From the NCBI GenBank assembly GCA_963664875.1, contig OY761611.1:3328001-3392000 (forward strand): a stretch of DNA of 64,000 bases. The letters are read 5' to 3'. The position numbers and the translations under genes are program-made. Positions within the stretch are counted from its first letter, which is position 1. The number at the start of each line of letters is the position of its first letter. Of the stretch, positions 1 through 64,000 are shown in pieces. The notes under the pieces were generated by a model, which saw nothing but the letters and a program-made list of their open reading frames with translations, was not told the DNA's origin and ran no database searches. Origin of the DNA: Candidatus Kapaibacterium sp. GTDB taxonomy: Bacteria; Bacteroidota; Ignavibacteria; Kapaibacteriales; UBA2268.

Positions 1-3000
1 CTTTGTCATTTGATCCAATTCTTTGCTTAGTAATATTTCTCTGTCAAAATTATTGCTGTTTTTAGCATCTAATAGCAATTTCCCATAATCATGTTGCTTT
101 TGTTTAAAAGCAATAATATTACTTACTTGTAAGTTTATTTCTTGTACGATTTCTTTTGATGTCAAGACTATTGGTATCCCTAATAAAGGTTCTTTATCAA
201 TCTGATAATTGTCACCTTGCATCTTACCTCTATACTTTAGCCAAAATGCAATTACCTTACTATTGAGAATAGCAGTTAAATATTTTTGATCAATACGCTC
301 CGTCTTGATTACAAAATAAGTTTGAGATACATAGCAATCAAAGTCAGTAAAAGTAAATGTAGGAATTGCACATTTCCTTACCGACATAATTTTCTCTCCT
401 TTGAAAAACTTTTCTTCTCTCGCTCTATGTAAACCATAAGGTTTATTATCAGATGTAATTATTTTTGAAAATTGATCAAGATGTCTTTTAATATTTGGAT
501 ATGGCTCAATTGCTTTAAGATTTTTAAACATTGATCCTGTATATATAACATAATAGTTATGATTGCTGTTTCCCCAGTATCTATGCAATTCCTCAGTAGT
601 ATAGAAAGGTTTTACCAGTTTCATTTCTGTGGGATTTAAGTTTAATTTATTATACTCTTCAAGGCTCAGATTGAATATACCCTGTCCAATCGTAAAATTA
701 TCTCCTAAAATCATGCTATTCTTTCGGTTTAGGAAATCTTGAGGTGGCACAATCCCTTGAGCAACTTCTTCTTTAAGTAGATTCGTATATTGAATTTGGA
801 GAATTTTCTCAATAACCTCTTCAATTGTATTGTTGACAAAGTTAAAAGTGGAGTCTTGAAAAGTAGATTTAGAAATTTTAGCATCAAAATATTCGAATCT
901 ATTATCTACTTTTTTTTGTAAGAAGAGATTGTTTGAAATGTGATCTATTTTACTGTCAAGTACTTTTGCAAATTCAAATTCATACTCATGATTATCGCAA
1001 GTATGCTTCATAATATATATCATCGTTTGAATGCCGGCACTTTCAAAAACTTTAAAATTTCCAAAATCAATAAACTGAATGAGCTTCCCTTTTTCTAAAA
1101 CTATGTTTCTAAATTTTGATGCACCGGAGTTTGTAGTCCAGTTGTTGGGTGCTATAAATCCAATCAATCCGATTTCTTTTTTGCAAATTTCTATTGCTAA
1201 TGCTCCAAAGAAATACCATAAATCCATTTTGCCTTGATAGCAGTAATGATTATGTAATCCGTCAAAAGCACTTTTATTAGTATATTCTTTTACATACGGC
1301 GGATTACCGATAACCACATCAAAGCCGCCATCTTCAAACACATGCGGAAATTCTTCCTGCCAGTTAAAAGCTTTTTCGCCAGCATCGGCAGGGTCATTTA
1401 TAAGCGAATTGCCACATTTGATGTTATTATTAAGTGAGCTTAGCTTGCGTCCTTTTTGTGCAGTTCTAAGCCAGAGTGAAAGTTTTGCTATCTCTACTGC
1501 TTCTTCATTGATATCAACACCAAATATATTTTGTTCCAAAATATGATTTTCTATTTCAAGGAATTGTCGTGTTTGGTTGCTTATTTTAGATTCGATATCA
1601 GAAATGTAATTATGTTCTTCGATTAAAAATTCTAACGTCTGATTTAAGAACGCTCCCGAGCCACAAGCTGGATCAACAATGGTAATATTTAATAACCATT
1701 GTCTGTAGTTGTCTAATTTTTTTAGTAGTTGCTCACCTTTTGCAGAAATTGAAGTTTTTCTCTCTTTTTTAAGAACTTTTTTTTCACCACCTATAGTCTC
1801 TAAATTTACTTTTTCAAGAATAGTTCTCGGATTTTGAAGTGTATAGTTTTCTGACAAGTCTATATCATGTATTCCTAAGGTTGCTTTTTTTTCTTCACAA
1901 AGCTTTCCGACTGTATTTTTAACAATGTATTTTGTAATATACTTTGGTGTATAATAAATACCATCTTTTCGTCTTTTAGTACTCTTTTGTGATATATTAT
2001 TGGATAGTTCGTTCTGTATTTCTTCAATATCGTTCAACGAATGTTCAAAAATATGCCCAAGAATGTTGACATCAATATATTTATTTTGGTTGCTACTATC
2101 TATTGTAGTAGTTGATTTAGAATCAAATATATCGTCATTATTGTTTGTTTCAGAAAAATCATAGTCGCTGAGTTTTTGAGTGTATTCCGCTAACAAATTA
2201 TCGTCGATATGAATTTTATCTAATACCTCGTCAGGAGCAAAAAGTCCACCGTTGTATGCAAAAATATCATGGGGTTTGCCCTTGTGTCCTACATTCAGAT
2301 ACTCAAAGAACTTTTTAAACCTATCATAGAGTGGAATATACGCATCTAAATCTCTTAGAGTTTTCCATTGATTAATAATATCACTGATGCTGTTAGGTGG
2401 GATTAAAAGCCTGTCTTCAGCAAAAAACACAAACAAAAACCTGTCTAATAGCTTCTGTGTTTTCTTGAATAAAACTAACTTATCTCTATCAGGGTTGCTC
2501 TGCACGAGATTATAAAAGATTACATTTCGGAAAGTAGAGTAATCTTTATATAGCAGTTTAGATACTTCCTCTTCATTATGCACCGACTGCTTTTTCATAG
2601 TCAGAGGCACATCCGCAGTCAGATTGTCATGCGATAAGCAGAGCCATAGCAATTTAAATTTTTCTTTTTTGGCATTCATTTCAGCCATATTCTCTGTAAC
2701 CGTTGCTAAGTCAAATAGGTCAAACTCTAAATATTCTACAGTATTTTGAATATAAAACCTGAGCTTTTCGAAATTTGAAGTAATGACATAAATACAGTTC
2801 GGTTGATTATTCTTATACCCGAATGCTTGACTTTCGACCGAATCTAAATTTGGCGTATCAGTACCTTTAAGTTCAATGACAGCGATAGCGTTACCTTCTT
2901 TCAGTATAGCACCATCAGCTCTTTTCGAGTTCGATACATTTCTAAACTCAGTTGTTAAATTGTAATTTTCTGCCGGATTAAGCGTATAGTTAAATATATT

Positions 3001-3186
3001 AACAAATAAATCTCTTAAAAATCCTTCCTGATACTGTTCTTCTTTTAGTCCTCTAATATTTGCTTGTTTTTTAGAATCTCCAAAACAATCTCGGAAATTA
3101 TTAAATTTCTGATCAAGCATATTTTTAGGGTTTTTATCTAAATCTGCTATGTATTTGTTGACTATCGATTTCTGAAAGAGAGCCAT
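1..3186 (-). CDS. Type IIG (Eco57I-like) fused restriction endonuclease/N6-adenine methyltransferase, runs off the window at its 3' end
   Basis: Not in the ORF track. Read manually from ATG at 3186: MALFQKSIVNKYIADL..., RADGAIL..VIELKG (PD-(D/E)xK-like), GIYYTPKYIT, IVDPACGSGAFL (motif I, ~1650-1680), GFDVVIGNPPYV (motif IV, ~1290-1325). I saw no stop in the segments I translated. Confidence 0.9.
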   Translation of the reverse strand, partial: MALFQKSIVNKYIADLDKNPKNMLDQKFNNFRDCFGDSKKQANIRGLKEEQYQEGFLRDLFVNIFNYTLNPAENYNLTTEFRNVSNSKRADGAILKEGNAIAVIELKGTDTPNLDSVESQAFGYKNNQPNCIYVITSNFEKLRFYIQNTVEYLEFDLFDLATVTENMAEMNAKKEKFKLLWLCLSHDNLTADVPLTMKKQSVHNEEEVSKLLYKDYSTFRNVIFYNLVQSNPDRDKLVLFKKTQKLLDRFLFVFFAEDRLLIPPNSISDIINQWKTLRDLDAYIPLYDRFKKFFEYLNVGHKGKPHDIFAYNGGLFAPDEVLDKIHIDDNLLAEYTQKLSDYDFSETNNNDDIFDSKSTTTIDSSNQNKYIDVNILGHIFEHSLNDIEEIQNELSNNISQKSTKRRKDGIYYTPKYITKYIVKNTVGKLCEEKKATLGIHDIDLSENYTLQNPRTILEKVNLETIGGEKKVLKKERKTSISAKGEQLLKKLDNYRQWLLNITIVDPACGSGAFLNQTLEFLIEEHNYISDIESKISNQTRQFLEIENHILEQNIFGVDINEEAVEIAKLSLWLRTAQKGRKLSSLNNNIKCGNSLINDPADAGEKAFNWQEEFPHVFEDGGFDVVIGNPPYVKEYTNKSAFDGLHNHYCYQGKMDLWYFFGALAIEICKKEIGLIGFIAPNNWTTNSGASKFRNIVLEKGKLIQFIDFGNFKVFESAGIQTMIYIMKHTCDNHEYEFEFAKVLDSKIDHISNNLFLQKKVDNRFEYFDAKISKSTFQDSTFNFVNNTIEEVIEKILQIQYTNLLKEEVAQGIVPPQDFLNRKNSMILGDNFTIGQGIFNLSLEEYNKLNLNPTEMKLVKPFYTTEELHRYWGNSNHNYYVIYTGSMFKNLKAIEPYPNIKRHLDQFSKIITSDNKPYGLHRAREEKFFKGEKIMSVRKCAIPTFTFTDFDCYVSQTYFVIKTERIDQKYLTAILNSKVIAFWLKYRGKMQGDNYQIDKEPLLGIPIVLTSKEIVQEINLQVSNIIAFKQKQHDYGKLLLDAKNSNNFDREILLSKELDQMTK

Positions 3187-3471
3187 ATCTATTTCTCAAT
3201 TTTTATTTATTATAATCAATATACAAAGATAAGAAAATCGATGGAATGCAGGCAAGAAAATAAGATAAGGATTTACACAATTGAGAGTCATTTTTAAGGT
3301 TATAAGAGATTTGTAAGTCGCAATCAAAAATAATTACATATTGAATTATTGAACAATGGGCTTTAGCCCCTTGCCAAGAAACAAGATAACGACAAGTATT
3401 GATTTTTCTAATGACATTTATCGGTTTATAATAGATATGCAATGATAAGAAAAGCGATATAAAACTCAACA

Positions 3472-3512
3472 CAAAAAGCGACTTACCTCTTCAAAAGATA
3501 AGTCGCTTTTTG
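3472..3512. terminator. Bidirectional intrinsic terminator downstream of pmbA
   Basis: CAAAAAGCGACTTA...TAAGTCGCTTTTTG inverted repeat with A/T tracts. Confidence 0.8.
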
Positions 3513-3542
3513 AATCTTGTAGCAATCTACTATATGTAGTTC

Positions 3543-4865
3543 CTACTTACCTGACAATGTCATACCTTCTACCAAAATAGTTGGGGCAGTAGTGGAGCGT
3601 TTAGTGTCCAAATCGTTACCAATCATTTTGATATTTTTAAGTATGCTGCCCATGTTGCCTGAGAAAGTAATTTCTTTCACAGGGTAAGTGAGTTTGCCGT
3701 TTTCTATCCAAATGCCGTAACAGCCTTTGGAAATATCGCCGCTTGTAGGCACTGTACCCTGACCTATTGTTTTAGTAAGGTAGAGGCCTTTGTCCACAGA
3801 TTTGATAATGTCTTCCGGAGAGTGTTTGCCCGGAGCAAGTACAAAGTTAGTTGTTCCCGAAGCGTGACCTGTTGACTTCAAACCGAGTTTTCTTGCGGAG
3901 TATGTAGAAAGCAAAAAGCTAAGTAATTTGCCGTCTTTGATGATATCTACATGACGCGAAGGCACACCTTCACCGTCATAAGGCTGCGAACCCGTGCGGC
4001 CTGCAAGAGTGCCGTCATCAAAAATATGAAGATCTTTTGCAGCTATTTCTTTGCCAAGCATATCAGCAAGGAAAGTAGTTTTCATGTAAGCAGCACTTCC
4101 GCTCAGACATTCAGCTAAAAAGCCCAGTAGTGAAGATGCCATGCGGTTGTCAAAAACTATAGGTACTTTTTGAGTTTCAATTTTTCTTGCACCCAAAAGC
4201 ATAGTAGTTTTTTCAATTGCCTTATTCGAAATTTCCTCTAATGACATTAGCTCTTTAGGGCTACGAGCACTGTCCCACCATCCGTCTTCGTTGATGTTAT
4301 CGCCTTCGCCTGCCTGACCGTAAAAGCTGTAGTAAATGCTTGACTGCTTGTATGATTCGCTAAATCCGTTGGAATTGGCAAGGAAGCTTTCGCCAACATA
4401 TCTGCCGGCACTTGAGCCACCTGAGCGAGCCATGCGCTTATCAGCCATAGTCATTTTTTCGAGCTTAAGAGCGTTTTGAATCATTTCTTCAGGTTTGACA
4501 TTTTCAACTGAAGCATCATAGAGTTTTAGACTTTCAGCAGAAACGTTAAGAGCCTCTTTTTCAGGAAGAGCCGAAAATTCGTCAGCACTGCCGTAAGTAG
4601 CTCTTTCTATAGCATTTTTAGCCATAGTCTGCAAAGTATCCATATTCATATCGGAAGAAGAAGCATTAGCAACTTTGTTATCTTTGATTACTTTCAAAGA
4701 TAGCCCTGCAGAGCCTGCATTACTAAGGTTTTCGATATTGCCTTCTCTGATTTCGGCAGAGAAACGAGTGCCTGTGCCAATAGAAACCTGCACTTGGTCA
4801 GCACCGTTTTTGCGGGCAAACTGAACTAAGTTTTCAGCAATTTGTTTGTAGTTTACCTGAGCCAT
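3543..4865 (-). CDS. pmbA: PmbA/TldE family protein
   Basis: PYDGEGVP motif, G-x-x-I-E-N-G C-terminal pattern, no HExxxH; translationally coupled to tldD. Confidence 0.88.
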   Translation of the reverse strand: MAQVNYKQIAENLVQFARKNGADQVQVSIGTGTRFSAEIREGNIENLSNAGSAGLSLKVIKDNKVANASSSDMNMDTLQTMAKNAIERATYGSADEFSALPEKEALNVSAESLKLYDASVENVKPEEMIQNALKLEKMTMADKRMARSGGSSAGRYVGESFLANSNGFSESYKQSSIYYSFYGQAGEGDNINEDGWWDSARSPKELMSLEEISNKAIEKTTMLLGARKIETQKVPIVFDNRMASSLLGFLAECLSGSAAYMKTTFLADMLGKEIAAKDLHIFDDGTLAGRTGSQPYDGEGVPSRHVDIIKDGKLLSFLLSTYSARKLGLKSTGHASGTTNFVLAPGKHSPEDIIKSVDKGLYLTKTIGQGTVPTSGDISKGCYGIWIENGKLTYPVKEITFSGNMGSILKNIKMIGNDLDTKRSTTAPTILVEGMTLSGK

Positions 4866-6391
4866 TACGCTATACCTCCGACAGTCATTTCACTAATTCT
4901 CAAAGAAGGAGTGCCGCAAGTAACAGGGACACTCTGTCCGTCCTTACCGCAAGTACCAAGGAAGAATCCCATATCGTTACCAATCATATCGATATTATTT
5001 AAAATTTCGATATTGGAACCGATAAGTGTAGCATTTTTCAATGGATGAGTAAGTTTGCCGTTTTCAATCATATAGCCTAAGTTTACAGAGAAAGTAAACT
5101 GACCTGTGCCGTTCACCATACCGCCTTGGTAGGTAACCGCATAGAAACCTTTTTTCACTGAAGAGATGATTTCTTCAGGGTCTTTGTCTCCGCCTGCAAG
5201 GATAGTATTATTCATACGAGGTATAGGCATGTGGCGATATGATTCTCTTCTTGCGTGACCGTTGCGTTTCATTTTCAATTGCTGAGAAGAAAGTCTGTCA
5301 TGAAGGAAGCCGACAAGTTTGCCTTTTTCGATAAGCATTGCATTTTCGGAATTCATACCTTCATCGTCAATATTCAAAGAGCCTCTATAGTCAGGAATAG
5401 TACCGTCATCATAGATAGTAACAAGTGGGTTGGCAACCATCTGGTTTACTTTGTCCCACATGATAGAAGTTTTTTTCCAGTTTGCATCGCCTTCGAGTGG
5501 GTGACCCACAGCTTCATGAATCATCACACCTGATTGGTCTTTGCTGAGAACAACCTGCATCTGACCTGCCGGAGCATCTTTTGCTTTAAGAAGTTCGAGA
5601 GCTTCTTTGGCAGCATCCTCACCGATTTTTTCAGGAGTAGAGACTTTAGCATAGAAGTCCATACCAACTCTACCGCCGTCATTGCCGCGACCTGTGTTAC
5701 GGATGCCTTTATCTTCGGCTGTCGCAGAAACAACAAGTCTCACCTGAGGCCGAGTATCGGAAATAACAAGACCGTCACTATTTGCGATAGTAACATATTG
5801 CATTTCGTCAGCAAGAGAAGCAGATACTTTTTTGATTTTGCTGTCGTGATTTAGTGCAGATTTATAAGCTCTTGTTACCAAATCAATTTTAGTTTTGATA
5901 GATTGGTCAACAAAAGAGTTGTTCATATCATAAACCTGAACAGCAGGATTTTTTACCATCAGAGGAGCGATTTGCTGTTTAGCATTGCTGTTAGCAATAG
6001 CAGCAGCAGTCAGCATAGCTTCTTTGATTTTTTCGAAAGTGAGTTCGTTCGTGTAGCCGTAGCCGGTTTGAGCACCGTTTAAGACACGTACACCAACACC
6101 AAGCGAGATACTTTCGCTTGAGTTTTTGATAATATCTTCGGACATCACCACAGAATTGGAGATGCTGTACTCGAAGTAAAGTTCGGAGAAATCTCCGCCT
6201 TTAGAAAGCCCAAGACTCAAAAGCTGTTTGAGCTGTTCGTTCGAGATACCAAATTTTTCGGGAATCATCATATTAGAATTCTCCGGCATAAGTGCAGATG
6301 CGATATTTTTATTAATCAGCCCGGCAGCCATTACAGCTCCGGCACCGGCACCGCATTTTTTCAGGAAATCCCTACGGTTGAGTTCACTCAT
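4865..6391 (-). CDS. tldD: TldD family metalloprotease with Tat signal peptide
   Basis: HEAVGHPLEGD (HExxGH), DDEG, PIPRMNNT, GTCGKDGQSVPV. N-terminal NRRDFLK. Start placed at MSELNRR (6391); ORF track starts at 6403. Confidence 0.92.
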   Translation of the reverse strand: MSELNRRDFLKKCGAGAGAVMAAGLINKNIASALMPENSNMMIPEKFGISNEQLKQLLSLGLSKGGDFSELYFEYSISNSVVMSEDIIKNSSESISLGVGVRVLNGAQTGYGYTNELTFEKIKEAMLTAAAIANSNAKQQIAPLMVKNPAVQVYDMNNSFVDQSIKTKIDLVTRAYKSALNHDSKIKKVSASLADEMQYVTIANSDGLVISDTRPQVRLVVSATAEDKGIRNTGRGNDGGRVGMDFYAKVSTPEKIGEDAAKEALELLKAKDAPAGQMQVVLSKDQSGVMIHEAVGHPLEGDANWKKTSIMWDKVNQMVANPLVTIYDDGTIPDYRGSLNIDDEGMNSENAMLIEKGKLVGFLHDRLSSQQLKMKRNGHARRESYRHMPIPRMNNTILAGGDKDPEEIISSVKKGFYAVTYQGGMVNGTGQFTFSVNLGYMIENGKLTHPLKNATLIGSNIEILNNIDMIGNDMGFFLGTCGKDGQSVPVTCGTPSLRISEMTVGGIA

Positions 6392-6623
6392 TATAAACTC
6401 CATAATATATAAAACTTATAGTATTGTTTCCCCGGAATACTATTATAAATAGTACGCAATAAATCCTTAGAAGTTAGAGAAAAAAGCTAAGAAATGCAAT
6501 GGAAAAGTCAGATGATGATACCCTGTCGAAAATGTGAAATAATAATTTAAATATCTTACAGAAAATGTTGTAATTTACGTCTTACCGAAATGAACTTATT
6601 TTCCTAAAATCCGAGTGGAATCA

Positions 6624-7892
6624 ATGAAAAAGAAATTCGCTATATGTGCGATGTTGCTTTTGGGGTGTATTGTATGTACTCCAAATTTGCAGGCACAAAA
6701 TGTGGGTATAAATGAAAATGGCGGAGCTCCTCACGCCAGCGCGATGCTTGATGTGGAATCTGCATCAAAGGGGATACTTATCCCTCGAATAGACTATAAC
6801 GATAAACCGGCAAATCCGGCAAACGGATTGCTGATTTATGTTACTGCTAACGGCCCTCTTGGCAATAATGCTTTCTACTATTACAATGGATCGGAATGGT
6901 TAGTCTTTGACCAGTGGTCTGTTTCGGGTTCTAACATTTACTACGATTCAGGTAGTGTAACCGTTGGAAATGCAGATGCAGTTGATCCTGCTGTCGCTAA
7001 AATGAAAGTACATGGTGGGATTGCCTTTACGGGAGCAAATCAATCTAATACAAAAGGACTTCTATACTACAATTCAACCGCTGGTGCGGATGGCAGAGGT
7101 GCATTCCAATATATTGACCAAAACAGTCAGGTAAAAACCATCGGTACAGGCACCATCGAAACAAATGGAAATCCGGGTTCAGAGACAGATGATTTTATCA
7201 GGATGGAAGATTTAATTATACTAGGTTCAATGTCCGTCGGTAGAAATGCAGAGTATAATTATGATTTCCAATACAATACGCTTGTATTGCAGGATGACAT
7301 TATTCGTATGCTATTTGATGATACAAGTAATTCCGCTACCTTTCCTAATAATGACTGGATGATAGAGATAAACTCTGCTGCTCAGGGTGGTAAAAACTAC
7401 TTTGCAATTAAAGATGTTACAGCAAATAAATACCCTTTTATGATAGAAGCTCCCGGTGTTGACCATGCTTTTTATATAAAAAGTAATAACATTGGTTTGG
7501 GAACTGATAACCCCGCCAAGCAGCTTCACTTAGTCAACGGTACAAACCCAACCATTCGCTTTGAGCAGGACGGTAGCGATGCAAATACTCCTCAAATCTG
7601 GGATGTGCAGGCAAATAATGCTAAACTATCATTTGTAGATGTTACAAATTCTAATACTGAAGCTATCGTGATCGAGCAGGGTGCTCCTACTGCATCGTTA
7701 CATGTGGATTCTAACGGCAACACCGGATTTGGTACAGCCACTCCTGCAAGAAGTGTACATGTATCAACTGCAATGAAATTAGAACCACAAAACTCTGCAC
7801 CGGCTAATCCAAGCAAAGGCGATTTGTACTTTGATAATAACGATAACAAACTTAAATGTTATGATGGTACACAATGGCAAAACTGCTGGTAA
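6624..7892 (+). CDS. Secreted fibre-like (G-x-G-T-x-x-P repeat) surface protein, paralogue A
   Basis: Signal peptide ending LQAQ, QNVGIN..P.ASAMLDVES..KGILIPR domain, GLGTDNP/GFGTATP repeats, C-terminus CYDGTQWQNCW. Confidence 0.65.
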   Translation: MKKKFAICAMLLLGCIVCTPNLQAQNVGINENGGAPHASAMLDVESASKGILIPRIDYNDKPANPANGLLIYVTANGPLGNNAFYYYNGSEWLVFDQWSVSGSNIYYDSGSVTVGNADAVDPAVAKMKVHGGIAFTGANQSNTKGLLYYNSTAGADGRGAFQYIDQNSQVKTIGTGTIETNGNPGSETDDFIRMEDLIILGSMSVGRNAEYNYDFQYNTLVLQDDIIRMLFDDTSNSATFPNNDWMIEINSAAQGGKNYFAIKDVTANKYPFMIEAPGVDHAFYIKSNNIGLGTDNPAKQLHLVNGTNPTIRFEQDGSDANTPQIWDVQANNAKLSFVDVTNSNTEAIVIEQGAPTASLHVDSNGNTGFGTATPARSVHVSTAMKLEPQNSAPANPSKGDLYFDNNDNKLKCYDGTQWQNCW

Positions 7893-7904
7893 GGGAGAGT
7901 AAAA

Positions 7905-8753
7905 ATGAAAACAATTATTCTCTTTTTGACCTTATGTAGTACGTTTGCTTTCTCCCAAGGGCTTTATAACAACGGTGCTAAGATTGTTGTGCAAAGTGGT
8001 GGGAATATTTACGTAAACGGCAACTACCAGGCAGAATCCATAAGCGGAAATCATGCTGAAATAGATTTGGATGGTGATTTCTTTTTGGCAGGTAATTTCG
8101 AAAACAATGTTAGTGCAGGTAATGGTTTTTTAAGGCAAGACTTAGACGGCACGCTTCACATTGTAGGAGCAACACCACAATACTGGCTGGGAACGAATAT
8201 TAATCTTTTAGAATTGGAAAATCTGACTCTCGCGTCCGATGCATATATGGATTTTTCTTTATTAGGAGTTACAGTCTATGGCTCTATGGCTCTGAATGGG
8301 AATACGTTCCAGGCTAAAGTAGGAGATGTAGATTTCGAAGTCATAGGTACTATCTCAGGAAGCGGTTTATTTGATGTTTCTGAGGCAGGGCACTTAGTTA
8401 GGACTCCTGCACAAAATACACCATTGCTATTTCCGATTGGTGATGGGAACTATAATGAATCCGTAACCATCACTTGCCTAAATGTGCCTTCTGAGCAAAT
8501 CATGGTAAAAATAAGCAGTGAACCTGTGACCTCTTCATATTTTCTTTGGGACATAGATGGGGAGTCAAACCTGAATGCGACTGCACTTTTCAGAATAGAC
8601 AAAACAGCAATAAGTGCTGCCAATCCTCTGCTTAATAATATGTTGCGTTATTATAACGGTGTCCGCTATGTACCGTTTTCAGATGAAAGAGTAACTATTT
8701 CTGATATGGATACATATTTTAATATCACAATTACTTCGATAAATCAATTTTAG
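7905..8753 (+). CDS. Secreted hypothetical protein (beta-rich)
   Basis: 282-aa ORF with signal peptide (AFSQ), in operon. Confidence 0.65.
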   Translation: MKTIILFLTLCSTFAFSQGLYNNGAKIVVQSGGNIYVNGNYQAESISGNHAEIDLDGDFFLAGNFENNVSAGNGFLRQDLDGTLHIVGATPQYWLGTNINLLELENLTLASDAYMDFSLLGVTVYGSMALNGNTFQAKVGDVDFEVIGTISGSGLFDVSEAGHLVRTPAQNTPLLFPIGDGNYNESVTITCLNVPSEQIMVKISSEPVTSSYFLWDIDGESNLNATALFRIDKTAISAANPLLNNMLRYYNGVRYVPFSDERVTISDMDTYFNITITSINQF

Positions 8754-8761
8754 AGACAAAT

Positions 8762-9220
8762 ATGAAATATATAATAGGTTTGATTATTGGATTGATTTTG
8801 ACTATCGGGGCATTTGCACAGATAGGTGTTTTCAATTCAATTATATCAACAAATACTATAGAGAACGTTCAGGCGACATCTTTTCAATCTGGTGGCACTT
8901 TATCGTTACTTGCTACAGATCCTGATGTTACTGAGTGGGGCATTTGCTGGAATTCTACAGGGACACCGACTACCGCAGATTCGAAAGTCAGCCAAACAGG
9001 TACTATGCGTACAGGCTCCTATACTTTAACTGCGACAGGAATGGCTGTTTACGGCAATCCTTTTTACGTAAGGTCTTATGCAATAAATACTGACGGCATA
9101 TATTACGGACAGGAAATTTATTTTTCAGTTGTTCCTACTTTGCCTGAATGGGGATTGATTGCTTTAGGAGCTTCTTTGCTTATAGGTGGCGGCTGGTTTA
9201 TGTATAGGAGGGTATTATAA
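8762..9220 (+). CDS. IPTL-CTERM sorting-domain protein with FN3-like domain
   Basis: C-terminus VPTLPEWGLIALGASLLIGGGWFMYRRVL; internal WGICWNSTGTPT..YVRSYAIN..G..YG motif. Confidence 0.75.
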   Translation: MKYIIGLIIGLILTIGAFAQIGVFNSIISTNTIENVQATSFQSGGTLSLLATDPDVTEWGICWNSTGTPTTADSKVSQTGTMRTGSYTLTATGMAVYGNPFYVRSYAINTDGIYYGQEIYFSVVPTLPEWGLIALGASLLIGGGWFMYRRVL

Positions 9221-10551
9221 TGAAAAAGATTATAATCCTTATGTTACTGATTTCTGTTTCAGCGCTTTATTCTCAAAGTGTAAGTATCTCATCTGACGGT
9301 GCGGCACCAGATCCGAGTGCAATTTTAGATATTCAGTCGTCTGACAAAGGAGTTTTATTTCCTCGTGTAGATTTTTATAAACTGCCTTCAGGCACAAATG
9401 GTTTGCTTGCTTACATACTGGAAAACGGCTTTAATGGGAATGGAACTTTTTATGGATATTTTGGGACGTGGCATTCTATAAACAAATGGGGACAAGCCGG
9501 AAGCAATATATATTATAATAATGGCAAAGTTGCAATCGGGGTAGCCCCAAATTCAATTGACCCATTAAAGGTTTCAGGCGGCATTCTGTTTGAAGGGAAT
9601 GCAACAAGCATTACTCCAGGGTTGCTTTTTTACAATAGTGTTGACGAAAAATTCTACTATTATGACAATACCTCTACTGTACAGGAACTTGGCGAAAATG
9701 TTGTTACTGCCACATATCCAAGACCATTACTTGCAGGGACTGGATCTGTTTACAATGGATTGAGGCAACAGATTACTCCAATTTATCAACAACCCATTAT
9801 TCCGCCGGAACTAATAATCATAGGATATGATACTACATACGTTGATAATTATGTGACCAACGATACCTTAGGGCAGGATTTTATCTTGAAAGGAAGATTA
9901 GGAATCGGAATGGATTGTAATAATGGAGAAAACTTTGGTCAGGAACAAATTAAACTGAAAGAAAATAATCTTAGACTCTGCTTTGACGATAACAGTGATG
10001 ACGATGTAAATAATAACTGGATTATTGAAGCCAACCAATCATCAAATGGAGGTAAGAACTATTTTGCTTTTGGGGATTTTACAGATTCCACTTATAACTT
10101 TGTAGTAGAAAGTCAAAACAGAACTCATGCTGCTTATTTACTTGGGACTAATCTTGGAATAGGAACTCAGTTCCCACAGACTCAAATGCACTTGGTTTAT
10201 TCTGAATCTATTTCACTCCGTTTAGAACAGGATGAATCTGATGAGAATACTGCTCAGGTATGGGATGTAAGCTTTGATGATACAGGAATAACTATTGCTG
10301 ATGTTACCAATTCTAATGAAACTCCTGTTTTTATTGCTTCAAAAGTTGAAAATGCTATCTATATCGATGCAAATGGTAATGTTGGAATCGGAACAGATAA
10401 TCCAACAAGAGATTTACATATTAATGGGGCGGTTAGAATGGAACCTCAATCAGCCGTACCTGCAAATCCAAGCAAAGGTGATATCTATTTTGATGACAAC
10501 GATAACAAGATGAAATGCTATGACGGCACTCAGTGGCAAAACCTTTGGTAA
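9220..10551 (+). CDS. Secreted fibre-like surface protein, paralogue B
   Basis: Collinear similarity with 6624..7892 (SAILDIQSSDKGVLFPR, NNWIIEANQSSNGGKNYF, PANPSKGDIYFD, CYDGTQWQNLW). Confidence 0.65.
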   Translation: MKKIIILMLLISVSALYSQSVSISSDGAAPDPSAILDIQSSDKGVLFPRVDFYKLPSGTNGLLAYILENGFNGNGTFYGYFGTWHSINKWGQAGSNIYYNNGKVAIGVAPNSIDPLKVSGGILFEGNATSITPGLLFYNSVDEKFYYYDNTSTVQELGENVVTATYPRPLLAGTGSVYNGLRQQITPIYQQPIIPPELIIIGYDTTYVDNYVTNDTLGQDFILKGRLGIGMDCNNGENFGQEQIKLKENNLRLCFDDNSDDDVNNNWIIEANQSSNGGKNYFAFGDFTDSTYNFVVESQNRTHAAYLLGTNLGIGTQFPQTQMHLVYSESISLRLEQDESDENTAQVWDVSFDDTGITIADVTNSNETPVFIASKVENAIYIDANGNVGIGTDNPTRDLHINGAVRMEPQSAVPANPSKGDIYFDDNDNKMKCYDGTQWQNLW

Positions 10552-10564
10552 GGAAAGAAATAGT

Positions 10565-10593
10565 AAGGAGTCTTAGCTAAGGCTCCTTTTTTT
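10565..10593 (+). terminator. Intrinsic terminator
   Basis: AAGGAGTCTTAG-CTAAGGCTCCTT hairpin followed by T-run. Confidence 0.8.
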
Positions 10594-10643
10594 CTTTGTT
10601 CGTTTTGTAACCTTTGCATACTTTTGTGTGTTTATAAAGCAAT

Positions 10644-11168
10644 ATGAAAAAAATACTCGCCTATATAATGATATTTGTTCTTTTGCTGGGGTCGATTACT
10701 GCTCCGGCATTGTTTTCGTATATGCAGAAAAAAATCAAACGTGAAGTAAAAGAAACAATTTTTGCCGGCATTGCCGAAAAAGACCTTGATGTTATCCGTG
10801 TTACAGATGAGCAAATGCAGGATCCAAGCGTATTCAATCCGATAGAAGCACATGAGTTCCTTTATTATGGCAAAATGTACGATATAGTCCGAGTCTCTAA
10901 AATTGGAGATACGACGGTTTTTCATTGTCTCTATGATGATAAAGAAAATAAACTTATAGATAGATTTTCGGATATAGCAAACGGAGTGAAAGACAAATAT
11001 GGTAATGTCCTCAATAATATAATAGAGAACCTACTGAAACTAAAAATTATCTATAAAGCTTTTGCCTTGTTTTGCGACTTCATAACAGAAAAACACAACA
11101 CTTTCAGATATTTTTCCCCTTTAAACACATATCTTGATGTGCCCGTTCCTCCTCCTAAGTTTGGGTAA
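10644..11168 (+). CDS. Hypothetical protein upstream of TonB receptor, with proline-rich C-terminus (possible regulatory uORF)
   Basis: N-terminal TM, HEFLYYGKMYDIV..CLYDDKE core, ends PVPPPKFG. Confidence 0.7.
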   Translation: MKKILAYIMIFVLLLGSITAPALFSYMQKKIKREVKETIFAGIAEKDLDVIRVTDEQMQDPSVFNPIEAHEFLYYGKMYDIVRVSKIGDTTVFHCLYDDKENKLIDRFSDIANGVKDKYGNVLNNIIENLLKLKIIYKAFALFCDFITEKHNTFRYFSPLNTYLDVPVPPPKFG

Positions 11169-11414
11169 TCGACATAGAAATAATCTATTGGATAAGCAAG
11201 ATTCTACATTTCCATCAGTATGACATGCTGAATAGGAGGGCGTTGGGGATTTTGTTTATGCAATTGCTATTCTTAAAGTAGAACTATTCGATAATATCCT
11301 CCAATCCCAACTTATGCTTTGTTAAAGCATGAAGAGCCTATATGGGATGATGAGGTGTATTTTGTTTAGGACACTTATATGATATATTTAAAATTTCAAA
11401 CTTAGGTGATAAAA

Positions 11415-13385
11415 ATGAAAAAATTACTTTGTATTGCTGCACTTGCTTTGAGTGCTTTTGCTAATGTGCAGGCATCTGAAAGTGATGCAGATACAATAAA
11501 AACATATAGATTAGGCAAAATTACCGTTACAGATGACAGATTGGAAAACAAAAATATAAGAGAAGCAAAATTTTCAGAAGTAAAATACTATGAATTGCAA
11601 CGCTCTGATGCTTTTTCCTTAGCTGATATTAAATCATTTATTCCTACTGCAAACACCAGAACTACTTCGATGGGAGAAACACAGATTTATGTGCGTGGTG
11701 CAGGAGACAGACAGTTAGGCTTGTATCTCGATGGAGCTTTGCTTAATGTGCCATGGGACAACAGATTCGATCTTAACTTTTTGCCCGGTGACATCATTGG
11801 AGAGCTAAAAGTAAATAAAAATGCTTCCTCTGCTCTCTATGGCATAAACGTTTTGGGAGGTGCAATAGATATTACAACTGCAGAAAGAAAGGAAAATGGC
11901 TTTGGTGGTGCTCTTAAACTGACAGGCGGAGATGGTGGTGCTTTTTCCGTGTCTGCTATGCACGATGGAAGAATAGGTGATTTGAATTATATAGTAAATT
12001 TTTCTCGTAGCGGCCAAGATGGATTTTTGATGGCAGATAATGACGAAGATTTGCTAAATCAGAATCCCGAAGATGATTTGCGAACCAACTCATTCAATTT
12101 CAGAAATAATATCTTCGCTCGTGCAGAGTATAAATTTTCGGAAATGACTAATGTGGGACTTACATTTATCAATACTTCTTCTGTTTTTGGTAATACTCCT
12201 GCGACAAACCCGGATGTCAATCAAAGATTCTGGAAATATCCCGAAAGAAAGAGAAGTATGGTTATTTTCAATGGTGAGCAGTTTTTTGACAAAGCGAAAG
12301 ACTTTTCTATGAAACTGACTGCATGGGGAGATTTTTTCAAGCAGACTATTGATGCTTATGAAGATATTACTTACTCCGCTATTGATGAAAGTGTGAAAGA
12401 AGAAGATGCTTCCTTTGGCTCTCGTCTTACTTTAAACTATAATGTAAGTGACCAATCTACGATATCTTATGTATTTAACAGCATCAATTCTGATCATGAT
12501 AAAACTACCAACGACGATGAGCCGCTTAATTTTACTCAAAACAGTATTAGTACCGGTATGCAGTTTTCTTCCAAATTCGGCAAACTTGAATATGCCGTTG
12601 GTGCTACTTATGATTATTTTAAAACACCGAAAACAGGTGAATACATAGAAGCAGAAGGTAAAACCTACGATGATTACGGCTTATTTGTAACTATGGATTA
12701 TTCTATAGATGATAATTTTTCTGCATTTGCTAATGCAAGCAGAAAATCCCGCTTCCCTACTATGCGAGAATCATACGACGAAGCTCTAAAGAAATATAAA
12801 TATAATCCTGATTTGAAACCTGAAACCGGTGTCCTGTCCGAAGTAGGTATTGCATATATTTCTTCTGATTTTTCGGCTCAGGCGTCGTTTTTTGCAAATA
12901 TGTATGACGACATGATAGAAAAGGTAAAAGTAGCAGGCGACCCTGACAAACGTAAAATGCGAGACAATCTCTCCGAAGCGACAATGCTGGGTGTAGATTT
13001 GTCTGTTGCTGCTAATATCAGCAAATTTAAGCTCGGTGGATATATAACATATATGAGCGGTGATGGGAAATTAGACGGAGAAGATGTGGAGCTTAATAAT
13101 AAGCCTGAGATACTATCGGGAATCCACTTAAGTTACATTACTTCTTTTGGTTTGCTTCCGCAAATAGAACTCGACTATAGAGGAAAGCAATACGAAGACG
13201 GCATAGAAATAGACGGAGCAGCCTATCTTAATTTCAGATTGAGCTATACCTTCACTCAGTCAAGCGTGTTACTTCCTGAGATATTTATACGTGTAAATAA
13301 TATATTTGACACATTCAGATACTCACAGCTTGGGATGCCTGAGGCAGGAAGAAGCATTAGCGGCGGAGTTTCTCTGAGAATATAA
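11415..13385 (+). CDS. TonB-dependent outer membrane receptor
   Basis: Signal peptide, plug motifs (YVRG, LYLDG, SALYG..LGGAIDI), LKPE, VNNIFD, C-terminal beta-strand. Confidence 0.92.
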   Translation: MKKLLCIAALALSAFANVQASESDADTIKTYRLGKITVTDDRLENKNIREAKFSEVKYYELQRSDAFSLADIKSFIPTANTRTTSMGETQIYVRGAGDRQLGLYLDGALLNVPWDNRFDLNFLPGDIIGELKVNKNASSALYGINVLGGAIDITTAERKENGFGGALKLTGGDGGAFSVSAMHDGRIGDLNYIVNFSRSGQDGFLMADNDEDLLNQNPEDDLRTNSFNFRNNIFARAEYKFSEMTNVGLTFINTSSVFGNTPATNPDVNQRFWKYPERKRSMVIFNGEQFFDKAKDFSMKLTAWGDFFKQTIDAYEDITYSAIDESVKEEDASFGSRLTLNYNVSDQSTISYVFNSINSDHDKTTNDDEPLNFTQNSISTGMQFSSKFGKLEYAVGATYDYFKTPKTGEYIEAEGKTYDDYGLFVTMDYSIDDNFSAFANASRKSRFPTMRESYDEALKKYKYNPDLKPETGVLSEVGIAYISSDFSAQASFFANMYDDMIEKVKVAGDPDKRKMRDNLSEATMLGVDLSVAANISKFKLGGYITYMSGDGKLDGEDVELNNKPEILSGIHLSYITSFGLLPQIELDYRGKQYEDGIEIDGAAYLNFRLSYTFTQSSVLLPEIFIRVNNIFDTFRYSQLGMPEAGRSISGGVSLRI

Positions 13386-13407
13386 TTTATTTTAAAAAAT
13401 AACACTT

Positions 13408-13451
13408 ACCCTTACATCTCCGGTTTTAAAAAAGACCCGGAGATTTTTTTT
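13408..13451 (+). repeat. 44-bp direct repeat copy 1, containing an intrinsic terminator
   Basis: ACCCTTACATCTCCGGTTTTAAAAAAGACCCGGAGATTTTTTTT; 43/44 identical to 15267..15310. Confidence 0.9.
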
Positions 13452-13550
13452 GTTACACAATAAATTTTTATAAAAATGTTTGTTTTGTAAGTATTGTATT
13501 GTTATGTTTATATAAAGTTATAACATATTCAGTATGTTTGGAGGTCATTT

Positions 13551-14750
13551 GTGATAGCTATACTAATACTTTTCTTAATACTACTCCAGTCATGTGCTGC
13601 TGATAATAAGAATATTTTGCATTACGAAGTTGCAGAAACAGAAGATGCAATAATAACCGCACCTCTAATTGTTGTCTATGAGCATGGGAAAGTGGCCATT
13701 GTAGATCAAACCGGAAGAGCTGTTTATCTATATAAAGAAAATGGGGAACTTCTCAGGAGTTTTGAGCCACAGTTATATCTGTCCGATTCCTTGCTGGCGA
13801 AGAGTAAAAAATATAATCAGACGATAAGATATGTAACTACACAGGATTATGAGGCGTTTTATCCTGACTCCTACAAATCGGGAAGTTTAGAAAATATGCT
13901 TGGAAATAAGTTTGTAAATTGTAGTTTTTTAGATAGTAGCAAATTTACCATTGCAGTCTCCTTGGGTGTTTTAGTTCAATCAGAAGAAATGGCTGCAAAC
14001 AAATTTGCAATTACCTGCCGTGAGGGTGTTGTCAATTACGATTTGAGTAATGATAATATTTCCTATACATGCTTTCATTTTACGGATTCATTAGATGCTA
14101 TGACGACAACAGATTCTTACTTTTATTCAAAGAATAGAAATGTTTATATCACAGGTTTCAAAGAATCTATAAAAAAGCAAAATAGTTTCCCTTGCCTGGC
14201 AGCGGTTGATGTGGATGGCAATATTAAAGAAACTTATTTGAATACTCCGACTGAATTAAATTCAGAATACCTTTCTACGTTAGGTGTTATTATGTCTGAA
14301 GATAGACAAGCTAATGTATGGGCTGCATTTCCATTCATGACAAAAATTTACAATATAAAATCTAATTATAGTTTTGATTTGCAAATCCCTAATAATACTA
14401 ATAAAAAATATCTGGATACAATTAGAAAAAGCAAATTGACCAGAAGTCAGTTTGAAGAGCTGAACAAAACAGCAAAATCCTATGTAAAATATGAAATAAC
14501 CGGACTTTTTCATGATAAAGAAGATAACCTAATCGTGATTATTGAAGATTATTTGGCGAACGAGACAATTACAATACAGCAGTATTCTCCCTTAGGAGAA
14601 CTTCTGAAAAGTGCAACACTTCCTGTTGGCGGTGACTTTGGGAAAATTGCAGCCGTAGCTTATTCAAAGGAAGAAAAGAAATTTGTATTTGTGAATTCAA
14701 TAGATCAAAAATGGTATTTTATTTACAAGCCAGAAAAGGAAATATTTTGA
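13551..14750 (+). CDS. Lipoprotein, probable beta-propeller
   Basis: Lipobox LLQSC; D..G-type blade repeats (VYLYKENGELL, QQYSPLGELL). Confidence 0.65.
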   Translation: MIAILILFLILLQSCAADNKNILHYEVAETEDAIITAPLIVVYEHGKVAIVDQTGRAVYLYKENGELLRSFEPQLYLSDSLLAKSKKYNQTIRYVTTQDYEAFYPDSYKSGSLENMLGNKFVNCSFLDSSKFTIAVSLGVLVQSEEMAANKFAITCREGVVNYDLSNDNISYTCFHFTDSLDAMTTTDSYFYSKNRNVYITGFKESIKKQNSFPCLAAVDVDGNIKETYLNTPTELNSEYLSTLGVIMSEDRQANVWAAFPFMTKIYNIKSNYSFDLQIPNNTNKKYLDTIRKSKLTRSQFEELNKTAKSYVKYEITGLFHDKEDNLIVIIEDYLANETITIQQYSPLGELLKSATLPVGGDFGKIAAVAYSKEEKKFVFVNSIDQKWYFIYKPEKEIF

Positions 14751-15202
14751 GACAAATGTTGTGGTTGAAATTCTTATTCATTACAATCCTAAGTCTTGGA
14801 TTCATCAGCTTTTCGTTTAAATCAAAAATTGCATTATTCGCGAAATATGATTGCTATTCCCGTGGGAAAATATGTTTAATATTTATTGATAATAGAGAGT
14901 GTCTCGCCTGTAGTCCCTTATTTTATTCAATATTCAAATATGCAAACGATTCTAAAAACTTCAATTCTGTTGCCATCATTGAAGGAAAAAGGCAAATTGA
15001 AATAAAAAAGTTTAGAAAAGACTATAATTGGAAACAGTTTTGCGAATCTGATTCAAAATCCTTTAAGAAAGAGCATGGAATTAAAAGTTCTACTAAGGTG
15101 GCTATAATTTCCATATATGGAGACATTGTTGAAGAATTTACGTTAAATAAAATGCTTACAATAAAGGATTTGGAATGCTTTTTTGACAAGCAACAAAATT
15201 GA
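14711..15202 (+). CDS. Thioredoxin-like hypothetical protein
   Basis: ECLAC (CxxC) after a hydrophobic strand; N-terminal TM; exact start uncertain. Confidence 0.55.
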   Translation: MVFYLQARKGNILRQMLWLKFLFITILSLGFISFSFKSKIALFAKYDCYSRGKICLIFIDNRECLACSPLFYSIFKYANDSKNFNSVAIIEGKRQIEIKKFRKDYNWKQFCESDSKSFKKEHGIKSSTKVAIISIYGDIVEEFTLNKMLTIKDLECFFDKQQN

Positions 15203-15266
15203 TTGCAGAGAAACAAATTTGAATATATGAATTTGTAGGAAACTCTTTTCTAGTAGTTATAAACGC

Positions 15267-15310
15267 ACCCTTACATCTCCGGTTTTAAAAAAGAGCCGGA
15301 GATTTTTTTT
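15267..15310 (+). repeat. 44-bp direct repeat copy 2, containing an intrinsic terminator
   Basis: ACCCTTACATCTCCGGTTTTAAAAAAGAGCCGGAGATTTTTTTT. Confidence 0.9.
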
Positions 15311-15565
15311 CTTTATTTGCAAAGAAGAACCAGAGATTAAAAAGTAAGCATAATTAGATATTGATACAAGGAACAATGGTTTTTTTAACCGTTGCCAATA
15401 AATAAGATAAAGACTATATGTTGTTGTCTGTCTAAGGATAAAAAAAACCGCTTTCGGAAAAATTAGAGGAGAATATAATTTCTCTCTAAATTAACAAAAG
15501 CGGTTATATTTTTGTGTTTCTCTGATTTTGGAAGGATACAGTATCCAAACCAAATCAACTAATCA

Positions 15566-17242
15566 TTATTGCTGAATATTAGGAAGTTCGAGACCATATT
15601 GCTTTTTCTTGTCTTCAGCTTTAAGCATGAAAGCAACAATAAGAGCTAAAACGCCAAAAACTAAGAAAACAAGGTTCGGTAAGGTATAATTGTATCTCAA
15701 ATCCATCTTGTTTTCAGTTAAAATTTTATAGCCATTTTCAAGACATACCTTTTCGATAGCTTCTTTATTTTTTTCTAAATCGGCACTAAAAGTAAGAGCA
15801 TTAATATCATTGATATTTTTTTGACTCAATTCATTTTGGATAGCATCATACTGATCTGTACCTGTAGCAGGTTCGTAAGCAGTATCAACGAGAACTTTAT
15901 TGATGATGTTAGTAGTAGTAACATCTACAACTTTACCAAGTTGAATTTCGTCTAAGTTAAATCCTTCAATTTTGCCGTTTATATTTTGATATGTAGTCTC
16001 AATAGATTTTTTGACGGTCTCTTTTGCAATCGGAACATTTGGGTTTGCAGTATTAAGCACAATACCCACCAAAAGTGGAACACCCATCAATCCCCAGTTT
16101 TGAATCCAGAAAGTAAGTGCATAAGCTGTACCTAATTGTTTTTCAGGTATGATTTTTGGAACAGATGGCCACATAGCTGATGGCACTAAAGAAAGTGCAA
16201 CACCCAAGACTACTGTAGTAAATAGTGCTAAAATCCAATTATCTAAGAAAGGTACTGAGAATATGGCATGTACAAAGATAAGCATAAATGCACCTATAAT
16301 CATAATAGTAGCACCTTTACCTTTTCTGTCGTACAAGTTACCAAAAAACGGTGTTAGGAATAAAGTACCTAAAGGAAGTACAGATGGTATTGCACCCGCC
16401 AAATCAGGGCTTATTTGATATTTGTTGATTACCAAGTCTGTTGCAAATTTGATCCAAGGAAAAACTGCAGAATAAAAAAGAACACATAGGAGTGAAATAA
16501 GCCAAAAACCTTTGTTTGAAATTATTTGCAAAACGTCTGCCAGTTTGAAAGGTTCTTCTTCTTCTGTTTCCATATTTGCTTCTGATGCTTCGAGTTTTTT
16601 ATCCATTATTGCATATACAAAGAAGGATATCAATCCGATAACTAAAAGTAAAACACCAAAAAGAATTGGCATAGATACATCACCAAAATATTTGGCGATT
16701 GGAAGAGGAATTGCTGTTGCAAGTAAAGTACCCATACGTGCAGTAGCCATTTCCAGACCCATTGCAAGAGCGAGCTCTTTACCTTTAAACCATTTTACTA
16801 TTATACGAGATACGGTGATACCGGCTATTTCGACACCTACACCAAAAATGGCAAAGCCAAGAGCTGCAAAAAACACCTGTGATTTCATTCCAAGTACATC
16901 AGCCATGCCGGATGGGAAGAAAGAGGAAATAGCCCAATATTTAATGGCTGCACCGATAATCATAATACCGGCAGAAGAAATTGCTGTAAATCGAACACCC
17001 ATTTTGTCTAACAGTATGCCACCCAAAATTAGCATAAAAGCAAAAACGTTAAACCAGCCATAGGCACTTGTAAATATACCATAATCAGTACTATTCCAAA
17101 GTAGCTGGCTTTCCAGCATAGGCTTGAGTGGGCTCATTGCGTCAGTTATGAAGTAACCACACAACATAGTAAAAGCCACAATCCCCAAGGCACCCCAGCG
17201 TGCGGCTTTCGACTCTCTTAGCGAGTTAGTAATTTGTTCCAT
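15566..17242 (-). CDS. MFS transporter with large soluble insertion before the last TM
   Basis: GGILLDKMGVR and GNLYDRKGKG motif-A repeats, ~12 hydrophobic segments. Confidence 0.9.
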   Translation of the reverse strand: MEQITNSLRESKAARWGALGIVAFTMLCGYFITDAMSPLKPMLESQLLWNSTDYGIFTSAYGWFNVFAFMLILGGILLDKMGVRFTAISSAGIMIIGAAIKYWAISSFFPSGMADVLGMKSQVFFAALGFAIFGVGVEIAGITVSRIIVKWFKGKELALAMGLEMATARMGTLLATAIPLPIAKYFGDVSMPILFGVLLLVIGLISFFVYAIMDKKLEASEANMETEEEEPFKLADVLQIISNKGFWLISLLCVLFYSAVFPWIKFATDLVINKYQISPDLAGAIPSVLPLGTLFLTPFFGNLYDRKGKGATIMIIGAFMLIFVHAIFSVPFLDNWILALFTTVVLGVALSLVPSAMWPSVPKIIPEKQLGTAYALTFWIQNWGLMGVPLLVGIVLNTANPNVPIAKETVKKSIETTYQNINGKIEGFNLDEIQLGKVVDVTTTNIINKVLVDTAYEPATGTDQYDAIQNELSQKNINDINALTFSADLEKNKEAIEKVCLENGYKILTENKMDLRYNYTLPNLVFLVFGVLALIVAFMLKAEDKKKQYGLELPNIQQ

Positions 17243-17697
17243 ATCACTTTTAGAATAAGTTAAACTTTATTTAATTACTTTAGATGATAACTAACAAACT
17301 TAGAATTAAAATCTTGAAATTCCAAAAGATTTGAATAAAGATATGAAAAAATATGAACCATACAAGATTTGGAGCTCTCTAAGTATATAATATTCACAAA
17401 GATAACAAGCATCTTCAATATCCGGACTGATATTATTAAATATTTGAATATAACATATATTCTCAGCTAAAGAGACAAAATCTGCTTGGGTTTATGAAAG
17501 AGTTTTATTCAAATTTTTTTTGGATACTATCGTTTATATAAGTAAGTTAAAAAACGACACTATGCTCCTATCGCTAATCCCTTTAGATTAAATGCAATCA
17601 ATTTTATTTTCCATTCTTATGTAGAATCGGACTTTTTAAGTTAATTGCTGTTTTTTTGATTATGCAAATTGTTATGTAAATATATTTTTTGAGACAG

Positions 17698-18660
17698 ATG
17701 GCAGCAAATACCAGACTAATCAAGGCAGCCCGTACGGCTCTAAAAGACTATCTCGGTCTTTACGAAGATGAAACATTACTTATTGTTGCAGATGAAAATA
17801 CCTATGAAGTAGGTGAGGCACTTTACAATGCCGGAAAAGAACTCTGCAAAGAAGCTTTCCTTTTACAGATGAAACCGCGCGAAGATAACGGACAAGAACC
17901 ACCGGATCAAATAGCAGAGCTAATGAAAACTGTCGATGTTGTCGTTTGTCCTACTACTAAATCCCTTACTCACACTGACGCTCGAAGAAATGCCTCAAAA
18001 TTGGGCGTTAGAGTAGCCACTATGCCGGGTATAACTAAAGATATTATGACTCGATGCCTTAGTGCAGACGCTGATGAAATTGTTACTCTGACCAATCATC
18101 TCACTAAGTTGCTCGAACGCACCAGAGAAGTTCGTATCGAATCAAAAGCAGGCACTAACCTTACTCTTCCTATAAAAGGCATGAATATAATACCGAGCAC
18201 CGGTGTACTTAGAAAAATTGGTGCTTCGGGTAATTTGCCTTCGGGTGAGGTCTTTTGCGCACCTGAAGAAGGCAAATCAAATGGCGTTGTTGTTTTTGAC
18301 GGCTCAATAGCCGGAATCGGCAAACTCGAAGAACCCGTTAAAGTTACAATCAAAGACGGCATAGCTGTGTCCTTCGAGGGCGGCAAAGAAGCAAAATTGC
18401 TTGAAAAAATGTTAGATAAACACGGCGAACGCGGTCGCTGGGTTGCTGAGTTTGGAATCGGCACAAATCCAAAAGCAAAAATCACAGGTCAAATCCTTGA
18501 AGACGAAAAAGCTATAGGAACGATTCACATTGCCTTTGGTAATAATATCTCTATGGGTGGCACTAACAATGTGCATATTCACATAGATGGTCTTGTCAAA
18601 AAGCCTGATTTGTATTTAGATGGCGAAATGATTATGGTTAGGGGCAAAGTAGTCATCTAA
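17698..18660 (+). CDS. Aminopeptidase (M29 / leucyl aminopeptidase T-like)
   Basis: NLPSGEVFCAP, AEFGIGTNP, EDEK..GTIHIAFG, HIDG. Confidence 0.88.
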   Translation: MAANTRLIKAARTALKDYLGLYEDETLLIVADENTYEVGEALYNAGKELCKEAFLLQMKPREDNGQEPPDQIAELMKTVDVVVCPTTKSLTHTDARRNASKLGVRVATMPGITKDIMTRCLSADADEIVTLTNHLTKLLERTREVRIESKAGTNLTLPIKGMNIIPSTGVLRKIGASGNLPSGEVFCAPEEGKSNGVVVFDGSIAGIGKLEEPVKVTIKDGIAVSFEGGKEAKLLEKMLDKHGERGRWVAEFGIGTNPKAKITGQILEDEKAIGTIHIAFGNNISMGGTNNVHIHIDGLVKKPDLYLDGEMIMVRGKVVI

Positions 18661-18693
18661 CAGTAGTTATTTACGTTTAGATATTTATCCAAA

Positions 18694-18727
18694 GAGGAGC
18701 TGAGATTCATTTCAGCTCTTTTTTTTT
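18694..18727 (+). terminator. Intrinsic terminator
   Basis: GAGCTGAGAT..TTTCAGCTC hairpin followed by long T-run. Confidence 0.75.
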
Positions 18728-18816
18728 AAGAGACAATAGCTTTACTATGTAACTTTTTGTAGCTTGTTTTGTCATAACTATGTATAGATTGTTTAACTAA
18801 ACAGATTTGTTGTAGC

Positions 18817-19593
18817 ATGAAACTTTTTTACTACACATTGCTTACAGTCTTGATATTCGGCTGCAGCGGAGCAACTTCACCCGACGGAACTGATTCTTAT
18901 GCTTCGATGCTGATTCCAAATAAAATTGGTAATTACTGGGTATATCAAAGAAATGCTTTCGGAAAAACTATTGGTTACGATTCATTGGTTTTGAGTAAGA
19001 AAATGCTATTTAAGGGTAAATCTGCATCCTTGATAGAAATCAATAGATTATCTGAAAATATGAAGCCTATTTCAAAAGACACTCTTTACTTTGCTGAAGA
19101 AGGTAACGAGCTTTTCATAGTCGAAAATAATCCTGTACGTCCCTGGCACAGTAGCGATTGGATTCAAATATATGGTGATAGAAATTCTTCTTGGATAGCA
19201 GCACGTTTTGACATTTGGAAAACAGATTTATATGTTATAGACTCCATTGTGAAAGGTGCTCTTACTAATGTACTCACAGGCAAATATATATATTCAGACA
19301 CAGTAAATATTTCAGGAGTTACCTCACAATTTGATATGTTTACTCTAAAAAATGATTTTAAAGGGAGCTTCTATCAGCATGTTGTTTCCAATGGGAAGCT
19401 CGACTCAGTACTTTATCAATCAGTTGGCAAGTACAATATGCACTACAAAATAGCACGGGGATTGGGATTAGTTAGCAAAACCTACGAATCGCACATGATA
19501 TATTGGCTGCCGGTTGATAATAAATACGGATTAAAAACAAAGTCCATACAGGTAGCTGACGAAAGTCTGAGGCTGATTAGATACAAGTTTTAG
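18817..19593 (+). CDS. Hypothetical lipoprotein
   Basis: Lipobox IFGC; PNKIGNYWVY and ARGLGLV motifs. Confidence 0.7.
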   Translation: MKLFYYTLLTVLIFGCSGATSPDGTDSYASMLIPNKIGNYWVYQRNAFGKTIGYDSLVLSKKMLFKGKSASLIEINRLSENMKPISKDTLYFAEEGNELFIVENNPVRPWHSSDWIQIYGDRNSSWIAARFDIWKTDLYVIDSIVKGALTNVLTGKYIYSDTVNISGVTSQFDMFTLKNDFKGSFYQHVVSNGKLDSVLYQSVGKYNMHYKIARGLGLVSKTYESHMIYWLPVDNKYGLKTKSIQVADESLRLIRYKF

Positions 19594-19659
19594 AAAAAAA
19601 TATTTAGCATTTTTAAAATTTTAGTTGCAGCTAAAAAATATTTTAGCTATATTTACATC

Positions 19660-19766
19660 GTGATGTTAATCAGCCATTGAAAAACATGGTGCTCCTGAAA
19701 TCCTAAGTATATTGAGTAGCTTAAATTCAGATGAATGACCTGCCTTTTCCCGAGGCAGGTTTTTTT
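19660..19766 (+). ncRNA. Putative small RNA or leader RNA (unassigned)
   Basis: Promoter-like GTTG-N20-TATATTTA upstream, two internal hairpins, strong terminator ACCTGCCT..AGGCAGGT-T6, only 5-6-codon ORFs. Confidence 0.4.
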
Positions 19767-19986
19767 ATACCCGGCCACAAAGATCCTAATGTTTTTTATT
19801 CTATTTCTTTGCCCATAGTTATAAGTGGCATATTCAAATAATAAATTCGGCAATTCTACAAAGTCTATTCTAAAGCTTACAAGAATTGCTGCTAAACAAC
19901 AAAATTTGATATTTGAAATATTATGCTTTTCTATTATTTTGCATCTTTCAATTAACTATTCCTCTGTTATATTTCTTTATCTGCCG

Positions 19987-21036
19987 ATGCTTAAATATCT
20001 CATCCTTCGCAATCCGGGACATAACCGGGTATATTACAAAAATTCTTCAGAAGTCGCTCTTGCAGAGCTTAGTTTAACATGCAATTCTTTTGAGACAGAA
20101 TGCAATAATATTAGATTGGAGGACATAGCCGGTATCCAATATTTTACTTTTGACTGCACTTCTGAAATCACGATTGAAGAGTTAAAAAGTCTTTCCGCGA
20201 TGTCTTTTACTTTTGCAATTTTCAGATTGATTGATGATTACTCTGAAAAGTTGCTTCTGCCTATCGAGATGCCTCATTATGAGTATCTGGATACAAAAAT
20301 TAGTTCATTACTTAAGTATTCCGGAAAAACCAATGAGATATTTACCAAGATGATGATAAATGTTGGCGTTCTTTCCTGCGATTTTTCTGAAGAAGAAAGC
20401 CTGAATATTCTTGACCCTGTTGCGGGGAAAGGAACTACTCTCTTTGAAGGTCTTATCTATGGATTTGATGTTTATGGTATCGAGATTGAACAAAAATCTG
20501 TCCACGAAGCCAATGTTTTCTTCAAAAAATATCTGGAGACAGAACGCTACAAGCACGATTTCGAGAGACGTCCCGTTTCAGGAACTTCCAAAGCTGATGC
20601 AGTTTATATCGATGAATATGAGTTTGCAGTGAGTAAAGATGAATTCAAAGATTCTTCTCAGAGAAAAACTTTCGCATTAGTCAACGGAAGAACAGAAGAT
20701 GCAGATAAATATTTCAAGAAGGATAGTTTTCATCTAATTATTGGTGATTTGCCTTATGGCATATCGCATGGCAATAATTCAGGCAAAAAACACGCTTCAG
20801 TCTCTCGTAATCCTCATGAGTTGCTTTCCTTGGCTCTGCCTGCCTGGCATAAGGTATTAAAATCCGGTGGAGTAGTAGTAGTGGCTTGGAATGCGTTTGT
20901 AGCTCATAGAAAAGCACTCGAAGAAGAATTCAAAAAAGCAAACTTTAGTGTCCTTTCTGAAGAGCCGTATAACAATTTCGAGCATTTGGTTGATAAATCC
21001 ATAAAAAGGGATATTATCGTTGCGAAAAAACTGTAA
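19987..21036 (+). CDS. SAM-dependent methyltransferase (TRM11-like)
   Basis: ILDPVAGKGTTL motif I, YGIEIE, IGDLPYG; likely start MLKYLILRNPGHNRVY. Confidence 0.8.
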   Translation: MLKYLILRNPGHNRVYYKNSSEVALAELSLTCNSFETECNNIRLEDIAGIQYFTFDCTSEITIEELKSLSAMSFTFAIFRLIDDYSEKLLLPIEMPHYEYLDTKISSLLKYSGKTNEIFTKMMINVGVLSCDFSEEESLNILDPVAGKGTTLFEGLIYGFDVYGIEIEQKSVHEANVFFKKYLETERYKHDFERRPVSGTSKADAVYIDEYEFAVSKDEFKDSSQRKTFALVNGRTEDADKYFKKDSFHLIIGDLPYGISHGNNSGKKHASVSRNPHELLSLALPAWHKVLKSGGVVVVAWNAFVAHRKALEEEFKKANFSVLSEEPYNNFEHLVDKSIKRDIIVAKKL

Positions 21037-21161
21037 GACAATGTATTCGATATTGAACCCGTATTGGTCAACAGAACTGTAAAAAGCTTCGTCTCATGAA
21101 TTAGAACAATGGAGTATGCTACATTGTTCCGGTAAGTAAAGATTGCTTAATTACTAATGAA

Positions 21162-21569
21162 GAGGCTGTCTCATAAATCCAAAATTGGGTACAAAATTAT
21201 GCTGTGGCATTTTTCCACCCCGTCATGCTTCGCATGCCACCCCTCAAGAGGGGAATTTTTAACTTCTTTACATAAAAAAGAGTTAAAGTATTTAATAGTG
21301 TATTTAATTGGGGCTGTCCCATAAGTCTGAGTTTTGTCATACTCTTTAGTAAAAGTAGAGGAAAAACAAACGTTATATTTTCTTCTACCGCAAGCTAAAG
21401 CATGCGGTTGCAATGAGTTACACAAGTGCAACCGACTGCTTCAGCTGTCGGTAAAACTTACAAACATCAAGAATATGTTGCAAATTTTGACTTATGAGAC
21501 AGCCTCTGCCATTAGGGCGGGGTAGTCGTTCTTGTTTAAATCATTCTTTTATACTTATAAGACAGTCTC
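21162..21569. mobile_element. Non-autonomous TIR element (outer), interrupted by a nested element
   Basis: Ends GAGGCTGTCTCATAA / TTATAAGACAGTCTC; internal REP-like CCACCCCGTC..GCCACCCCTCAAGAGGGGAA. Confidence 0.65.
21310..21506. mobile_element. 197-bp MITE copy 1
   Basis: ~18-bp TIRs GGGGCTGTCCCATAAGTC / GACTTATGAGACAGCCTC; near-identical to 41712..41908. Confidence 0.85.
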
Positions 21570-21895
21570 CTATTATAGAATTTAACAACTAAGCTGAAAT
21601 TTTCTAACTAGATTTTTGGGATGAACTAATAGTTTGCATTTTCACATAAAAAAACCCGGCAATGGCATACCGGGTTCAGGAGGTCTGTACTAATTACTTA
21701 AGATCAGGTAATATCTATTTCCAAAATATTAGCCTCAAACTTAAAACAAAGAAAAATCGCAGGACAATCTATATTGAGGATTGTTTGGAGCACCTAATTC
21801 TGTTTTTTTTAATCTCAAATTATCCTTGCAATCTCTTCGTTTATACTAATACACTCCAAAGAGCAAAAAAGTTACAAATATTTTTTAGGATACCT

Positions 21896-22816
21896 ATGGA
21901 TTCCATTCCAAAAATTGAAGATGCCATTGCCGGATTGCAAGGCGAAATGATTTCAAAGCTAATCATAACAGTTGCTATTGTCATTATTTTAAGCATACTT
22001 AGGACGCTTGTGCTGCGTTTGATACAAAAGTATGCAAAGAATCCACGCATTAGATTTAGTGCAAAAAAAATAACACTTAACGTAACTTTTATCTTCGGTT
22101 TTTTTTGGATACTAAGTGTATGGATAAACGAATTTCAGTCACTTTTTACTTTCCTTGGTCTGATAAGTGCAGGTGTGGCAGTCGCATTGAAAGATCCGAT
22201 AGTAAATATTTTTGGTTGGGTATTCCTGATTTGGCGTCATCCGTTCAAAGTGGGGGACAGGATACAGATTGGAGAGCAAGCAGGCGACATAGTTGATATT
22301 AGACTGTTTCAGTTTTCAATGATGGAGATAGGTAACTGGGTAAACGCTGACCAATACACAGGCAGAATAATAAATGTTCCTAATTCTCATATTTTTTCTA
22401 TGCAGCATAGCCTTTATTCTACTGACTTGGAGATGCTTTGGGACGAATTGGATATAACAGTATCTTTCGAGAGCAACCACAAAAAAGCAAAAGCACTTTT
22501 AGAAGATATTGTGTATGATTATAATAAAATATTCACTAACAAAATGAATACAGATTTAGCAAATGAAGATGGGAAATTTGCTTTAGATTCTATTCGCTTC
22601 AATCCGGGAGTGTATACCGAATTGAAGCCAAGCGGTATAAATTTTGTGGTCAGATATTTTTTCCCTTATAAAGAAAGAAGAAAAGCTAAACACGAAATAG
22701 TAGAACAAATTATAGAAGCCTTCGGCAAGACAACAGATATAGAATTTGCTTATCCAACGACGAGATTTTACCAGAGGCAGGAACAGAGCGAAAAAACTAA
22801 ATTCAATACCGATTAG
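21896..22816 (+). CDS. Mechanosensitive channel MscS family
   Basis: GLISAGVAVALKD, PFKVGDRIQIG..GDIVDI, FAYPT; start placed at MDSIPK. Confidence 0.9.
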   Translation: MDSIPKIEDAIAGLQGEMISKLIITVAIVIILSILRTLVLRLIQKYAKNPRIRFSAKKITLNVTFIFGFFWILSVWINEFQSLFTFLGLISAGVAVALKDPIVNIFGWVFLIWRHPFKVGDRIQIGEQAGDIVDIRLFQFSMMEIGNWVNADQYTGRIINVPNSHIFSMQHSLYSTDLEMLWDELDITVSFESNHKKAKALLEDIVYDYNKIFTNKMNTDLANEDGKFALDSIRFNPGVYTELKPSGINFVVRYFFPYKERRKAKHEIVEQIIEAFGKTTDIEFAYPTTRFYQRQEQSEKTKFNTD

Positions 22817-22914
22817 TTATTAATATTTTGATATATTCATATATCCTGCTCGCTGTGTCTGTCATTTTCTTTATATTGTGATAGTATATTATTTTTAATA
22901 TTTAGGCTGAAAAC

Positions 22915-24576
22915 ATGAAATTATCCAAGCTGTATGTTTTAATGTTCATTGTTGCCGCTTTCTATAATGCTAATGGGCAGGAGTTCCTCGAAGGCAGAAT
23001 TTCGGGTAACTTCCAATTTGAAGCTCAAACAAGCAAGGAAGACGAAAAAATCAATGCAGACAAAGTAAGGGAGGGAGTCCTTTCTTCCGGTTTTCTTAAT
23101 CTGAATTATAACAGTAGTTCTTTCGATGTCGGTATGCGCTATGAGTCTTATCTCAATCCTATTCTTGGTATTGATTCACGCTACAAGGGCAATGGTATTC
23201 CATATCGCTATGTTACTTATCATTCTGAAGATATTGAAGTAACAGCGGGTGATTTTTACGAACAGTTTGGTTCCGGTATGATATTCCGCTCCTACGAAGA
23301 ACGTTCGCTCGGAATAGATAACGCTATGGACGGTATCAGAGTAAAATTTAGCCCACTTGCAGGTGTGCGAATTACAGGTCTTGTGGGTAAGCAAAGGTAT
23401 TACTGGGAAAAAGGTAACGGCATTGTAAGAGGTGCTGATTTTGGCTTTTCAGCAGCAGAGATTTTGGGAGATATGTGGAGCAGCGATTATAATCTTGACT
23501 TAGGAGCGAGCTTTATTTCGCGTTTCCAGGAAGATGATGATGTGTTTTACTATTTACCTGAAAATGTATTTGCGTGGGCGGCAAGAGCAAATCTCTCCGG
23601 CTCATGGTTTACTTTGAATACTGAATATGCAAAAAAATATAATGATCCTAACGCCAATAACAATAAATCTTACTCTCAGGGGCAGGGGATTATCATTTCT
23701 TCAAGCGTTTTTGGTGATGGTATAGGCTTCTCGGCTGAAGTTCACCATATAGATAATATGGATTTCAGAAGCCAACGCGAAGCTCAAAAAACTGACTTGA
23801 TGCTTTCTTATATACCTGCTATTACCAGACAGCATACTTATAGATTACCTTCTATGTACCCGTATGCTACTAAACTAAACGGCGAATTCGGTATGCAGTT
23901 TGACTTTACTTATAAGTTTAAAAGAGGCACATTCTTAGGCGGAGAATATGGCACAACACTTCAGATAAATTACTCACAGGTCAATTCCATAGACACCACA
24001 GGTATAGATAAATATACTTACGATTCTAAATTATTTGGAATTGGTGATGATTTGTACTTTAGGGATTTGAATTTGTCACTTTCTTCACGTCTTTCTAAGG
24101 ATTTGAAAGCATCGTTTACTTATGTCTATTTGCTTTACAATAAAGACATAATGGAAAACGAAGGCGCTCCTTTTTATGGTGATGTAACTTCTCATTCAGT
24201 TGTAGCTGACCTAACTTATAAGCTGGCACAAAGAACTGCGATCAAAGGTGAAATCGAACATATGTGGTCGAGCAATGACTGGCAAACAGAAGACAGAATT
24301 CCTGACAATCTAAACGGGAACTGGATAATGGCTCTTGCAGAATTGACTCTAAACTCTAACTGGTTCATTTCTGTTTTCGATGAATATAATTATGGAAATG
24401 ATTGGGATGACAAACAGATACATTATGTCAAAGGAGCTGTAGCTTATGTGCACGAGACTACAAGAGTCTCTGTCGAATATGGCAAGCAACGCGGCGGTGT
24501 ATTGTGTGTAGGCGGTGTATGTAGAACAGTACCGGCTGCAAACGGATTTTATCTTTCATTAACATCATCATTTTAA
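22915..24576 (+). CDS. DUF6029-like outer-membrane beta-barrel protein
   Basis: Signal peptide, GDFYEQFGSGMIFR, C-terminal GGVLCVGGVCRTVPA..LTSSF. Confidence 0.75.
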   Translation: MKLSKLYVLMFIVAAFYNANGQEFLEGRISGNFQFEAQTSKEDEKINADKVREGVLSSGFLNLNYNSSSFDVGMRYESYLNPILGIDSRYKGNGIPYRYVTYHSEDIEVTAGDFYEQFGSGMIFRSYEERSLGIDNAMDGIRVKFSPLAGVRITGLVGKQRYYWEKGNGIVRGADFGFSAAEILGDMWSSDYNLDLGASFISRFQEDDDVFYYLPENVFAWAARANLSGSWFTLNTEYAKKYNDPNANNNKSYSQGQGIIISSSVFGDGIGFSAEVHHIDNMDFRSQREAQKTDLMLSYIPAITRQHTYRLPSMYPYATKLNGEFGMQFDFTYKFKRGTFLGGEYGTTLQINYSQVNSIDTTGIDKYTYDSKLFGIGDDLYFRDLNLSLSSRLSKDLKASFTYVYLLYNKDIMENEGAPFYGDVTSHSVVADLTYKLAQRTAIKGEIEHMWSSNDWQTEDRIPDNLNGNWIMALAELTLNSNWFISVFDEYNYGNDWDDKQIHYVKGAVAYVHETTRVSVEYGKQRGGVLCVGGVCRTVPAANGFYLSLTSSF

Positions 24577-24606
24577 TAAAAAGTAGCCTAATAAAGGAGA
24601 ACAGCG

Positions 24607-25440
24607 ATGAAAATAATATATATGACAGCAATTCTGGCAGCAGCTTTGTTTTTTGCCGCCTGCGACGAAGTGGAGGCTCCTTACCAGCCCGATGCATCGG
24701 AATTGATAAATGCAATAGGCCCAAATAATAAAAATGTTTTGATTTTGGAATTTACAGGCTGGCAATGTGGTAACTGCCCAAAAGCACACCACACAGTACA
24801 CGAGCTCGAAAAACTATATCCTGAAGGACATATTGTAGCAGTTGGTATCCACGCCGGCTCCTATGCTGTGCCTTTTGATGGACCTGATTTCAGAACTGAA
24901 GTCAGCACTCAATTGGAGCAGGAATTTCAGGCAGGCTTAGCCGGATTTCCAATCGGTATAGTTAATATGAAAAAAATTGACGGAAGTTTCTTAGCTTATG
25001 TTTCTGCTTGGGAAAAAGAAGTATTCAAAGAAGCCATCCTCGAGAAACAAGTGGATATTCAGTTGGATGCTAAGTACAGCAATTCTACTAAAGAAATCAA
25101 AGTTAATGTAGCTGTAGATTATCTTCAGCCAAGTTTGAGCGGAAGCAATCTTTCTGTTTACCTTGTACAGGATAGCATCATTGCAAAACAAAAAAATGAT
25201 GAGCTAAAACCGCCGATGGTAGAGGACTATGTTCACATGAATGTATTAAGAGAGTCCTTCAATGGTGTTTGGGGTGTGCCGGTTAATGCATCATCTAACA
25301 CAAGAGAGTTTACAATGAATATTGCTGATAAACCTGACTGGAAACCTGAAAATTTGCGTGTTGTAGCTTTTGTGCATGACTATAAAGGTACAAGAGAAGT
25401 ATTTCAGGCAGTGCAAACAAAACTAACAATAAGCGAATAA
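24607..25440 (+). CDS. Omp28-related outer membrane lipoprotein
   Basis: Lipobox FAAC, EFTGWQCGNCP, GIHAG, YVHMNVLR, VVAFV. Confidence 0.85.
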   Translation: MKIIYMTAILAAALFFAACDEVEAPYQPDASELINAIGPNNKNVLILEFTGWQCGNCPKAHHTVHELEKLYPEGHIVAVGIHAGSYAVPFDGPDFRTEVSTQLEQEFQAGLAGFPIGIVNMKKIDGSFLAYVSAWEKEVFKEAILEKQVDIQLDAKYSNSTKEIKVNVAVDYLQPSLSGSNLSVYLVQDSIIAKQKNDELKPPMVEDYVHMNVLRESFNGVWGVPVNASSNTREFTMNIADKPDWKPENLRVVAFVHDYKGTREVFQAVQTKLTISE

Positions 25441-25697
25441 TGTCCGACAAAAAAGACAAAGATACTAAACTCTATCCATGGGTATTGGTTTATACGACCA
25501 ATACCCTGATAGATGCCGAAATGCTCAAATCCAACCTCGAAAGCGGTGGCATTCCTACCCAGATTGTATCACAAATAGATACAACCCGTATGTTTACATT
25601 AGGTAATCTTGCAATAGTAAAAGTCTATGTACCTCATCCGTATTACTCTGATGCAAAAGCTATTATCGACCTGATAGAAAGCGGGGAAGAGGATTAA
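25440..25697 (+). CDS. DUF2007-like putative signal-transducing protein
   Basis: W..VY...AEMLKSNLESGGIP...VKVYV. Confidence 0.75.
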   Translation: MSDKKDKDTKLYPWVLVYTTNTLIDAEMLKSNLESGGIPTQIVSQIDTTRMFTLGNLAIVKVYVPHPYYSDAKAIIDLIESGEED

Positions 25698-25801
25698 ACT
25701 CCGATTTGCCACCAGAACTTAAAATACCTGCAACTTCCTTTATTTACGAATAATGATTCAAACCGTAAATGTAATAAAAACTTACATATAGAATCATTGA
25801 A

Positions 25802-26113
25802 GAGGCTGTCTCATAAGGATCTATTCGATTTTATAGTACGAAAAATTTAAGACAAAATGAGGCTGCAAGCCTCAAATATATTAGCCCGGGGCAACGTCCT
25901 GGGTAAGCTATGTCATTGAAATATAGAGCCCTGTAAGGGCGACCAGCTTGAGACGCATAAGGTCACTGCATCTCGACTCATTTCATTCGCTCGATAACCG
26001 CGAGCAAAGCGAAAAGTCGATGTCGAGCCTCGTCGAGGTATAGTTTAGCTTGCGGTTATTCTCATAGTTTATATTTAGAAAACTATGCTATCCTTTACTT
26101 ACGAGACAACCCC
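25802..26113. mobile_element. Non-autonomous TIR element with REP-like cargo
   Basis: Ends GAGGCTGTCTCATAAG / CTTACGAGACAACCCC; internal AGCCCGGGGCAACGTCCTGGG, GCCCTGTAAGGGC and TCGACT..CGCTCGA hairpins. Confidence 0.7.
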
Positions 26114-26176
26114 TTACCAAGACAATAAATTGACTTATTCGGGTTTAAAATGACTTTTGGGGGACTAAAATACTTA

Positions 26177-26704
26177 TCAAACTTCTAACTTCCTGAAGTT
26201 GCGTTTTAGAAGTAATGGCACAAATAGTCTATGGAAAGGTTTGACAAAGAAAAAGTAAAATCTTCCAAAGGAATTATTGTATTTCACAAGAGTCAAGAGG
26301 CTGACCTTCTTTACTTTCGAATTTGGGTCTTCGAGCCTAAGAAGCACTCTAAAATCAAGGTGTTTATCATCTTCGCCCATCACAATTTCGCTTTCTCCAA
26401 GCGCGAACACACGAAAAAGACCTGCCTGAGTGCCGGGCTGCCAAGTAATCTTAGCATTTTTGTCAACTATGGTATCATTTGTTTTAAGTTTGAAAGGAGA
26501 TACGAGCTTATCTCTGAGTGCAAGAAAGAAGTCAAACCATTTAGGGCTTGGTTGCATAAATGCGTCAGCGAAGCTGAATATAGTCATTTTGTTCTCGGGA
26601 TCGTTTATGCAGTATTCAAAACAATCGAGATAATCGTAATTATCAATATTAACTTTCTGAGTGGCAATCAGGCTGTTCGCATAATCAACATTTGATTTAG
26701 ACAT
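26177..26704 (-). CDS. DUF2867 family protein
   Basis: DYLDCF, LRDKLV, GEDDKHLDFR, GRFYFFFVKPFH; start placed at MSKSN. Confidence 0.85.
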   Translation of the reverse strand: MSKSNVDYANSLIATQKVNIDNYDYLDCFEYCINDPENKMTIFSFADAFMQPSPKWFDFFLALRDKLVSPFKLKTNDTIVDKNAKITWQPGTQAGLFRVFALGESEIVMGEDDKHLDFRVLLRLEDPNSKVKKVSLLTLVKYNNSFGRFYFFFVKPFHRLFVPLLLKRNFRKLEV

Positions 26705-27032
26705 GCCATCCTCCAATTTAGGTTTCGTTTTTAGAGATGTAAAGTAATGCAACTATTGGCTGCAAGTAAGTCATAAAACGTCAGGGATGAGATTATTGTT
26801 TCGTTTTAATATGAATATTTACGCAATTTAATTCGATATATTACAGAATCTAATTCACCATACATAAGTGAAATTATACTTGAACCTTTTTTGAACTAAA
26901 GAGTAGTTAAAAAACTAAGGAGGAGAAATCTTTACTCCTTTGAAAGGAATTGCTTATTTATTAAATTGTAAGATTTACTAAGCAACAAAACATAAACAGA
27001 AAAATATTTGTTTCATAGAAATTTGGTTTGAT

Positions 27033-30000
27033 TTGATGGATCAAAAAATGTTACACAGGATATTCGGCATATTGTCATTCGTTTTGGCGTTTGTCGTTTA
27101 CACAATGACGGTACAGCCTACCGTACCGTTTTGGGATTGTGGCGAGTTTTCAGCTGCAGCAGTATGGCAGCAAGTTCCACATCCGCCGGGAGCTCCTTTA
27201 TTTTTAATGATAGGTAAATTATTCCATGTATTGATACCGTTTGGTGAAGATGCATGGCGTGTAAATATGGTTTCGGTAACTTCAAGTGCGCTGACCGTAT
27301 GGCTTATCTATCTCATTACTGTAATGGTAATAAATAACTTCCGCAAAGAAAAAGTTGCCACACTTGGTGATGCTCTTGCTGTGTACGGATCATCATTTAT
27401 CGGAGCCGCAGCACTTACTTTTAGTGATACTTTCTGGTTCAACGCAGTTGAGTCAGAGGTTTACGCTGCCTCTTCTTTGTTTGTTGGTGTAGTTGTATGG
27501 CTAATGATGAAATGGAATGAAGAAGCAGACAATCCGAAACACGAAAGGTATTTGCTACTCATATTTTATCTAATTGGGCTATCGACCGGTGTCCACTTAC
27601 TTTCAATCTTAGCAATATTTTCTATTGTTATGGTTGTTTATTACAGAAAATACGAATACAGCCACAAATCATTTATCATAATGGGTTTGTTTGCAGTTGT
27701 AATATTTTTCGTAATCTATCCGGGTATAGTAAAATGGTTGCCGTCATTGCTTGCGGGCCACAGTCCATCGAAAAATGCAGCAAGAGAGTACGCAATAGAA
27801 AACAGCATGGGACTTACTATGCTGGCAGTTGCAGGCATAGCTGCTATCGCTTATGGATTTTACTATGGCCGCAAAAAAGGTATGCAAATATTGCAGCTAA
27901 TTAGCTCTGCATTCCTCTTGGTGCTTTTAGGATATACAACCTATACTCAGATACTTCTTCGTTCTAACGCAAATCCGCCAATGAACGAAAACGAACCTAA
28001 AAACTTCGCAAGTCTTTCTGCTTACCTCGGTCGTGAGCAATACGGAGATGCTCCGTTTTGGCCTCGTCGATATGAAGACAGAGAAATGATGACTTACAGA
28101 TACACGCAACGCGACGAACGTGGCGAATATATTTATGGTCCGTGGTATGCTCCGACTCAAAAAGAAGTGAGAAGGAAAGACGGCAATGCAATCCAAGTAC
28201 CTGATTTTCGCAATATCAATACTTCCGGTGAGTTGGCTTACTTGTGGAAATATCAGATGAATCACATGTATTTCCGCTATTTTGCTTGGAACTTTATCGG
28301 ACGAGGCACTGATGTGCAGGACGGCAATTATTATGTTTGGGGCAAAAACAACAGCGAATCATTGCATTATGATTCAGGATATGCAGATGAATTCCCAATT
28401 GCATTTTATGCTTTGCCTTTCATACTTGGTTTGATAGGTTTGCTATTCCATTTCAATAAAGACAGAAAGATGGCTTTCTCATTCCTCATTATGTTTTTAC
28501 TTATGGGTGTGCTGACAGCTATTGCTCAAAACCAGCAAGATCCGCAACCTCGCGAAAGAGATTATTTCTATGCCGGCTCGTTCATGGTATGGACGATCTG
28601 GATTGGTCTCGGCTCTTTTGCTATAATAGAACAGCTCAAACGTGCAGGTGGTAAAACTAATCCTGCAATAGTATCAATCGTGCTGATAATATCATTTATT
28701 GTTGCTCCTCTTAACATGGCACAGGGCTGGAAGATTCATAGCCGTGCAGGCAACTATTTACCTTTTGATTACTCATACAACATTTTGCAAAGTACCGAAG
28801 CAAATGCTATCATATTCACAAACGGCGATAATGATACATTCCCTCTTTGGTTTATCCAAGACGTTGCAGGAGTAAGAAGAGACGTGAGAGTGGTCAACTT
28901 ATCTTTGGGTAACACGCTTTGGTATGTTGATCAGGTTAAAAACAGACAACCTTGGGGTGCAGAAAAGATACCTCTAAGTTTTGCAGATGATTCTATACAG
29001 GTAAACGAAGACGATCCAAGAGCCTTAACTTACGATTTCGGCGAAATCAGAAATGTTACGATTCCTGTTCGACCTGAAATCTTAGCAAAATATACAGACA
29101 ATAAAGAGATTATCAACTCCGGTCAATGGTCATTCAGATTTGAAGGCAAACCATTCAGAGAGTACGAAGGCAAGATGATTCACCTGTTTAGAGTGCAGGA
29201 TAAACTTATCCTTGATATATTGCAGAAGACAAGATTTGAAAGACCGGTGTATTTCTCAGCTACAGTTGGCCCTGATGCATTCTGTGGTTTAGAACCATAT
29301 TTCAGAACGGAAGGTATGGCTCATAGAATTTGCCCTGTTCCTCAAAGGACAGGCAGTGGCTCTGGTATATCACCTGAAATACTTGAAGCAAATTTGATGA
29401 ATGTTGATAACTCAAATGACTTCAGCAAAACACCTAAGTATGGCTTTAAATTGCGTAATCTGAATAATATGGATGTGTATTATGATGAAGTACACAGACG
29501 CATTATGGGGACTTACCGTCATTTGTATCTCACTTATGCAGAGTATCATGTAAGAGAGGGTAACTTCAAAAAAGCAGCTGAAGTATTAGACGTGCTAAAC
29601 GAAAATATATCACCTGTTCAGTTCCCATTACCTCATGATGTTGCTGCACAGATAGTGAATATATATGAAAAAGCCGGGCAAAAAGACAAAATAACTGCTG
29701 TCGCAGAAGCCGGTTTGAAATATGCAAATACTCTAATCGAAAATCCAAAACTTCGTGAAGATTTGACTTTCTACGAGATTGTTCACTTCAGATATGGTCC
29801 GTTCCAGGCAGCTATTGATTTATATTCTGCTTTGGGCGACTATGCAAGTGCAAAAGGCATCATCGATGAATGGGTAAAACAAATTGATATGTTCAAAAAC
29901 CAAAATTTGGGTAACTCATCTCAGTATCAAAGAGAAATAGCACAGTTAGAAGCTAATAAAGCCAGAGTAGGAATGATTTCTGCTAAGCTGATAATCAAAG

Positions 30001-30197
30001 AGACTGAAGCTAAATCAGGAGCAAAAGCTGCCTTAGACACAGCAAATGCAATGATTGAGAAGTATAAAGCAACAAACAATATACTATTTAATCACTTTTC
30101 CGATACAGAACTTGGTGATGTTGTTAGAGAGCTAAATGAAAAAGTGTATCCGGGACAAAATATCCCGGCTGATACAAATGCTGTAGCTCAAAACTAA
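27033..30197 (+). CDS. DUF2723 / TMEM260-like GT-C glycosyltransferase (putative protein O-mannosyltransferase)
   Basis: FWDCGEF, VPHPPGAP, WFNAVESEVY, RERDYFY, FTNGDNDTFPLW, C-terminal TPR-like helices. Confidence 0.88.
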   Translation: MMDQKMLHRIFGILSFVLAFVVYTMTVQPTVPFWDCGEFSAAAVWQQVPHPPGAPLFLMIGKLFHVLIPFGEDAWRVNMVSVTSSALTVWLIYLITVMVINNFRKEKVATLGDALAVYGSSFIGAAALTFSDTFWFNAVESEVYAASSLFVGVVVWLMMKWNEEADNPKHERYLLLIFYLIGLSTGVHLLSILAIFSIVMVVYYRKYEYSHKSFIIMGLFAVVIFFVIYPGIVKWLPSLLAGHSPSKNAAREYAIENSMGLTMLAVAGIAAIAYGFYYGRKKGMQILQLISSAFLLVLLGYTTYTQILLRSNANPPMNENEPKNFASLSAYLGREQYGDAPFWPRRYEDREMMTYRYTQRDERGEYIYGPWYAPTQKEVRRKDGNAIQVPDFRNINTSGELAYLWKYQMNHMYFRYFAWNFIGRGTDVQDGNYYVWGKNNSESLHYDSGYADEFPIAFYALPFILGLIGLLFHFNKDRKMAFSFLIMFLLMGVLTAIAQNQQDPQPRERDYFYAGSFMVWTIWIGLGSFAIIEQLKRAGGKTNPAIVSIVLIISFIVAPLNMAQGWKIHSRAGNYLPFDYSYNILQSTEANAIIFTNGDNDTFPLWFIQDVAGVRRDVRVVNLSLGNTLWYVDQVKNRQPWGAEKIPLSFADDSIQVNEDDPRALTYDFGEIRNVTIPVRPEILAKYTDNKEIINSGQWSFRFEGKPFREYEGKMIHLFRVQDKLILDILQKTRFERPVYFSATVGPDAFCGLEPYFRTEGMAHRICPVPQRTGSGSGISPEILEANLMNVDNSNDFSKTPKYGFKLRNLNNMDVYYDEVHRRIMGTYRHLYLTYAEYHVREGNFKKAAEVLDVLNENISPVQFPLPHDVAAQIVNIYEKAGQKDKITAVAEAGLKYANTLIENPKLREDLTFYEIVHFRYGPFQAAIDLYSALGDYASAKGIIDEWVKQIDMFKNQNLGNSSQYQREIAQLEANKARVGMISAKLIIKETEAKSGAKAALDTANAMIEKYKATNNILFNHFSDTELGDVVRELNEKVYPGQNIPADTNAVAQN

Positions 30198-30215
30198 ATT
30201 TATATTTGCTGATAT

Positions 30216-30252
30216 AAGCGGAACATACTTGCAAAATGTTCCGCTTTTTTTT
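30216..30252 (+). terminator. Intrinsic terminator
   Basis: AAGCGGAACAT..ATGTTCCGCTT hairpin followed by T-run. Confidence 0.8.
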
Positions 30253-30281
30253 AAATTGTTTGATTTTCTAATTGATATTTT

Positions 30282-30998
30282 ATGACTCCTTATTTATCAC
30301 TCATCATTCCTGCATATAACGAAGAGCAGCGTATAGCCGGTTCTTTAGAGAGTGCTGTCAACTACTTTTCGACTAAAAACTATGACTTCGAAATTTTAGT
30401 TATAGATGATGGTTCTAAGGATAATACTGTAAAGCTTGTTAAAGACTTTGCTGCGGAACAAATCAGACTGATACCTCAACCAAAAAATATGGGTAAAGGA
30501 GCTGCCGTTACAAGAGGTATGCTCGAAGCAAAAGGGGAAATAAGAGTTTTTTCTGACGCTGACTTTTCTACGCCTGTTTATGAAATTGACAAAGTTATAA
30601 GCACACTCTCCCAAGATATAGACGTTTTTATAGGTAGCAGAGCTTTGGATTACTCCATGATAAAAAAACATCAGCCTGCTTATAGAGAGTTTATGGGAAA
30701 AACATTCAATAAATTAGTCCAATTCTTTCTGATTAGCGGCATTAAAGATACGCAATGTGGATTTAAAGCATTCAAAGCTAAAGCTGCCGACGATATTTTT
30801 CAAAAAATGCAAATCCAAGGATTTGGATTCGATCTTGAAATAATCTTTCTTGCTGATAAATTAGGTTACAACATGCAGGAAGTACCTGTTGAATGGTACA
30901 ATGACGAAAGAAGCACTGTGAACCCCTTGAAAGATTCCATAACCATGTTTTTTGATATTTTCAAAGTCAAAAAGCTGCACAAAAACGACAGATTCTAA
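30282..30998 (+). CDS. GT2 polyprenyl-phosphate glycosyltransferase (dolichyl-phosphate beta-glucosyltransferase-like)
   Basis: IIPAYNE, VIDDGSKD, GKGAAV, DADFS, DTQCGFK. Confidence 0.9.
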   Translation: MTPYLSLIIPAYNEEQRIAGSLESAVNYFSTKNYDFEILVIDDGSKDNTVKLVKDFAAEQIRLIPQPKNMGKGAAVTRGMLEAKGEIRVFSDADFSTPVYEIDKVISTLSQDIDVFIGSRALDYSMIKKHQPAYREFMGKTFNKLVQFFLISGIKDTQCGFKAFKAKAADDIFQKMQIQGFGFDLEIIFLADKLGYNMQEVPVEWYNDERSTVNPLKDSITMFFDIFKVKKLHKNDRF

Positions 30999-31110
30999 TT
31001 TCCCAAATATCTTATTTCTTTCATTTTTGTCTTGATTATTCAAAAAGATTTGATAATTTGCCTTTTCAGATTTTTGAGTCAAGCCTTTTAAAATAGGAGA
31101 GAGGAATACC

Positions 31111-31989
31111 ATGATAAAAAGATATTGGGCATTACTGCTTGTACTACTTACCATTACCGCATGCTCGACTGTCAGGCCAACCGGAAAACACATGATGTGG
31201 GAACTGAGAACTCCCGAATCTACTGTTTATCTTGTAGGTTCGATTCACATGGCAGATAGTAGCTTTTATCCCTTAGACAATATCTACTATGAAAAATTGG
31301 ACTCCTCGCGAATATTTGTTACTGAAATAGATTTAGAGCAAGTTGATCCAATGAAAATGATGAAACTTGTAACCCTCAGAAACGGAAAAACTCTTAAAGA
31401 TATGGTTCCTGAAGATGTCTATCCTATTCTTGTGGAAAGATTAGGCAAATTGGGCTTCCCGGAAGATGTGGCAAACACATTCAAACCGGGCTTTGCTTTG
31501 ATGATGGCACAGTTGATGAACGAAGATTCTGAGCCCAAGAGTTTCGCTTCTCTTGCTGAAGGTATAGATATTCATTTATTGAATAAAGCACAAAATCATG
31601 CGAAGTTAGGTCTCGAAGATGTAGGTACGCAAATGACTTTATTAGAAAAACTAATAGATGTTGACCCGGACAAAATGAAAATGTATCTTAACAGTAATCC
31701 GGACATTGAGGCTAATATCGATCTGAAACAGCTTTTTGATGCTTGGAAAAATGCTGATACAGAAACTTTAGAAAAAGTACTACTTGCAGAATCTGAAGTT
31801 GATGAAGCATCTAAAGAACTCATGGTAGAAATGCTTGACAACAGAAACATAAACATGGCAAAAAAAATTGAATCTTATATAGTAGATGGTGGCACTTTCT
31901 ATATTGTAGTAGGTGCAGGGCATCTTGTAGGTGATAAGTCCATCATAAAGCTATTAGAAGAAAAGGGTTATACAGTTAATCAACTATAA
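31111..31989 (+). CDS. TraB/GumN family lipoprotein
   Basis: Lipobox ITAC, YLVGSIH, GID, RNINM, VGAGHL. Confidence 0.88.
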   Translation: MIKRYWALLLVLLTITACSTVRPTGKHMMWELRTPESTVYLVGSIHMADSSFYPLDNIYYEKLDSSRIFVTEIDLEQVDPMKMMKLVTLRNGKTLKDMVPEDVYPILVERLGKLGFPEDVANTFKPGFALMMAQLMNEDSEPKSFASLAEGIDIHLLNKAQNHAKLGLEDVGTQMTLLEKLIDVDPDKMKMYLNSNPDIEANIDLKQLFDAWKNADTETLEKVLLAESEVDEASKELMVEMLDNRNINMAKKIESYIVDGGTFYIVVGAGHLVGDKSIIKLLEEKGYTVNQL

Positions 31990-32004
31990 TTCGAGGTAAA
32001 ATAA

Positions 32005-32772
32005 ATGAGACTAAAAGGTAAAACAGTAATCGTAACAGGGGCATCTGCCGGAATTGGTGAAGCATGTGCAATTGCTTTTGCAAAAGAAGGTGCAAGGTTA
32101 ATCCTCACAGGAAGAAGAGAAGAAAGAATAAATGAATTGGCAGCAAAGCTAAAACAAGACTTCGGTACGGAAACATTAGCAATTGCGTTTGATGTCAGAA
32201 ATATCGATGAAGTCAAAAAAGCAATGGCACTGCCAGAAGAATGGAACGATATAGATATCCTAATCAATAATGCAGGTCTAGCTCGCGGCACTGAAAAGAT
32301 ACAGGAAGGAGTGATGCAGAATTGGGAAGAAATGATAGACACAAATGTGAAAGGCTTGCTTTACATGACACGTGAGATACTGCCGCGTATGGTAGCTCGT
32401 GAATCAGGTATGATTATCAATATCGCCTCTATTGCCGGCAGACAGGTCTATCCGGGAGGCAACGTTTATTGTGCTTCTAAAGCAGCTGTAAAAGCTATTT
32501 CACAAGGTATCGCTATAGATACTAATGGTACGAACGTTAGGGTGTGCAATATAGATCCGGGTCTGGTAGAAACAGAGTTCTCTGAAGTTAGGTTCCATGG
32601 CGATAAAGAAAAAGCAGAGAATGTATATAAAGGCTTCGAACCGCTAAGAGGAGAAGACATCGCCGACATAGCACTATTTGCAGCTACCCGTCCGGCACAT
32701 GTGATGATTCAGGATGTTCTAATCACGCCTACGGCACAGGCAAACGCAACCACAGTACACAAACAAATATAG
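32005..32772 (+). CDS. Short-chain dehydrogenase (YdfG-like)
   Basis: TGASAGIG, NNAG, YCASK, PGLVETEF. Confidence 0.92.
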   Translation: MRLKGKTVIVTGASAGIGEACAIAFAKEGARLILTGRREERINELAAKLKQDFGTETLAIAFDVRNIDEVKKAMALPEEWNDIDILINNAGLARGTEKIQEGVMQNWEEMIDTNVKGLLYMTREILPRMVARESGMIINIASIAGRQVYPGGNVYCASKAAVKAISQGIAIDTNGTNVRVCNIDPGLVETEFSEVRFHGDKEKAENVYKGFEPLRGEDIADIALFAATRPAHVMIQDVLITPTAQANATTVHKQI

Positions 32773-32838
32773 AAATCTTAACTTATTTCCCTTAGTGCAA
32801 AAAAATCACAGAAAATTATCAATTTTAGAAAAAAAGTA

Positions 32839-32869
32839 TTTGTAATATCGGGAAATAATCTTATTTTTG
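32839..32869 (+). promoter_or_regulatory. Bacteroidota-type housekeeping promoter of tRNA-Ser
   Basis: TTTG-N19-TATTTTTG matches the -33/-7 consensus TTTG/TAnnTTTG. Confidence 0.7.
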
Positions 32870-32896
32870 TGTCTCACAATTGAGATAGATTGTGCT

Positions 32897-32988
<92 letters not shown>

Positions 32989-33002
32989 GACAGGATAATA
33001 TG

Positions 33003-33040
33003 AACCCCATGCGATAAAAATAAATTGCATGGGGTTTTTT
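33003..33040 (+). terminator. tRNA terminator
   Basis: AACCCCATGC..GCATGGGGTT hairpin followed by T-run. Confidence 0.8.
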
Positions 33041-33148
33041 AGTAGGTTTGGGATGTGTTGAAAAATTCTTTTTATCAGTTTTAGAATTTTGTTTATTTTT
33101 TTTATATATTTTGATTGAAAGCTTTTGATTTTAATACATACAATTTTT

Positions 33149-33580
33149 ATGGATAGACATACAAAAGAGCAACGATCGAAAAACATGAAAGCTGTAAAAA
33201 ATAAGGGCTCAAAGATTGAAACTATTTTATCCACAGAACTTTGGTCTAAAGGATACAGATATAGAAAGAATAATAAAAAAGTCTATGGCAAGCCTGATTT
33301 AACATTTGCAAAGTATAAAGTTGCAGTTTTTGTTGATGGTGAATTTTGGCATGGGAAAGATTGGGACTTAAAACGGAAAGAAATTAAATCAAATATAGCA
33401 TTTTGGCAAAAGAAAATAGAGAGCAATATTGAGCGAGATAAAGAAGTGAACCAATATTTGACAGAACATGGTTGGACTGTTCTCAGATTTTGGGGCAAAG
33501 ACATTCTAAAAAGCTTAGACAATTGCGTCAAAATAATTGAGGATGCAATAAATGCAAATAAAAGAAAAAATATCGATTGA
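33149..33580 (+). CDS. vsr: Very short patch repair endonuclease
   Basis: QRSKNM, GKPD, VFVDGEFWHG, FWQKKI..NIERD, GWTVLRFW. Confidence 0.92.
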   Translation: MDRHTKEQRSKNMKAVKNKGSKIETILSTELWSKGYRYRKNNKKVYGKPDLTFAKYKVAVFVDGEFWHGKDWDLKRKEIKSNIAFWQKKIESNIERDKEVNQYLTEHGWTVLRFWGKDILKSLDNCVKIIEDAINANKRKNID

Positions 33581-34829
33581 AGAATTTGGCGATAAAAAGT
33601 TTAAAGTTCGTGTTTTCGAACCTGAAAACAATGGAGAGGCTGCATTAACCCATTATCTTCACAATCCAAATAATGGAGTTACAGAGAAGTTTAGACCAAG
33701 TGCTTTAAGATATGTCAAGAGTTTGTTAGAATATAAAAACTCTGACGAAAACATTGATATAAAAGCTGCTGAAGAAGCTTTGCAGTATTTACTGTTTGAA
33801 AGTGTTTCTACTTTTCCGTTTCCATCACCTGATGTACCTAAATTCAAGTTTATTGATTTGTTTGCAGGTATCGGTGGTTTTAGGATAGCTTTACAAAATT
33901 TGGGTGGTAAATGTGTTTTCTCCAGTGAGTGGGATGAAAAAGCTAAGATAACTTATAGGGCAAACTTTGGAGAAACTCCTTTTGGTGATATAACAAAAGC
34001 AGAAACCAAAAAATTCATACCTGATAATTTCGATGTATTGTGTGCAGGATTTCCATGCCAGGCTTTTTCTATTGCAGGACGCAGAGGAGGATTTGAAGAT
34101 ACAAGGGGAACCCTTTTCTTTGATGTAGCACAGATAATCAAAGATAAGCGCCCTAAAGCCTTTTTCTTGGAAAATGTAAAAGGGCTTGTTAATCATGACC
34201 GTGGTAAGACTCTAAATACGATATTAAATGTTCTACGAAACGATTTAGGTTACTTTGTACCTGCACCGAAGATTCAGAATGCAAAAGACTTTGGTGTTCC
34301 TCAGAACAGAGAAAGAATATTTATCGTAGGTTTTCGAAAAGATTTGGGAATAAATAACTTTTCTTATCCCGAGGCAACCGGTAAAGAAATATCATTTATG
34401 GATATTCGCGAAGAAGAACCTGTTTCGGTTAAATACTATCTTTCAGATACGTATCTTAGAACTTTAAGAAAACACAAAGAGAGACACGAAAGCAAGGGGA
34501 ATGGTTTTGGCTTTGAAATAATATCAAACGAAAGTATTGCAAATGCTGTCGTTTGTGGGGGTATGGGCAGAGAAAGAAACTTAGTATATGATGATAGACT
34601 AGAAGACTTCAAACCCGTTACTCACATTAAAGGTTGTGTTAACAGAGAATATATCAGAAAGATGACACCTAGAGAATGGGCTCGCTTACAAGGATTCCCC
34701 GATGAATTTATTATTCCTGTTTCAGATGCTTCAGCTTATAAACAATTTGGGAATTCTGTTGCAGTACCTGCAATTCAGGCTACTGCAGAGCAGATAATTA
34801 TGCGATTGAAATTTAATGAGGATATGTGA
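33552..34829 (+). CDS. DNA cytosine-C5 methyltransferase (M.HpaII-like)
   Basis: DLFAGIGG, AGFPCQ, ENVKG, PQNRERI, RLQGFP, KQFGNSV. Confidence 0.95.
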   Translation: MQIKEKISIEEFGDKKFKVRVFEPENNGEAALTHYLHNPNNGVTEKFRPSALRYVKSLLEYKNSDENIDIKAAEEALQYLLFESVSTFPFPSPDVPKFKFIDLFAGIGGFRIALQNLGGKCVFSSEWDEKAKITYRANFGETPFGDITKAETKKFIPDNFDVLCAGFPCQAFSIAGRRGGFEDTRGTLFFDVAQIIKDKRPKAFFLENVKGLVNHDRGKTLNTILNVLRNDLGYFVPAPKIQNAKDFGVPQNRERIFIVGFRKDLGINNFSYPEATGKEISFMDIREEEPVSVKYYLSDTYLRTLRKHKERHESKGNGFGFEIISNESIANAVVCGGMGRERNLVYDDRLEDFKPVTHIKGCVNREYIRKMTPREWARLQGFPDEFIIPVSDASAYKQFGNSVAVPAIQATAEQIIMRLKFNEDM

Positions 34830-35911
34830 TGTTAGGAGGTAATATTGGTGAGTGGAGTGAAATATATGTACTATTTAAACTCTTGTCGGATAAGCAGCTT
34901 CAACTTGGAGATAAAGACTTAAATGCAATTCCCTCCATGTTATTCCCAATTTTGAAAATAATAAAAGATCAAGCTGATAAGAAACTAGAATTTTCTCTTT
35001 CAGATGATACAAATATTGTTTTACACTACAGTGGCAATAATATTTCTATTCCAATTGAAGCATTCAATGAGAATGCTTCATATTTACTCGAGCAACTAAT
35101 GACTACCGAGGATTATAGGAAAGGACTTCCTAAAATCCAAGAATTTTTAGATTTACTTAATATTACATCACTAAAGGCAAAATCTTCTCAAAAAACTGAT
35201 ATTATTATTCAACTTCATGATCGATTTACAGGTACGCAACCGGTATTAGGTTTTAGTATCAAATCACAGCTTGGTGGACGCTCAACTCTTCTTAATGCTA
35301 GCCAAGCTACAAATTTTGTGTTCCGATTTGCTTCTCATAACTTTAATAGTAGTAATATAGAACTGGTTAATAACATTGTTGGTGCCGGGAAGATCAGAAA
35401 ACGTCTTGCCACAGCTTTAGAATCAAATTCTGAGATTGAATTTGTAAGAGTTGATAATTCAACCTTTCAAAACAATCTAATACTTATAGACTGTTGCCTT
35501 CATGAGATTTTGGCTGAAATGTTACTTCTTTACTATAAAGATGGAATTTCAAAAGTTACTGATAACCTCGATAAACTTACTAAAATAAACCCTCTCAAAT
35601 TGGATTTGACTGAGAAACATCCTTTCTATGAATACAAAATCAAGCGATTTTTGACTGAAGTTGCTCTTGGCATGACTCCTACTCATATTTGGGAAGGTAC
35701 TCTGGATGCAACCGGTGGATACATTATAGTCAAAGAAGATGGTGAAATAGTCAGTTATCATGTTTACAAAAGAAATGAGTTTGAAGACTATTTGTTACAA
35801 AATACATCATTTGAAACAGCTTCATCGTCAAGAAATCAATTTGGTAAACTTTATTTAGAAGGTGCTGAAGCCGGAATTAAACTGAATCTACAGATTAGAT
35901 TTAACAAGTAG
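34829..35911 (+). CDS. HpaII-family type II restriction endonuclease
   Basis: GNIGEWSEIY, KTDI, GFSIKSQLG..STLLNAS..TNF, ATGGYIIVK, KLNLQIRF. Confidence 0.88.
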   Translation: MLGGNIGEWSEIYVLFKLLSDKQLQLGDKDLNAIPSMLFPILKIIKDQADKKLEFSLSDDTNIVLHYSGNNISIPIEAFNENASYLLEQLMTTEDYRKGLPKIQEFLDLLNITSLKAKSSQKTDIIIQLHDRFTGTQPVLGFSIKSQLGGRSTLLNASQATNFVFRFASHNFNSSNIELVNNIVGAGKIRKRLATALESNSEIEFVRVDNSTFQNNLILIDCCLHEILAEMLLLYYKDGISKVTDNLDKLTKINPLKLDLTEKHPFYEYKIKRFLTEVALGMTPTHIWEGTLDATGGYIIVKEDGEIVSYHVYKRNEFEDYLLQNTSFETASSSRNQFGKLYLEGAEAGIKLNLQIRFNK

Positions 35912-36059
35912 TTACATATTCCTAAAACTCCGTCCCCAAAAAAAATTGACAGAAAAGGATGTAACGTTCTAAAATAAGTTGACAGATTCAATTATCAAAC
36001 TTTGCTCTGATAAACGAAAATACGTATTTAGTATTATTTATCAAAGGGGCATTATGCCC

Positions 36060-37379
36060 CTACTCCTCAAACCGCTCAGGCCACATCAGTTTCATTCTTT
36101 CCAAAAAGACTTTTTCTTTGCCGAATTCGCCCGGCACGTAATATTGTTTATACTTGATGCTGTCTGGGAAGTAATGCTCATGCACGAAGTGGAACGGGAA
36201 ATCATGCGGATATTGATAGCCTTTGCCGTAGCCTTCGTTTTTCATAAATTTTGTGGGGGCGTTGCGTAAGTGCATTGGCACAGTTACGTCTGCTCCTTTT
36301 TTGATGTCTGCCATTGCCTGATTGATGCCCATATAAGCAGCATTCGATTTCGGGCAAGCTGCTAAGTAGGTAACAGCCTGTGCAAGATTTATCCTGCATT
36401 CCGGCATACCTATAACTTCTACTGCTTTGAATGTGGAAACTGCAAGTGTTATCGCATAAGTGTCGGCATTCCCTATATCCTCGGATGCAAAAATTATAAG
36501 TCGGCGAGCGATAAACTTCGGATCTTCGCCTGCTTCCAACATTTTGGCTAACCAGAAAATTGCTGCGTCAGGGTCGGAACCACGCATCGACTTAATAAAA
36601 GCAGAAATTGTGTCGTAATGCTCTTCGCCTTTTTTATCATATATAGTAGTCTTCTGCTGCAATGCTTTTAAGAAAAGCGCCTTTGTCAGAAGAGTTTTAC
36701 CGTCTTTCTTTTCGGCTAGTTTGAAAGCCAGCTCGATTGCATTTAGCACCGTGCGGGCATCGCCACCTGAAATATCCACCAAAAAGTCTTTGTCTTCAAC
36801 TTCTGTGTTTGCTTCTTTTAGTATTTCGTCTTTTTCGAGAGCGTGGTCTATTAAGGCACTAACCTGCTCATCTGTCAAACTTTGCAGGCGATAAACCTGA
36901 CAGCGACTAAGCAAAGCCGAATTTACCTCAAATGACGGATTTTCGGTAGTAGCGCCAATTAATATAATAATACCGTTTTCAACAGCATGAAGCAAAGCGT
37001 CCTGCTGCGATTTATTAAAGCGGTGAATCTCATCTATAAAAAGTAGTGTTCGCTTGCCGGATCTAAGTCTCTGGCTCGCTTTCTGGATTACCTCACGCAC
37101 ATCTTTTACTCCGGCTTCCACAGCGGAAAGTCGCACAAAATCAGTATCGGCATACTCTGCTATAAGCAAAGCCAAAGTTGTTTTGCCGGTGCCGGGAGGG
37201 CCCCAAAAGATAATAGAGTGGAACTGCTTACGTTTCACAAAAACACGAAGCGGAGCGCCATCGCCCACAAGATGCTCCTGCCCGAAGATTTCATCTATAG
37301 TTCTCGGTCTGATTCTTTCAGCGAGCGGCTGAAAAGCCTTATTACGCGTTTGCTCTGATGTAGGGAATAGCTCATTCAT
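36060..37379 (-). CDS. rarA: Replication-associated recombination protein A
   Basis: PLAERIRP, GPPGTGKTT, DEIHRFNKSQQD, ISAFIKSMRGSDPDA. Confidence 0.95.
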   Translation of the reverse strand: MNELFPTSEQTRNKAFQPLAERIRPRTIDEIFGQEHLVGDGAPLRVFVKRKQFHSIIFWGPPGTGKTTLALLIAEYADTDFVRLSAVEAGVKDVREVIQKASQRLRSGKRTLLFIDEIHRFNKSQQDALLHAVENGIIILIGATTENPSFEVNSALLSRCQVYRLQSLTDEQVSALIDHALEKDEILKEANTEVEDKDFLVDISGGDARTVLNAIELAFKLAEKKDGKTLLTKALFLKALQQKTTIYDKKGEEHYDTISAFIKSMRGSDPDAAIFWLAKMLEAGEDPKFIARRLIIFASEDIGNADTYAITLAVSTFKAVEVIGMPECRINLAQAVTYLAACPKSNAAYMGINQAMADIKKGADVTVPMHLRNAPTKFMKNEGYGKGYQYPHDFPFHFVHEHYFPDSIKYKQYYVPGEFGKEKVFLERMKLMWPERFEE

Positions 37380-37468
37380 GTTACACCTATAGAAATATTC
37401 TTTTTCTTTAGGTATATAAAAAACTGTGCCATAAAAGGGAGGTTGTTGTTTGCTGTATATATGCTCCG

Positions 37469-38152
37469 TTAGTCCGGTTGATTTAAAAACTCTTCGTTTA
37501 TTTTATTAGTTAATATTTTCAGATGTTCAAGTGGAAATGGGGAGTTAAAAACTGTATCAACAGAATAAAACATTTCCACGTTCCTACTAGGACTTCCAGT
37601 GAAACCCAAAAAACCATAATCTTGAATATAGAAAGCAAATGAACCCCATATTATCCAATCTTTTCTTTTACTATCTTCGCTATACTTAAGGTTCTCATTA
37701 AAAACATAAACTGAAACGGTATACTTTTTTGTTGCAATATTGAAATCCAAATCTTTGTAGAATCTTATTGTAAAGGGTAAGTATGGTTCGTTGATTTGTA
37801 TCATAGTCAAATATTTTTCTATATCAGCATTGGTATATGAGAAATCGGAAGTATAAATTACTGTGTCTAGTAATTTAGATTTATTGAGATTAAACACAGG
37901 TAAAGAATCATATTTTTTTAGATTAGTAATACCCTGATTTATTATGTATCTGAAATTATCTCCATATATTGACCTATCATCTCCATGATGTCTATAATTC
38001 ATACCATATAAATCAGAATCAATTCTTTCAATGTAAATGAAAGCATCAGTATTAAACTCTTCATTATATCTAAAAGTAGTACCAAGATCACGTTCTACAT
38101 TAGAGCAACCAGCCAAAATAAGAATCACGACATACTTATAAACTATTTTCAT
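37469..38152 (-). CDS. Lipoprotein, putative orphan immunity protein (paralogue of 38403..39074)
   Basis: Lipobox LAGC; shares YDS.PV.NLNK.K.LDTV, PFT, YI.DYG blocks with the neighbour. Confidence 0.6.
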   Translation of the reverse strand: MKIVYKYVVILILAGCSNVERDLGTTFRYNEEFNTDAFIYIERIDSDLYGMNYRHHGDDRSIYGDNFRYIINQGITNLKKYDSLPVFNLNKSKLLDTVIYTSDFSYTNADIEKYLTMIQINEPYLPFTIRFYKDLDFNIATKKYTVSVYVFNENLKYSEDSKRKDWIIWGSFAFYIQDYGFLGFTGSPSRNVEMFYSVDTVFNSPFPLEHLKILTNKINEEFLNQPD

Positions 38153-38173
38153 AAAAAAACTGATTCCCGATTA

Positions 38174-38311
38174 TTATCTATTCTTTTTAACAGCTTGTTT
38201 TATAGCTCGTGATTCTTTAGCTCTTTCACTTCGATCTATATTGTAGTATTTCTTGTCTGGATCTAGATCTCTGTCTTTTTTAACATTCAAGTTTGTCACC
38301 AAATCTATCAT
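38174..38311 (-). pseudogene. 45-aa fragment, possible toxin C-terminal remnant
   Basis: MIDLVTNLNVKKDRDLDPDKKYYNIDRSERAKESRAIKQAVKKNR ends just upstream of the lipoprotein; assignment from context only. Confidence 0.3.
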
Positions 38312-38402
38312 AGTTTACACTACCTGACGTTCGTCTGACTCGATTAGAAAATAACTGTGCCATAAAAGAAAATATTAATGACAAATAAAACTATAAATCG
38401 CA

Positions 38403-39074
38403 TTAGTTTATAGAATCCTCTTCGATTAACTTCTCTCTCAATGTATTCAAATCTTCTAATGAAATTGAGGAATGTTCCACTTTGTAAATTGGTGAAGACA
38501 AGTCTACTGAAATAATACCATAGTCTTCTATATAGTAAGCACGTGAGGGTAATAGACCATCTCCGGCAAAATATCTAAATTTTACATTAGTGTTAAAATC
38601 GTACACTGACACACAGTATTTATGACCATTTATTACAATATTCAAATCTCTCAAATACTTCACAGTAAAAGGAACATAAGGATAAAAATATTGAACAGTT
38701 TTCAAGAAAAAATCGTATGTGCTATCTTTGATTGAAGATTCTATTTCTAAATAGTTCACTGTATCAAGTTGTTTTTTTTTATTAAGGTTCAATACCGGAA
38801 TTGAGTCATATACCGAAAGATTGTTACTTTTTTGATTTATGAAAAGTTTCCACTCTGCAGGTCTATATGGTTCTGATTGAGAATATCCCATTTTGTGATT
38901 ATAAATCACTAGTTTATAAACTCCTTCTTCCAAAAATTCCATAGTTGACGAAAAATCTACTGTTTTCCCATTTAAATAATCAATCTTCAAAATTTTTCTA
39001 TGAGGTTTGGCACACCCATATGTTGATATTAAAATCAGTACTATGCTAAACAAAAGAGATCTTATTTTGCTCAC
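38403..39074 (-). CDS. Lipoprotein, putative orphan immunity protein
   Basis: Lipobox TYGC; paralogous to 37469..38152. Confidence 0.6.
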   Translation of the reverse strand: MSKIRSLLFSIVLILISTYGCAKPHRKILKIDYLNGKTVDFSSTMEFLEEGVYKLVIYNHKMGYSQSEPYRPAEWKLFINQKSNNLSVYDSIPVLNLNKKKQLDTVNYLEIESSIKDSTYDFFLKTVQYFYPYVPFTVKYLRDLNIVINGHKYCVSVYDFNTNVKFRYFAGDGLLPSRAYYIEDYGIISVDLSSPIYKVEHSSISLEDLNTLREKLIEEDSIN

Positions 39075-39268
39075 TTAGAATTCCTATTTATAACTGATCT
39101 AATACTATTATTTTTTAATCTATCATATTGTTTCCCAATTTTAGCACTTTCACCATTCGGATCTTCAGACTTATAAATCTTATCCCATCGTCTCCCAGGA
39201 ACAGGGTACAAATAATCGACATGTGCTGAACCAAGTATTCCGACCATAAAAACATCTTTTTTATCCAT
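39071..39268 (-). pseudogene. 65-aa fragment, possible toxin C-terminal remnant
   Basis: Short hydrophilic ORF overlapping the start of the lipoprotein gene. Confidence 0.35.
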
Positions 39269-39283
39269 ATCTAGTTCTAAATC

Positions 39284-39727
39284 CTAAAACACATATCGAT
39301 ACTTTTGTTTAGGAGCAAAGAGTTTATACAAAAATATTTGATTTGGTTTCTTTGAATCCGAAAATTTAACCTGCAAAGGTTTTTCTTTAGCATACATCAA
39401 ATCATCTGTAAAGTTGGGGTCGTAAAATAATCTTTCTATATTTGCATTTTCAGTCACTACGTAGTCATAATTATCTAAATCCATATTTTTCAGAATATTA
39501 GACATTATTGTCTTTTCGTATCCATGTTTATCACTTATAATTTCAAATTGCTCTTTATCGTAAACAATCCAATATGCTTTTACATCTTTAGCGTGAACTG
39601 AAGCAGAATCTTCAAGCTTGTATGATTTGATTAAATCAAATTCTACTTCATTGATTTCTTGCCTGCAAGCGCTAACTAATACAATACAAACAGATAGCAA
39701 TACTATCTGTAGAGAGTTTAGAGACAT
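39284..39727 (-). CDS. Hypothetical lipoprotein
   Basis: Lipobox VSAC, 147 aa. Confidence 0.65.
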   Translation of the reverse strand: MSLNSLQIVLLSVCIVLVSACRQEINEVEFDLIKSYKLEDSASVHAKDVKAYWIVYDKEQFEIISDKHGYEKTIMSNILKNMDLDNYDYVVTENANIERLFYDPNFTDDLMYAKEKPLQVKFSDSKKPNQIFLYKLFAPKQKYRYVF

Positions 39728-39858
39728 GGTATTTCCAAATTTTTGACAGCCAACCTAATATACAAATATTTTCTGCCATAAAACAAAGCAAATGAAAAAA
39801 CTATTTTGTAAATTATAATAAAGCAGATAATTATTCTAATTATCAATGGGAATTTTGG

Positions 39859-40305
39859 ATGATTCGATACACATACTTAATACTGCTTCTGCTGATGGCG
39901 GGTTGTCTTGCTAAACCAAAACAACCTGAGTTAGTAAAAGAAGAGCTTGAGTTGTTCGAATATATAAAAAAAGAATCGGGATCAACTTGGGTAAGGCGAG
40001 AACTATATCCCATTTGTGCAGACGAGGATAATAAGTTGTTTAAAGATCCAGAGTATAGTTTATACATACACCTTTCCTGTGATAAGTTAAAAGATGAAGA
40101 TAAATTGGCAAATTTTACTAAACAAATAGCCCCAAAAATAGAATTCCTTATTTTTTCTCCTGATTTTAAATATAATTACAGACAGCAATGGAATTTTATG
40201 AGTGTTACATATTTTTGTTATCCTACAATCGGTTTAACAAAGGCAGTGTCTTTTGAAATAAAGAACGGGAAAGTTTATCGAGGCGATATTCTTGTAAAGG
40301 ACTGA
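39859..40305 (+). CDS. Tandem-array lipoprotein copy 1
   Basis: Lipobox MAGC; near-identical to the three downstream copies. Confidence 0.8.
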   Translation: MIRYTYLILLLLMAGCLAKPKQPELVKEELELFEYIKKESGSTWVRRELYPICADEDNKLFKDPEYSLYIHLSCDKLKDEDKLANFTKQIAPKIEFLIFSPDFKYNYRQQWNFMSVTYFCYPTIGLTKAVSFEIKNGKVYRGDILVKD

Positions 40306-40309
40306 GCAA

Positions 40310-40762
40310 ATGAAGATGATTCGATACACATACTTAATACTGCTTATGCTGATGGTGGGTTGTCTTGCTAAACCAAAACAACCTGAGTTAGTAAAAGAAG
40401 AGCTTGAGTTGTTTGAATATATAAAAAAAGAATCGGGATCAACTTGGGTAGAGCGTGAACTTTACCCCATTTGTGCCGACGAGGATAATGAGCTATTTAA
40501 AAATCCTATGTATAGTTTAGATATACACCTTTCCTGTGATAAGTTAAAAGATGAAGATAAATTGGCAAATTTTACTAAACAAATAGCCCCAAAAATAGAA
40601 TTCCTTATCTTTTCTCCTGATTTTAAATATAATTACAGACAGCAATGGGATTTAGTTATTGTTTCATATTGGTGTTATCCTACAATCGGTTTAACAAAGG
40701 CAGTGTCTTTTGAAATAAAGAACAGGAAAGTTTATCGTGGCGATATTCTGGTAAAGGACTAA
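40310..40762 (+). CDS. Tandem-array lipoprotein copy 2 (divergent patches)
   Basis: Lipobox MVGC; differs at WVERE, NELFKNPMYSLD, WDLVIVSYWC. Confidence 0.8.
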   Translation: MKMIRYTYLILLMLMVGCLAKPKQPELVKEELELFEYIKKESGSTWVERELYPICADEDNELFKNPMYSLDIHLSCDKLKDEDKLANFTKQIAPKIEFLIFSPDFKYNYRQQWDLVIVSYWCYPTIGLTKAVSFEIKNRKVYRGDILVKD

Positions 40763-40766
40763 GCAA

Positions 40767-41219
40767 ATGAAGATGATTCGATACACATACTTAATATTGC
40801 TTATGCTTATGGTGGGTTGTCTTGCTAAACCAAAACAACCTGAGTTAGTAAAAGAAGAGCTTGAGTTGTTTGAATATATAAAAAAAGAATCGGGATCAAC
40901 TTGGGTAAGGCGAGAACTATATCCCATTTGTGCAGACGAGGATAATAAGTTGTTTAAAGATCCAGAGTATAGTTTATACATACACCTTTCCTGTGATAAG
41001 TTAAAAGATGAAGATAAATTGGCAAATTTTACTAAACAAATAGCCCCAAAAATAGAATTCCTTATTTTTTCTCCTGATTTTAAATATAATTACAGACAGC
41101 AATGGAATTTTATTAGTGTTACATATTTTTGTTATCCTACAATCGGTTTAACAAAGTCAGTGTCTTTTGAAATAAAGAACGGGAAAGTTTATCGAGGCGA
41201 TATTCTTGTAAAGGACTGA
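40767..41219 (+). CDS. Tandem-array lipoprotein copy 3
   Basis: Near-identical repeat. Confidence 0.8.
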   Translation: MKMIRYTYLILLMLMVGCLAKPKQPELVKEELELFEYIKKESGSTWVRRELYPICADEDNKLFKDPEYSLYIHLSCDKLKDEDKLANFTKQIAPKIEFLIFSPDFKYNYRQQWNFISVTYFCYPTIGLTKSVSFEIKNGKVYRGDILVKD

Positions 41220-41224
41220 AGCAA

Positions 41225-41677
41225 ATGAAAATGATTCGATACACATACTTAGTACTGCTTCTGCTGATGGTGGGTTGTCTTGCAAAGCCACAACAACCTG
41301 AGTTAGTAAAAGAAGAGCTTGAGTTGTTTGAATATATCAAAAAAGAATCGGGATCAACTTGGGTAAGGCGAGAACTATATCCCATTTGTGCAGACGAGGA
41401 TAATAAGTTGTTTAAAGATCCAGAGTATAGTTTATACATACACCTTTCCTGTGATAAGTTAAAAGATGAAGATAAATTGGCAAATTTCACTAAACAAATA
41501 GCCCCAAAAATCGAATTGCTTATTTTTTCTCCTGATTTTAAATATAATTACAGACAGCAATGGAATTTTATTAGTGTTACATATTTTTGTTATCCTACAA
41601 TCGGTTTAACAAAGTCAGTGTCTTTTGAAATAAAGAACGGGAAAGTTTATCGAGGCGATATTCTTGTAAAGGACTGA
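41225..41677 (+). CDS. Tandem-array lipoprotein copy 4
   Basis: Near-identical repeat. Confidence 0.8.
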   Translation: MKMIRYTYLVLLLLMVGCLAKPQQPELVKEELELFEYIKKESGSTWVRRELYPICADEDNKLFKDPEYSLYIHLSCDKLKDEDKLANFTKQIAPKIELLIFSPDFKYNYRQQWNFISVTYFCYPTIGLTKSVSFEIKNGKVYRGDILVKD

Positions 41678-41711
41678 AGCCCCTTTTTCAGTGAGTCTGT
41701 CTCTTGAACAA

Positions 41712-41908
41712 GGGGCTGTCTCAGAAGTCTGAGTTTTGTCATACTCTTTAGTAAAAGTAGAAGAAAAACAAACGCTATATTTTCTTCGACCGCAAGCTAA
41801 AGCATGCGGTTGCAATGAGTTACACTAGTGCAACCGACTGCTTCAGCTGTCGGTAAAACTTACAAACATCAAGAATATGTTGCAAATTTTGACTTCTGAG
41901 ACAGCCTC
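41712..41908. mobile_element. 197-bp MITE copy 2
   Basis: TIRs GGGGCTGTCTCAGAAGTC / GACTTCTGAGACAGCCTC; body matches 21310..21506; CAA on both flanks. Confidence 0.85.
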
Positions 41909-41974
41909 CAATAAAGAAGATATAAACTTTAGTAGATTTTAAAATGACTATTTTGAGGTTTATGATAGAATAAC

Positions 41975-42892
41975 CTACCCACAACACCCGCTCTGCTTAC
42001 ACTCACTATCCTCAGCTTCGGGTTCTAAGGTGGCGTGGGCTATTTTGTGATGAGCAAGCTCGTGCTTGATTTCATCACGGATTGTGTCCCAGTTGTCCAT
42101 ATTGCAGTCTTCTAATATGATGTGGGCTGTAAGTGCATTTTCGGTGGAGGAAAGTGCCCAGATATGAATATGGTGCGCATCTTTCACTCCTGCGACAGAA
42201 AGTATTTCTTCTTTTATTTCATGCGAATCTATATCTTTCGGGATAGCGTCTAACACAAGGCGGAGACTCTCTTTCAGTAGCCCCCAGGTCGAAATCAGTA
42301 TCACTGCTGCAATTGCAAGACTTATAATTGGGTCAATGATAAACCAGTCGGTGTAGTAAATCACAAGCCCGGAAATAACCACTCCAACCGACACAAGAGC
42401 ATCAACAAGCAAATGCAAAAACGCACCTTTTATGTTTATGTCCTGCTTTTGACCTTTGTAAAAGAGGAAGGCTGAAATAGTATTGATAAATACACCTATC
42501 CCGGCAACTATCACAATCGCCATACCTCCAAGCTCAGTAGGGGCAAGCAGCCTTTCGATAGACTCTTTGATAATGCCAACAACAACTACTATCAGCAATA
42601 TTGCATTGACTAATGAAGCAAAAAGTGATGCTTTTTTATATCCATAAGTAAAAGTTTTGCGGGCAACTGCACCTGCCAGCTTCATACCTATAAGAGATAT
42701 AAAAAGACTTGCCACGTCGCTCAGATTATGGCTCGCATCAGACAGCAAAGCAAGCGAACCGTAAACATAGCCCATAATATATTCTAAAATAGTAAAGCTC
42801 AGATTGAGAGCTATACCAATATAAAATGCTCTGTTTAGATTTTCAGGGCTAACTGCGTGATGCTCGTGCCCGTGATGTGAGTGATCGTGCAT
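41975..42892 (-). CDS. Cation diffusion facilitator (CzcD/ZitB-like)
   Basis: His-rich N-terminus, SLALLSDASHNLSD, GAFLHLLVD, HHIHIW. Confidence 0.93.
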   Translation of the reverse strand: MHDHSHHGHEHHAVSPENLNRAFYIGIALNLSFTILEYIMGYVYGSLALLSDASHNLSDVASLFISLIGMKLAGAVARKTFTYGYKKASLFASLVNAILLIVVVVGIIKESIERLLAPTELGGMAIVIVAGIGVFINTISAFLFYKGQKQDINIKGAFLHLLVDALVSVGVVISGLVIYYTDWFIIDPIISLAIAAVILISTWGLLKESLRLVLDAIPKDIDSHEIKEEILSVAGVKDAHHIHIWALSSTENALTAHIILEDCNMDNWDTIRDEIKHELAHHKIAHATLEPEAEDSECKQSGCCG

Positions 42893-42912
42893 AGTGCTGT
42901 CTGGTTTAGTTT

Positions 42913-43389
42913 TTATTTGGTGTTTTGCAATTCCTGCAATTTTTCAATAACGCTATCTACATGACCTTTGACTTTTACTTTGTCAAAAACATAAGCTATT
43001 TCACCTTCGGGGTTGATGATATATGTTGTCCTTGTTACTCCCAAAAATGTTTTTCCATATAGCTTTTTTTCGCCATATATGTTATATAGCTCACATATAT
43101 GTTTATCTGAATCTGCAATAAGAGTAAAGTTCAAATTTTTATTTTCTACAAATTTGTCATGCGATTTGACAGAATCAGGGCTCACTCCAAAAACGCTTAC
43201 ACCGAGGGAGGTGATTCGTTCCATATTGTCTCTAAAGTCGCAGGCTTCAGTGGTGCAACCGGGCGTATTGTCTTTTGGGTAAAAATAGAGCACAATCCAT
43301 TTGCCGAGTTGCTCATTCAAATCAAAATGCTTACCGCCGTTGGTTTCTGCTTGGAAACTAGGTGCTTTTATTCCGGTACTTAATGCCAT
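42913..43389 (-). CDS. bcp: Thioredoxin-dependent peroxiredoxin Bcp
   Basis: YFYPKDNTPGCTTEACDFRD. Confidence 0.95.
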   Translation of the reverse strand: MALSTGIKAPSFQAETNGGKHFDLNEQLGKWIVLYFYPKDNTPGCTTEACDFRDNMERITSLGVSVFGVSPDSVKSHDKFVENKNLNFTLIADSDKHICELYNIYGEKKLYGKTFLGVTRTTYIINPEGEIAYVFDKVKVKGHVDSVIEKLQELQNTK

Positions 43390-43470
43390 ATTTTATCCTC
43401 AACTAAATTATTAACCACAATATGCAGAAAACACGAAAATCTGCACCGCTTATTGGCAATTGGTAGTAGT

Positions 43471-45792
43471 CTATTTGAAATTCGTCAGATTGAGCACTAC
43501 ATACTCGCTGCCAATGCTAATGTAGAGAAAATACAGACCATCTGAGTACTGCGTCATATCAATTTCAGCACTTATTTCACAAAAACTGAAATCACCGCTT
43601 TTATTGATTATTATATTATCAGGTTCTACTTCAAAGAGTTTACGTCCGAGAGTGTTGTAAACAGAAAGCAAAACAGATTCGTCTTTCTCGGATATATACT
43701 CTAAATATGTAGTAATTTTCCCTTTGTTTTGAGAAAGATGCGAATGTGTAATTCGTGGATATTTCATTTTGACATTAGTAACTTTCACAGGAACTTCGCA
43801 CTTGGTATTTGCATCGAAACTATAAAAAAGCCTTTCGATAGCAACTTCTATTGAGTCATAGTCGCATCGGTCTCTTAGTATAAGTTTGTCTTTCAACTCT
43901 CCGTAGTCAGCGCAGTAAAAATTAACAGTCAACTCAGCAGTGCTGTTTGCAGCAATAACGAGTGGGAATTGAGATTTAGGAATAGAGAAGCAAGTATTAG
44001 TTTCCATAAATGCCTCTTCTAAAACAAATTCCTGATCTGAAGTGTTATTGACTTCAATAGTAAATGAAAGAGGCGAAAGCACTTCCATTTCCCCCAAATC
44101 AATGTTATTTGAGCCTTCCAACGGTATAATAGAAACTTGGTTCTCGATATATTCGTAACTAATAGCAATCGTATCAGAAACACTGCTGCAGCCAAGACTA
44201 TTTTCAGCAACGATATAGTACTCCTCACCGTTCTGAACTTCTAAAGTGGGGGAGTTGCTGATTAATCTCTTTTTGCGATTGTACCAATTGTAGGTCGTTG
44301 CATTTTCAATTTCTGCTTCCAGAATTACGGGTTCATTGCGGCAGGCATTTGACTTGTAGTCTTTAAATTTGACTTCAGGAAGCGGAATAAATTTATATGA
44401 AAAGTTAAACTCCTGCAAGCATCCACTTGTATCTTCAACAACTAAAGTTAAGTCAGTATCAGTGAAAATTTTTCGGGAGACTTCGGCAAAATTATCAGAC
44501 CAAGAGTAAGAAACGACATTAGTTAAATCAGGATTTAGTAAAATTGTATCTCCCACGCACTTAGCCTCAGACAAATCTGAAATATTGAGCTTGGCGGGAG
44601 TTTTCAGATTCAAAGTAATAGTATCAGATATGATAGTGTCGCACTCCATGTTGTAAACACTTAAGATATATGTTCCGGATTGTTTCACCTCTTTTTGCTT
44701 AAACCCCGGAAATCCGTTCCAATCATAGTATTCATAGTCACCTTCGGCTTCTAAAATAAGAGGAGTATTGTCACATAAAGTAGAATCAATTACTTTAATT
44801 TTTGCTTTGTGTTTTTTAGGTAGCTGATACTTATAGATTCCAAGCCCCACTACAAAACCTGTAGTGTCATCAATAAAGTAGATGTCGTCCATGTCGTCTT
44901 CCACCTTTAGTCCACAGTTATAAGACTCCCATGTAAAGCCTGCATCTTTAGTTTGAACAACAGTGTTGTTTCGTCCGCAAACCCAGCCTACACTATCTGA
45001 AATAACAAAAGAACCAAACATCGAAGCCTCTAAATAGGTATCCCTAAAAGTGAACCCACCGTCTAAACTGAAGCGAACTCCACCTTTACCGTTACCTCCA
45101 TGGCAGCCTGTCGAGTAAGGTAATATGAAAGTATTTCCTTTGAAAGATAGCTCTTCGTGCCAATCATTATTACCGGTCGAGTTACGAACAGACCAATTTT
45201 TGCCACCATCGTAGCTTATCCAAATATTACCACTACTAACAGCTAAACCAAGCCCTGTAGTGCTTGTAAGATAAAGATCTGTCATTCCTGTGTTGCTTTC
45301 GTTGTAAATTTGGTTAGTCCAAGTAACACCACCATCAGTGGTCAGATAAAAAATTTGCTGACTGTCCGAGCAGCCACCACCCGTAGCAACTCCATATACT
45401 TCATTGACAAAATAACACCCCCAGACGTACTCATCTAAGCATAATTTCCATGTTGCTCCGCCGTCTGTTGATTTATATAGACCGCTTGGCCCTGAGACAT
45501 AGCCGACATAAGGATTAAGAAAAATAATTGATTCAAAAAAACCGGCTTCGCCATGCTTGTTATAATCTATTTTGGACTCTATCCATGTCTGCCCGCGGTC
45601 AGTAGTTCTGAGAACTCTTGCATCTTTACCACAAATCCATCCATAGTCAGGATTAGCAGGCAGAAAGTAAATGTCTAAAAGAATTCGGCTTGAGTTGTTT
45701 TCTTTAAATATCTTGACCCATTGCGAGAATGATGTTTCGGGAGCAGCAAAGAGAATCAGAGCTACTAAAACGAAATATATTGATTTGAACAT
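43471..45792 (-). CDS. Secreted YCF48/BNR beta-propeller + Ig-like repeat protein with T9SS-like C-terminal domain
   Basis: Repeated T/S-x-DGG-x-T-W boxes, Y-x-W Ig repeats, terminal VYNTLG..GLYFLYI. Confidence 0.8.
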   Translation of the reverse strand: MFKSIYFVLVALILFAAPETSFSQWVKIFKENNSSRILLDIYFLPANPDYGWICGKDARVLRTTDRGQTWIESKIDYNKHGEAGFFESIIFLNPYVGYVSGPSGLYKSTDGGATWKLCLDEYVWGCYFVNEVYGVATGGGCSDSQQIFYLTTDGGVTWTNQIYNESNTGMTDLYLTSTTGLGLAVSSGNIWISYDGGKNWSVRNSTGNNDWHEELSFKGNTFILPYSTGCHGGNGKGGVRFSLDGGFTFRDTYLEASMFGSFVISDSVGWVCGRNNTVVQTKDAGFTWESYNCGLKVEDDMDDIYFIDDTTGFVVGLGIYKYQLPKKHKAKIKVIDSTLCDNTPLILEAEGDYEYYDWNGFPGFKQKEVKQSGTYILSVYNMECDTIISDTITLNLKTPAKLNISDLSEAKCVGDTILLNPDLTNVVSYSWSDNFAEVSRKIFTDTDLTLVVEDTSGCLQEFNFSYKFIPLPEVKFKDYKSNACRNEPVILEAEIENATTYNWYNRKKRLISNSPTLEVQNGEEYYIVAENSLGCSSVSDTIAISYEYIENQVSIIPLEGSNNIDLGEMEVLSPLSFTIEVNNTSDQEFVLEEAFMETNTCFSIPKSQFPLVIAANSTAELTVNFYCADYGELKDKLILRDRCDYDSIEVAIERLFYSFDANTKCEVPVKVTNVKMKYPRITHSHLSQNKGKITTYLEYISEKDESVLLSVYNTLGRKLFEVEPDNIIINKSGDFSFCEISAEIDMTQYSDGLYFLYISIGSEYVVLNLTNFK

Positions 45793-45893
45793 TTTGTTAT
45801 TCCTATGGAATCATTTTTCTATAATGTAGCAAAAAAATATCTTTTTTTATAAGAATTATTTCATTAATATCCATCATTTTTTACAGACTACAA

Positions 45894-48815
45894 ATGAGTA
45901 TGTTTCTTTCTGCTTTTTTCGAAAATAAATCCATAAAAATGCGGTATCTATTGCTAATGCACATGATATTGGCATTTGTTTTCTTGTTTTTTGCCGGGCT
46001 TGAGGTAATAGTTGAGTATTCCGAATGGGAAGAAAAATTCGAAAAGCAAAATAATTTTTTAGCGAATCTTGTAGTAGAAAATAATGAGAACTATCTGTTT
46101 TTACATGATTCTAATCAAGCAAACCAATCTTTACGAATCTTTTCTGAGTATCCGGCTATAGGTGCAATATACATTTTTGACAAAAGCTCATTTTTGTTTG
46201 CAAAGCATTCTAAAATTGAAAATTTGTCTTCACCGGTTGCCTCTGTAGCAGATTTGATGGCTTTTGACCTGAGAAATTATACAATAATAGAGAAAAAAAT
46301 ATATTATAAAACTGAATTGCTTGGCAAAATGTATATGCTTGTGAGCAATGAAACTTATAATGAAGAACTTTATTCAAATATTTTCAGAGAGATTGGGATT
46401 TTTATTTTGTTTCTGTCTATGAGCTTTGTGCTTGCTATTCTGACCTCCAATTATTTATTGCAGCCAATAGAATTGCTTATAGATGCAAGCTTTAAAGCAT
46501 TGAAAGAGAAAGATTACTCGCCAAGGATTAATATCAAAATAGATGAAGACATAGGTATATTATACAACTACTTCAATGAGTTACTTGCAGAATTTGAGCT
46601 ACAGGCTCTTGATTATGAAAAGAACAAAGATGTTTTAAAAGAGTCTATAGAAAATTATAAAGCAATATTCGAAAATGCCGCAAACCCTATTGTCATATAT
46701 GACTATGAGGGCACAATTCTCTTAGTTAACAGGCAATTTGAAAAACTTTCGGGATATACCAAAAACGAACTGGAAAGCTCATGGTCTTGCTTTAATTTCT
46801 TTCTGGGAGAAAGCCGCGAAAAATTTACTCAAGATCACTACGATATGCTTGCCGGTAATCCGTTCTCGGGTGTTCATCACCTGACTCTTAGTACTATAAA
46901 TGCAGAGGAGAGAAAACTCTTTGTTTCTGTCAATCATTTGCCGTCGAGCAACCGTGTTATTGCGTCAATGATTGATTTTACAGATTATAGCATCGCAAGG
47001 AAAGAGTTGCGTGAGAGCCGCGAAAAGTTTGAAGTAATCATGAATACTATCAGTGAGCTGATTTTTACCCTGACCGAAGACGGAGTCATTACATTCTGTT
47101 CTCCTTCGTGGGAAAGTGTTCTTGGCTATTCGCCTGAGGATATGCTCGGGACATATTTGATTGATCTGATACATGAAAATGACAGAGTAACCTTTAAAAA
47201 ACAGCTTGAACAACTTATAATAGCAGGCGAACACACCGGGCTTTATGAATACAGAATCGCTACATCTTCCGGCAGATGGATATGGATGAGTACCGGTTTG
47301 GGTATAACTGCTGACAATCATGGCAATATCCTTACTATCACAGGTACTTCTCAAGATATTACAAAAAGAAAAGCCGCAGAGTTCGAATTGCAAAAAGCAA
47401 AATTTGAAGCGGAATCTGCCAATCGATACAAATCTGAATTCATAGCTAATATGAGCCATGAAATACGTACTCCTTTGAATGCAATATTGGGATTTGCAGA
47501 GTTGATGCTTGATAAAAGCAATGACGCTAATTCAAGGCATAAACTCGAATCTATCATCGCAGGTGGAAATACTTTGCTGGCAATGATTAACGATATTCTT
47601 GATCTATCGAAAATTGAGGCGGGGAAGGTAGAGCTTAAACTTGAAGTAATGAGTATGAGTTACTTACTCAATGATATCAAGCGACTTTTTGAGCCGCAGT
47701 TGAAAAACAAAGGTGTGGAGTTTGTTCTTTCTATTTCGGATGAAATACCTAAGTATATCAAAACCGACGAAGTAAAATTGAAACAAATCCTAATGAATCT
47801 TGTAAGCAATGCCGTAAAATTTACAGATGCAGGAAGAATCAAAATTGACGCAGACATTGTATCTCAGGCAAATTCAAAAACTCTGATAATCAAAGTTAGC
47901 GATACAGGTTTTGGTATTGAAAAGAAAAATCATGAAAAGATATTCCAGGCTTTCCAACAAATTAAAAATGACAGACAAATTCCCGGAACCGGTCTTGGCT
48001 TAGCAATCAGCAAAAGACTTCTTGATATCCTCGGCGGTAGAATCTCTTTCGATAGCGAATCAGGAAAGGGGACTACTTTTGAGATTATTTTGCCAAATAT
48101 TGAAGAAGTTGATTATGTTAAACCAAAGACAGAAACAGTTCAGCAGATGTATGTTTTCGAAAAGGCAGATGTTTTGATAGTCGATGATGTAAAGGAAAAC
48201 AGAGAGGTAATGAAAGAATATCTCGAATCTTTGGGACTTACTGTTTTCGATGCAGAAAGCAAAAATCAAGTATTTAAAGTCTTAGAAAAACGAGATATTA
48301 GATTAATACTAATGGATATCAGAATGCCTGAGATTAGTGGATATGATCTGGCAAATCTCATCAAAGAAGATTCAAAATATAAACATATTAAGATAATTGC
48401 CTTCACGGCTTCTGTCAATTTTGATGAATTTTATATAGCAGCTACTCCTTTTGATGGTGTCTTAGAAAAACCTGTCAATAAACAAGCAATTTACAAAATG
48501 CTTTCCCGAAATTTGGATTACTCAGGAAATACTTCTCAAAAAGAGCATCAGGTTGTAAACCAAGATATTACATTGCTTAACTATAGTGCTCTGATTCCGT
48601 TTAAAGAAACTTTAATTTCTTTTTTATCTAAAGCAGAAGATTCTAATTTCATTGATGATTTTGATATGCTTGGAAAAAAAATACGGGAAATTGCAGATGA
48701 CAATGATAACCATGATTTAAAAAATATAGCCGAAGAAATAAAAATAATTGTCGATAACTTTGATGTGGAAAGCATTCCTAGGGTGCTTACTTTGATAAAA
48801 ATTGCTTATACGTGA
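45894..48815 (+). CDS. Hybrid sensor histidine kinase (TM sensor, HAMP, 2 PAS, HisKA, HATPase, REC)
   Basis: SHEIRTPLN, NAVKFT, GTGLGL, VLIVDD..ILMDIRMP..KP. Confidence 0.95.
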   Translation: MSMFLSAFFENKSIKMRYLLLMHMILAFVFLFFAGLEVIVEYSEWEEKFEKQNNFLANLVVENNENYLFLHDSNQANQSLRIFSEYPAIGAIYIFDKSSFLFAKHSKIENLSSPVASVADLMAFDLRNYTIIEKKIYYKTELLGKMYMLVSNETYNEELYSNIFREIGIFILFLSMSFVLAILTSNYLLQPIELLIDASFKALKEKDYSPRINIKIDEDIGILYNYFNELLAEFELQALDYEKNKDVLKESIENYKAIFENAANPIVIYDYEGTILLVNRQFEKLSGYTKNELESSWSCFNFFLGESREKFTQDHYDMLAGNPFSGVHHLTLSTINAEERKLFVSVNHLPSSNRVIASMIDFTDYSIARKELRESREKFEVIMNTISELIFTLTEDGVITFCSPSWESVLGYSPEDMLGTYLIDLIHENDRVTFKKQLEQLIIAGEHTGLYEYRIATSSGRWIWMSTGLGITADNHGNILTITGTSQDITKRKAAEFELQKAKFEAESANRYKSEFIANMSHEIRTPLNAILGFAELMLDKSNDANSRHKLESIIAGGNTLLAMINDILDLSKIEAGKVELKLEVMSMSYLLNDIKRLFEPQLKNKGVEFVLSISDEIPKYIKTDEVKLKQILMNLVSNAVKFTDAGRIKIDADIVSQANSKTLIIKVSDTGFGIEKKNHEKIFQAFQQIKNDRQIPGTGLGLAISKRLLDILGGRISFDSESGKGTTFEIILPNIEEVDYVKPKTETVQQMYVFEKADVLIVDDVKENREVMKEYLESLGLTVFDAESKNQVFKVLEKRDIRLILMDIRMPEISGYDLANLIKEDSKYKHIKIIAFTASVNFDEFYIAATPFDGVLEKPVNKQAIYKMLSRNLDYSGNTSQKEHQVVNQDITLLNYSALIPFKETLISFLSKAEDSNFIDDFDMLGKKIREIADDNDNHDLKNIAEEIKIIVDNFDVESIPRVLTLIKIAYT

Positions 48816-48926
48816 TGCGTCATTGTCTTGTAAGTTCTATAATATAAAAGAGATAGTGTTGCTTTGAAACATGGCATAAATATTGATTCATCTCTACATA
48901 ATTGTAGAAATTAGGGAGACGATGAT

Positions 48927-49568
48927 ATGTTAAGAATGCTTGCTTATTTTTCTTTATTTGCATTTCTGGCAATAAATACTTATTTTTTAGTAGTAGCTTC
49001 GGACGATATAAATAAAGAGAATGTTTCAAATAGACTTTCATCTTTAGAAAAATCTTACGACGATTGCCTTTACGAATGTTTTTTTGCATTGGACGAATTG
49101 CGACCTTTTGCAATAATTCAGTCAGATAAACTTATACAAATGTATAACAATTCGTGGACTGAACCCAATAAGTTGGCTGAAGTGCTGAGCAGCAACGAAA
49201 AAAGATTATTATTGGCTAAAGTTGCTGAGTTTATCGACGAAAAAGAGGAAATCTCTCAGTCCTTACTCATGAATAAAATAACTAACTGGTGCAGAGTAAG
49301 CAAGTTATTTGAAGTGATAAATACTGACTACGGATATTCACAGTCCGAAATAGTCAGGGTAACTTCCGAGATGGAAGCTACAAGCTATATCTTGCCTAAT
49401 GTAACCCGTCATGTGGCTCAGGCAGATATCAGTAATGAAGCTCTATCCGATATCGAAGAAAACGAAATATACTATAAGACTATCAATCATATAGCGGGAT
49501 TAAAGATAAACACTCAGTTTGAACTTTATTCCGGATTATTTAAAAATTTAGCGAAACAGAGCGAGTAA
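48927..49568 (+). CDS. Hypothetical membrane-anchored protein
   Basis: 213-aa ORF, N-terminal TM, upstream GGGAG, downstream terminator. Confidence 0.65.
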   Translation: MLRMLAYFSLFAFLAINTYFLVVASDDINKENVSNRLSSLEKSYDDCLYECFFALDELRPFAIIQSDKLIQMYNNSWTEPNKLAEVLSSNEKRLLLAKVAEFIDEKEEISQSLLMNKITNWCRVSKLFEVINTDYGYSQSEIVRVTSEMEATSYILPNVTRHVAQADISNEALSDIEENEIYYKTINHIAGLKINTQFELYSGLFKNLAKQSE

Positions 49569-49591
49569 AAAGAAATTCATTTCTTTTTCCG

Positions 49592-49627
49592 GAGCGGGCT
49601 TATAGCGAGAGCTCGCTCTTTTTTTTT
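49592..49627 (+). terminator. Intrinsic terminator
   Basis: GAGCGGGCT..AGCTCGCTC hairpin followed by T-run. Confidence 0.8.
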
Positions 49628-49843
49628 GCCTTTACCGTACAAGACCTAAATTATTCTCCACTTTTCATTCCCAAAATCCACTATTCTTCCTGTTACTTAT
49701 GATAATTCTGATATAAAAAAAAGCATAGAAAATTTCCTATTTGATTTTTTTAATACTAAAATATTTCAATGGTTTATACTACTAAGGGCTGTAAATTTGT
49801 ATCAATTAGATATAGTATGTGAAACAAAAACAATAGTGTTATC

Positions 49844-51037
49844 ATGATTTTTAAAATTACCGACAAGGTTTCCTGGATTGGCAAGATAGACTGGCAGCTT
49901 AGAAAATTTCACGGCGATCAGCTTACGACAAGGCTTGGCTCTTCATACAATGCATACCTTATCAAAGACGAAAAAAACGTAGTTATCGACTCTGTTTACA
50001 AACCTTTTGCTACTGAGTGGATTGACGAACTCAAAAAAGAAATTGATTTAGACAAAATCGATTACATTATTGCAAATCATGGCGAACCCGACCACAGTGG
50101 CGGCTTGCCGGCTCTATTGGAAATTATTCCGAATGTACCTGTGATTTGTACTGCAAATGGTGCTAAAACTCTAAAGGGGCACTACCATAAAGACTGGAAT
50201 TTTCAGGTAGTAAAATCAGGGGACACTCTTAATATTGGCTCTTCGACTCTTACATTCATCGAAGCTCCTATGTTGCACTGGCCGGATACCATGATGACAT
50301 ATATGGATGGCGACGATATTCTGTTTTCTAACGACATATTCGGACAGCATATAGCTTCTGAAAAAATGTGGGCGGACGCTATAGATACTAAAGATTTGTA
50401 CGATGAAGCTATGATCTACTATGCAAATATTGTGGCTCCTTTTTCAAACAAATGCCTCAAAAAAGTGCAGGAATTTAAGGCAATGAATTTGCCTGTGAAA
50501 TATATTTGCCCTGCTCATGGTGTAATGTGGCGCGACAATCCTTCCCAAATCGTAGATACTTACGAAAAATGGGCGGATTCGTATCAGGAAAATCAGATTA
50601 CTTTGATATACGACTCTATGTATGGAAACACTCGTCGCATGGCTGAGTACATCGCCGAAGGCGTGAGAGCTGCAGACAGCGAAGTTTCCATTAAGCTATT
50701 CAATACCTCATCGACTCCATCGAGCGATATTATTACAGAGGTATTCCGTTCTAAAGGCATATTGATTGGTTCTTCTACTGTCAATAATGGTATTTTGAAC
50801 AGCGTTGCCGGAGTTGTCGAAGAAATAAAAGGCATGAAGTTTTCCGGTAAGAAAGGTGCTGCTTTTGGCTCTTACGGCTGGGCACCGGGCTCTGTAAAAA
50901 TAATAACTCAGATGCTTGAAGAAGGCGGTATAGAGATTATAGGCAAGGGATTGAAAGTGCAGTGGAACCCTGACGAAGACGCAAGAAAGCAGTGCTTCGA
51001 GATGGGCAAAGAGTTCGCAGAAGCCTTTACTGCATAA
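49844..51037 (+). CDS. fprA: Flavodiiron protein (FprA/A-type flavoprotein)
   Basis: NHGEPDHSG, LHWPD, PAHG, SMYGNT, AFGSYGW. Confidence 0.93.
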   Translation: MIFKITDKVSWIGKIDWQLRKFHGDQLTTRLGSSYNAYLIKDEKNVVIDSVYKPFATEWIDELKKEIDLDKIDYIIANHGEPDHSGGLPALLEIIPNVPVICTANGAKTLKGHYHKDWNFQVVKSGDTLNIGSSTLTFIEAPMLHWPDTMMTYMDGDDILFSNDIFGQHIASEKMWADAIDTKDLYDEAMIYYANIVAPFSNKCLKKVQEFKAMNLPVKYICPAHGVMWRDNPSQIVDTYEKWADSYQENQITLIYDSMYGNTRRMAEYIAEGVRAADSEVSIKLFNTSSTPSSDIITEVFRSKGILIGSSTVNNGILNSVAGVVEEIKGMKFSGKKGAAFGSYGWAPGSVKIITQMLEEGGIEIIGKGLKVQWNPDEDARKQCFEMGKEFAEAFTA

Positions 51038-51079
51038 GCCCGGATAAATAAATACAATACTCTAAAGTAGTCATAAATT

Positions 51080-51129
51080 AGGCTGCCAGATAAGTAAAAT
51101 ATCGTACTTATTTGGCAGCCTTTTTTTTT
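51080..51129 (+). terminator. Intrinsic terminator
   Basis: AGGCTGCCAGATAAGTA..TACTTATTTGGCAGCCT hairpin followed by T-run. Confidence 0.85.
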
Positions 51130-51222
51130 ATTTACAAAAATTCGATATTTTTGATTAGAAAATGTAAAGAGAAGGAATATAAAGAACTATTTTCCTTTAA
51201 CTCCAAATATGTAAGTTATTAT

Positions 51223-51375
51223 TAAGTATGAGACTGATAGCTGGAAGCCTCGCATAAAAGTTCTTTCAAAAAATGACTACTACCCGTTTGGCATGATGAT
51301 ACCTGAAAATTACTATCAGGATAGCACTACTAAAACTCGTTTCAAGGTCACTGAGCGTAGTCGAAGTGTAATGGT
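51223..51375 (+). repeat. Orphan Rhs-core homology segment 1, frameshifted by a 23-bp REP-like insert at 51346..51368
   Basis: Encodes WKPRIKVLSKNDYYPFGM..TKTRFK; repeated at ~52785 and ~54671. Confidence 0.8.
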
Positions 51376-52317
51376 ATGGAACGCGATGATGAAATAGCAG
51401 GATTGGGGAATAGCTTAAACTTTGGTGCAAGGCAGTATGATAGTCGGATTGCGAGGTGGTTTAGCCAAGATCCGATGAAGTTTAAATTTGCAAGTCTAAC
51501 TTCTTATCAAGCTCTTGGAAATAATCCAATTTTGTATGTAGATCCAACAGGGATGGAGCATTATGTAAATAATTTAGGCGAAATATTGGATGATAGGGAA
51601 GTAAATGATGCTGATGATCCATCTGTCTTTATGGTTGAAGGGGTAGGTGATAAAGAGACTGTGACTAAGTTAGGTGAAGTCGGTGCTACTATAGAAGTAT
51701 CAAAAATATTGACTAATCTTATGACCATAAATGCTGAAACTGCAAGAGAAAAAGTAGATGGAAATTACTGGACATTTTTCAATCTTGTAAGAACAGGTGC
51801 TCCATGGGATTATAAAAATAGAGATGATACGGTATTTGGATTTGGATATGATTCAGATGCAGAAAAGCTAACGGATACACGTTTTAGTTTTAGTCTTATT
51901 TTTGAAGAGAAAGATTTTGTTGAAAATGACTTAACTGCAGCAGATATTGGTAATTTTCACGCTGGCTTTGTAGGTAATCAAGCTGGTTTTAGTGATATAG
52001 ATTTATTTATAGGAGCTGGGCTGGCAGAGAGTTATAAAGATGCTAAAAAATTCGAACTTAAGTTTGCACAAGTGTACCAACTAATATTAGATGAAGCTCC
52101 TTATGGAGACGAGCAAAGGGATTATGAATTCAATCGAGACGGCATTTCAGATAGTCGTCATTGGTCGAAGCAAAATGGAATAAATATTCGAGAACAAACT
52201 TCTTGGGTAAAGATTATATGGGATGCTGGGAAGATACAAACAACTTCAATTGGTATTTTGCCCCCACATGTTGTATTTCAGATGTCATATTTTTATAACA
52301 CACTACTTGGGGATTAA
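51376..52317 (+). CDS. Orphan Rhs C-terminal toxin, Ntox44-like
   Basis: FGARQYDSRIARWFSQDP..NNPILYVDPTG core end; FFNLVRTGAPWDYK, GNFHAGFVG, GAG, PYGDEQRD. Confidence 0.8.
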   Translation: MERDDEIAGLGNSLNFGARQYDSRIARWFSQDPMKFKFASLTSYQALGNNPILYVDPTGMEHYVNNLGEILDDREVNDADDPSVFMVEGVGDKETVTKLGEVGATIEVSKILTNLMTINAETAREKVDGNYWTFFNLVRTGAPWDYKNRDDTVFGFGYDSDAEKLTDTRFSFSLIFEEKDFVENDLTAADIGNFHAGFVGNQAGFSDIDLFIGAGLAESYKDAKKFELKFAQVYQLILDEAPYGDEQRDYEFNRDGISDSRHWSKQNGINIREQTSWVKIIWDAGKIQTTSIGILPPHVVFQMSYFYNTLLGD

Positions 52318-52342
52318 TATTTTATTATATGGAATCCTAATT

Positions 52343-52771
52343 ATGAATAAGTCAATAATGCTGCTTTCTTTTATAATGTTGCTTGTGACTTGTATCGCGT
52401 GTGACGAAAGTCCGGGAGAGAAAGATATACTAATCAAAAAAATCAATCTTGAAGATAAAGATTTCAATATAGAATTTTATTTAGATAGATCCGGTGGGGT
52501 TTATGCAAGTGAATATTATCAAATCTTTAAAGCACACAATGATGGTACTTATGATTTAATATATAGTAAGAAATATAGGGATAGAGAAGTTCAAGTTGAA
52601 AGATATAGTGATAATGAGATTGTGGTATATGAGAAATTTAAAAAGATAGATTTTCGAAAAATTATCGATACACTAGCAAATGGTAAAATACTCTCTACTA
52701 GTGAATCAAAACTTATTGGTATCGAATATGATACTATATATATAGATTTAGATAGCTTTTGGGATTGGTAG
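52343..52771 (+). CDS. Putative cognate immunity lipoprotein
   Basis: Directly after the toxin; lipobox CIAC; start placed at MNKSIM. Confidence 0.65.
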   Translation: MNKSIMLLSFIMLLVTCIACDESPGEKDILIKKINLEDKDFNIEFYLDRSGGVYASEYYQIFKAHNDGTYDLIYSKKYRDREVQVERYSDNEIVVYEKFKKIDFRKIIDTLANGKILSTSESKLIGIEYDTIYIDLDSFWDW

Positions 52772-52784
52772 AGTATTTCAGTTA

Positions 52785-52950
52785 AACTTTAATTAAATAA
52801 GCATAAAAGAGACGGCTGGAAGCCTCGTATAAAAGTTCTTTCTAAAAATGACTACTACCCGTTTGGTATGATGATACCAGAAAATTACTATCAGGATAGC
52901 ACTACTAAAACTCGCTTCAAGGTCACTGAGCGTAGTCGAAGTGTAACGGA
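52785..52950 (+). repeat. Orphan Rhs-core homology segment 2, with the same 23-bp insert at 52921..52943
   Basis: GGTCACTGAGCGTAGTCGAAGTG at an identical position in DYYPFGM..TRFK. Confidence 0.8.
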
Positions 52951-53985
52951 ATGGAGCGAGATGATGAAATAGCAGGTTTTGGGAATGTATATAGCACTGC
53001 AAACAGGACTTATGATTCAAGAATTGCAAGGTGGTTTAGTGTAGATCCTGCAAGAAAGAAATATTTAAGTAAAAGTCCTTTTAATGCACTTGGAAATAAT
53101 CCAATAATGTATAAAGATCCTGGTGGAGATGATATTTATGTTTTTAATGAGACTTATGAAGTTCAGAAAGCCAGTAAAGAGGTTTATAAAGTTATCAATG
53201 GCGATTTGACCTTTGATTTACCAATTCCATACAAAATTATAAAAGCAGAGGGAGATCATCGCTATATTTGGGAAAATGGTTTTGATACAGGTAAAGATTT
53301 GAGAATACATTCTCCATACACGATTCATGGTGGAGATGGGAATGAGAATTATATGAAAGAAAATAAAATATCGTCAAATATAAGAAAACTGACTTCTCTA
53401 AATGGATTTATTAGAGATGAATTAGATGATATAATAGAACAGCAGAGTCATTGTTCAGTAGGTACTAAACTTCCAACTATACATAATTATACTATAGCTA
53501 TACTTAATTTTGCATCTGAATCTAGGGGAGGTCATGAATTAGATTTTAAAGAAAAGATTCCCGCTATGTCTCCCAAAAAAACAACAGATGGGATGGGGAC
53601 TTTATATGAAATTGGTGGTACATATTATAATAAAAACGAGGCAGGGAATTTTCTATTTGGTTATGCCGCAGCAAAGTTAGGTTTTGGCTTAGGCTTTGTA
53701 AAAATTGGTGGTGAATTATATGTAGATTTAGAGAGAATAAAGAATGGAACCGGAATGGAATTCGATGAACCTTGGGAAGTAGCTGCTGTTGTTAAAGGAT
53801 ATGCTTTTTACAAGTTAAAAATGTTAGGAGAGAAAAATATGAACAATAGCGCTTATCAAGAATATCTAGAACTTTATAATAATGCTAGTAATCGCATAGA
53901 TTATTATGAAGGAAATTTGGAGACGAGTGATGTAGAAATAGTCGACACAGATGAAAATAGGGGAGAAACGGATGGAGAAAATTAG
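52951..53985 (+). CDS. Orphan Rhs C-terminal toxin (divergent Ntox44-like)
   Basis: RTYDSRIARWFSVDP..NNPIMYKDPGG; LDFKEK, AGNFLFGYAAAKLG, FDEPWE. Confidence 0.75.
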   Translation: MERDDEIAGFGNVYSTANRTYDSRIARWFSVDPARKKYLSKSPFNALGNNPIMYKDPGGDDIYVFNETYEVQKASKEVYKVINGDLTFDLPIPYKIIKAEGDHRYIWENGFDTGKDLRIHSPYTIHGGDGNENYMKENKISSNIRKLTSLNGFIRDELDDIIEQQSHCSVGTKLPTIHNYTIAILNFASESRGGHELDFKEKIPAMSPKKTTDGMGTLYEIGGTYYNKNEAGNFLFGYAAAKLGFGLGFVKIGGELYVDLERIKNGTGMEFDEPWEVAAVVKGYAFYKLKMLGEKNMNNSAYQEYLELYNNASNRIDYYEGNLETSDVEIVDTDENRGETDGEN

Positions 53986-54592
53986 AAAAACTGTAGTAAT
54001 TACTAGTGTAATTGTTTTATTGTGTTTACAATCTTGTGACTATAGAGTTAATAGCTTGGAAAATGATCTTCGAAGTATAAGATCTTTACAAAACTATTTA
54101 AAACAAATTGTTGATGACAATGATATTATGAGTGTTTATTGTTATTACGACAACTTAGACAATACTATTCAATTTAGCATGTTCGATACTGTTATTTATC
54201 ATGATATTGAATTTACAAACATAGAATACATTGATAAATACAATATGCATATTCATAATAAATATATTAAGATTGATTCTTTGTACAGTCTCGTAAGAAT
54301 TTGCAATATGCTATATAGTAAATATAGAATCAATAAATTTCAATATATCGATTATTATCATGAATTTAATAATGATAGTTTTCATTATAGACAAAAACAG
54401 TATCCATCGGTAAATAGAGAGTTGACTCCGGATGAAATGTTTAATATATCATCATTTGTTGAATTAAAAACTGATGTTTATAAGTTTATGTCTGCGTATA
54501 AATTTGTTGATACACATAAGGAAGATTTAGGAAATATTGGTGTGTCTGAAGTTGGAGAGGAAATCTTTCTATATTATGAAAGATATCAGTAA
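53972..54592 (+). CDS. Putative cognate immunity lipoprotein
   Basis: Overlaps the toxin stop; lipobox LQSC. Confidence 0.65.
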   Translation: MEKIRKTVVITSVIVLLCLQSCDYRVNSLENDLRSIRSLQNYLKQIVDDNDIMSVYCYYDNLDNTIQFSMFDTVIYHDIEFTNIEYIDKYNMHIHNKYIKIDSLYSLVRICNMLYSKYRINKFQYIDYYHEFNNDSFHYRQKQYPSVNRELTPDEMFNISSFVELKTDVYKFMSAYKFVDTHKEDLGNIGVSEVGEEIFLYYERYQ

Positions 54593-54670
54593 TGGAAGAA
54601 TTGAAATAATATGTTTTCTGGAATTAAAACAACTAATCCTTAGCTTTTGGTATTGGTTTTGTATTTTAAT

Positions 54671-54875
54671 AAACCTTTAATTATTTAAGCATAAAAGAGA
54701 CGGCTTGAAGCCGCGTCTAAAAGTTCTTTCAAGAAATAACTACTATTTATTTGGTATGATGAGACCTGAAAATTACTATCAGGATAACACGACTAAAACC
54801 CGCTTCGGATTCAATGGTATGGAAAGGGAAGATGAAATTGCGGGGCTGGGGAATAGCTATCATGCCAAGTAGTAG
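54671..54875 (+). pseudogene. Third Rhs-core remnant without toxin
   Basis: ..TKTRFGFNGMEREDEIAGLGNSYHAK followed by TAG TAG; lacks the REP-like insert. Confidence 0.75.
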
Positions 54876-54923
54876 TCTCACAATTAGTGAATATATGAAT
54901 TATTTTATTTAAAGGAATACGTT

Positions 54924-55832
54924 TTGAAAAAACTACTTTTACTAATTAGCATAAGCATCCTTGCCTTCGGGTGCAGGTCAAAACTGTTAGAAGGCGAGAT
55001 TTTGGAAGCCTATAAGCTAGATTTAAATGATAATACAGCTATCTCCCCTCACCCATTAAAGATGGAAATGGGGCTTGAGCTATGGGATTTAAGACTTGAC
55101 TTATACAGAAAGGAATATACCAGAAAGAAACCGGGAGATGACACTCCTTTAGATCTAAGACCGACAGATCGTATGACTAACATGGCTATAGGTCTTCATC
55201 TGGGTAACGGACTTTTTGTAGATTGTAATGAAGTCGTGGGAGTAGATATACTTGATTTCTACGATGTAGATGCAGAAAAGACAGACATTGTAATTCAGTT
55301 CCCAACTGCAGAAGAAAAGATTCAGAGAAGAATAGTTAAAGAGGATGATTTTATCGTTGGCTATTATTCCAATGAAGAAGAAGCTGAACGCACATACAAA
55401 TTTTACAAAGATAGTGTCAGATCTTACTATAGTGACAGAGGATCATTTGTTACCTATGTAATGACAGACCAGTCTTATAGATTAAACACAAGCATGGGTT
55501 ATGCACTAGTGAAAAAGGGAGAGCATAAGTACGAGAAAGAAGCAGGCATGTTTTTCAAGAACAGAGATTTTGAGAGGCTAGCACCCGATACCTTGCAGTT
55601 TGAAGAAACAATGGTAATCCGCACAGATAAAGAAATTCAAATATTGGAAGATGATCCGAGAGAATTAGACGACGGCAGCTACGTTGTAGATAAGCACCTA
55701 ATTATCAAAAAAGACGGTTTCGTATGCTACGACTACAAAGGAGAATGCTTTAGATCCAACAGAGTAGCAGATACGATATTTGTACATAGAAATCACGAAC
55801 TTACAATGAAGATGCAGCTGGTGAAGAGGTAA
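54924..55832 (+). CDS. Hypothetical lipoprotein
   Basis: TTG start, lipobox AFGC, 302 aa. Confidence 0.7.
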   Translation: MKKLLLLISISILAFGCRSKLLEGEILEAYKLDLNDNTAISPHPLKMEMGLELWDLRLDLYRKEYTRKKPGDDTPLDLRPTDRMTNMAIGLHLGNGLFVDCNEVVGVDILDFYDVDAEKTDIVIQFPTAEEKIQRRIVKEDDFIVGYYSNEEEAERTYKFYKDSVRSYYSDRGSFVTYVMTDQSYRLNTSMGYALVKKGEHKYEKEAGMFFKNRDFERLAPDTLQFEETMVIRTDKEIQILEDDPRELDDGSYVVDKHLIIKKDGFVCYDYKGECFRSNRVADTIFVHRNHELTMKMQLVKR

Positions 55833-55916
55833 ATTCCTCCCACATTTCCTTTCAATATCTACACATCATTTAACCTTTATTCTTATATTGCAGTATCAAA
55901 TTAAGGAGAACTCGTT

Positions 55917-56501
55917 ATGAAATATTTGATACTGCTGTTTTGCTTGGTCAGCTTTGCTGCGGACTCTGTTATCATCGACAGCAAGCTAAGCAAAGACGAA
56001 GCTCTGATGGGGACAAAGGCACCTCAGAAGGTGATAGATCATATCCGACTTATTGAAGTGGAATACTACTCTATGGACGGCAAGTTGCACAAAGGACAGC
56101 TTCAGGTGCATAAAGATGTGGTAAGCGATGTGCAGTCTGTCTTTAGTCTGATGCGTCAAATCAAGTTCCCTGTAAACAAAGTTATTCCTATGGTAAAATA
56201 CGGCTGGTCGGATGATAAATCAATGGATGATAATAACACTTCATCTTTCAATTTCCGATATATTGCCGGCACTACCCGAATGTCAAAGCATGCAGAAGGG
56301 CTTGCGATTGATATTAATCCGTTTTTAAACCCGGTGATTTATGCAGACGGTAAAATTTCTCCAAGCGGAGCCAAGCGCGATGTAAATATTGCAGGCACTT
56401 TCCACTCCGAACATCCCGTAGTCAAAAAGTTTAAAGAACTTGGCTGGAAATGGGGTGGCGACTTCAATTCATTCAAAGATTATCATCATTTTGCTAAATA
56501 G
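55917..56501 (+). CDS. M15 family peptidase (D-Ala-D-Ala / L-Ala-D-Glu carboxypeptidase-like)
   Basis: NNTSSFNFR, SKHAEGLAIDINP, WGGDF..DYHHF. Confidence 0.9.
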   Translation: MKYLILLFCLVSFAADSVIIDSKLSKDEALMGTKAPQKVIDHIRLIEVEYYSMDGKLHKGQLQVHKDVVSDVQSVFSLMRQIKFPVNKVIPMVKYGWSDDKSMDDNNTSSFNFRYIAGTTRMSKHAEGLAIDINPFLNPVIYADGKISPSGAKRDVNIAGTFHSEHPVVKKFKELGWKWGGDFNSFKDYHHFAK

Positions 56502-56503
56502 AT

Positions 56504-57097
56504 ATGAAAAAACTTAGATTAGGATTTTTAGCTTCACATGGCGGAAGCAATATGCAGGCTATCGTAAATGCAATCAAAGCCGGGAAATTAGATGCCGAAG
56601 CTGCAGTTGTTATATCAAACAATTCGCACTCCGGAGCTTTAGAAAAAGCCAACAGCGAGGGGATACCGCACTTTCACATCAGCGGCAAAACTCACGGTGA
56701 GAAAGAAGCTGAAACAATATGCAATATTCTGAAAGAGCATAAAGTTGACCTTGTAATACTCGCAGGCTATATGAAAAAAATCGGAGAGGAAGTGCTTTCT
56801 GAATATAAGGGAAGAATTTTAAATATTCACCCGGCACTCCTGCCAAAACATGGTGGGGCAGGAATGTACGGCATGAATGTGCATACTGCGGTTATAGCAG
56901 CAAAAGAAACAGAAAGCGGCCTAACAGTCCATCTGATTGATGAACATTACGACCGGGGGCGAATTCTTGCCCAAACAAAAGTTCCTGTATTACCTGAGGA
57001 CACACCCGAAACGCTTGCGGAAAGAGTCCTTAGAGCCGAGCATATAATTTATGCGGAAACTATACAAAAAATTGCTACCGGTGAGATTGAGCTTTAG
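56504..57097 (+). CDS. purN: Phosphoribosylglycinamide formyltransferase
   Basis: ASHGGSNMQA, LAGYM, LNIHPALLP, VH..DEHYD.G. Confidence 0.95.
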   Translation: MKKLRLGFLASHGGSNMQAIVNAIKAGKLDAEAAVVISNNSHSGALEKANSEGIPHFHISGKTHGEKEAETICNILKEHKVDLVILAGYMKKIGEEVLSEYKGRILNIHPALLPKHGGAGMYGMNVHTAVIAAKETESGLTVHLIDEHYDRGRILAQTKVPVLPEDTPETLAERVLRAEHIIYAETIQKIATGEIEL

Positions 57098-57132
57098 GTA
57101 TTGATAGATATATCGTTATCATAAATATATAC

Positions 57133-57161
57133 AGCCGCAGGGTTAATCCTACGGCTTTTTT
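57133..57161 (+). terminator. Intrinsic terminator
   Basis: AGCCGCAGG..CCTACGGCT hairpin followed by T-run. Confidence 0.75.
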
Positions 57162-57263
57162 ATATGTATTTGTATAGGAAATATGTCTATATAGTAGAAT
57201 TATCGCAGTATTTACAATATACAATACTGATATATAAAGTGATTATTTTACACAACTAACTCG

Positions 57264-57309
57264 ACTTTTAGGGAGTATAATCCCCAAAAGTCTAAACTTT
57301 TGGGGATTA
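57264..57309. repeat. 46-bp dyad-containing direct repeat (left)
   Basis: ACTTTTAGGGAGTATAATCCCCAAAAGT-CTAA-ACTTTTGGGGATTA; matches 58583..58628 except for the inverted 4-nt centre. Confidence 0.9.
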
Positions 57310-57340
57310 CAATCACATATAGTAAAGTAAATTAGGGGAT

Positions 57341-58492
57341 TTATTCTCCACTCTCTTCGAAATAATCTATTTCAGTAAGGAAGCGAAGGTAATTTCCTTT
57401 ATTGATAATAGCTACTTTTGCATCCGGGTAAGCGTCTATAAATGCAGACGTAACTCTGCCTTGATTTTCTCTATATTTGAACTCAAATGCATAAAGCATT
57501 CCATCACGTTCTTCAATATAATCTACCTCGCTGCCGCTTTTAGTTCTCCAAAAATAAGCAGAATAGTGGATGTTTGAGTTGTTGAGTAGTTTCATCCTTT
57601 CGACAATGAGATAGTTTTCCCACAAAGCACCCCGGTCATTTCTCATAGGTATAATTTTGAAATCATTGATAATTGCATTTCGTATTCCATTGTCGTAGAA
57701 ATATATTTTATTGCTTTTCCTAAGTTCACTTCGAGCATTGTTAGAGTATGAAGGCAACTCAAAAATCACGAATGCCTGCCGTAGCAAATCAATATACCTG
57801 ACAACTGTTTTTTTGTCAATACCTATCAAATTTGCAAGCTCGTTGTAAGAAACCAAATTGCCAAGCTGAAAAGCAATTGCTTTGACTAATCTATCTAGGA
57901 ATTCAGGTTTACGTAAGTCATTTAGCATAAAAATATCTTTGAAAAGATATGAAGAAGCAATCTCTAAAAGTATTTCAACCTCATCTCCCGGACTAATGAC
58001 TACTTCCGGGTATGAGCCATAGACTAATCTATGCTCTCTTCGCCTTATCTCTTCAAATGTAGAATGGTGCTCAGACAATTCGGCAAATGACATAGGTAGC
58101 ATGAAAAACTCAAACTTCCTGCCGGTCATTGATTCTTTGATTTTGTCATTAATCTCCAAAGAAGAAGATCCTGTAATCAAAATGGCTTTTTCCGGAAAGT
58201 TGTCAACGAGTAATTTAACTGTTACGCCTATGTTTTCAATCCTTTGAGCCTCATCAATAGCAATTAAATCATGATTAGCAATGATAGACTGCAGAGTAGA
58301 AGAGTTTGCATTTTGTAGCATCACCCTTACATCAGGCTCGTCGCAGTTCAAATATAAAGCACTATCGTACCTGTTGCGAGCGATCTGTCTAACTAATGTC
58401 GTTTTTCCGACCTGCCTGGCACCAAGTATAATTATTGCTCTTCTCGAATTCAATTTGCGAACTATGATATTTTCCATATTACGGTTAATCAT
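57341..58492 (-). CDS. AAA_14 ATPase with wHTH and DUF4143 PD-(D/E)xK-like C-terminal domain
   Basis: GARQVGKTT, IDEAQ, TGSSS, GSYPE, KIYFYDNGI, YFWRT..EVDYI..AFEFK. Confidence 0.9.
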   Translation of the reverse strand: MINRNMENIIVRKLNSRRAIIILGARQVGKTTLVRQIARNRYDSALYLNCDEPDVRVMLQNANSSTLQSIIANHDLIAIDEAQRIENIGVTVKLLVDNFPEKAILITGSSSLEINDKIKESMTGRKFEFFMLPMSFAELSEHHSTFEEIRRREHRLVYGSYPEVVISPGDEVEILLEIASSYLFKDIFMLNDLRKPEFLDRLVKAIAFQLGNLVSYNELANLIGIDKKTVVRYIDLLRQAFVIFELPSYSNNARSELRKSNKIYFYDNGIRNAIINDFKIIPMRNDRGALWENYLIVERMKLLNNSNIHYSAYFWRTKSGSEVDYIEERDGMLYAFEFKYRENQGRVTSAFIDAYPDAKVAIINKGNYLRFLTEIDYFEESGE

Positions 58493-58562
58493 AAACAGCT
58501 CCGATGTTAATTTTCCAAGACTATTATACCAATAATTTTACTAAGAAGCAAATATAAAAGAC

Positions 58563-58629
58563 TATACTCCCTAAAAGTCTAAACTTTTAGGGAGTATAAT
58601 CCCCAAAAGTTTAGACTTTTGGGGATTAT
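58563..58629. repeat. Two overlapping dyads upstream of the ATPase, including the right 46-bp repeat
   Basis: TATACTCCCTAAAAGT-CTAA-ACTTTTAGGGAGTATA and ATAATCCCCAAAAGT-TTAG-ACTTTTGGGGATTAT. Confidence 0.9.
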
Positions 58630-58688
58630 GTCCTAAAATTAAGTGAATTGAAGTCAATATATGAAGTTATTTAATATTGGAACTGTTT

Positions 58689-60500
58689 CTATGGCACTTG
58701 AGGGAGTATAGCTATTGGGAGTTTGATTGTAAAAGTACTACCTTCATTTGGTTTACTTTGTACGGAAATTTCTCCACCACATTTCTCGACAAGCTCTTTG
58801 CAAAGAATTAAACCTAAACCTGAGCTTGACTCGCCATTTGTTCCTAATCTTGAGGTTGATTCTGACACAGAAAATAGTTTACCAATTAGTTCTTCGCTCA
58901 TACCTATACCCGAATCTTTTATGGAAAGAGCAACAAACTTGCCTTGTATAGAAGAAGAGATTTCAATATTGCCTCCATTAGGAGTAAATTTCACTGCATT
59001 CGAAAGGATATTCCTGACAATACCGTTGCACATGTTGTTGTCTGATTCTATAAAAGTATTTTCCGGCACTAAATTAGTTACATTGATACTTTTGGAATCA
59101 ATTTTCGGTTCCAATAGAGCTATGTTATAAGATATCAGTTCACTAAGAATAATTGTATCAGGAGTGAAAGGAACGATGTCTCGTTGCATACGTGACCATT
59201 CTAAAAGATTTTCAAGCAAATCATATACTTTAGTAGCACTTTGTTTGAGAAGACTTGAAATTTCAATAATTTCATCATTTTCAGTAGCAACTGATTCGTT
59301 GACCAAAATTTCGGAGAGCCCTAAAAAGCCTGAGAATGGGCTTCTAAGGTCATGAGCTATAATAGAAAAGAACTTATCCTTTTCTTTTATTGATACTTCC
59401 AATTTGTTATTGGTCTCAATAAGGTGATTGCTTGTTTGAATAAGTTTTTTATTAAGTTCATCTGTTTTTATCTTTGAAGCTATAAACATTCCTATAAAAA
59501 ACAACAAAATAGCAGCTACTATCATGCTTACGATTAGAAATGCGTTGTTGTTATAAATTAATTGACTCAATGTCTCATCTCTCGAATAAGAAATGATGTA
59601 GGCTACAGGTATATTTTCTACATTTTTGATGTTTACAAAAGAAACTATGTAAGTGTCTTCTCCTATTTTGGCATATTTTGAAAAATCTTTGTTTGCATTT
59701 ACTAATGTTCCGATTTCATCTTTGATTTTTTCGTTGATAAGCGATATCACCTCAAGAGATTCTTCTCCTATATGATTGTATTTGTTTTCTAAGAGAAAAT
59801 CTTCTGAAATTGGGCAAGCAATATAATTTGAAAGTTCATCATCAAATACTTTTGATTCGACTATATCTTTTTTGATCATCATACATGAATATTTGATGCC
59901 CAGTTGATTCAGGTTTTTGCCTATACCTTCGAAGGAAAAGCTTGTCTCCACGCTACCTAAATGGTCCCCATTATACAACAATGGGAATACATAGCGAAAG
60001 CCGTTAAAAATTCTGCCCTCTTCAAACCCGATTGTTTCTTTTTTAGTTTCGTTGGTTTTCTTTACTGTATATCTTACGTTTGTCAAATTATCACCAAACT
60101 TTTCTGGTCTGTGGAATCTTAGAAAACTTGTATTATCCGGAAGATGGAAGTGTAGCTGTTTGATGTCAATCTTTCTTAAATTTTGATATGTTCTTTCAAG
60201 TAATAGCAGTAGGCTATCTCTTACATTTTGTTGTACAGTGCTATCTTTCGAAGAAGCTTTTTGATATAATGATAGTATTTTATCATTGTTTACTATTTCT
60301 GTAAAAATTGAATAGCTCACCAGATTAAATGAATTTATCGTGGAAGATATTTTGACTTGCAATTCTTTAGCTTTTGTATCCAAGTAGCCATTATAAGTTC
60401 TTTGATTCGAGTCATTAACAGCTAAATAAAGAAGCAATTCAGTTGCTAAAATTGAAAAAAAGAGTATTATTAGGAATTTTATTTTTTGTGACGAATTCAT
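58689..60500 (-). CDS. Sensor histidine kinase with periplasmic Cache-like domain
   Basis: LHFHLPD..SFLRFH, AHDLRSPF, NAVKFT, SSGLGL; start placed at MNSSQK after GAGAGG. Confidence 0.92.
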   Translation of the reverse strand: MNSSQKIKFLIILFFSILATELLLYLAVNDSNQRTYNGYLDTKAKELQVKISSTINSFNLVSYSIFTEIVNNDKILSLYQKASSKDSTVQQNVRDSLLLLLERTYQNLRKIDIKQLHFHLPDNTSFLRFHRPEKFGDNLTNVRYTVKKTNETKKETIGFEEGRIFNGFRYVFPLLYNGDHLGSVETSFSFEGIGKNLNQLGIKYSCMMIKKDIVESKVFDDELSNYIACPISEDFLLENKYNHIGEESLEVISLINEKIKDEIGTLVNANKDFSKYAKIGEDTYIVSFVNIKNVENIPVAYIISYSRDETLSQLIYNNNAFLIVSMIVAAILLFFIGMFIASKIKTDELNKKLIQTSNHLIETNNKLEVSIKEKDKFFSIIAHDLRSPFSGFLGLSEILVNESVATENDEIIEISSLLKQSATKVYDLLENLLEWSRMQRDIVPFTPDTIILSELISYNIALLEPKIDSKSINVTNLVPENTFIESDNNMCNGIVRNILSNAVKFTPNGGNIEISSSIQGKFVALSIKDSGIGMSEELIGKLFSVSESTSRLGTNGESSSGLGLILCKELVEKCGGEISVQSKPNEGSTFTIKLPIAILPQVP

Positions 60501-60803
60501 ATAACCTCTCGCAAGCATTATGTGTGTCGAGCAGTATTTATATAGTAAAAAGAATAATTGAGAACTTAAAATACATTCAATATAAAGGCATAACATATAG
60601 TGTTTTGTGCAAACACAATTCATTTCACAGGTACAGCATTATGGCAATGTAGTGCTTGAAAATTAAATGCTTGACTAACATTCCAAACTATATCTGTAAT
60701 CAAATATGTTCAGTTTTTTTAACTTCCTAAAATCAAAAATAATTCGAGATTTTAGATACAGCAATATAAAATATATACCGGATGTAATATCTTCTATGGA
60801 AAT

Positions 60804-61988
60804 TTACTCCTTCGCCGGTATTGAGACCTCTACTTCTTCGTTTTTACGAACTATTTTTATCTTGTTGTGATCGAATACCGAGCTATCATTATTGATGATT
60901 TCATTTCCGTCGTAAAGCAAGGCAAATCCTTTATCCAAAGGTCGCATTGGGTGCAAAGAGCTACCGTGTGCTTCTAATCTTGTTAGCTTTTCTTTTAGAC
61001 TGCTGATGTGCGAGCTTATTTTGCGATTCATTCGCATTTCATAACTATCAAGACTTTGTTGATATATTTTGAGACGGTCGAGCATTCTGTTTGTAAAACG
61101 GGTGCCTGTAAGATCTTCAATTTGTTCGCTGAAAGTATTGATTTTTCTTCTGATTGAACGTTCTGATAACTCCTCTGCTTTATCAAGGAAACTGAATAAC
61201 TTATCTATTGTAATTGGAGTAGCCATCTCTGCAGCGGCAGTTGGGGTAGCAGCTCTGTGATCTGCCACAAAATCTGAAATTGTAAAGTCAGTTTCGTGAC
61301 CGACTCCGCTGATAATTGGCTTTTTAGAATTGTAAATTGCGTTGGCTACAATTTCTGTGTTGTAGCACCACAAATCTTCGAGCGAGCCGCCTCCGCGACC
61401 TATAATCAATACATCAGCGTCAGAGGCATTAAGTTCTTCTATTGCTTTTGCTATATCTTCTGCAGCACCATCACCCTGCACAAGGGTCGGTCTAAAAATA
61501 ATCTCTGCTGCAGGAAATCTTCTCTGAGTAGTGGATAGTATATCTCTTACTGCTGCACCTGTTGGCGAAGTAGAAACACCAATTTTCATAGGGAGTGCCG
61601 GTATTGCTTTTTTGTGTGCAATGTCGAAGTATCCTTGCGAACTTAATTTATCTTTCAGTGCTTCAAAAGCTAAGTATAAGTCCCCTTGTCCCAAGGGCTG
61701 CATGGAGCTGACATCCATCTGATAGCTTCCTCTTGGAGGATAAACAGTAACGCTACCGGAAACAATTACTTTCATGCCGTCTTTTGGAATAAAATTTAAG
61801 TTTCTTGATTTCCACATAGTGCAGGCTATTTGGGCGTTGCTGTCCTTTATGGAAAAATACCGGTGACCGGAGCTGTGTTCCTTGAAGTTTGATATTTCGC
61901 CTTCTACTCGGATAGAAGCAAATCCCTTTTCTAAGGTGTATTTTATTTGGTTAGTAAGCTGGCTTACTGTGATTATATTTATTTGCAT
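60804..61988 (-). CDS. xseA: Exodeoxyribonuclease VII large subunit
   Basis: VEGEISNF, SGHRYF, RGGGSLEDLW, GHETDFT, AATPTAAAE. Confidence 0.96.
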   Translation of the reverse strand: MQINIITVSQLTNQIKYTLEKGFASIRVEGEISNFKEHSSGHRYFSIKDSNAQIACTMWKSRNLNFIPKDGMKVIVSGSVTVYPPRGSYQMDVSSMQPLGQGDLYLAFEALKDKLSSQGYFDIAHKKAIPALPMKIGVSTSPTGAAVRDILSTTQRRFPAAEIIFRPTLVQGDGAAEDIAKAIEELNASDADVLIIGRGGGSLEDLWCYNTEIVANAIYNSKKPIISGVGHETDFTISDFVADHRAATPTAAAEMATPITIDKLFSFLDKAEELSERSIRRKINTFSEQIEDLTGTRFTNRMLDRLKIYQQSLDSYEMRMNRKISSHISSLKEKLTRLEAHGSSLHPMRPLDKGFALLYDGNEIINNDSSVFDHNKIKIVRKNEEVEVSIPAKE

Positions 61989-62227
61989 GATTTTGTCTTG
62001 TAGTTGGGAAATTATGAGGCAGCGTCCTTTACAAGTCTTTTAAAATGGACTTTATAATAGTTTTTAGACGACTTCAAGGCTAAAATAAACAATTTCTGCT
62101 CAAAGGCAAAGTTAGAAAATTTATGCTTAACAAAAATAGTGAGAAGGAGGAAGTGATGAAAAAATCGGTCTAAATAAACCTACCTAGCCCGTAATCTACT
62201 TTACGGACGACGTGGCTGCTCAGGGTT

Positions 62228-62360
62228 GCAGATAACGGACAGTATAAGAATAGTAGCCGACTGCGGGCTTTTTTTTGTCAAGATACACGAAAGCTGAGGC
62301 GGGCTACAACCGTTGAATTAACTACTATCACGGCTATTTGCTTTATACATTATTACCTGC
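62228..62360 (-). mobile_element. attC-like imperfect long hairpin closing the kinase cassette
   Basis: Minus strand GCAGGTAAT..GTATAAAGCAAATAGCCG....CGGCTACTATTCTTATAC..GTTATCTGC, starting ~10 bp after the kinase stop. Confidence 0.6.
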
Positions 62361-62370
62361 TGGGCTTTTT

Positions 62371-63384
62371 TCAATTTAGTGTTGTTTCTTTAATTGTTTT
62401 AAAAAATACTTCATCCACCTTATCATCGGGTAAATTTGAATAACAATACTCTGTTTTTCTAATTCCATTCTTTTTAAAATCAATTACCCAGCCTGTTCTT
62501 TTTCGGAATTTATTAATTGAATAATTATCCTTATTACTTAGACCTTTCCAATTATCATTGTCAACATAGAACCAATCAATGGCGAAGTTGAGTTTTTCAA
62601 TAGATTGTCGAAATTCAACACAGTTCTGAAACCTGTTTATCTTATTTTTATGGATAGACTTATTCAGTACCTTAATTACTTTCTCAGGAATATGCGGAAG
62701 AAATTGCCGAGGAGGAAATAAATCTTTTTTTACAGCCTTTCTCCATTCATCTTTATTCGAAAAAGTAAATGGTAAATTATTCGTGTTATTCAATAAGCGA
62801 TAAAAAGTAATACCCATAGCATAAATATCACTTAATTTATCCATTGGGTTGCCTTCGATAACTTCTAATGGTTGATGAGGCTTGTATCCCATAACATCGC
62901 TCGGTTCTGAATGATAATTTATAGCTAAACCAAAATCAGATAATTTAGCTTCACCATTATCCCCGAACATGATATTTCCAGGTTTTATGTCTCGGTGTAA
63001 AACATTGTTATTATGAGCATATTCAAGTCCTAGTAAGCTTTGTTGAATAATTTTGCATGATTCTTTAGCGGAAATGAACCTTTTTTCAATATGTTTCTGT
63101 ATCGAACCTTTTTCAAGAAATTCCATTACAATTAAAACAACTGGCTCTGTATTGAAAATTATTGCTCTGACATCTTTTACATCAACTATATGTTTGTGTC
63201 TGCACAAATCAAGTGTTCGACCTTCTCTTACTGCATTTACAAATTTATCGGGGTCTGGCACTTTAATTACTTTTACTGCAATTTCTTTTTGAAGAAATGG
63301 GTCAAAGCATAAATAAACATGTCCAAAGAAACCATTTCCTAAATGGCGAATAATTTGGAATTTATCGAGTTTAGTCCCTTTCAT
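62371..63384 (-). CDS. Soluble Hanks-type Ser/Thr protein kinase
   Basis: LGNGFFG, IAVK, HRDIKPGN, DFG, PLE (APE variant), DIYAMG; no TM; ~70-aa C-terminal extension. Confidence 0.93.
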   Translation of the reverse strand: MKGTKLDKFQIIRHLGNGFFGHVYLCFDPFLQKEIAVKVIKVPDPDKFVNAVREGRTLDLCRHKHIVDVKDVRAIIFNTEPVVLIVMEFLEKGSIQKHIEKRFISAKESCKIIQQSLLGLEYAHNNNVLHRDIKPGNIMFGDNGEAKLSDFGLAINYHSEPSDVMGYKPHQPLEVIEGNPMDKLSDIYAMGITFYRLLNNTNNLPFTFSNKDEWRKAVKKDLFPPRQFLPHIPEKVIKVLNKSIHKNKINRFQNCVEFRQSIEKLNFAIDWFYVDNDNWKGLSNKDNYSINKFRKRTGWVIDFKKNGIRKTEYCYSNLPDDKVDEVFFKTIKETTLN

Positions 63385-63839
63385 TACATTAAATTAAACC
63401 ATGCTACCAAAACAGCTTCTTTTGTCGGCTTATCCCAATAAGGAGGATGAGTGCCAATTATTCCATCAATATATGCGTAAACATCAGTCTTCTTAGTTTG
63501 TCCGAATTTGGTAGCATTTATCGCTTGTGGAGAATATGAGTTTATTTGAATATTTCTCTTTTTAGCAAGTAAATTTAAAATCGCCTGTGGATAACACGAA
63601 TTCCTAACTTGGTCAAGTGTTGATATTGTCAATGAAATTTTGTGACTTAACAAATCTGGACTATGCTTATCAATAATCAAGGAAAGTTGAGTTTCAAACC
63701 ATTCCATTAAATCAGCGGTATCCATGTTATTTGGATAAACGATTTTGTTTTTTTCGATAATGGTCGGTGGTTTGGTTTGGTTTCCTAAAACACAGTATCG
63801 AAAATCATTCTTTGTAAAATTAAATCCTATTGCTATCAT
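63384..63839 (-). CDS. Small RuvC/RNase H-fold-like protein, translationally coupled to the kinase
   Basis: Pattern MIAIGFN..YCVL, IIDKHSPDLL, INSYSP, KEAVLVA resembles RuvC topology; TAATG overlap with the kinase. Confidence 0.55.
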   Translation of the reverse strand: MIAIGFNFTKNDFRYCVLGNQTKPPTIIEKNKIVYPNNMDTADLMEWFETQLSLIIDKHSPDLLSHKISLTISTLDQVRNSCYPQAILNLLAKKRNIQINSYSPQAINATKFGQTKKTDVYAYIDGIIGTHPPYWDKPTKEAVLVAWFNLM

Positions 63840-64000
63840 AGTTTCTCTGTCTTTTTAGCCTGACCGCAAACTCATTTATCTACATACTCTCAATAAATGA
63901 TAAGCTAAAATAAGAAATTCTTGAAATAAAAAAAAATAATCATTGGATACATTCTTATAAACAACAATAAAATAGAGAATTGTGTATGAACCACGAACAA

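Follow-up and report, generated by a model that had tools for sequence, protein, structure and literature searches.

A RuvC-fold protein and a Hanks-type kinase paired in an integron-type cassette: a candidate phage-defence or toxin-antitoxin module

Close to xseA, at the end of the window (the whole stretch of 64,000 nucleotides that was analysed), lie two AT-rich genes whose initial annotation raised the question of whether a RuvC-like protein and a soluble Ser/Thr kinase travel together as a mobile cassette and, if so, what such a pair might do for its host. Both open reading frames were recovered on the minus strand (Table 1), joined as had been described: the stop codon of the small gene and the start codon of the kinase gene have one base in common, so that the minus strand reads TAATG. 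The gene xseA follows downstream of the pair at 61988..60804 (Pfam Exonuc_VII_L, E = 8.3e-84). The G+C content of the pair, 31.5%, is below that of xseA (40.5%) and that of the genome (36.2%). From the yitT stop to the xseA start, two congeners (G002 and G003) have about 50 nt and the source genome (G000) has 2633 nt; the cassette of the source genome sits inside a 2.6-kb insertion in the yitT/xseA interval, where it is flanked by dispersed repeats and an RHS gene fragment. An Rfam search of positions 61900-64000 returned zero matches at E values up to 1.

Table 1. Features of the cassette and its surroundings in the window
Feature	Coordinates	Strand	Remarks
attC-type recombination site	62228..62361	-	R'' GCAGGTAAT ... 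R' GTTATCTGC; probably decayed
Hanks-type Ser/Thr kinase gene	62371..63384	-	337 aa, soluble, small C-terminal beta-rich domain
RuvC-fold small-protein gene	63384..63839	-	151 aa; Asn7 and Lys67 at catalytic positions
Short leader, boundary box to first ATG	63840..63861	-	common to near-identical metagenome and metatranscriptome contigs
5' boundary box, R'-type GTT box GTTTGCGGTC	63862..63871	-	related boxes elsewhere; homology break
Block between xseA and yitT	61989..64000		extra relative to two congeners; runs 621 nt beyond the window end

A two-gene module implies co-occurrence across genomes, and this is what was found. In 42 of 43 genome loci (among them one cut by a contig end), the small gene is immediately followed by the kinase gene, with an intergenic gap of at most 30 nt in 41 of 42 loci and a median gap of -1. 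The identities of the two proteins to the copies in the window correlate closely (Spearman 0.95, n = 42 related loci), and no other gene family is common to more than 8 of the 43 loci. Both genes are inherited as one unit through many phyla: the loci belong to Bacteroidota, Gamma- and Betaproteobacteria, Desulfobacterota, Planctomycetota, Nitrospirota, Spirochaetota, and others, more than 10 phyla altogether. Among 40 relatives of the source genome, none (0/40) carries the small protein. Clustering yielded 206 representatives of the partner among 1.84 billion proteins, each of about 150 aa; the longest of the 150 best representatives has 248 aa, and a search of proteins of 266-2000 aa gave no fused form, a result of little weight. 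No relative of the small protein turned up in plasmids, phage genomes, or IMG/VR viral contigs.

The proposed vehicle of this linkage was an integron-type cassette ending in an attC-like hairpin of about 133 bp. The 133-nt element in question ends in GCAGGTAAT (62360..62352) and GTTATCTGC (62236..62228). Its folding energy is unexceptional compared to shuffles (z = +0.88 for DNA and -1.18 for RNA). Sites of the attC type are defined by architecture, not by folding energy; the energy, no better than that of shuffles, was dropped as a test of the hairpin, and comparative tests were decisive. For these, nine homologous sites of about 137 nt were aligned, namely, that of the window and 8 post-kinase sites of other loci. 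The alignment contained 21 consensus pairs, 16 of them with compensatory change. Paired cells amounted to 85.7%, compared to 60.3% in shuffled alignments (0 of 500 reached the observed value) and 32-42% in slid alignments, and the covariation score was 0.623 compared to a maximum of 0.168 when slid. The hairpin is thus real by covariation among the nine sites, whereas by energy it does not stand out. As judged by this comparison of sites, the paired outer (R''/R') and inner (L''/L') boxes of an attC are present.

The copy in the window deviates from its relatives at the boxes themselves. Its R'' reads AAT and its R' reads GTT; column 11 is C in 8 of the 9 aligned sites, with the window as the exception, and a metagenome copy of 98.5% identity reads ...GGCAAC in R''. 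The conserved AAC of R'' is thus missing from the window copy, and the GTT of R' is present. Ahead of the small gene, the box GTTTGCGGTCAGGCT had been placed some 30 bp before the first ATG. It is found at 63871..63857, and the distance holds for its G (32 nt from the ATG) and not for its near end (17 nt). Related GTT boxes occur 23-65 nt ahead of the ATG at many loci. When 42 units (41 loci and the window) were tested, the 5' GTT box and the post-kinase box were complementary at 8/8 positions in 12 units, with 8 distinct motifs and a shuffled mean of 0.07, and complementarity reached 9/9 in the 98.5%-identical metagenome copies. The 5' box of the window matches R'' at 7 of 14 positions by eye, and the best 11-mer scores 6. 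The box complementarity of a circularisable unit is therefore true of the family and has been lost in the window copy. Homology to the 98.5%-identical metagenome copies ends exactly at both boxes; these copies diverge just inside the 5' box, where the match ends at 63861 and another GTT box occupies the same spot.

Sibling hairpins were sought with a model built from the attC sites, which placed 42 of 44 hits on the strand of the pair (3 to 8 hits per locus at 8 loci), and same-strand attC arrays surround the pair at these 8 loci. Integron-type recombinases adjoin some loci; that of locus L008 scored 229.3 bits (cut-off, 220) with NF040815 (site-specific tyrosine recombinase/integron integrase). 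In the 3.83 Mb of the source genome, the attC search gave one good match and one at an E value of about 1, and no integron integrase exceeded the cut-off (best score, 84.8 bits versus 265). A same-strand array accompanied by an integrase is thus a feature of some other loci and not of the source genome. Taken together, the attC covariation, the same-strand arrays, the box complementarity, and the homology breaks at the boxes bear out the cassette: the pair is a genuine attC-bounded two-gene integron-type cassette and has spread by attC recombination. The source genome has a solitary copy, which is probably no longer mobile. A single contig from an RNA library represents another organism's copy of the cassette; DNA carry-over is possible.

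The downstream gene product is, by its sequence motifs, a catalytically intact soluble Hanks-type Ser/Thr kinase. Pfam Pkinase (PF00069) matched with 151.6 bits (E = 3.6e-44; cut-off, 31.7), and the kinase domain (residues 9-253) was the only Pfam domain matched. All catalytic motifs noted at the outset were located, i.e., GxGxxG (16-21), K38, E54, HRD (130-132), N137, DFG (150-152), PLE in place of APE (172-174), D186, and R251, and they are invariant or near-invariant among 29 relatives. The reported lack of a transmembrane segment and of PASTA domains likewise agrees with a top 19-residue Kyte-Doolittle mean of 1.57, at which no membrane segment is called, and with the Pfam result. In the AF2 model of the kinase (pLDDT 90.4), the small C-terminal domain that had been noticed is predicted at about residues 270-335 as five strands and a helix (pLDDT 96-98). 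This domain had no usable match in the ESM Atlas. A fold search with the whole kinase was dominated by kinase domains; WNK3 kinase-CCT1, matched over 304 residues with an rmsd of 5.1, is a lead. The nearest solved sequence is PknB (E = 2.4e-25).

For the small protein, the RuvC topology had been recognized by eye, with Asn and Lys at sites where RuvC has acidic catalytic residues. The AF2 model (pLDDT 93.1) confidently predicts a RuvC (RNase H-like) fold for the 151 residues. RuvC accounted for all of the top 12 Foldseek matches (best E = 5.5e-11, TM 0.82); VIA-align gave Z scores of 17.2 (rmsd 3.0, 146 residues aligned) and 16.4 against RuvC, with TEFM as the next-best fold at a Z score of 12.6; and hhalign aligned 134 columns with RuvC (E = 3e-4) at a modest probability of 39.7%. 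The cut-offs of the RuvC sequence families were missed (12 bits versus 22.2 in Pfam and 16.9 versus 163 in NCBIfam), and a PDB sequence search with the profile of the small protein found a chance-level match only. In the ESM Atlas, the protein fell among unnamed clusters, one of which had DUF3010 in 22% of its members; PF11215 was absent from the Pfam matches of the small protein at E values up to 1. DUF3010 is described as an RNase H-like family close to resolvases (PMC3985635).

In 11 true RuvC sequences, the positions of Asn7 and Lys67 are taken by an invariant Asp5 and Glu67, and the profile alignment matches Asp136 and Glu141 with RuvC Asp140 and Asp143, by which Lys137 and Lys140 were ruled out as counterparts of the last two Asp residues. 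Of the four RuvC carboxylates (Asp, Glu, Asp, Asp), the first two are replaced and the last two acidic positions are retained, so that the reading of Asn and Lys at the acidic sites stands, but for only two of the four. Asn7 and Lys67 are invariant among 25 close relatives; among 35 distant relatives, position 7 is variable and position 67 is mainly Lys or Arg. The small protein is a stand-alone RuvC derivative and, with Asn and Lys in place of two metal-binding carboxylates (the first two), most likely a non-cleaving pseudo-nuclease. A separate true RuvC is encoded elsewhere in the source genome. G113 and K117 align with G115 and K119, invariant residues of the Gly/Lys loop of RuvC. We infer possible DNA binding from the fold and two aligned residues only, and the mildly basic pI of 8.8 counts against it.

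Do the two proteins meet? A model of the complex scored an ipSAE of 0.68, compared to 0.00 for the best of 3 controls; the mark for this score, attained by 58 of 80 solved complexes and 2 of 110 mismatched pairs, is approximate here, custom alignments having been used. At least 92% of the contacts agreed between runs, with a partner pLDDT of at least 90. The prediction supports binding of the two proteins to each other. In the model, the small protein uses its helix 1 and the end of its strand 3 to contact the kinase at helices E and I and at the alphaC-beta4 loop. The contacts comprise residues 31-38 and 50-58 of the small protein and residues 64-65, 107-125, and 256-267 of the kinase. The interface includes the invariant T50 and L54 of the small protein, and the kinase residues involved adjoin the invariant H63, L117, L120, and H124. 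The predicted contact surface is on the rear face of the kinase C-lobe and leaves the active site uncovered. This is not what a simple plug-type antitoxin would be expected to look like; with the interface off the active site, neutralization would need to be allosteric.

The company that the pair keeps points toward conflict. Among the 77 neighbouring open reading frames at the 8 array loci are RE_TdeIII, a D12 methyltransferase, AbiH, AbiLi, AbiU, AIPR, an AbiEii-like AAA_21, and PIN. On the other side of the account, many non-defence families (glyoxalase, cNMP-binding, permease) are found in the same arrays, housekeeping genes are the neighbours in the source genome, and what ties the small protein to defence is genomic context alone. 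None of the PADLOC models matched the small protein, whereas the kinase domain by itself resembles the models PD-T4-6 (E = 1.9e-45, residues 6-266 on model positions 8-273 of 292) and mad6 (positions 48-301 of 659 covered; MAD6 in NCBIfam, 128.2 bits versus 460). With such strong PD-T4-6 and mad6 scores, an automatic annotator would probably name the kinase a known defence.

The pair makes a good candidate for a phage-defence or toxin-antitoxin module that is as yet undescribed. The initial interpretation holds in part, as regards the cassette, the co-occurrence, the RuvC fold with its substitutions, the partner free of PADLOC matches, and the predicted binding. We lean, with slightly better than an even chance, toward a conflict module, of either the toxin-antitoxin or the abortive-infection type, in which the kinase would be the effector and the pseudo-nuclease its regulator or trigger. 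Once released or activated, the kinase would phosphorylate numerous cellular or phage proteins and growth would stop; the RuvC-fold subunit would be the regulatory or sensing part. It may retain the binding of RuvC to branched or structured DNA and could thereby link phage replication or recombination intermediates to kinase activity. That the pseudo-nuclease in fact reads DNA shape, such as Holliday junctions or branched phage or plasmid intermediates, and switches on the bound Hanks kinase is a more specific proposal, which we consider rather unlikely.

The same genes could be a pure addiction cassette, in which the small protein neutralizes the kinase as a toxin and the module stabilizes cassette arrays or ensures its own maintenance but plays no part in phage defence. 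As in type II systems, a small gene comes first and shares one base with the larger gene that follows; the predicted complex supports binding; the pair is found in chromosomal attC arrays, of which toxin-antitoxin systems have been reported as regulators (PMC13108822); and one relative of the small gene adjoins an apparent Xre/RES pair (by eye). Against this, the small protein is a fully folded domain (pLDDT 93) in which no HTH or RHH motif and no disordered tail were detected, the predicted contact avoids the kinase active site, and the conserved Asn, Lys, Asp, and Glu residues together with the Gly/Lys loop suggest ligand binding beyond neutralization. We give this explanation a low probability.

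Quite unlikely, in our view, is a targeting or activating subunit that would bring the kinase to branched DNA, making the pair a stress or DNA-transaction regulator that is carried on a cassette incidentally. At stalled forks or recombination intermediates, the kinase would then phosphorylate repair, replication, or invader proteins. The RuvC fold with its loop residues G113 and K117 kept, an interface on the back of the kinase that leaves the catalytic cleft free, and a fully intact kinase are all compatible with such a role. However, occurrence is sporadic and shaped by horizontal transfer (1 of 41 related genomes and the 206 representative clusters mentioned above), unlike that expected of a housekeeping regulator, and the neighbourhood contains neither a conserved third gene nor a substrate gene. 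That the cassette of the source genome is an inert fossil outside any integron, silent or decaying and functionless there, is very unlikely: the missing integrase, the single good attC match, the decayed R'' and 5' boxes, and the flanking repeats and RHS fragment speak for it, but both frames are intact, all invariant residues of both families are present, and the divergence from copies in other organisms is only about 1.5%.

Returning to the conflict module, phage defences based on kinases have been described, but little is understood of how they work or, for the most part, of what sets them off. The pair is a compact, strongly conserved two-protein system whose second subunit is recognizably derived from a junction-binding enzyme, which makes a sensor hypothesis testable. 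It also provides a clean case of a two-gene cassette moved by attC recombination over distant phyla, Bacteroidota included, whose intact and decayed copies can be compared nearly base by base. If the pair is a defence or toxin-antitoxin module, it would add a new protein family to both catalogues. If DNA-shape sensing were true, an undescribed kind of immune or abortive system would emerge, one that reads the shape of DNA, and not its sequence or a phage protein, via protein phosphorylation, and that has travelled through more than 10 phyla in a 1.6-kb integron cassette.

Among known systems, integron cassettes with defence or toxin-antitoxin genes share the attC boundaries, the same-strand arrays, and, at some loci, the integron-type recombinase. 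Such cassettes have been reported as phage-defence stores (10.1101/2024.07.02.601719 and 10.1101/2024.07.02.601686); the main texts of these two preprints make no mention of RuvC or of a cassette-encoded kinase, the word "kinase" being absent from one and occurring once in the other, for the non-cassette T7 gp0.7. The literature searched contained no description of a RuvC-fold/kinase pair, which supplementary cassette lists might contain. HipBA and the HipA-like DS-6 are likewise two-gene kinase modules read as toxin-antitoxin-like abortive-infection defences; in DS-6, a kinase is reported with an unrelated partner of unknown function, and a catalytic mutant loses defence (PMC13092281). HipA-family kinases differ from the Hanks type (Pfam Pkinase), and the partner here has a RuvC fold instead of being HipB or DUF3037/DUF1829. 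With the RuvC resolvase (PF02075), the small protein shares the predicted fold over its whole length, the Gly/Lys loop, and the two C-terminal acidic positions; it differs in the Asn and Lys at the first two carboxylates, in scores far under the cut-offs, and in its kinase partner. TEFM likewise has a resolvase-like fold, reused as a non-catalytic binding module; however, it is eukaryotic, part of a transcription factor, and not known to have a kinase partner, and its likeness to the small protein is seen at the level of the fold. The presumed effector is likewise a soluble eukaryotic-like Ser/Thr kinase in PD-T4-6 of E. coli and Stk2 of staphylococci, the likeness to PD-T4-6 lying at the level of the kinase domain only, where PknB scores similarly. 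Both are single-gene systems, whereas the pair described here combines an upstream RuvC-fold partner, present in 42 of 43 loci, with a C-terminal domain on the kinase and the form of an integron cassette unit.

The two genes share one base, and the minus strand reads TAATG at their junction upstream of xseA, as the initial annotation had described; every motif quoted there was found in place. The G+C content of the pair is 31.5%, versus 36.2% for the genome. Coordinates are collected in the table.

Features of the cassette, its surroundings and related loci (window coordinates unless a handle is given; G000, the window's own genome; L numbers, loci)
Feature	Position	Strand	Remark
AAA_14/DUF4143 ATPase gene	57341-58492		downstream of xseA; unrelated to cassette
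dCache histidine kinase gene	58689-60623		adjoins ATPase gene; unrelated to cassette
xseA	61988..60804		downstream of pair; Exonuc_VII_L, E 8.3e-84
75-nt repeat	62064-62137		block part, between RHS fragment and xseA
RHS fragment	62175-62223		block part; 49 nt, non-coding, directly after attC site
Cassette itself			block part
attC-type site	62228..62361		R'' and R' boxes
attC 3' half	62232-62270
Stretch matched by metagenome contigs	62356-63861
Kinase gene	63384..62371	minus	337-aa ORF
Kinase residues 264-337	62371-62594
Small-protein gene	63839..63384	minus	151-aa ORF
5' GTT box	63862..63871
Dispersed repeats, cassette to yitT	63872-64000		block part, ~780 nt (782 nt, to 64621 in genome; L045); 78 other genome matches
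75-nt repeat copies	G000 3521544-3521618; 3544498-3544572		both 92% identical; first adjoins RHS-type cluster
Weak attC-like site	G000:C1:37741-37863
272-aa ORF	G000:C1:37879-38697		followed by weak attC-like site
Integron-type recombinase	L008:5685-6755	same as cassettes
Split recombinase fragments	L025:3730-4649	divergent	directly beside pair
Kinase-less locus	L039:8001-9579

A word-indexed search returned 136 relatives of the small protein, mostly unnamed (53-99% identity among the 120 listed), and an exhaustive profile search of 1.84 billion proteins gave 206 representative clusters, nearly all of about 150 aa (longest among the 150 listed, 248 aa). Taking one genome per species yielded 43 loci encoding a relative. 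A kinase relative lies directly downstream in 42 of these (cut by the contig end in one), with an intergenic gap of at most 30 nt in 41 of the 42 and a median of -1. When the 707 ORFs of the 43 loci were clustered all against all, no third common gene family emerged, the next most frequent being tyrosine recombinases (8/43). Judged from this co-occurrence, which had been proposed as a check, the two genes are one unit. The pair's hosts span many phyla; no relative of the small protein was found in 40 relatives of the window's genome or in plasmid, phage and viral-contig collections. The only kinase-less locus, L039, carries a small gene that is 37% identical, followed in the kinase's place by two other small genes that by eye resemble an Xre-type antitoxin and a RES-domain toxin.

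The small protein had been assigned a RuvC topology by eye. Its sequence-library scores were weak (Pfam RuvC, E 0.19; NCBIfam RuvC, E 0.0045), and it matched no PADLOC model, a check that had also been suggested. Its predicted structure was confident (pLDDT 93.1, pTM 0.89), and the twelve best Foldseek matches were all RuvC (best 7xhj_A: E 5.5e-11, TM 0.82, rmsd 2.7, 153 columns). An independent structure search likewise returned RuvC (Z 17.2, rmsd 3.0, 146 residues aligned; and Z 16.4), followed by other resolvases and TEFM at Z of about 12.6. Comparison with a profile of 11 true RuvC proteins from the window's genome and its relatives extended over 134 columns (E 3e-4, probability 39.7%). 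It placed Asn7 and Lys67 on the first catalytic Asp and the catalytic Glu, respectively, so that the claimed N and K hold for the first two acidic sites; the last two Asp, in contrast, are matched by Asp136 and Glu141. Gly113 and Lys117 fall on the invariant Gly115 and Lys119 of RuvC. All of 25 close relatives have Asn7 and Lys67; across 35 distant ones, position 7 is variable and seldom acidic, with Lys or Arg predominating at position 67. The fold matches and the residues at these catalytic positions indicate that the small protein is RuvC-derived and make DNA cutting by the usual two-metal mechanism very unlikely. E. coli RuvC with its first Asp changed to Asn is reported to bind junctions without cleaving them. 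A normal RuvC is encoded elsewhere in the window's genome.

Pfam Pkinase covers residues 9-253 of the kinase (151.6 bits), and the closest solved sequence is PknB (E 2.4e-25). The catalytic motifs are kept, as had been noted: aligning 29 relatives showed full or near invariance of the Gly loop, Lys38, Glu54, His-Arg-Asp 130-132, Asn137, Asp-Phe-Gly 150-152, the PLE-motif Glu174, Asp186 and Arg251. The kinase has no apparent membrane segment, in line with the earlier reading. The predicted model (pLDDT 90.4) is uncertain in the activation loop (156-165), and the small C-terminal domain reported before is well defined at about 270-335, with five strands and a helix; Trp271, Trp279 and Gly281 are invariant in the 29 relatives. 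The whole model aligns with the WNK3 kinase plus CCT1 didomain (5o2c) over 304 residues (rmsd 5.1). Residues 264-337 might resemble a peptide-binding CCT/PF2-type domain, which we offer as a lead only.

When both alignments were supplied, complex prediction gave an ipSAE of 0.68, compared to 0.00 for the best of three controls; 58 of 80 solved complexes attain this mark, as do 2 of 110 mismatched pairs, a calibration that is only rough because our own alignments were used. Contact agreement between runs was at least 92%, with a partner pLDDT of at least 90. The prediction thus supports binding of the kinase by the small protein. In the predicted interface, residues 31-38 and 50-58 of the small protein meet kinase residues 64-65, 107-125 and 256-267, a surface on the back of the C-lobe and away from the catalytic cleft. 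In both families, several of these interface residues are invariant or adjoin invariant positions.

The attC-like hairpin of the initial annotation was borne out by covariation and not by folding energy, which did not single out the 133-nt element; Rfam gave no match for it. At many loci, a box ending in AAC directly follows the kinase stop, a box starting with GTT lies 60-140 nt further on, and the small gene is preceded, at 23-65 nt, by the reverse complement of the post-kinase box; the boxes of attC sites are named R'', L'', L' and R'. Of 42 units, 12 have an exact 8-nt complement of the upstream GTT box within 55 nt past the kinase stop, and 8 different motifs are represented (downstream sequence shuffled, 200 trials: mean 0.07, maximum 2; cross-locus pairings: 32/1722). 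Nine sites of about 137 nt, including the window's, align well, and their consensus comprises 21 pairs, 16 with compensatory changes; paired cells amount to 85.7%, versus 60.3% in shuffles (0/500) and 32-42% with partners slid. Searched with a covariance model of the nine, the 43 loci gave 44 matches at E ≤1, of which 42 share the strand of the pair; eight matches are seeds, so the suggested search for sibling hairpins yielded 34 further same-strand sites. Arrays occur in eight loci (L002, L004, L005, L008, L009, L011, L012 and L020), in each of which one site ends 27-55 nt before the small gene. The L008 recombinase scores 229.3 bits (cut-off 220) with the NCBIfam model "site-specific tyrosine recombinase/integron integrase," and the integron-integrase model is the best match of recombinase fragments in L025 and L039. 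The L025 fragments are divergent and adjoin the pair, so the pair may be the first cassette there. Box pattern, covariation and arrays together make up an integron-cassette architecture; such cassettes are known from Bacteroidota and many other phyla (PMC8618304).

Public runs from 14 studies contain all or part of the cassette, and four runs were compared with the surrounding 4 kb. Contigs from two of the metagenomes and from one metatranscriptome match window 62356-63861 with 21-23 differences in 1506 nt and continue into unrelated sequence on both sides, the end points lying directly inside both boxes. These copies carry the upstream box GTTGCCTGC and the post-kinase box GCAGGCAAC, complementary at 9/9 positions. 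The RNA-library contig covers both genes, which by itself is no proof of transcription. In two metagenomes, the attC 3' half recurs on several contigs that are short, of high depth and differently flanked, the pattern expected if those communities hold a repeated attC family.

Two of four congeners have about 50 nt between yitT and xseA (in the other two, the neighbors of yitT differ); in the window's genome, 2633 nt separate them, as a four-part block. The repeats next to yitT form a mosaic with G+C-rich hairpins; one unit, some 260 nt long and represented by five or more near-full copies (blastn), may be a MITE-like element. The RHS fragment derives from an RHS-associated core coding sequence (full copy: TIGR03696, 51.7 bits; cut-off, 32.5). 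Its 14 other copies listed by blastn cluster near 3.21, 3.44-3.455 and 3.52 Mb, in what look like RHS loci with orphan modules. No integron integrase above the cut-off was found in this genome (best 84.8 bits versus 265), and it has one good attC match and one at E ~1. The latter (19.3 bits; 75% identical to the window's site over 97 nt) follows an unrelated ORF and may mark another stray cassette. In the window, R'' has AAT, and the two boxes lack mutual complementarity. We read this cassette as solitary and no longer mobile; both genes are intact.

Neighboring ORFs in the eight array loci number 77 and, besides many of unrelated function, comprise restriction-modification, AbiH, AbiLi, AbiU, AIPR, AbiEii-like and PIN genes. 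Kinase-based defenses exist, and a reading as toxin-antitoxin-like abortive systems has been given to two-gene kinase modules (PMC13092281, PMC9519451). These neighbors and precedents lead us to lean slightly toward a conflict module, in which the kinase would act as effector and the pseudo-RuvC subunit would regulate or trigger it, possibly by binding branched DNA. The rival explanations are that the pair is a pure addiction module, that the small protein is a targeting subunit for a kinase of DNA transactions, or that the copy in the window's genome is an inert fossil. Our literature search, supplements aside, found no description of the pair; in the main texts of the integron-defense and cassette-recovery preprints, RuvC is absent and the single mention of "kinase" refers to a T7 protein. 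We regard the partner family of the kinase as undescribed so far, within a putative kinase-effector conflict module carried by an integron cassette.
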